DNA of 24,000 nucleotides. It comes from Candidatus Micrarchaeia archaeon (GTDB lineage: Archaea; Micrarchaeota; Micrarchaeia; Micrarchaeales; CABMGC01). A program made the translations under genes and the position numbers. Location: contig JBMFSM010000003.1 of assembly GCA_049967555.1 (NCBI GenBank), positions 1-24,000 on the forward strand, written 5' to 3'. Within the stretch, counting starts at the first letter, position 1, and each line of letters begins with the position of its first letter. Under the pieces are notes generated by a model. The model was not told where the DNA came from. It worked only from the letters and a program-made list of their open reading frames with translations, and did no database searches. Positions 1-24,000 of the stretch are shown piece by piece.

Positions 1-52
1 GATTTTCAACAATTGCAAAGTCTAATAAAAGTTAACTTCTAAATAATAAAAG

Positions 53-60
53 TTTATATA
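53..60 (+). promoter_or_regulatory. Candidate archaeal TATA box (TTTATATA) for hisS
   Basis: TTTATATA lies about 25 nt upstream of the GTG start at 81. This spacing suggests a leaderless or near-leaderless mRNA. Confidence 0.4.
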
Positions 61-80
61 TCTATTATAAAGCTCAAAAG

Positions 81-1367
81 GTGCGTGAATTGGTTGAATT
101 TTCGCTTCCTAGGGGAACTAGAGATTATAACACTAGTGAAGCCATAAAAAGAATGGAAATTATAAAATTTATAGAAGATGTGTTTAAGCTCTTTGGTTTT
201 TCTCCGATAGAGACCCCAACAATTGAAAATTTAAATACACTTTATGCCAAAACATACGGGGAGGAATCTGGCAAAGAGATATATAAAATAGAGGGAGAGG
301 CAGCAGCGCTGAGATATGATTTTACTGTTCCGCTCGCCAGATTCATAGCAATGAATAGGGATATTCCAATGCCATTCAAGCGCTATCAGATAGGGTCTAT
401 ATTTAGAAAAGATGAACCGCAAAGAATGAGATATAGAGAGTTTGTACAAGCAGATGTGGATATTGTAGGAAGCAATGAAATTATAAGCGATGTTGAAGTT
501 ATAGCACTTGCTGCTCAAATTTTAGATAAGCTTGGCGTAAGGGATTATAAGATACTCATAAACAGTAGGCTTATACTTAAGGGTATTCTTAAATTTTACG
601 GAATGAAAGAAGAAAACGAAGCAAATGCTATAAGAATACTTGATAAAATGTACAAACTAGGGAAGGATGAGGTTATAAAAGGGATATCGCAGCTTGGCCT
701 GCCACAGGATAAGACTGAGGCATTGATCGAGTTCCTTGTCGAGCAGAAAAGCAATGAGGAAAATATTAAAAAAATAAAATCCAATATAGGGCTTGATGAA
801 GAATTAAAGAGAATTGAGGAACTAATAAATCTTCTTGGAAAATACAGGATAAGTGGTGAGATTGTATTTGATCTAACACTTGCAAGAGGCATTGACTATT
901 ATACAAGTTTTGTATGGGAATTTGTAAAGTATGATGAAAGCGGTAAGAGGCTGCCTACAATAGTCGCTGGAGGCAGATATGACAACCTTATAGGTTTATT
1001 TGCAAATGAAAACATATCCGCAACAGGCATATCTATAGGTGTGGATAGAATAATCGAAGTTATTGGCATGCAATTGGAGAAAAAGACCACAGCAAGGGTA
1101 TTTGTAGCAAATATAGGAGACACTCTACCATATATGCTTGCCGTGGCCGATGCTCTTAGAAGTGCAGGCATATGCACGGATATAAATTTGACAAAAAGAG
1201 GCATATCTAAACAACTTGAATATGCGAATGCACTTAAATTTAGATATGTGGTAATAGTTGGCGAAAGCGAACAGGCAGCAAGCAAGGTTAAGCTCAGAGA
1301 TATGATTTCTGGAAATGAGGAGTTACTGAATTTGAGTGAGACTGTAAAAATATTAAAGGGTGATTAA
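81..1367 (+). CDS. hisS: Histidyl-tRNA synthetase (class II aaRS)
   Basis: 428 aa with a GTG start. HisRS hallmarks seen: LPRGTRDY near the N-terminus, RYDFTVPLARF, motif 2 FRKDEPQRMRYREFVQADVDIVG, GGRYDNL, and motif 3 ATGISIGVDRI. A complete C-terminal anticodon-binding domain is present. Confidence 0.92.
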   Translation: MRELVEFSLPRGTRDYNTSEAIKRMEIIKFIEDVFKLFGFSPIETPTIENLNTLYAKTYGEESGKEIYKIEGEAAALRYDFTVPLARFIAMNRDIPMPFKRYQIGSIFRKDEPQRMRYREFVQADVDIVGSNEIISDVEVIALAAQILDKLGVRDYKILINSRLILKGILKFYGMKEENEANAIRILDKMYKLGKDEVIKGISQLGLPQDKTEALIEFLVEQKSNEENIKKIKSNIGLDEELKRIEELINLLGKYRISGEIVFDLTLARGIDYYTSFVWEFVKYDESGKRLPTIVAGGRYDNLIGLFANENISATGISIGVDRIIEVIGMQLEKKTTARVFVANIGDTLPYMLAVADALRSAGICTDINLTKRGISKQLEYANALKFRYVVIVGESEQAASKVKLRDMISGNEELLNLSETVKILKGD

Positions 1368-1445
1368 ATAAAGAAAAGTGAGGTTGAAGAGGTAACAAAA
1401 AAAACACTTGACGACGGTGGAATCCTAGCTAAGCTTTATTTTGAC

Positions 1446-1886
1446 ATGCAGAGTGAAAAGATAGATGATCTGCAACCGCTCATGACGGAGTTGATAAACA
1501 ACAACATAATGAAGATGAATGGTGTTATCTATTGCTACGGAAGTATAGATGAGCCTATAAAAATAGATGATACAACATATTCTACAAGTGCCATGCTTAC
1601 TGTACTTTTCAAAAATTTTGGCTCGCTTATAAATCTCTCATTCAATTATCCACCTGCCGGTATAGAAATACTCAGGCCCAGCGGAGAATACACACTAAAG
1701 ACAAGCCAAATGCAGTCCATAATATTGGACATCGCACAAATATCTCTAAACTATACCCAGTATATATTGGAAAAGACTCTTTCCCCTGAAGACTTTAAGA
1801 AGATAAAGGAAACGCTTGAAAGGCGCGAAAAGCTCGGAAGAGAAATAATAGAAAAATCTAAGAAAGAGGATGGCGACGAGCATTAA
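1446..1886 (+). CDS. Hypothetical protein with a Lys/Glu-rich C-terminal helix; no family recognised
   Basis: 146-aa ORF with coding-like composition. It lies in the same frame as hisS, and the 26 codons between the two are stop-free. No in-frame ATG/GTG/TTG occurs upstream of 1446. Confidence 0.55.
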   Translation: MQSEKIDDLQPLMTELINNNIMKMNGVIYCYGSIDEPIKIDDTTYSTSAMLTVLFKNFGSLINLSFNYPPAGIEILRPSGEYTLKTSQMQSIILDIAQISLNYTQYILEKTLSPEDFKKIKETLERREKLGREIIEKSKKEDGDEH

Positions 1887-1903
1887 GCTTTTTCAAAGAA
1901 AAA

Positions 1904-2980
1904 TCAGTTTTTTCTGAGGAAAAACCTCTTTATAATGAGCGAGGGGCTGTCCATATCTCCATACTTCGAGAGGAAATTCTCAATCCCGAGAGTTTTTGTC
2001 GCTGTTGCTAAGAAATCAAGTATGTTGTCGTTAGGGGATGAATATAAATAATGTATGATTCTATGCAACTTCATATCCTTCCCAAACTTTTTTCTCCATT
2101 GTTTTTCATAATTTTCCAAGGGGCTCCCATATTCTAGATATTTGCTAATTGCATCAGAGGCGATAATTGCTGCATTACCGCCAAATATTATTCCTCCGCC
2201 TGTAGAGCTTTTCACCTGGCCTGCAGCATCGCCTACGAGCAGGCTTTTTTTATCGCCATATACAAATCTTTTTCTAAGCGAGATTGGTATTATCCCTCCG
2301 CCCTCGACTAATGGTTTACCCTTTATAAAATTCTTTACCTCTTTCTTTGCCAAAAAATTTTTGTATGCCTCAATCCCTTTTCCATATCTTTCTTCAATCC
2401 CTGCGCCTACTTCCACTTTGTCACCATGAGGGGCTATCCATCCAAAAAAACCTTTCATTATGCTATTGTCAAAGAAAATCTCCACATTATCCATATCTTC
2501 ACGTGCAGTGTACTCTGCTCTAAATGTCAATACATACCTCCTTATAGGGGGAAATTTATAATATCTTGCAACCTGCGAAGCAACGCCCTCTGCTCCAACA
2601 ACTATACCTTTAAGCCTGCTTATTTCGCTCTTTTCAAGCGCATGCGCAAATTCAATATTCGCTCCGTTGCCTACTGCTTCGCCATAAAGTTCTTCTGCTA
2701 AAAGAGTTCTGTCAACCACATAAGCCTGTGGCTTTTTTGAATGTATATGTAGCGATGTTTTGCAGAAATGTATATTAGCGCCATAAAGTTTGTTAAGCAC
2801 GCAATCCTTGTAGTTGATTTTTAAGCTGTCAAGCCCTTTGACAGATAAGATCCCGGAACTCCCATATATCGGCAGAATTTTCTTCTTTCTTTCAAGTATG
2901 TGTACGCCTATCCCTAGCTTTGCAAGCTCCCTTGCCAGTATCAATCCACTGCTACCTGCACCAGCTATTATAATTTTCAT
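1904..2980 (-). CDS. Geranylgeranyl reductase family FAD-dependent oxidoreductase (archaeal lipid/isoprenoid saturation)
   Basis: 358 aa. N-terminal Rossmann motif MKIIIAGAGSSGLILA...ILERK. GGR-type motif LLVGDAAGQVKSSTGGGIIFG. Confidence 0.85.
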   Translation of the reverse strand: MKIIIAGAGSSGLILARELAKLGIGVHILERKKKILPIYGSSGILSVKGLDSLKINYKDCVLNKLYGANIHFCKTSLHIHSKKPQAYVVDRTLLAEELYGEAVGNGANIEFAHALEKSEISRLKGIVVGAEGVASQVARYYKFPPIRRYVLTFRAEYTAREDMDNVEIFFDNSIMKGFFGWIAPHGDKVEVGAGIEERYGKGIEAYKNFLAKKEVKNFIKGKPLVEGGGIIPISLRKRFVYGDKKSLLVGDAAGQVKSSTGGGIIFGGNAAIIASDAISKYLEYGSPLENYEKQWRKKFGKDMKLHRIIHYLYSSPNDNILDFLATATKTLGIENFLSKYGDMDSPSLIIKRFFLRKN

Positions 2981-2985
2981 AAAAT

Positions 2986-3313
2986 CTAATATTTAACATA
3001 GTGAGCGGGAAATCCCACACTCTTTAGAGGCGGAATAAAAGCAAACCATAGAAATTGATGGGCATTTGCTTCATCAGTTGGTGGCCTTGGCACCCTGTTC
3101 CTTTTTTCATTTGGAACAAATGACATCATACTGTTGCCGCTTGGTATGTTCTCAGTTCAGCGAGAACTGCTCCATGGACTTGGGGTCTTACACTCTCTTC
3201 ATGAGTATAGATTCCGGCGTGTCCAGCTGTATAATATAATTTTGTTGAAAAGTATATATGTTTTTTTGTTCCATGTCAATCATATCATTGTTCGCTTGGG
3301 AAGCCCACTCCAT
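2986..3313 (-). pseudogene. Possible frameshifted gene remnant, or a small ORF cluster, directly upstream of the reductase gene
   Basis: GC is about 45% in a stretch with no ORF of 60 aa or more. Three minus-strand frames each carry an open segment. The first is ATG 3313 to stop 3188 (MEWASQANNDMIDMEQKNIY...). The second is a start-less 48-codon frame (..KLYYTAGHAGIYTHEESVRPQVHGAVLAEL..). The third is a 47-aa ORF at 3129..2986 (MMSFVPNEKRNRVPRPPTDEANAHQFLWFAFIPPLKSVGFPAHYVKY) ending 5 nt before the reductase ATG. A T7/A7 homopolymer at 3261-3267 sits where frames 1 and 2 would join. Confidence 0.3.
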
Positions 3314-3405
3314 TTAGAGTGGGAAGATGCACAATAATATAGATACCTTTTATAATTTATCTAATTTAATATTCTTACAAGATTTTAGTAGTATAGGGTA
3401 AGAAA

Positions 3406-6400
3406 ATGTCTTTGCTTTTGGTAATACTTGAGGCGTTTCTCTCAATTATGGTTCCGGGATTTTTCCTAGCACTTGCTTTGCTAAAGAAGACAGCTCTCTC
3501 AATATTTGAAATTGTAATAATAGGTTTCATATTCGGGTTGATATTTCCACCAACTCTTGTTTGGCTTGAAGGCTACTTGATACCATATATACATTCATTT
3601 TCATTTTCAGAACAGCTTTATAATGCAAACGTGATGCTTCTTACTATAGTCGGAATAGTCCTATGCTTCCAGCAAGGTGTATTTAAAAAGAGCAAAGATA
3701 GCACAGAATTCGAGAGAAAAAAAGAATCAAAAGAAAAGATAAATGAGATAAGGGCAAGAATGAAAAACCTGGGCCTTGGCTTGGAGCTCATAAAAAAACA
3801 CGAAGAAGAAGAAAAAGAGCTTGAAGAAAAGCACAAAGGAGAAGCAGTTGCAATTTCGAGCCTGGGCAGCGTTGAGAAAGAGAAGATTCTCGCGCTTCAC
3901 AGCAAGGAAGAGAAAGAGCTTATAGAAGCACACGAAGCAGAGGAAAGGCTTGTTTTGGACAGGAACAGCCAAGCAAATGAAAAGAAGGAAAGTATAGATT
4001 ACATGTGGTTCTTTTTATTCTTCCTCATGTTGTTAACATTTTTAACAAGGATTGGAAATATAAGTGTAGCCCCGAGATATTTTGAATTTGACCCTTATTT
4101 TGACATGATAAGTACACAATATATACTCACATATGGCTATCAGCTTCTATACGATCATTCAGCATGGCCCACAGTTATAAATGGTACCATACATAGGATT
4201 CAACCTCTTGTCCCTTACTTAGAAGCGTATTGGTATGACATAGCAAATACGCATCCCGTTGCTGCGACAAGCATCGATACCAATCTGTTAAGTTTAGTAA
4301 GCAGCTGGTATCCTCCAATTACTGCAGCACTGCTTGTCTTTGTTGTGTTTTTCTTCCTTTATCACGAATATGGTAAGTTTCCAGCAGTAATAGGCGCAAC
4401 TTTGGCTTCTGCAATGCCTGCACTGGTTACAACATTTATTGCCGGTGAGCAGCTTCTTGAGCCTTGGGGAATATTCGCCATGTTCTTCTTTTATGCAACA
4501 TATCTTGTCGCAATAAAGTACAAAGATTCACGGCTTGCAATACTTGCAGGTATAGCTTATGCTTCAACATTCCTTGGGGCCCATTATTATACTGTAACAG
4601 CGGGTGTTCTTGCAATATATGTAATATTGCAGGGATTCATAAATGTACTTAGAAACAGGGGAATGAAAGATTTTTACAGGATAAATATAATTATCATAAT
4701 AGTTTTTTCCATTTTCTATATCCTTTACATGCCTTATTCAGCAACGCTTACAGAAAGAACACCAGCAGTTGTAGGAATACCTGTAATAATAGCTTTCCCT
4801 CTCTTTGCTCTATTGTTTGTATTCATGCTTGATTACCTATCAAAGAAATTCGGGAAAAAGCTTGAGAAAAACAACCTCCTACTAGTGCTATTTTCTGTGC
4901 TTTCTATAGTGGGTATAGGCATAATAGCCATAGAAGCATTTTCAAAGAGGCTTAAAAAAGATTCGGAAGTTCTTTCTAGATTTAGCATTGCTTCCCTTTT
5001 GTTCTTCATACTCTTTCTACTTATATTATTTACTCCTTTAGGCAAGCCTGTTGACAAGTATATGCAACTTGCTGTTCATTTTACAACGCCATCCATACCT
5101 TTGTTTATGACAGTACAAGAATATGCACCTACTGGATTCAATTTCAATTTCGGATCCGCAGGCTTTGGTATAATAGGTGAGAGCATAGGTGGTGTTGATA
5201 TAATAGTATGGCTTGTCCTAGTATTCTTTACAATATTGGAGATAATCGCAATTTACTATAGAAACTCTACAGCAAGCATACTGGCTCTTTCAGCTGTATG
5301 GCCTTTGGCAATTGCCGGAATGATCGAGGTAAAATATCTGCCACATTTCGGAGTTGGATATATAATAGCAATAGGTTCGATAGTTGGAGAACTTGCCTTG
5401 TACATAAAAAATGGCTCAAGCTTTAAGCCAAAAAATGCCGAAGTAAATCAAAAATCATTGAAAACATTGTATTATTTTGTAGCATTCGTGGCTCTTCTTG
5501 AAGCCTTTACATTTGTGCCTCTTATTTCTGCGATGGCTAATCCAAATTGCTTGAGCATAATCAATAGCAATAATTCTATTGGGTATGATATGTTCTGCAA
5601 TGTAGTGCCTAATTACTGGTTAAATGCGACTGCGTGGATGAAGGCGAACGTGGGGCCTTATGGACCTAGGATTCTTTCATGGTGGGATTATGGTGACTGG
5701 ATCAATTGGTTTGGAAATAGCAATGCCGTGCTTAGAGGAGACAATGCTGTAGCCACATTGGATTATGCCGCTGCAGCTCACCATGTACTCGGGCCTGCGG
5801 ATAATTATGGAGCAAAAGAAATGTCTTATTTCATGAATAAAATCGTTAAAGCAAAATATTTACTCCTTGACGATCAGCTTTTGCCAAAATGGGGTGCGCT
5901 TGATTTCCTCGCTTGCATTAATGTGAACAAAACTAATATGTCATTTGCAGAGAATCAAGGGAAGCTTGTCGGTAGACCTTACCTGGTAGGCACTTCTCAA
6001 TGTGAAATAAATCATGATCCAGTGCACGCCTGGATTCCTAAAATGCCAAATAATATAAATGATTATTGTAATGTAAACTCTTCAGAACCGATGGTGGTTG
6101 CAATATTGTTCGTCGGTGATCAAGAATACATAAATACCACATATTGCGTACCCACAAGTATATATAATTCCCAAAATCCAGTAAACCTATACTCTTCTAA
6201 TGGCACAGAAATAAAAAACGCATATATCGTGCCAATAAGTGAGTTCTACTATGGCAATGTAAATGTTGATAACCGGGTTTGGATAGACTTTGTAGTTTTA
6301 TATACGCCAAATGGGCCAAATTATACAATAACAAATGCACCATCTGAATTCTATAATTCAACATATTATAGAGGTTTCTTCTTGGGCGAACTTCCGGGAT

Positions 6401-6555
6401 TTACGCGTGTATATCCTAAAAACTTTGTAGGGGTAAATTACATAAATTCCACTAATCCAATAGTAATTCTTGCATTAAACAATTATACTGGTGGTTCAGC
6501 GTATGTAACACCCAAGCCAAGTTGGGTACGCAACAATTATTCAATGCCAGGATAA
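3406..6555 (+). CDS. aglB: Archaeal oligosaccharyltransferase AglB (STT3 family) with an atypical N-terminal extension
   Basis: 1049 aa and polytopic. EL1-type acidic motif FEFDPYFD at aa 226-233. Catalytic WWDYG at aa 759-763 (nt 5680-5694). Large C-terminal extracellular domain. Residues 1-198 form extra TM helices plus a Lys/Glu-rich stretch. Confidence 0.9.
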   Translation: MSLLLVILEAFLSIMVPGFFLALALLKKTALSIFEIVIIGFIFGLIFPPTLVWLEGYLIPYIHSFSFSEQLYNANVMLLTIVGIVLCFQQGVFKKSKDSTEFERKKESKEKINEIRARMKNLGLGLELIKKHEEEEKELEEKHKGEAVAISSLGSVEKEKILALHSKEEKELIEAHEAEERLVLDRNSQANEKKESIDYMWFFLFFLMLLTFLTRIGNISVAPRYFEFDPYFDMISTQYILTYGYQLLYDHSAWPTVINGTIHRIQPLVPYLEAYWYDIANTHPVAATSIDTNLLSLVSSWYPPITAALLVFVVFFFLYHEYGKFPAVIGATLASAMPALVTTFIAGEQLLEPWGIFAMFFFYATYLVAIKYKDSRLAILAGIAYASTFLGAHYYTVTAGVLAIYVILQGFINVLRNRGMKDFYRINIIIIIVFSIFYILYMPYSATLTERTPAVVGIPVIIAFPLFALLFVFMLDYLSKKFGKKLEKNNLLLVLFSVLSIVGIGIIAIEAFSKRLKKDSEVLSRFSIASLLFFILFLLILFTPLGKPVDKYMQLAVHFTTPSIPLFMTVQEYAPTGFNFNFGSAGFGIIGESIGGVDIIVWLVLVFFTILEIIAIYYRNSTASILALSAVWPLAIAGMIEVKYLPHFGVGYIIAIGSIVGELALYIKNGSSFKPKNAEVNQKSLKTLYYFVAFVALLEAFTFVPLISAMANPNCLSIINSNNSIGYDMFCNVVPNYWLNATAWMKANVGPYGPRILSWWDYGDWINWFGNSNAVLRGDNAVATLDYAAAAHHVLGPADNYGAKEMSYFMNKIVKAKYLLLDDQLLPKWGALDFLACINVNKTNMSFAENQGKLVGRPYLVGTSQCEINHDPVHAWIPKMPNNINDYCNVNSSEPMVVAILFVGDQEYINTTYCVPTSIYNSQNPVNLYSSNGTEIKNAYIVPISEFYYGNVNVDNRVWIDFVVLYTPNGPNYTITNAPSEFYNSTYYRGFFLGELPGFTRVYPKNFVGVNYINSTNPIVILALNNYTGGSAYVTPKPSWVRNNYSMPG

Positions 6556-6708
6556 TATCTGCATTAATATATAACCCATTTGTTGTATAGAAATCACATA
6601 ATGCCTGCATTCTGTTGAGTTTGCATCTTCATATGTTACCTTTTATAAATTAATTTCAATATATATCTACAAGATATATCCGCATAGCATATTTGAAGAT
6701 GTGGTCTA

Positions 6709-7836
6709 ATGAAATTATTAATAATCCAACCATACCTTAACCTAAGAGGAGGGGCAGAAAGGGTAATACTCAGCATAGCTAGGCATTATGATGCAAAAAT
6801 ATATACAACAGAATATAACAAGAGGACAACTTTCCAAGAATTTAGAGATTTTGATATAAAGGTTGTTAAAAAACACATACCTTTATCAGACAAGCTCCCA
6901 TACAGAGCCTCACAAGGGCTTAGATATGGGTATACTTTTTACAATCTGGCGCTTAAAGAGGACTATGATTTAATAAATGCCCATATCTCTCCAAGTGAAT
7001 GGATAAGGCATAAGAACAAAAGGGTTTTGTGGTACTGTCATACACCACCAAGAGAGGTTTATGATCTGTATTCTGAGAGAATGAAAAACAGAAATTACAC
7101 TGAAAAATTTGTTTATGCAACTTTCACAAGGGCATACAAATTCATTACAGAAGGCATAATCAAAGAAATAGAAGGTATAGCCACAAATAGCGAAAATACA
7201 GCTTCAAGGATTAAAAAATATTTCAACAGGGATGCCGAAATTATAAATCCTGCGGTAGATTTTGAAAATTTTTCCAACAAGGGAGATGAAAAGTACTTTT
7301 TTTATCCCTCTAGAATTATACCAAACAAGAGGCAGGAGTATGCGATAAATGCATTTAAAAAATTTGAAAAAAAGAAAGAAGGTTATAAGCTCATAATTGC
7401 TGGCACACTTTCAAACGATATCGAGCACATAAAATATTTTGAAAAGCTAAAGAAAATGGCAGATAGCAGGATTGAATTCAAGATCAATATTGGCGATGCC
7501 AAGCTGAAGGAGCTATACGCAGGTTCTACTGCTGTGCTTTTCACAGCAATAAATGAGGATTATGGTTATATTCCGCTGGAAGCCATGGCAAGTTCAAAGC
7601 CAATAATATCAGTAAATGAAGGAGGTCCAAGAGAAACTATAATAAACGGAAAGACGGGTTTCATTACAAATTCAGAAGAGGAGATGGCAGAGAAGATGCT
7701 TTTTGTTGCAGAGCATCCAGATACAGCAGAAAAGATGGGCAAGCTTGGCAGAGAGAATGTAGAAAAAAACTACTCTTGGAATATGTTCTTCAAAAAATTT
7801 GACAGGCTTGCAAATCAAATAGCAAAATCTGATTAG
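6709..7836 (+). CDS. Group 1 (GT4-type) glycosyltransferase
   Basis: 375 aa. C-terminal Glycos_transf_1 signature with EX7E (EDYGYIPLEAMA), followed by KPIISVNEGGPRETI and GKTGF. Adjacent to aglB. Confidence 0.85.
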   Translation: MKLLIIQPYLNLRGGAERVILSIARHYDAKIYTTEYNKRTTFQEFRDFDIKVVKKHIPLSDKLPYRASQGLRYGYTFYNLALKEDYDLINAHISPSEWIRHKNKRVLWYCHTPPREVYDLYSERMKNRNYTEKFVYATFTRAYKFITEGIIKEIEGIATNSENTASRIKKYFNRDAEIINPAVDFENFSNKGDEKYFFYPSRIIPNKRQEYAINAFKKFEKKKEGYKLIIAGTLSNDIEHIKYFEKLKKMADSRIEFKINIGDAKLKELYAGSTAVLFTAINEDYGYIPLEAMASSKPIISVNEGGPRETIINGKTGFITNSEEEMAEKMLFVAEHPDTAEKMGKLGRENVEKNYSWNMFFKKFDRLANQIAKSD

Positions 7837-8138
7837 GACTGAATATCATCAATCACATATTTTGATATTATCTTCGCAGCGTAAGCGAGAACTTTTTTAA
7901 TATCTGCTTCCGTACTTGATCCTGTGCATATGAGTTTGCCATTCTTAAAAAGTATTATCACAGCCTTTGGATCCTTTATCCTAAATATTGCGCCAGGAAA
8001 CTGCTCTGGCTCATAATCAACTTCTTTAACATTTCTAGAGAGATCATAAAGATTTATAGTTGCATGGAAATCAGCACTAACAACTATATTCTGAATCTTT
8101 ATGGCAGGTTTCAGGTTAAGTGTTCGTTTCTGCTCCAT
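7833..8138 (-). CDS. Single-repeat (monopartite) TATA-binding-protein domain protein
   Basis: 101 aa. The stretch IKIQNIVVSADF..NL.....VDYEPEQFPGAIFRIKDPKAVIILFKNGKLICTGSSTEADIKKV matches one TBP repeat, and looks closest to the C-terminal repeat of archaeal TBPs. The upstream 190 bp is about 20% GC, non-coding and holds no second repeat. Its stop overlaps the stop of the convergent GT4 gene. Confidence 0.8.
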   Translation of the reverse strand: MEQKRTLNLKPAIKIQNIVVSADFHATINLYDLSRNVKEVDYEPEQFPGAIFRIKDPKAVIILFKNGKLICTGSSTEADIKKVLAYAAKIISKYVIDDIQS

Positions 8139-8150
8139 ATAAATCTATAT

Positions 8151-8163
8151 TTATTTTTAAATA
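8151..8163 (-). promoter_or_regulatory. Candidate TATA box for the single-repeat TBP gene
   Basis: The minus strand reads CCTTATTTAAAAATAAATATAGATTTAT-ATG. The TTTAAAAATA element is centred about 20-25 nt upstream of the ATG at 8138. Confidence 0.4.
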
Positions 8164-8329
8164 AGGATTTATTAATCTTTGCAATTTTATCTGGCAGTAT
8201 ATTTTACTGAATCAAACGATTGTCTAAACGAAAAATAAATTTCAGTATTCCAACTATCTAAAAATAAACTAATCTTGTATCAAAATGGCTGTATTTCTAG
8301 AATTGAACTATATTAGAGATAATAAGATT

Positions 8330-8707
8330 TCAATCCCTACGATTTTCCTTATAATCTCTTTCTCTGCTTTTCAATTCTTTTATTTTGAGCTCTGCTTTTT
8401 TCTTTAATTCTTTATCTGTGCTTTTGGCAAAAGCCTCTAGAATACTCTCTGGTACATATGGATTATCTATAATTTGTTCATCTATTTTTTTATCATTAAG
8501 CTTAACAAGCTTCTTGAATATTTGCAATGGGGTTTTTTCCCAAGCCGCAAAAGCTAGCAAGCCGACCATATCTTTATCTTTTAATATCTCTTTAAAGGCA
8601 CTGAAAATTTTGTTTTTGCCAATTTTCTTGTAATTTTCATTCAATGTATCTAGCCACATTTCCTTTTCTACTTTGTCAAGTAATAACTTAATATCATCTT
8701 TTGCCAT
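8330..8707 (-). CDS. Hypothetical helical protein, possibly with a HEAT/LRV-like repeat
   Basis: 125-aa ORF, Lys/Glu-rich. The segment IIDNPYVPESILEAFAKSTDKELKKKA resembles leucine-rich-variant/HEAT repeat units. Divergent from the thermosome gene. Confidence 0.55.
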   Translation of the reverse strand: MAKDDIKLLLDKVEKEMWLDTLNENYKKIGKNKIFSAFKEILKDKDMVGLLAFAAWEKTPLQIFKKLVKLNDKKIDEQIIDNPYVPESILEAFAKSTDKELKKKAELKIKELKSRERDYKENRRD

Positions 8708-8843
8708 ATAATCCCCATTTTGCGAAATTCAAAACTCCTATTTGATAGTATATATATAAAAATATATTCCTTCTTATGTATTATTAATTATTAACCTATA
8801 CACATAAAAAATGCAGTTCTATTTTGATATTAAAGGTGATAAA

Positions 8844-10496
8844 ATGGCTGAAAATCAACTTGGTGCAGGACAACAATATCTTATCTTGCCTGAAGGGGCA
8901 ACAAGAGTACTTGGGAGGGAAGCCCAGAGAGCAAACATAGCTGTGGGTTATGCTGTGGCTAGCGCAGTAAAAACTACGCTTGGACCAAAAGGCATGGACA
9001 AAATGTTGGTAAGTGAGCTTGGTGACATTGTAATAACAAATGATGGTGCTACAATATTGGAAGAAATGAATGTAGAGCATCCTGTGGCAAAAATAATGGT
9101 CGATATTGCAAAGACACAAGACAAGGAGGTAGGCGACGGTACCACAACTGCTGTTATAATAGCAGGAGAACTTCTAAAATCTGCTGGCAATCTGATAGAG
9201 CAGGGCATACATCCTACAACAATAATAAAAGGCTACAAGATCGCTGCAGAAAAAGCAAAAGAAATATTGAGAGAGAAGAGCTTTAGTGTTGGTATTGAAG
9301 ATGAGGACAAGCTCGAGAAAATTGCAATGATAGCTTTAGGCTCAAAGAATATAGGTGGAGAAAACACCAAAAGATATCTTTCTAAGCTAGCAATACAAGC
9401 AATAAAGCAAGTTTCTATAAAAGAAAACAATAAGATCTCCATAGACCACGACTTCGTAAAGCTTGAGAAAAAAGAGGGTGGCGGTATAGAAGATACTGAA
9501 TTTATAAATGGGGTACTCATAGATAAAGAAATAGCTCATCCTGGCATGCCAAAATCAATAAAGAGTGCAAAGATAGCACTTTTGGATGTAGCTTTAGAAA
9601 TAGAAAAGACAGAAACTGATGCAAGGATTGAAATAACCTCTCCTGAGCAGATGCAAGCATTCTTGGCACAGGAAGAAAAAATGCTGAAAGAGATGGTTGA
9701 CAAGATTGCTGCAAGCAAAGCAAATGTAGTCTTTGTGCAGAAAGGTATAGATGATGTTGCACAGCATTATCTTGCAAAAGCAGGAATACTCGCTGTAAGG
9801 AGAGTAAAGAAGAGCGACATGGAAAAGCTTTCAAAAGCCACTGGAGCAAATCTAATAACAAGCCTTGATGATCTTACAGAAAAAGATCTGGGCTTTGCCG
9901 GTCTAGTAGAAGAGCGCAAAATAGCTGGAGAGCAGATGGTTTTTGTTGAAAAATGCAAAGACCCAAAAAGCGTTACAATATTCATAAGAGGGAGCACCCA
10001 ACAGGTAGTTAACGAGGTCGAAAGGTCACTTAACGATGTAATAGGTGCAATATCAAGCGCAATAGAGGAAGGCAAATATGTGATTGGCGGCGGAAGCATA
10101 GAGGTAGATGTAGCAAACAACTTAAGAAACTATTCAAGTGATGTGGGGGGAAGAGAGCAGCTAGCAATACAGGCTTTTGCTGATGCGGTTGAGATAGTGC
10201 CAAAGACACTTGCTGAGAGCGCAGGCATGGATTCAATAGACACGCTTGTACAGCTTAGGAGCAAGCACAAGGGCTCTGAAGGCAGAATATATGGTATAGA
10301 TGTATACAAAAATATCATAGGGGACATGGAAAAGCTTGGAGTAATAGAGCCACTTAAGGTAAAGGAACAGGCAATAACAAGTGCAAGCGAAGCTAGCGAG
10401 ATAATACTAAGAATAGACGATATGATAAGCTCTAAGAGCAAGCCTTCTGCCCCATCTCCTGGCGGAGAGGGTGGAGCAGGAATGATGGAAGATTAA
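8844..10496 (+). CDS. ths: Thermosome subunit (group II chaperonin)
   Basis: Canonical motifs seen: [46 protein letters not shown] and VIGGGSIE, plus a GGM-like C-terminal tail. I place the start at ATG 8844, preceded by AGGTGAT at 8834-8840. The track ORF start at 8811 adds 11 non-homologous residues. Confidence 0.95.
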
Positions 10497-10503
10497 GGAT
10501 AGC

Positions 10504-10531
10504 TTTTTTATTTTTTTCTTCCTTATTTTTT
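10504..10531 (+). terminator. Oligo-T termination tract after the thermosome gene; may double as the A/T-rich promoter element for adk
   Basis: T6 (10504-10509), T7 (10511-10517) and T6 (10526-10531) start 8 nt after the TAA stop. Archaeal termination is oligo-T driven. Confidence 0.5.
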
Positions 10532-10539
10532 ATGATACT

Positions 10540-11103
10540 GTGCCGAAATTTGTTTCTTTTATAATTGCAGGAACTCCTGGGGCCGGAAAAACAACAGTGC
10601 TCGCCGGAGCTAAGCTTGATGAAAAAGGGGCTAAGCTAATAAATATGGGAAGCGAGATGCTTAGGCACTCAAAGCTTCAAGATAGGGACAAGCTGAGGCG
10701 CCTTGACGCTCGTGAGCAAAAAAGGCTAAGGGCAAAGGTTATAAACAGCCTTGCTAAGGAAAAAGGCTTGTTTGTAATAGACACCCATCTTTCAATCAAG
10801 CAGGGAAATATATATCTGCCGGGATTTTCAAGAGACGAGCTTCATAAGCTAAATGTAAAAAGTATAATATATATAGATGCAAATGCAAAAGAGATATTAA
10901 AGAGAAGACTTAAAGATAAGAGTAGATCAAGGGAACAGGAAAGCGAAGAAGAGATAGAGGAACAGAAAAGTATAAATCTTGCAATGCTCAGCGTTGCAGC
11001 AACAGAACTCAACATACCTGTATATATATTTAATAACAAGGAAGGAAAAGCAAAAGAGATATCAAAAGATATTGAAAAATTGTTTGAAGAGGCAGTGCTA
11101 TGA
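10540..11103 (+). CDS. adkA: Archaeal-type adenylate kinase
   Basis: 187 aa with a GTG start. P-loop IIAGTPGAGKTT. Sits in the conserved archaeal position upstream of the DUF106 membrane protein. Confidence 0.85.
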   Translation: MPKFVSFIIAGTPGAGKTTVLAGAKLDEKGAKLINMGSEMLRHSKLQDRDKLRRLDAREQKRLRAKVINSLAKEKGLFVIDTHLSIKQGNIYLPGFSRDELHKLNVKSIIYIDANAKEILKRRLKDKSRSREQESEEEIEEQKSINLAMLSVAATELNIPVYIFNNKEGKAKEISKDIEKLFEEAVL

Positions 11104-11573
11104 TAACAATCGAACTATTTGTTGCACTTGTTGCAATATTATATACACTTCTTTCTTTTATAATTCAGCGCAAGGTAGCAAACATGAAGAAAGTCTATGA
11201 GATGCAGGAAAAGATAAAAGCTAAGAGCAAAGAGCTCAACGAGATGGTAAAAAGTGGAATAAAAAACGAGGAGCTTCTGGCAAAGCAGAAAGAGGTAATG
11301 GGCCTAGCAACCGAAAGTATGGTTAATCAGATGAAACCTATGGTAATAATCCTCCCTCTCTTTCTTATTGTCTATTATCTGCTACTTCCAGCACTTTTTC
11401 CAAACAATCCTACTTTTGTTTTTGGTAGTTTTAAGCTAACTTACAATACATTATTTATACTGATTGTATTTATCTTTGGATTTATCCTCTCTTTTTCATT
11501 TTTGGCGATAGATAAATCAAAAAGAGCTAAGCAGGCACGTGCTGCCCAAGCTGCGGAAGCAAATAAGATGTGA
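11100..11573 (+). CDS. DUF106 family membrane protein (archaeal Oxa1/YidC-like insertase homologue, Mj0480-type)
   Basis: 157 aa. Architecture is TM1, then an amphipathic coiled-coil (KKVYEMQEKIKAKSKELNEM..), then TM2-TM3. Its ATG overlaps the adk stop (ATGA at 11100-11103). Conserved synteny with adk. Confidence 0.8.
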   Translation: MITIELFVALVAILYTLLSFIIQRKVANMKKVYEMQEKIKAKSKELNEMVKSGIKNEELLAKQKEVMGLATESMVNQMKPMVIILPLFLIVYYLLLPALFPNNPTFVFGSFKLTYNTLFILIVFIFGFILSFSFLAIDKSKRAKQARAAQAAEANKM

Positions 11574-11605
11574 GCTCTGTCATTCTACAACACAAAATTT
11601 ACAGG

Positions 11606-11728
11606 ATGCTTAGCAGAAAGCCCACGATCCCAATCGCGTGGGCGTCACCTGAATTTGCCAATAAATTGAGTATTCAGGCAGTGTCGCAAAATGAGCAAAA
11701 TGCTTTTATAATTATGTCTGCTAAGTAT
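11606..11728. ncRNA. Candidate structured RNA element; class unknown and strand uncertain
   Basis: An 11-bp closing helix (11606-11616 with 11718-11728, one G:U on the + strand) encloses two hairpins. The first is GCCCACG/CGTGGGC at 11620-11643. The second is CCTGAAT/ATTCAGG at 11648-11678. GC is about 42-48%, versus about 20% in other spacers. No ORF of 60 aa or more is present. Confidence 0.3.
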
Positions 11729-11871
11729 ATTTTGCTATAATGGCTTTGCATATATAGGGTAGGCGCTTGCATATTGGTTTTTGCCATGCAAAGTGCACAA
11801 ACAGCAAGTGTGCCAGATGCGCTTTGGCGTTATAGCAAATATGTGCTTAACTATATTTAATAGGTGCTTAA

Positions 11872-12198
11872 GTGCCAAAACCAATGTATAGATCAAGAAG
11901 CATAAGAAAGCTAGCTAGGGTTACTCCTAAGAAAAGAAATGTAATACATTACAAAAGAAAGCAGAACCGCTTGCCTAGATGCGCAATATGCGGTAAAGAG
12001 CTAAACGGAATAAACATAAGCAAGAGAGCCAAGGGCAGGAGCTTGAGGAGCAACGAAAGGCTGTTTGGCGGTGTGTTATGTGCAAATTGCACTGCTGACA
12101 TAGTAAAGCTTGCCAGCAGAATTGAGCATGGCGAACTTAAATTAAACGACATAAGAATAAAGCAAAGAGAATTTGTCTTGCAGCTTATTTCACACTAA
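11872..12198 (+). CDS. rpl34e: 50S ribosomal protein L34e
   Basis: 108 aa with a GTG start, preceded by AGGTG at 11862-11866. N-terminus PKPMYRSRSIRK..VIHYKRK and a Cys4 ribbon (CAICG ... CANC) are typical of L34e. Confidence 0.9.
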   Translation: MPKPMYRSRSIRKLARVTPKKRNVIHYKRKQNRLPRCAICGKELNGINISKRAKGRSLRSNERLFGGVLCANCTADIVKLASRIEHGELKLNDIRIKQREFVLQLISH

Positions 12199-12250
12199 CA
12201 CGTTGCGGTTGATTTTTAGGCTTAAAGTTCAACTGCAAACATATAAATAC

Positions 12251-12257
12251 TTTTTTT
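12251..12257 (+). terminator. T7 tract downstream of rpl34e
   Basis: TTTTTTT lies 53 nt after the rpl34e stop, immediately after an ATATAAATA element at 12241-12249. Confidence 0.35.
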
Positions 12258-12273
12258 AGTTATTATCTTATAT

Positions 12274-12289
12274 GCCTTGTCGTCAAGGC
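12274..12289 (+). promoter_or_regulatory. Perfect 6-bp hairpin (GCCTTG-TCGT-CAAGGC) in the predicted cmk leader
   Basis: Inverted repeat seen directly. It lies about 27 nt downstream of the TATA-like ATATAAATA at 12241-12249 and 38 nt upstream of the cmk ATG. Confidence 0.3.
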
Positions 12290-12326
12290 AAATCCGTAAA
12301 TTTTGATACGGGAAGTGTTGCCGCTT

Positions 12327-12863
12327 ATGGAAGCAATAATCATATCTGGTTTGCCAGCTTCTGGGAAAAGCACAGTTGCCGAGATTATAGCAAAGAAACT
12401 GCACATACGGGCAATAAATGTCGGTGATATACTAAAATCAAAATTCGCAGAAAAAGACACAAAATCATTTTGGGATAGCAGCGAAGGTTTTACTGCATTA
12501 AGCAAGAGAGAAAAAGAGGAAAGCATAGACAAAAGCATTGACCGGTTGGTTGTAAACATAATAAAGAGGGGTAATATAGTACTTACAAGTTATGTTATGC
12601 CTTGGATTTCTAAACGCGGCTACAAGGTCTGGCTTGATGCTAGTAAGAAAGAAAGGGCGAAAAGGCTCGCAAAAAGAGACAAAATAAGTATTGAAAAGAG
12701 CGAGAAAATAATAAACAAGAGGGACAAAGAGAATTATATCCTCTACAAAAAGATATACAATATAAAATTTGGAAAGGATAAAAAACCATTTGATTTAATA
12801 ATAGATACTGAAGATCTTTCACCAAAGAAGGTCGCAGAAATAATAATAGAAAAAATAAGGTGA
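12327..12863 (+). CDS. cmk: Archaeal-type cytidylate kinase
   Basis: P-loop MEAIIISGLPASGKST at the N-terminus. Conserved position between rpl34e and rpl14e. The track ORF begins at TTG 12303; ATG 12327 fits family N-termini better. Confidence 0.85.
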   Translation: MEAIIISGLPASGKSTVAEIIAKKLHIRAINVGDILKSKFAEKDTKSFWDSSEGFTALSKREKEESIDKSIDRLVVNIIKRGNIVLTSYVMPWISKRGYKVWLDASKKERAKRLAKRDKISIEKSEKIINKRDKENYILYKKIYNIKFGKDKKPFDLIIDTEDLSPKKVAEIIIEKIR

Positions 12864-12867
12864 TTGC

Positions 12868-13146
12868 TTGGCTTTAATAGAAGTTGGAAGAGTTTGTATA
12901 AAAAAATTCGGAAGAGATGCGGGAAGCAGGGCTGTAATTACAAAAATAAACGATGGGAACTTTGTAAGTATAATAACATCCGATAGGCAGAAAGAAAGAA
13001 AGTGCAACACGAAGCATTTGGAATTTCTCGGAGAAAAGATAGATATCTCAGACAAAGCACAAATAGAAAAGGCGTTGGAAACAAAGTTAAAAGAACAAAA
13101 GGAGAACAAAGAGGAAGCAAAAGTTACAAAGAAAAAGAAGCAGTAA
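12868..13146 (+). CDS. rpl14e: 50S ribosomal protein L14e
   Basis: 92 aa. The KOW-like N-terminus (M)ALIEVGRVCIKKFGRDAGSRAVI is typical of L14e. TTG start with AGGTGAT at 12858-12864. Lys-rich tail. Confidence 0.85.
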   Translation: MALIEVGRVCIKKFGRDAGSRAVITKINDGNFVSIITSDRQKERKCNTKHLEFLGEKIDISDKAQIEKALETKLKEQKENKEEAKVTKKKKQ

Positions 13147-13288
13147 ACCTTTGCAAATATGGTATCCTGCCGTATGCAATATCTGTCGCATAAAATTGTC
13201 TTTTACCTGATGCACAATCTGTCCTGCTGTTCGGTTTGTAGATTTGGAATATAACATTTCTGCTAATGTTTGTTTGGCAGGCTATAGT

Positions 13289-14605
13289 ATGATAAAAATA
13301 ACAAAAAAAATAAGGGATATAATAGAGCGTGACAAAAAGGTGATCATGCCCACAACAAGGGAAAGCTATTCTTTTGTATCATCACATGGTGATGGGGATT
13401 TTGTATATGATGTTGCTGGAAACAAGTTTATAGACTTTTCGAGCTTCATTTCTGTTTATAATCTTGGCGTAAATGCAAACAAGCTTGTAAGGGACGCGGT
13501 GAAAAAGCAGGCCGACAAGCTTATGCATTCCGCATTTACTGATTTTTATTCTGAGCTACCTGTGGAGTTTGCAGAAAACCTGCTTACCCTATTTCCAAAA
13601 GGTTTTGGCAAAGTATTTTTTTCCAATTCTGGTACAGAAGCGAATGAAGCAGCTATAAAATTCTCGAAGATATTCACGAAAAGACAATATACCTTGGCTT
13701 TCTACAACGCCTTTCACGGAAGGACACTAGGTTCGCTTTCACTTACCGCGTCAAAAAGTGTTCAGAGGGAGGGTTTTGGCCCTTTCAATTCAACCTTGCA
13801 CGTACCCTTTGCATATTGCTATAGATGCCCTTTTAATCTGGAATACCCTTCTTGTAGCTTCGCGTGTATCGATTATATAAAAGACTATCCTTTAAGCAAG
13901 GAAGTTTCGCCAGATGAGGTGGCCTCTATTTTTATAGAGCCTGTGCAGGGTGAAGGTGGTTATATAGTGCCACCTCATGACTATTTCAAAAAACTCAAAA
14001 ATCTTGCACATGAGAACGGGATTCTTCTTGTTGATGATGAGGTGCAAGCTGGATACATGAGAACTGGCACCTTCCTTGCTCTTGACAATTATGGGGTGGA
14101 GGCTGATATCTATACAATGGCAAAATCCCTTGGTGGTGGCTTACCGATAGGGGCCACAATATCCAGAAACTCCTTAGGTACAATCCCTGCTGGTTCGCAT
14201 GCAAATACATTTGGTGGCAATTTAATATCTGTGGCTGCTGCCGAAGCTTCGCTCAAATATATAAGGAAAAATATGGATGTTCTAAGTTCTGAGATAAAAA
14301 AGAAGGGCTCTTATATAATGAAAAGGTTGTACGAGATGAAGAAAAAATATGAGGTAGTGGGTGATGTTAGGGGGATAGGGCTGATGATCGGTGTGGAGAT
14401 AGTAAAAGACAAGTACTCGAAGGCGTATGGGATTAGTGAAAGGGACGCCATATTAAAAGAGTGCTTTAACAATGGCCTTCTTATGCTGCCTGCAGGCACA
14501 TCTTCTATAAGGCTTATACCTCCGCTTACTGTAAAACTCTCAAGCATTGAAAAAGGTTTAGAAATATTTGAGAATTCAGTAAAAAAAATTTCAAATAAAG
14601 TTTGA
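13289..14605 (+). CDS. Class III PLP-dependent aminotransferase (GABA / acetylornithine aminotransferase family)
   Basis: Motifs seen: SNSGTEANEAAIK, LLVDDEVQAGYMRTG, and PLP-lysine context IYTMAKSLGGGLPIG. Likely start is ATG 13289; the track ORF starts at TTG 13244. Its 3' end overlaps the convergent PolD large-subunit gene by 15 nt. Confidence 0.85.
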   Translation: MIKITKKIRDIIERDKKVIMPTTRESYSFVSSHGDGDFVYDVAGNKFIDFSSFISVYNLGVNANKLVRDAVKKQADKLMHSAFTDFYSELPVEFAENLLTLFPKGFGKVFFSNSGTEANEAAIKFSKIFTKRQYTLAFYNAFHGRTLGSLSLTASKSVQREGFGPFNSTLHVPFAYCYRCPFNLEYPSCSFACIDYIKDYPLSKEVSPDEVASIFIEPVQGEGGYIVPPHDYFKKLKNLAHENGILLVDDEVQAGYMRTGTFLALDNYGVEADIYTMAKSLGGGLPIGATISRNSLGTIPAGSHANTFGGNLISVAAAEASLKYIRKNMDVLSSEIKKKGSYIMKRLYEMKKKYEVVGDVRGIGLMIGVEIVKDKYSKAYGISERDAILKECFNNGLLMLPAGTSSIRLIPPLTVKLSSIEKGLEIFENSVKKISNKV

Positions 14606-17600
14606 CAAACTGAACTGGTTTGTTGGTATATTGCTCTCGTCAAACAAGCTATAAATCTCATCTCTTGTTAGTGCAAGCCTTTGTTTTATATATGGTTCAA
14701 CATCATATCTTTCTGCGAGGTCTAGAGCCATATTAAGATATTTTTCTATGCCTCCTTTTGAAACGGTCAGGAGAAGTTTGCCTCCATCGCGCGGGCATTT
14801 TCCAGCAAGTGGCACCCGCCTATATTTTGCGTTGCAAACCACACAGCGGAATTCCTGCTTTGAAAAAGTATGCAAATTGCCTATAAGATCTGGTATAAAA
14901 TGGCTTATAATAAGCCTTTTTGCTGCATCCTTTTGGTTTATGCACTTGAGCATATCCATAAGCCTAAATTCTGCATCCACCTTTTCTTGCATTGTCTTGA
15001 GTGTGGTGTATGTGCTTTTCTTAGGCGCGTCGATTATAGCATTCTTGCTAGACAAATGTGTAAATTTCAAATCCTGAAATCTGTTCTCTTTGCCAAGCCT
15101 GTCCTTAACTGTTTCTATAGTCATATCACCAGGTGCTGGATATCCATAACTCTTCTGATAAAATTCAATAGGATATGAGCTTACAACCTCCATAGCATGA
15201 ACTTCATCATCTACCTCTTCAGGCATGACATGTATTGTCAAGATGAGCGGAGCATCCATAGTGCCCCCTATTGTCGTTGGTAAATATTCTCTTGAAAAAT
15301 TTATCAGTGCATCAAGAAGAAGCATTACAGTATCTTCGTCTCCATCGCAATTTCTCCTCCTTGCAGTTATTGTATATGGATGAGCAAAACCTACATTTGC
15401 ATCTGTGAAACCTATTATCCTGCCTGTTACTCCGCAAGATGTGTGTGGTGAGAGAGTTATAACCAACTCTCCGACAAGCTCATTTATGCTTTTGGCGTTG
15501 TAATGTGGTTCAAGGCCATAGAAGCGGACGAGCAAGTCGTCAACGAACTTTGCTGCCCTAAGCAAGTACTCCGCGCCCCTCCTGTTTAGAATTATGTCTT
15601 GGTGCTTAAGCTCAACCAATTGGTCATCGCTTTTAAGTTCATTGCCGTATATGTCCTTTTCATAACCTAGTTCTCTAAGCTTTTCAGCACTTGTGTTTAT
15701 CTCGCTTGGGTAAATATGTGTTATTGGTACATCGGTTGCATCAAAGCGTATGGTCCCATCTTTGAATATATATATGTCATGTAATCTCCTGAGAATACCC
15801 TTTTCTATAGGTTCTGGCACCTTGTCAAGATTTGTCAATCCGATTACGCCTTTCAGCGTGTTTGGCAGACCACCTACACGGAGCCTTTTTATCGAATCTA
15901 TTATAAGGCTTTTTATATCTATATTTCTTGAGCTGTATCCTACTGTTTCGCTGCCGCATTTCTCGCATTTTTTGCTGTATGTTTTATTACCACACTTCGG
16001 GCAAATTCTCTCAATCCTGGCCCTGGCATTGCAATCGTAGCAGAATGGCATGTTAAGGTATCTTTTGCATATATCGCACTTGTAGCTTGCCATTTCAACT
16101 TCCACTCCCTTATTGCTGAATTTTTTATCATCAATTACATATGCTTTTGATATGTTTCTTTCCTTTCCTCCATATTCCCCTATTGGAAATAGTACATTCG
16201 GTGCTGGTTTCATAAGCCTTTCTCTCGCTTTTTCCGGCCTTCCTATTCTCGCGCCTATATATGTTGATCTTTTTGGTATCTTAAAAGGCGAGATGCTGTT
16301 TACAGCCTCTAAAGCAGTGTTGGAGTTTGCAAAATTTGCCGTATTCGTTTTTTTAAGCTTTCCATCGATACCTTCTGCAAATCCCAAACTTGCAAAGAGT
16401 GACTGGGCATACTGTCCATCTATCACTATTTCCGAATTCTCAAATTTATGAGGCACCTGAAGGAGCTCAAGGCTTTTTTTAATCTCTGAATTTTTTATCC
16501 TGAGCTTCTCAATCCCAAACAAAATACCCTCACCACCCTCTACCCTTGAATCTGCCGAGATCGCTTTTACTATATTCTCAAGTTCAGCCACGCTTATGCT
16601 TTGAAATTCAAATAAATATTTTGGGTGTATTGGTATATTGTATTTAAGCGATAACTCATATGCTTCCTTAAAGGTTGCTATGTTGACATCCCCTGTATAA
16701 CCGGAATGCCTTAGCTCCAGCTCCCAAAATTCTTCAACATAGCTGGTTGGTTGTATAGGTGTGTTTGACTTTTTAAAGTCGCCATAGGTTATAAGTATAT
16801 CCCCTACAGAAATTATTTCTTCTATGCTATCTTTGAGCTCCAAAGCGGTTTTTGCATCATTTATCCTGAGCGCCTCTCCAGATTTAAGCCTCACAAAAGG
16901 TCCTTCTATAGAATCAACAGGCGAAGCAACACACCCCTTACCTGGGAGTTCCACTTTTAGCTGCGTGCCTGTTGCGACGAAATTGTCGAGCAATATCATA
17001 GTTGCTGGATTGAAACCCTTTGCAGCTATGCCTGTCAACCTGCTTCTCCCGTATCTTAATCTAAGCCCCCCGATAGTGCTAGGATAAGATATAACTGGCC
17101 TTCCTGCAACAAGCTCCTCAAGAAAAACTGCAATTTTCTCTTCTTTTTCGCTTTTCTCGGATTTATTGACTTTTATCACATTATTTAACCAATCCCAGTT
17201 AAGATTTGCAAGCTTAACTTCTTTTATAAGTTTCTTGGCCTTCTGGGCCACACCCTCGCAAAGCACTAGCGCCACTCCTCCTCTCACTCTATTTGTCATT
17301 GTAGTCTCTTTTCCGTCATAATCTGTTCTTTTTATATCCCTATGTGCTGTTACCTCTACATCCTCTGTGGCAACGCCATCAATGCACACAGGGCAATTGC
17401 TCACAATATTTCTAATATCATCATCGCTTGGCCTGTACTGGAGGTGTTGCTTCATATGGTAAAGCTCTATTTCATCGACATATCTTTCTATCTCATCTTG
17501 TGAAGGTTTGTAAACACCTATATTAAAAAGGCTCCTTGCATAATCGGCAAATGCTACAGATAAAGCGGCAGCCGTGCCTCCTGAGCCACGTATTGGGCCG

Positions 17601-18010
17601 GCGTATACAACTGCAACATAATCTGTGTTATCTTTATTTTTGTATCTCACCACACCTTGTATACCTTCGGTTGGTGCTACTACCACTCCGTCTGTTATTA
17701 TAGAAAGGCCTATTCTTGTTGCCAGTTCTATTTTTTTTATCACATCATGTTGTTCAAACATTTTATTTTCGCAAACTTCCTTAACTACTTTAAACGCAAT
17801 TTCTGTTTTTTCCTTGCTGTAATTTTTTCTTATTATCTCTGCCAGCCCATCTATCCCCATAATTCCTTCTACTCTGCTTGCAAGGTCTGGCGCTGGTTTT
17901 ATCTCTACCTCTTTTTTAGGGTCATAGCCTTTTGCCCTTGCTTTGGCTGCTATTTCAAAAGATTCTTCAAACTTTTTAGATAATATTTCAAAATAAGCGT
18001 TAGAATCCAT
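14591..18010 (-). CDS. dp2: DNA polymerase II (PolD) large catalytic subunit DP2
   Basis: 1139 aa. Multiple Cys4 zinc clusters are present (CDICKRYLNMPFCYDC, CPKCGNKTYSKKCEKCG, CVVCNAKYRRVPLAGKCPRDG). Conserved DP2 blocks appear throughout and the length leaves no room for an intein. AGGTG lies 5 nt upstream of the ATG, 8 nt after the DP1 stop. Confidence 0.95.
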   Translation of the reverse strand: MDSNAYFEILSKKFEESFEIAAKARAKGYDPKKEVEIKPAPDLASRVEGIMGIDGLAEIIRKNYSKEKTEIAFKVVKEVCENKMFEQHDVIKKIELATRIGLSIITDGVVVAPTEGIQGVVRYKNKDNTDYVAVVYAGPIRGSGGTAAALSVAFADYARSLFNIGVYKPSQDEIERYVDEIELYHMKQHLQYRPSDDDIRNIVSNCPVCIDGVATEDVEVTAHRDIKRTDYDGKETTMTNRVRGGVALVLCEGVAQKAKKLIKEVKLANLNWDWLNNVIKVNKSEKSEKEEKIAVFLEELVAGRPVISYPSTIGGLRLRYGRSRLTGIAAKGFNPATMILLDNFVATGTQLKVELPGKGCVASPVDSIEGPFVRLKSGEALRINDAKTALELKDSIEEIISVGDILITYGDFKKSNTPIQPTSYVEEFWELELRHSGYTGDVNIATFKEAYELSLKYNIPIHPKYLFEFQSISVAELENIVKAISADSRVEGGEGILFGIEKLRIKNSEIKKSLELLQVPHKFENSEIVIDGQYAQSLFASLGFAEGIDGKLKKTNTANFANSNTALEAVNSISPFKIPKRSTYIGARIGRPEKARERLMKPAPNVLFPIGEYGGKERNISKAYVIDDKKFSNKGVEVEMASYKCDICKRYLNMPFCYDCNARARIERICPKCGNKTYSKKCEKCGSETVGYSSRNIDIKSLIIDSIKRLRVGGLPNTLKGVIGLTNLDKVPEPIEKGILRRLHDIYIFKDGTIRFDATDVPITHIYPSEINTSAEKLRELGYEKDIYGNELKSDDQLVELKHQDIILNRRGAEYLLRAAKFVDDLLVRFYGLEPHYNAKSINELVGELVITLSPHTSCGVTGRIIGFTDANVGFAHPYTITARRRNCDGDEDTVMLLLDALINFSREYLPTTIGGTMDAPLILTIHVMPEEVDDEVHAMEVVSSYPIEFYQKSYGYPAPGDMTIETVKDRLGKENRFQDLKFTHLSSKNAIIDAPKKSTYTTLKTMQEKVDAEFRLMDMLKCINQKDAAKRLIISHFIPDLIGNLHTFSKQEFRCVVCNAKYRRVPLAGKCPRDGGKLLLTVSKGGIEKYLNMALDLAERYDVEPYIKQRLALTRDEIYSLFDESNIPTNQFSLSNFI

Positions 18011-18018
18011 ATAAACAC

Positions 18019-19506
18019 CTATATAACATTGAAATCAAGGGTTGTTAAATTACCATTCTTAATTTCATACACAGGAAAGAGCCCAGGTGAAGGTATATGC
18101 CCTTGCTTTATCTGGAACGATGTCCTGCTCTGCCATGTGCCGCTGTTTAATACAAGAGTCCCATGATAATTTAAAGATCCATTTTTATGTATATGACCCA
18201 TGTGTAATATATCTGGCACCTCATCTATAACAAGCATATCTCTTTTGGTCGGAAGTATTTTGTTACCCCCATATATTGGAGACAAATGCCTTCTCCTTAG
18301 CACCTCTGCCATTGCTATTTCTGGTTTTGCGTAGCTACATCCTGGGATATTTTGTATTACCGAATCAAGCGATGTTCCGTGGTACGCGAGCACATTTATT
18401 CCACTTAATTTTAAGTAAGAGGGGTTTGTTACTATATGGACATTATCCATTTTGAAATCACTTATCAGTTCTTTTGTCAGCCTCGGTTGCGGTTCTGTGC
18501 TCTGTACCGCGTCATGGTTGCCAGCAAGAACGAACACATGTATATATTCTGGTATGGTTTTCAAAAAATTGAAGAATAGGAGATATTGCTTATAAATATC
18601 AAGCACAGAGAGTTCTTTTTCTTGGTTCGGGTATACTCCTATTCCGTCGACAAGATCACCAGCAAAAATCAAATATTTTATTTTTTTGGCGAGATCTTTT
18701 CTATAATCTATTTCACCATTCAGCCATTTTAGCATAGCTATAAAATTTTTTTCCATAAAAAGCTTGCTCCCGACATGAATGTCTGACGCAAAACCAATAG
18801 CAAGATCGTTTTTTGAAGAATTTCTTATGTGAACAGGTATGTCTGGCCATATTATGGATTTAGCTATAAAAAAAGGTCCAGACACTCTTCCGTTTACTGC
18901 AATTATATCGTCATTTGCAATCCTTCTGGCATTTTTATAAACCTCCTGCTGGGCACCATTTTTCATGAATATTACTTTTGCCGAACCTGTCTGATCTTCC
19001 AAGTTTATGAGCAGATTGCCATTTTTTGTGATCCTTTTATCAAAAACCATTCCCACAATTGTTGCTTCCCTGCCATCTCCATATTCCTTGAGTTTGCTTA
19101 TGCTGTTTATCCTGCCACTCGTAGATGACCTATTACTTATCATCTCACTTATTTTTCTGAATCTGTCATTTATATTCTCAACAAAATCGCTTGTTGTGCC
19201 TGTTGTTCTGTCTATCTGGCTCTCTCTTATTTTTATGTCTGCCTCTACCTCCTTTGCTTCTGGCTTAAAATCATTCGATCTATTTATCTCTATCTCAACT
19301 GGCTTCTTTTCTTCACTCATCTCTTTTGAAATTTTGTCAAGCAAATTTCTATCAAGTATTTTTATACCCTGAGCTTCTTCAAAATATTCTATCACCCGGC
19401 CTATCAAAGCTTCCACATCTATGCCAGCGAGATCCTCTTCTTTTATGTCTGAACTTATAACAACGCTGCCATTGAGCCTACTAACTATCTGGCCGAGCTT
19501 TTCCAT
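18019..19506 (-). CDS. dp1: DNA polymerase II (PolD) small exonuclease subunit DP1
   Basis: Calcineurin/Mre11-like phosphodiesterase motifs seen: SDIHVGS, GDLVDG, GNHD and GHIH. An OB-fold region is present. Likely start is ATG 19506 (MEKLGQIV..); the track ORF starts at TTG 19527. Confidence 0.9.
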   Translation of the reverse strand: MEKLGQIVSRLNGSVVISSDIKEEDLAGIDVEALIGRVIEYFEEAQGIKILDRNLLDKISKEMSEEKKPVEIEINRSNDFKPEAKEVEADIKIRESQIDRTTGTTSDFVENINDRFRKISEMISNRSSTSGRINSISKLKEYGDGREATIVGMVFDKRITKNGNLLINLEDQTGSAKVIFMKNGAQQEVYKNARRIANDDIIAVNGRVSGPFFIAKSIIWPDIPVHIRNSSKNDLAIGFASDIHVGSKLFMEKNFIAMLKWLNGEIDYRKDLAKKIKYLIFAGDLVDGIGVYPNQEKELSVLDIYKQYLLFFNFLKTIPEYIHVFVLAGNHDAVQSTEPQPRLTKELISDFKMDNVHIVTNPSYLKLSGINVLAYHGTSLDSVIQNIPGCSYAKPEIAMAEVLRRRHLSPIYGGNKILPTKRDMLVIDEVPDILHMGHIHKNGSLNYHGTLVLNSGTWQSRTSFQIKQGHIPSPGLFPVYEIKNGNLTTLDFNVI

Positions 19507-19634
19507 AGAAATCAAGATTATATGCAAAACAAATTATTAATATGTTAGCCAAAATTTCAAACCTTGCAATGTATAAATTATTATGAAATCCCATCTTGGC
19601 AAATCTTAAATTATGGTATTTGCTTATAAAAACT

Positions 19635-20963
19635 CTACCAACTGTCCTTTTTCGGTGCTATATTATATTTGACTATAGGCAAGCCAAGTCTTTCTCTTTC
19701 AGCTTTTGCAAATATGTAATAAACAGTTATTCCTACAAGAATCCAAAATGTAAGTATAATACTTAGTCTTGTAAGAAAAAATAGAAGAATTGCTGTTAAA
19801 ATAAATCCCAAGCACGGAATAAAAATAAAGTACTTCGACTTAAAAAGCATATTTTCGTTGGATTTTCTTTTAATAATTGCCAATTTTATTGCGCCAAGAT
19901 TGGCAATGGAATACGAGATGAGTGCTGCAGAATTGCTAAGCGCTATTATGTTCTTGAAATCCAGAACAAATAGAAATATCACCATTATTGCAACAGAAAA
20001 CCAGATTGCTGTATCTGGCGCGCCGTATTTATTTATTCTTGCAAGCGACTTTGGCAGGTCATTGTCCCTCGCCATTGCAAACACAACTCTGGACAGTCCA
20101 AGTATCATTGCGAGATCAACATTTATTGTAGCAATCAGCGCGCCTACAGATATTGCGTATTCAATTATACTATTGTGTGTTGCATAGAATATTGCCATAC
20201 TGAGTGGCGATTCTGAATTTGCAATTTTACTGTAAGGTATAATTCCTATAAGCACGAACATTGTTATTGCATATATAATGGCAGAAATCAATATGGATAC
20301 TATTATAACTCTCGGTATTGTTTTCTTTGGCTTTTCTATTTCTTCTCCAAGCATTGTTATCCTTGCAAAACCTGTATATGCAAAGAAAATGAATGCTGAA
20401 GACATAAGCACCCCGTTCACACCCTTCGGAAAAAATGGTGTGAAATTTGAAAACTTTACGAAAAATATACCAACAAATGAAAATATAATTAGTATAGATA
20501 CATTTAGCAGTATAAGGAATGAAGCAATCTTTGCAGAGTGCTTTATACCAAAATAATTTATAATTCCTAGAATCACAATAAGAAATAAAGCTATAATTCT
20601 CGAGCTTATATTTATATTTATAATACTAATGAAATAACCACCAAAGCTCAGAGCAACTGCTACTCCTGAAATTATGGTAGCTATAATCCATATAAATCCG
20701 GCGATATAGCCTGCATAGCTTCCGAGGAGTTCCCTAGAATATTCATAATTGCCTCCTTCTCTAGCATATACATGAGCAAGTTCTGCAAAGCTTATCCCGG
20801 TAAATATAGCGATTGCAGCGCTTATTATAACAGCAAAAATCGAAGATGGACCCGCAAGCCCTGCCGCAACCCCGCTAACCGTGAAGATGCCTGCGCCTAT
20901 TATTGCACTTATATTTATTGATAGAGCTTGGAGAAAAGTTACACTTCTCCTCAACTTGACCAT
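19635..20963 (-). CDS. APC-superfamily amino acid permease
   Basis: 442 aa with about 12 predicted TM helices. N-terminal LSINISAIIGAGIF motif and GGNYEYSRE-type loop are typical of APC transporters. Confidence 0.85.
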   Translation of the reverse strand: MVKLRRSVTFLQALSINISAIIGAGIFTVSGVAAGLAGPSSIFAVIISAAIAIFTGISFAELAHVYAREGGNYEYSRELLGSYAGYIAGFIWIIATIISGVAVALSFGGYFISIININISSRIIALFLIVILGIINYFGIKHSAKIASFLILLNVSILIIFSFVGIFFVKFSNFTPFFPKGVNGVLMSSAFIFFAYTGFARITMLGEEIEKPKKTIPRVIIVSILISAIIYAITMFVLIGIIPYSKIANSESPLSMAIFYATHNSIIEYAISVGALIATINVDLAMILGLSRVVFAMARDNDLPKSLARINKYGAPDTAIWFSVAIMVIFLFVLDFKNIIALSNSAALISYSIANLGAIKLAIIKRKSNENMLFKSKYFIFIPCLGFILTAILLFFLTRLSIILTFWILVGITVYYIFAKAERERLGLPIVKYNIAPKKDSW

Positions 20964-20970
20964 TAAATCG

Positions 20971-21237
20971 CTAATCTTTTATTGATTCAAGCAAACTCAA
21001 TATGTTCCAAACAACCGTTCTTGCATAAGGGGGTAGATTTATATCGTTACTTACCTCGTCAATCTTATAAGTTGCAGCGGACGCCTTAACAGCATAACTG
21101 TCTGTCTTTTCCAGTGCGCCTTTTGCCTCTTCAAGTGCATTTTTAACGTTTCTCGGCACGCTATTGTCACTCAACAAAATATCTATCTGTTGCTTTATCT
21201 GTGTTATTGTTTCCTCATATCTCTTAGAATCTTTCAT
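20971..21237 (-). CDS. UPF0147-family small helical protein
   Basis: 88 aa. The pattern DNSVPRNVKNALEEAKGAL...A.Y.IDEVSNDINLPPYARTVVWNILSLLE matches my memory of the archaeal UPF0147 family. GGTGG lies 4 nt upstream of the ATG. Confidence 0.7.
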   Translation of the reverse strand: MKDSKRYEETITQIKQQIDILLSDNSVPRNVKNALEEAKGALEKTDSYAVKASAATYKIDEVSNDINLPPYARTVVWNILSLLESIKD

Positions 21238-21251
21238 AAAACCACCCTGTA

Positions 21252-21339
21252 CGGGCCCGGCGGGAGTTTCACACTTGTTTTGAACCCACGACCATCAGCT
21301 TAGAAGGCTGCTGCTCTATCCAAGCTGAGCTACGGGCCC
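21252..21339 (-). tRNA. tRNA-Arg (anticodon UCU) with a 13-nt intron in the T-loop
   Basis: The reverse complement reads GGGCCCG TA GCTC AGCTTGGATA GAGC A GCAGC CTTCTAA GCTGA TGGTC GTGGG TTCAAA[ACAAGTGTGAAAC]T CCCGC CGGGCCC G. The acceptor stem is a perfect 7 bp. U8, A14, G18G19, U33 and T54-T55-C56 are all present. CCA is not encoded. Total length is 88 nt, that is 75 nt plus a 13-nt insert. Confidence 0.88.
21266..21278 (-). other. Non-canonical tRNA intron (position 59/60, T-loop)
   Basis: Removing ACAAGTGTGAAAC restores a canonical 7-nt T-loop, TTCAAAT. The flanks can form a 4-bp helix (UUCA/UGAA) bordered by 3-nt bulges AAA and ACU, which is a relaxed bulge-helix-bulge. Confidence 0.65.
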
Positions 21340-21360
21340 TTGACTAAATATAGAACAGAG

Positions 21361-21369
21361 ATATATAAA
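21361..21369 (-). promoter_or_regulatory. TATA box for the tRNA-Arg gene
   Basis: The minus strand reads TTTATATAT, centred about 26 nt upstream of tRNA position +1 (21339). Confidence 0.55.
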
Positions 21370-21421
21370 AATACTTCACATCGTAGGCTTTCTGCTGCAC
21401 ACTTTATAATTCTCTATATTT

Positions 21422-22183
21422 TTATATATAAAAAAATCTTCTCAGATTTTCTGTAGTTGCCTCCGCAATTTTTTCTATGGATATACCTTTTACTTTTGAC
21501 ACTATTATAGCAGAATTTTTAACATCTTTCGGGCTTTTTCCAACTATAGGCGAATCTGTTTCAAGCACGATCGATTTTATATCTGCTTTTTTTATTGTCC
21601 TGTTCCTTTTGTTAGACTCTACAGGAGGTATTGAAATAATATTTTTTCCTAGTTTTTCAACTGATTTTTCATCTCCTTCAAAAAAATGAAACATTGCCCT
21701 TATATTAAACTCTCCCAATATTTGGAAGATATCTTCCAATGCGCCACGTGAATGTATCACAACAGGCAAATCCATATCTTCTGCAATTTCAAGTTGCTTT
21801 ACAAAAACTTCTTTCTCCTTTTCAAAATAAGATTCTGCGCTCGCAATTTTTCTATCGAGCCCTATCTCCCCTATGCCTACAATATTTCTGTTTCCTTTTA
21901 TAATATTTTTAATCTCTTCAAGTCTAAAATTTTCATTTATGTGTTCCGGATCGATGCCTACAACGCCAAAAACGTTTTCCTTGACTATTTTTGATACCTC
22001 TAAATTATCTTTCATACTGGCGCCAGATGCAACAATCAAGTTTACTCCATTAATCCTTGCTTCATCTATTACCTTTTCTGGGTTCTCAAAAAGATTTAAA
22101 TGGCAATGCGCATCACTATATTGTATGTCTAGTTTTTCTAGGTCTATTTTTCTCTCCTGCATAGGGTAAATGCTTTGGTACAT
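21422..22183 (-). CDS. TatD-family metal-dependent hydrolase/DNase
   Basis: HxH motif SDAHCHL near the N-terminus, later GEIGLD, and conserved His/Asp positions (VVIHSR, ETDSP). The start is ATG 22183 or 22162. The first 51 codons of the track ORF (to 22336) are Phe-rich nonsense that overlaps the divergent gene. Confidence 0.8.
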   Translation of the reverse strand: MYQSIYPMQERKIDLEKLDIQYSDAHCHLNLFENPEKVIDEARINGVNLIVASGASMKDNLEVSKIVKENVFGVVGIDPEHINENFRLEEIKNIIKGNRNIVGIGEIGLDRKIASAESYFEKEKEVFVKQLEIAEDMDLPVVIHSRGALEDIFQILGEFNIRAMFHFFEGDEKSVEKLGKNIISIPPVESNKRNRTIKKADIKSIVLETDSPIVGKSPKDVKNSAIIVSKVKGISIEKIAEATTENLRRFFYI

Positions 22184-22252
22184 TACAAACACATAAGATT
22201 TATTAATTAATATATAATAATTTAAGTTAACATTAATAATATATGTGATATT

Positions 22253-23368
22253 ATGGAAAATAGGAAAGAAGAAGCAAAGTTTAAAAAAGAAGATAGCAAA
22301 ATAAACACAGAAAATCCAAAAAAAGTAGAAAAACAAAATCTTATTATCTGGTTTTCACTTGCAATGAGCATAATTGCTATAATGATGGCTGCTTATTCAT
22401 TGCTTCACATACCAAGTTCGCAAGCGCCAGTGACATCATTTCCGTCAAGCCCAGCGGCCAATACAACTCTTTCAAAAATAGTTGTAAATGGTTCTCTTTT
22501 CATTCCTCCAGCAAGCTTGTCAAATGCTCCCATAGTAACTCAAAACCAAAGTTTTGGCTCTAGGCTCACAAACATAAACGAGCCGTTGAATGGATCTGAG
22601 CTTGCAATATTCAATAATGCATCAAATGTTTATTTCGAAAAAGCCGGGATGATGCTACTGAACAATTCTATAAATAATGTTGGCATACAAACATCAGCAT
22701 CTCCTCTTCTTATAGTAAATGGCAAGCCAAGCGTAATATATCTCGGTGCCATCTCATGCTTCTATTGTAGTGAAAACAGATGGGCCATGGGTCTTGCCCT
22801 TGGTCGTTTTGGCAAATTCAATATGCTCTTTAAAGGTTATAGCTCCTTTGGGGATGCAGACTTGCCTACAATATACTGGGCTCCTGCAGAATACAATTCA
22901 ACCAGTGCCGCCGATTTTGGAAACTTCTATAATAGCAACTACATAAACTTCCTATCTATAGAATACGCATCGCAAATCAGGAGTGGTTTTGAGATGCAAC
23001 CGCTTTCATTTTTTGTTGCCAGCGCAAAGACATTAAATAGCACGCCATACTTAGCAGCATTAAACCTTATTTTAAAGCTTAACAACTTCCAAGGCACACC
23101 TTATACAATATGGGGGAGATACGTTTCTGCCGGAGTTGACGCTGTGGATTTGGGCAATATCAATCCAACACAGCCGCCTATCCCTCTTGAGTACATGACA
23201 CACGAGCAGGTTCTTGCGCAGCTTGCTAATCCGAATGATACATTCGCATGGCGCGAATATGCTGCTGCAGATCTATATATAGCAATGACTTGTGCATCAA
23301 TAAATAACACAGCGCCAGTATGTTCTCTGCCAGCAATACAGCAAATCGAAAAAATAAATGGTTATTGA
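22253..23368 (+). CDS. Membrane-anchored exported DUF929-like protein (thioredoxin-like, CxxC), sequon-rich
   Basis: 371 aa. It has a Lys-rich cytoplasmic N-tail, one TM helix (IIWFSLAMSIIAIMMAAYSLL) and a Ser/Pro linker. The block KPSVIYLGAISCFYCSENRWAMGLALGRFGKF then matches the DUF929 hallmark as I remember it (G-A-x-x-C-x-x-C-x-x-x-R-W-A...AL..FG). I count about 10 N-x-S/T sequons by eye. Confidence 0.72.
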   Translation: MENRKEEAKFKKEDSKINTENPKKVEKQNLIIWFSLAMSIIAIMMAAYSLLHIPSSQAPVTSFPSSPAANTTLSKIVVNGSLFIPPASLSNAPIVTQNQSFGSRLTNINEPLNGSELAIFNNASNVYFEKAGMMLLNNSINNVGIQTSASPLLIVNGKPSVIYLGAISCFYCSENRWAMGLALGRFGKFNMLFKGYSSFGDADLPTIYWAPAEYNSTSAADFGNFYNSNYINFLSIEYASQIRSGFEMQPLSFFVASAKTLNSTPYLAALNLILKLNNFQGTPYTIWGRYVSAGVDAVDLGNINPTQPPIPLEYMTHEQVLAQLANPNDTFAWREYAAADLYIAMTCASINNTAPVCSLPAIQQIEKINGY

Positions 23369-23889
23369 TGAGAAGGTTTGTAACTATTACGGATATATTT
23401 AAGAGGAAATTTTATCTAGCTGAGCTTGTTGTCGGCTTTTTTCTTTATTTTTTAATTTTTTCAACAATTTTGCAAATAAATAGGTTTGTTATACTAAATG
23501 GCCTTTCTGAATTTCTTTCCGGAATTCTAATACTTTCCTCCTCGATTTTACTTTCCATTACAACATACATAATAAGAAATTCAACTAAAGCTAGCGGATA
23601 TGCTGGAAGTCTATATTCTTTGATTGCCAGTGCTTTTGGCAGCTTGTTTGCATCATGTGGATGTCAAGCAACACTCTTAATGACATTCTTATACACCATT
23701 GGCCTAAATGCAATTGAAGCATCTTGGTTCTTAAATATTGTCTCTTCTTATAATAATTATGTGCTTGTTTTTTTTGTGCTTGTAAATTTTCTATTAATTT
23801 ATTATTATTTAGGGAAAGCCGCACAATATACCGAGCACGGCAAAAAAGAAGCAATGAGCAAAGTATTTTTGAAGCACATCCACAAATAA
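23368..23889 (+). CDS. Four-TM membrane protein with an intramembrane CGC motif; family not recognised
   Basis: ATG 23368 overlaps the upstream TGA stop (TGATGA). The protein is 173 aa with 4 hydrophobic helices, and both termini are basic, which implies N-in/C-in topology. Its only two Cys residues are in FASCGCQATLL within helix 3. The track ORF start at 23320 overlaps the upstream gene and is probably an artefact. Confidence 0.62.
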   Translation: MRRFVTITDIFKRKFYLAELVVGFFLYFLIFSTILQINRFVILNGLSEFLSGILILSSSILLSITTYIIRNSTKASGYAGSLYSLIASAFGSLFASCGCQATLLMTFLYTIGLNAIEASWFLNIVSSYNNYVLVFFVLVNFLLIYYYLGKAAQYTEHGKKEAMSKVFLKHIHK

Positions 23890-23963
23890 ATCTGTATCAT
23901 TTCATTCAAGATCTTCCGGTCGTGTGTCTACCTGCATACTTGACAATAGGCAACAGCCGTGGC

Positions 23964-23988
23964 TGCTGACAAATCATGTCAGCATTTT
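23964..23988 (+). terminator. 8-bp hairpin (TGCTGACA-AATCA-TGTCAGCA) followed by TTTT
   Basis: Perfect inverted repeat at 23964-23971 / 23977-23984, then T4. It lies about 75 nt downstream of the 4-TM gene stop. It is near the window edge, so context is incomplete. Confidence 0.3.
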
Positions 23989-24000
23989 ACATGAATCTTT

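Follow-up and report, generated by a model that had tools for sequence, protein, structure and literature searches.

Locus and putative promoter of the half-TBP gene

The window (the whole 24-kb stretch of DNA that was analysed) carries a gene for a single TBP repeat, here called the half-TBP or type B, which is placed between an AT-rich spacer and a convergent glycosyltransferase (GT4) gene (Table 1). The encoded protein is an exact match to ACP5RT_00410 from an NCBI MAG of Candidatus Micrarchaeia archaeon. The open reading frame reported in the original prediction is real, but of the interval 7833-8163 given there the last 25 nt (8139-8163) are the beginning of the spacer.

Table 1. Features of the half-TBP locus, in window coordinates.
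Feature	Position	Strand	Description
GT4 glycosyltransferase gene	6709..7836	(+)	Complete, convergent; Pfam Glycos_transf_1 and Glyco_transf_4
Half-TBP (type B) CDS	7833..8138	(-)	ATG start, 101 aa, single TBP repeat
AT-rich non-coding spacer	8139..8329	.	From half-TBP start to next upstream ORF; 21.5% GC
BRE/TATA-like element AAAGATTAATAAAT	8167..8180	(-)	-42 to -29 of the half-TBP ATG; from footprint and motif

The Pfam TBP profile (PF00352) gave a single match on the half-TBP, in which residues 13-94 were aligned to profile positions 2-85 of 85 (E=4.9e-26; score 90.8 bits, cutoff 22.9). According to phmmer comparison with solved archaeal TBPs in the PDB, the half-TBP matches both of their repeats, with full-sequence E-values down to 3.8e-38 and about 40-50% identity to either repeat. 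PF11858 (DUF3378), the TBP-like N-terminal domain of RNase HIII, scored 19.3 bits, below its cutoff of 27, and neither RNase H nor any further domain was found by Pfam, which ruled out the half-TBP as an RNase HIII N-terminal domain. Matches to the NCBIfam TBP models extend over just half of each profile, and the best score of 88.8 bits stays below their cutoffs of 181-347; therefore, most type-B members are named "hypothetical protein" by NCBI, while a TBP name is carried by two members of 137 aa.

As predicted originally, the protein ends after one repeat, since only one Pfam match is present and the stop of the gene overlaps the 3' end of the GT4 gene by 4 bp. This convergent gene lies directly downstream and thus leaves no room for a second repeat; it is kept in every type-B locus examined but L011 and serves as a positional marker of the locus. 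The upstream region had been described as AT-rich and non-coding, which is borne out by the spacer: it contains stops in all three frames, has 21.5% GC against 37% window-wide, and shows no TBP-repeat similarity. In a tblastn search of the half-TBP against six frames of the window, only the gene itself was recovered (E=9e-66; next best E=0.76), so no frameshift hiding a second repeat was detected there.

Within the spacer, AAAGATTAATAAAT is the sole block kept between the window and the relatives L009, L005, and L010, and its flanks are variable. It fits aAAg(a/g)TATAAAAA, a motif that EM recovered from the upstream regions of genes in type-B genomes. Of 115 such regions, 36 contain a site scoring 9 bits or more, compared with 4.5±1.8 in shuffles, although the motif had been trained on the same set. 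The positional base composition upstream of 118 genes revealed a Shine-Dalgarno-like G peak and no sharply positioned TATA, and the promoter evidence is given by the EM motif together with the phylogenetic footprint. Another AT-rich stretch at -22 to -7, which falls within the originally reported interval, was rejected as a promoter element, as it is unconserved in relatives. A TATA-like element had been proposed originally, and a BRE/TATA-like element is indeed present, but the conserved one lies just beyond the interval reported at that time. These motifs suggest that BRE/TATA-type promoters exist in type-B genomes.

Conservation and predicted fold of type B

The type-B family comprises 122 members (about 120 protein clusters) that share at least 65% identity with the window protein and measure 90-144 aa, with the surplus length consisting of Lys/Ala/Pro-rich tails only. 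Between the window and L004, the half-TBP is 91% identical, compared with 90% for thermosome, 81% for L34e, 77% for PolD DP2, and 65% for HisRS; between the window and L001, it is 80% identical, compared with 53% for GT4, 41% for GGR, and 36% for TatD. Judged by these identities, type B is conserved as strongly as the thermosome and is under strong purifying selection.

The half-TBP is not a truncation, because about 120 clusters have the same architecture and usually the same GT4 neighbour. An artefact, be it a frameshift from sequencing or assembly, a pseudogene, or part of a broken two-repeat gene, would not be expected to recur in independent assemblies from NCBI, JGI, ENA, and Logan, and no remnant of a second repeat (tblastn E<0.05, within ±10 kb) was found at any of 26 single-repeat TBP loci of types A and B and other lineages. 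Together with the intact flanking genes, which lack space for a second repeat, and the strong purifying selection, these results refute such an origin; nothing was found in its favour, and its probability is close to nil. The claim of a stand-alone one-repeat TBP rather than a frameshifted two-repeat gene was therefore confirmed. N-terminal extensions of L019, L024, L027, and L032 were considered as degenerate repeats and rejected (hmmsearch E>=0.16 or no match), and L044 was rejected as a single-repeat TBP because the contig ends within what is a two-repeat gene. By sequence comparison, the window ORF is a functional one-repeat TBP gene and represents a paralogue specific to the Micrarchaeia/Micrarchaeales lineage (DPANN).

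Among 51 aligned type-B members, F47 and F64 show no variation, and conservation is at least 90% for N17 and T72. V19, I70, and the stirrup residues Y42-I51 are either invariant or conserved at this level, with Y42-E43-P44-E45-Q46-F47-P48-G49 invariant, and R53 is retained in at least 70% of the family. The residues N17, V19, F47, R53, F64, I70, and T72 are taken here to be the counterparts of yeast TBP N159, V161, F190, R196, F207, V213, and T215. The EYEPEQFPG stirrup is identical to the C-terminal stirrup of the TBPs of P. woesei, M. jannaschii, and S. acidocaldarius. Going by this alignment, type B has retained the Phe pair that kinks DNA, the Asn/Thr of the groove, and the stirrup to which TFB binds. 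The BRE/TATA-like motifs lend indirect support to a putative role of the half-TBP in TATA binding and bending and in recruitment of TFB and RNA polymerase.

The AlphaFold monomer model of the half-TBP (pLDDT 87) was placed by Foldseek on one repeat of solved TBPs with a probability of 1.00 and an rmsd of 0.9-1.2 Å over 80-84 residues; its TM is 0.79 when query-normalised and about 0.45 when target-normalised, and all solved TBPs matched in this search have two repeats. Two tandem repeats in one chain define canonical TBP, and in the half-TBP only one Pfam stretch is present. Central strand S1 covers only residues 18-23 in the monomer model, compared with 11 residues in a two-repeat relative. 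This relative, P0273 (196 aa), was used as a proxy for a symmetric half-TBP dimer, as its repeats are 87% identical in protein and 82% in DNA; its predicted structure is a canonical saddle (pLDDT 90.5; TM against solved TBPs 0.83-0.92). According to these models, a two-subunit saddle built from half-TBPs is plausible.

Type A and the two-repeat relatives

A second family of single-repeat TBPs, type A, is about 50% identical to type B. In two related genomes, type A occupies a slot with the order rpl21e, TBP, and VTT-Pelota. On contig logan:SRR23961934_10529 (336,861 bp), type A (2837-3163) lies next to L21e, and type B is found near 149 kb, where the surroundings are syntenic with the window. 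One MAG encodes ACREBF_00560 (type B), ACREBF_03310 (L21e), and ACREBF_03315 (type A). A search for a canonical TBP elsewhere in the genome had been proposed in the original prediction; a second TBP gene was found in the related genomes, but it is this paralogous half-TBP and not a two-repeat one.

In other Micrarchaeota and in Iainarchaeota, a two-repeat TBP adjoins rpl21e, in L006 within the same rpl21e-VTT slot. The DUF655-RpoF-L21e cluster adjoins two-repeat TBPs in L006, L007, L025, L026, L028-L030, L033, L037, and L055, and, as a whole or in part, single-repeat TBPs in L008, L020, L022-L024, L032, L035, L068, and L089-L097. On the other side of the single-repeat TBP, VTT is present in L020, L023, L024 (about 27 bp from the TBP match), L032, and L089-L096, mostly followed by Pelota. 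In all rpl21e loci examined from Micrarchaeota and Iainarchaeota, except L035, a TBP gene is adjacent to rpl21e or lies within a few hundred bases. The window MAG encodes L21e ACP5RT_01905, whose closest relatives (83% identical) have type A adjacent in four of four loci. Type A thus stands beside rpl21e in the two related genomes, and we infer the same arrangement for the window's own genome. When metagenomes were scanned for the type-A motif EQFPGAICKI, 43 contigs were recovered, mostly short and all single-repeat, with type B on none of them. Type-A and type-B locus-tag prefixes from the same studies do not overlap except for ACREBF, among the few prefixes visible.

The presence of type A bears on the main idea of the original prediction, in which type B would be the sole TBP of the window genome and an obligate homodimer. 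Such a role would agree with the extreme conservation of type B, with the lack of a second TBP repeat in the 24-kb window, and with the finding that no genome had two TBP loci among the best 80 loci of the 600 pattern matches listed, a sample with low power for detecting co-occurrence. However, type A occurs in two related genomes that have a syntenic type-B locus, in one of them on the same contig, and the window MAG has the rpl21e gene that is TBP-flanked in the loci described above. A sole-TBP homodimer is accordingly regarded as very improbable.

Among known systems, the half-TBPs are most closely related to near-symmetric two-repeat TBPs of Micrarchaeota and Iainarchaeota such as P0273, which share with them the FPGAI and LFKNGK signatures and the Lys-rich tails, and differ in that the repeats are covalently linked and 44-91% identical to each other. 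The identity between N- and C-terminal repeats has a median of 67% (range 44-91%) in 118 Micrarchaeota-like two-repeat TBPs, compared with a median of 37% in 143 other TBPs, and a gene-conversion-like tract with nearly identical DNA between repeats is present in the near-symmetric ones. The two-repeat TBPs nearest to the half-TBP are at most 48-53% identical to it. In a tree with modest support (59-74% NJ bootstrap over 88 columns), the half-TBP falls within Micrarchaeota TBP repeats with type-A halves closest, and both repeats of P0271-P0274 cluster with half-TBPs.

A relic of the ancestral state, as suggested originally, was dropped because the half-TBP nests inside the Micrarchaeota TBP radiation; on this placement, it is a secondary reduction. 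Profile scores for N-like against C-like repeats are a weak test: with Micrarchaeota-specific N/C profiles, type A scored +3.2 bits and type B +6.9 (true N -7.3, true C +12.7), and with general archaeal profiles, for which true N gave -14 and true C +12, the values were near neutral, -3.8 and +1.0. An origin of the two types by splitting of a two-repeat TBP gene into N and C halves was rejected, because both types lean C-like by the Micrarchaeota profiles and type B groups with type-A halves in the tree.

Previous work described monopartite TBP-domain proteins of Thermococcales with about 90-100 aa and a single TBP-fold domain, whose sequences depart significantly from TBP and make up a cluster of their own, and which occur alongside a normal TBP (Brindefalk et al. 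2013, PMC3597702). The half-TBP resembles them in size and in its single stand-alone domain; by the description of that family it is set apart, being a bona fide TBP repeat from DPANN with a sister type at the TBP locus. The single TBP domain of halobacterial TbpA, as summarised in the same study, groups with genuine TBP repeats; TbpA homologues closely resemble the full-length TBPs of their own species and were reported to be non-essential extra copies (PMC3597702). TbpA and the half-TBP are both single-domain proteins close to genuine TBP repeats; unlike TbpA, the half-TBPs are deeply conserved across their clade; their nearest two-repeat TBPs are the distant ones noted above, and a full-length partner was not seen at the loci examined. 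Within the literature searched, no account of a single-repeat TBP in Micrarchaeota or DPANN was found.

A putative saddle from separately encoded halves

Compared with canonical archaeal TBP (PF00352, PRK00394 models), the half-TBP has the same repeat fold, Phe pair, Asn/Thr, and EYEPEQFPG stirrup, and its sister type A shares the chromosomal slot of canonical TBP in related genomes. Canonical TBP has two repeats per chain, whereas the half-TBP has one, and two paralogous half genes appear in one genome. As a lone repeat makes only half a saddle, the TBP fold implies that completing the ten-stranded DNA-binding saddle requires another repeat acting in trans. Since related genomes have a second half-size TBP in the slot of the two-repeat gene, the TATA-binding saddle is probably assembled by dimerisation of separately encoded repeats.

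The paralogous type A at the TBP locus of related genomes, on the same contig as a type-B gene, makes an A·B heterodimer at least as likely as a homodimer. We favour A·B as the main species, a reading held tentatively and at slightly less than even chance. The two types evolve at the same slow rate (about 82% identity for either one between the two clades compared), their central strand S1 is nearly the same (NIVASADL vs NIVVSADL), and their EYEPEQFPG stirrups are identical. An A·B saddle would bind BRE/TATA promoters such as AAAGATTAATAAAT upstream of the type-B gene, with each subunit inserting its own Phe pair into the DNA. Because both subunits have the same stirrup, TFB could dock on either side of the saddle, and the direction of transcription would be set by the TFB-BRE contact, the contact known to give orientation in archaea, as stated in a review (PMC7289017). 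B2 and A2 homodimers may coexist with A·B; by the features compared here, namely the identical stirrups and the weak N/C profile scores, A·B and B2 look alike.

Multiple TBP paralogues are present in haloarchaea. By analogy, a B2 homodimer might serve some of the promoters as an alternative general factor, alongside a housekeeping A2 homodimer. All DNA-contact and TFB-contact motifs are kept in type B, which has a separate locus and its own promoter-like element, and a normal saddle was predicted for the near-identical repeats of P0273. In addition, a homodimer may suffice, since single-repeat TBPs stand at the TBP locus in several lineages in which no type B was seen. On the other hand, cross-pairing is the default after duplication of a homodimer, and S1 barely differs between the two types; type B is conserved like type A, whereas specialised paralogues usually evolve faster; and the apparent absence of type B from "A-only" genomes applies only among the 600 matches listed. 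Separate B2 and A2 factors thus appear rather unlikely, though still worth considering. The homodimer saddle of the original prediction holds up to the extent that a two-subunit saddle is plausible from the model fit and P0273, with A·B being at least as likely; the alternative TATA binder stays possible on the same terms.

Type B could also be a regulator that caps type A or titrates TFB via its stirrup. A lone repeat leaves its dimer edge free and its TFB-binding stirrup exposed, and a competing binder had been suggested originally. However, a decoy could do without the DNA-intercalating Phe pair and the groove Asn/Thr, which are invariant or near-invariant in the family, and type B is as conserved as core housekeeping proteins. 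A competitor or decoy is therefore considered improbable.

With regard to the origin of the favoured A·B saddle, a highly symmetric, gene-converted two-repeat TBP may have collapsed to a single repeat, and duplication of the one-repeat gene, whose product at first worked as a homodimer, would then have given rise to A and B. A sister lineage appears to have re-duplicated a half gene in tandem, giving a new two-repeat TBP. The complete scenario, in which the whole Micrarchaeales clade has no two-repeat TBP and uses an A·B saddle reached by collapse, homodimer, and duplication, with the sister lineage re-fused, is possible but somewhat doubtful.

TBP is the textbook pseudo-symmetric protein and is thought to have arisen from a homodimer by duplication and fusion. 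If the scenario is true, extant genomes would show homodimer, heterodimer, and re-fused stages of this duplication-fusion model. Because most members score below TBP model cutoffs, presence/absence surveys may miscount TBP in DPANN. Type A, type B, and the putatively re-fused forms, with repeats up to 91% identical, provide natural material close to bona fide TBP. A lineage that initiates transcription with stand-alone repeats would allow testing of whether a symmetric or trans-assembled saddle binds TATA DNA, how TFB picks a side, and what purpose the N/C asymmetry of ordinary TBP serves.

The half-TBP gene and its putative promoter

The window protein, identical to ACP5RT_00410 of an NCBI Candidatus Micrarchaeia archaeon MAG, consists of one TBP repeat, as the original prediction had read it, with a single match to the Pfam TBP profile PF00352 (residues 13-94 against profile positions 2-85 of 85, E=4.9e-26). 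Among PDB sequences (phmmer), it aligns with either repeat of solved archaeal TBPs, scoring 66.6/65.2 bits against the two repeats of S. acidocaldarius TBP, and 51.6 (N repeat) and 71.2 bits (C repeat) against P. woesei TBP. That the protein ends after one repeat was borne out as well: beyond the self-match (E=9e-66), tblastn of the half-TBP against the whole window found nothing better than E=0.76, and the convergent GT4 gene overlaps its stop codon. Pfam annotation revealed no second TBP among the 20 other long ORFs of the window, which are ordinary archaeal housekeeping genes, including HisRS, thermosome, L34e, PolD DP1, PolD DP2, and aminotransferase. The AT-rich, non-coding upstream region also stood, whereas the strand and the promoter position needed correction (see the table). 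The ORF beyond this spacer has no Pfam or NCBIfam match and is not kept at this position, where relatives carry a Laminin_G_3 gene or two 212-aa ORFs.

Features of the half-TBP locus and of a contig carrying both half-TBP types
Feature	Sequence	Position	Strand	Remarks
GT4 glycosyltransferase gene	window	6709-7836	+	complete, convergent; its end overlaps half-TBP stop codon by 4 bp
Half-TBP ORF	window	7833-8138	minus	101 aa, ATG start
Spacer 5' of half-TBP	window	8139-8329		21.5% GC; stops in every frame
BRE/TATA-like element AAAGATTAATAAAT	window	8167-8180 (-42 to -29 of half-TBP)	minus	conserved in relatives
Next upstream ORF	window	8330-8707	minus	125 aa, Lys/Glu-rich, apparently helical; directly upstream of half-TBP
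Type A half-TBP	Logan contig SRR23961934_10529 (336,861 bp)	2837-3163		beside L21e
Type B half-TBP (P0516)	SRR23961934_10529	149,071-149,397		same 90% cluster as protein P0037

The block (A/C)AAAG-ATTAATAAA is the only upstream one common to the window and the related loci L009/L005 and L010. An EM search of 115 upstream regions from genomes with this half-TBP family yielded the motif aAAg(a/g)TATAAAAA, similar to a combined archaeal BRE and TATA box. Sites scoring 9 bits or more were present in 36 of the 115 regions in sense and 22 in antisense orientation, against 4.5±1.8 in shuffles, an excess that is inflated because these regions also served to train the motif. No Shine-Dalgarno sequence precedes the half-TBP ATG, and the transcript would have a very short leader.

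Elsewhere in the window, a 1049-aa polytopic membrane protein (3406-6555, plus strand) has no family match beyond a faint one of the STT3/AglB type (TIGR04154, 34 bits versus a cutoff of 450). Most close relatives have its gene beside GT4, and the two genes are possibly a divergent oligosaccharyltransferase locus. The 5' ends of a TatD-like ORF (21422-22336, minus) and a DUF929 ORF (22253-23368, plus), as listed, overlap by ~84 bp, and at least one of them probably starts further downstream.

A conserved family and its paralogue at the TBP locus

Searching with the window protein gave 366 hits, the best 120 of which are all clusters of 90-144 aa with 70-91% identity to it; 122 family members (type B) reach at least 65%, and the extra length of the longer ones is confined to Lys/Ala/Pro-rich tails. 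The half-TBP convergent with GT4, with variable upstream neighbours, recurs in independent assemblies (among them contigs of 940,636 bp and 285 kb, others from JGI and ENA, and the 336,861-bp Logan contig), and among the type-B loci examined the GT4 neighbour is missing at L011 alone. Between the window and locus L004, identity amounts to 91% for the half-TBP, 90% for thermosome, 81% for L34e, 77% for PolD DP2, and 65% for HisRS; against locus L001 it is 80% for the half-TBP, versus 36-53% for the neighbours. No second-repeat remnant was detected within ±10 kb at 26 single-repeat loci (tblastn E<0.05). Truncation of a two-repeat gene is ruled out by the recurrent one-repeat family, the independent assemblies, and the lack of a remnant at these loci, and that the single repeat is an artefact has next to no probability.

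The window half-TBP scores ~89 bits with NCBIfam TBP models, whose cutoffs start at 181 bits, and most family members are accordingly named "hypothetical protein" by NCBI; two 137-aa members carry a TBP name. Many archaeal TBPs have an acidic C-terminal tail. Basic Lys/Ala/Pro-rich tails are frequent in half-TBPs (many family members, e.g., P0020, P0042, P0054) and in Micrarchaeota two-repeat TBPs, and that of the half-TBP at locus L027 (10001-10252) contains AKKKAVKKKPAAKKK three times over; the window protein lacks such a tail. Locus L019 (JAVYSI010000001.1), titled Methanothrix sp., carries a type-B half-TBP in Micrarchaeales GT4 synteny and is probably a misbinned contig, and Marsarchaeota or Aquilonibacter is the label on several further type-B MAGs.

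A search for a canonical TBP beyond the window led to a second half-TBP, type A, a paralogous one-repeat gene that occupies the TBP locus of related genomes. In the window and at the half-TBP loci examined, no two-repeat TBP accompanies the half gene; in a genome scan covering 600 pattern matches, no genome has two TBP loci among the best 80, a sample too thin to say much on co-occurrence. In Micrarchaeota and Iainarchaeota, the TBP gene adjoins a DUF655-RpoF-L21e cluster. Two-repeat TBPs lie beside it at L006, L007, L025, L026, L028-L030, L033, L037, and L055, and single-repeat TBPs beside all or part of it at L008, L020, L022-L024, L032, L035, L068, and L089-L097. On the opposite flank of the single-repeat gene is VTT (L020, L023, L024, L032, L089-L096), ~27 bp from the TBP match at L024, followed by Pelota in most; the two-repeat locus L006 matches this VTT-Pelota layout with one extra gene. 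The L21e-adjacent halves share the type-A consensus FKVENIVASADLG.DLDLYGIAKAS.DVDYEPEQFPGAICKI..PK.ALLLFKNGKIICTGAKTEADIRRAI, and type A was found on 43 further metagenome contigs, as a single repeat every time.

Both types coexist. On contig SRR23961934_10529, type B is flanked as in the window, with thermosome, AAA kinase, EMC3, and L34e on one side and GT4, the large membrane protein, GGR, MJ0538, and HisRS on the other, and one NCBI MAG holds ACREBF_00560 (type B), ACREBF_03310 (L21e), and ACREBF_03315 (type A). The L21e of the window's own MAG is ACP5RT_01905, and type A is adjacent in all four loci examined for its closest relatives (83% identical), so the window's genome very probably encodes type A too. 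Type B as the sole TBP is improbable.

Origin of the half-TBPs

Types A and B are ~50% identical. With Micrarchaeota-specific N/C profiles, A scores +3.2 and B +6.9 bits (true N repeats -7.3, true C repeats +12.7); both lean slightly C-like, and fission of a two-repeat TBP into N and C halves is rejected on this ground. The pair looks like a duplication of an already single-repeat gene. P0151 (127 aa, 2-kb ENA contig) is a mosaic, type-B-like in its N-terminal half IKIQNIVVSADLHAVIDLYALSKEVKAVD and type-A-like in its C-terminal half CKIHEPKTALLLFKNGKIICTGAKTEADIRKAIDQVVKIVKDY, which reflects either recombination between A and B or a chimeric assembly.

An exhaustive representative search returned 4831 TBP relatives; of the best 150, all but five contain several repeats and share no more than 48% identity with the window protein. 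Closest among the multi-repeat proteins come TBPs of the Micrarchaeota/Iainarchaeota type, in which FPGAI and LFKNGK occur in each of the two repeats. In 118 of these, identity between the N and C repeats is 44-91% (median 67%), versus 26-62% (median 37%) in 143 other TBPs, the 118 being ranked by summed similarity to a half-TBP, which favours symmetric proteins. The repeats of the two-repeat P0273 (L006:10001-10591) are 82% identical in DNA, with a central tract of ~40 codons almost free of synonymous differences, a pattern suggestive of gene conversion within the gene. The protein is modelled as a canonical saddle (pLDDT 90.5, TM 0.83-0.92).

In NJ repeat trees (88 columns, modest support), ordinary TBPs split largely into N and C groups, while Micrarchaeota-type repeats cluster by lineage. 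Type B (71-95% bootstrap) shares a 36-member clade (59%) with further one-repeat TBPs, and both repeats of P0271-P0274 nest there beside the L024 half-TBP (74%). Placed among Micrarchaeota-type repeats, the half-TBPs are derived, contrary to the earlier suggestion of a relic of the ancestral state, and the P0271-type genes look, with moderate support, like a re-duplicated half gene. Iainarchaeum-like and other Micrarchaeota genomes contain additional single-repeat TBP genes (L031, L027, L035, L068), some adjoining the RpoF-DUF655(-L21e) cluster, and collapse to one repeat seems to have occurred repeatedly in this part of DPANN. P0121 (272 aa, 1.5-kb ENA contig) has three repeats, the first two nearly identical, reflecting either repeat expansion or an assembly artefact.

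Structure and proposed pairing of the half-TBPs

The AlphaFold2 model of the window protein (51-sequence alignment, pLDDT 87) superposes on one repeat of solved TBPs with rmsd 0.9-1.2 Å over 80-84 residues (Foldseek; TM 0.79 query-normalised, ~0.45 target-normalised). Invariant or nearly so in the family are N17, V19, F47, F64, I70, T72, and the stirrup Y42-E-P-E-Q-F-P-G-A-I51, and R53 is kept in at least 70% of members. From TBP-DNA and TBP-TFB/TFIIB structures, we take N17/T72 to be the minor-groove Asn/Thr, F47 and F64 the two intercalating Phe, and Y42-I51 the TFB-binding stirrup. Because all of these are present, each subunit would form a complete half-site; a full saddle requires a second repeat. 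Sequence comparison establishes a conserved one-repeat TBP that has every motif predicted to contact DNA and TFB and whose gene has a BRE/TATA-like promoter, and a decoy role for type B is quite unlikely.

Brindefalk et al. 2013 (PMC3597702) described two kinds of monopartite TBP-domain protein, a halobacterial TbpA-type copy that closely resembles the full TBPs of its own species and a diverged Thermococcales group alongside a normal TBP. Unlike these, the Micrarchaeia halves are genuine TBP repeats with deep conservation throughout a DPANN clade, and comprise two paralogues, one in the two-repeat gene's own locus. Our literature search found no paper on such half-TBPs, which is not proof that none exists.

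Two repeats would pair via the edges of the central strand S1 into a ten-stranded saddle on TATA boxes. S1 covers only residues 18-23 in the monomer model and 11 residues in that of P0273, which fits a strand needing a partner. We tentatively favour a heterodimer of A and B, since cross-pairing is the default for paralogues of a homodimer, S1 is almost the same in the two types, and A and B evolve equally slowly (each ~82% identity between the same two clades). A type-B homodimer acting as a separate alternative factor is the main rival, and a less likely one. Types A and B carry the same stirrup, so that TFB could dock on either side of the saddle. In archaea, TFB-BRE contact fixes direction (PMC7289017), and the same contact would set the direction of transcription here.
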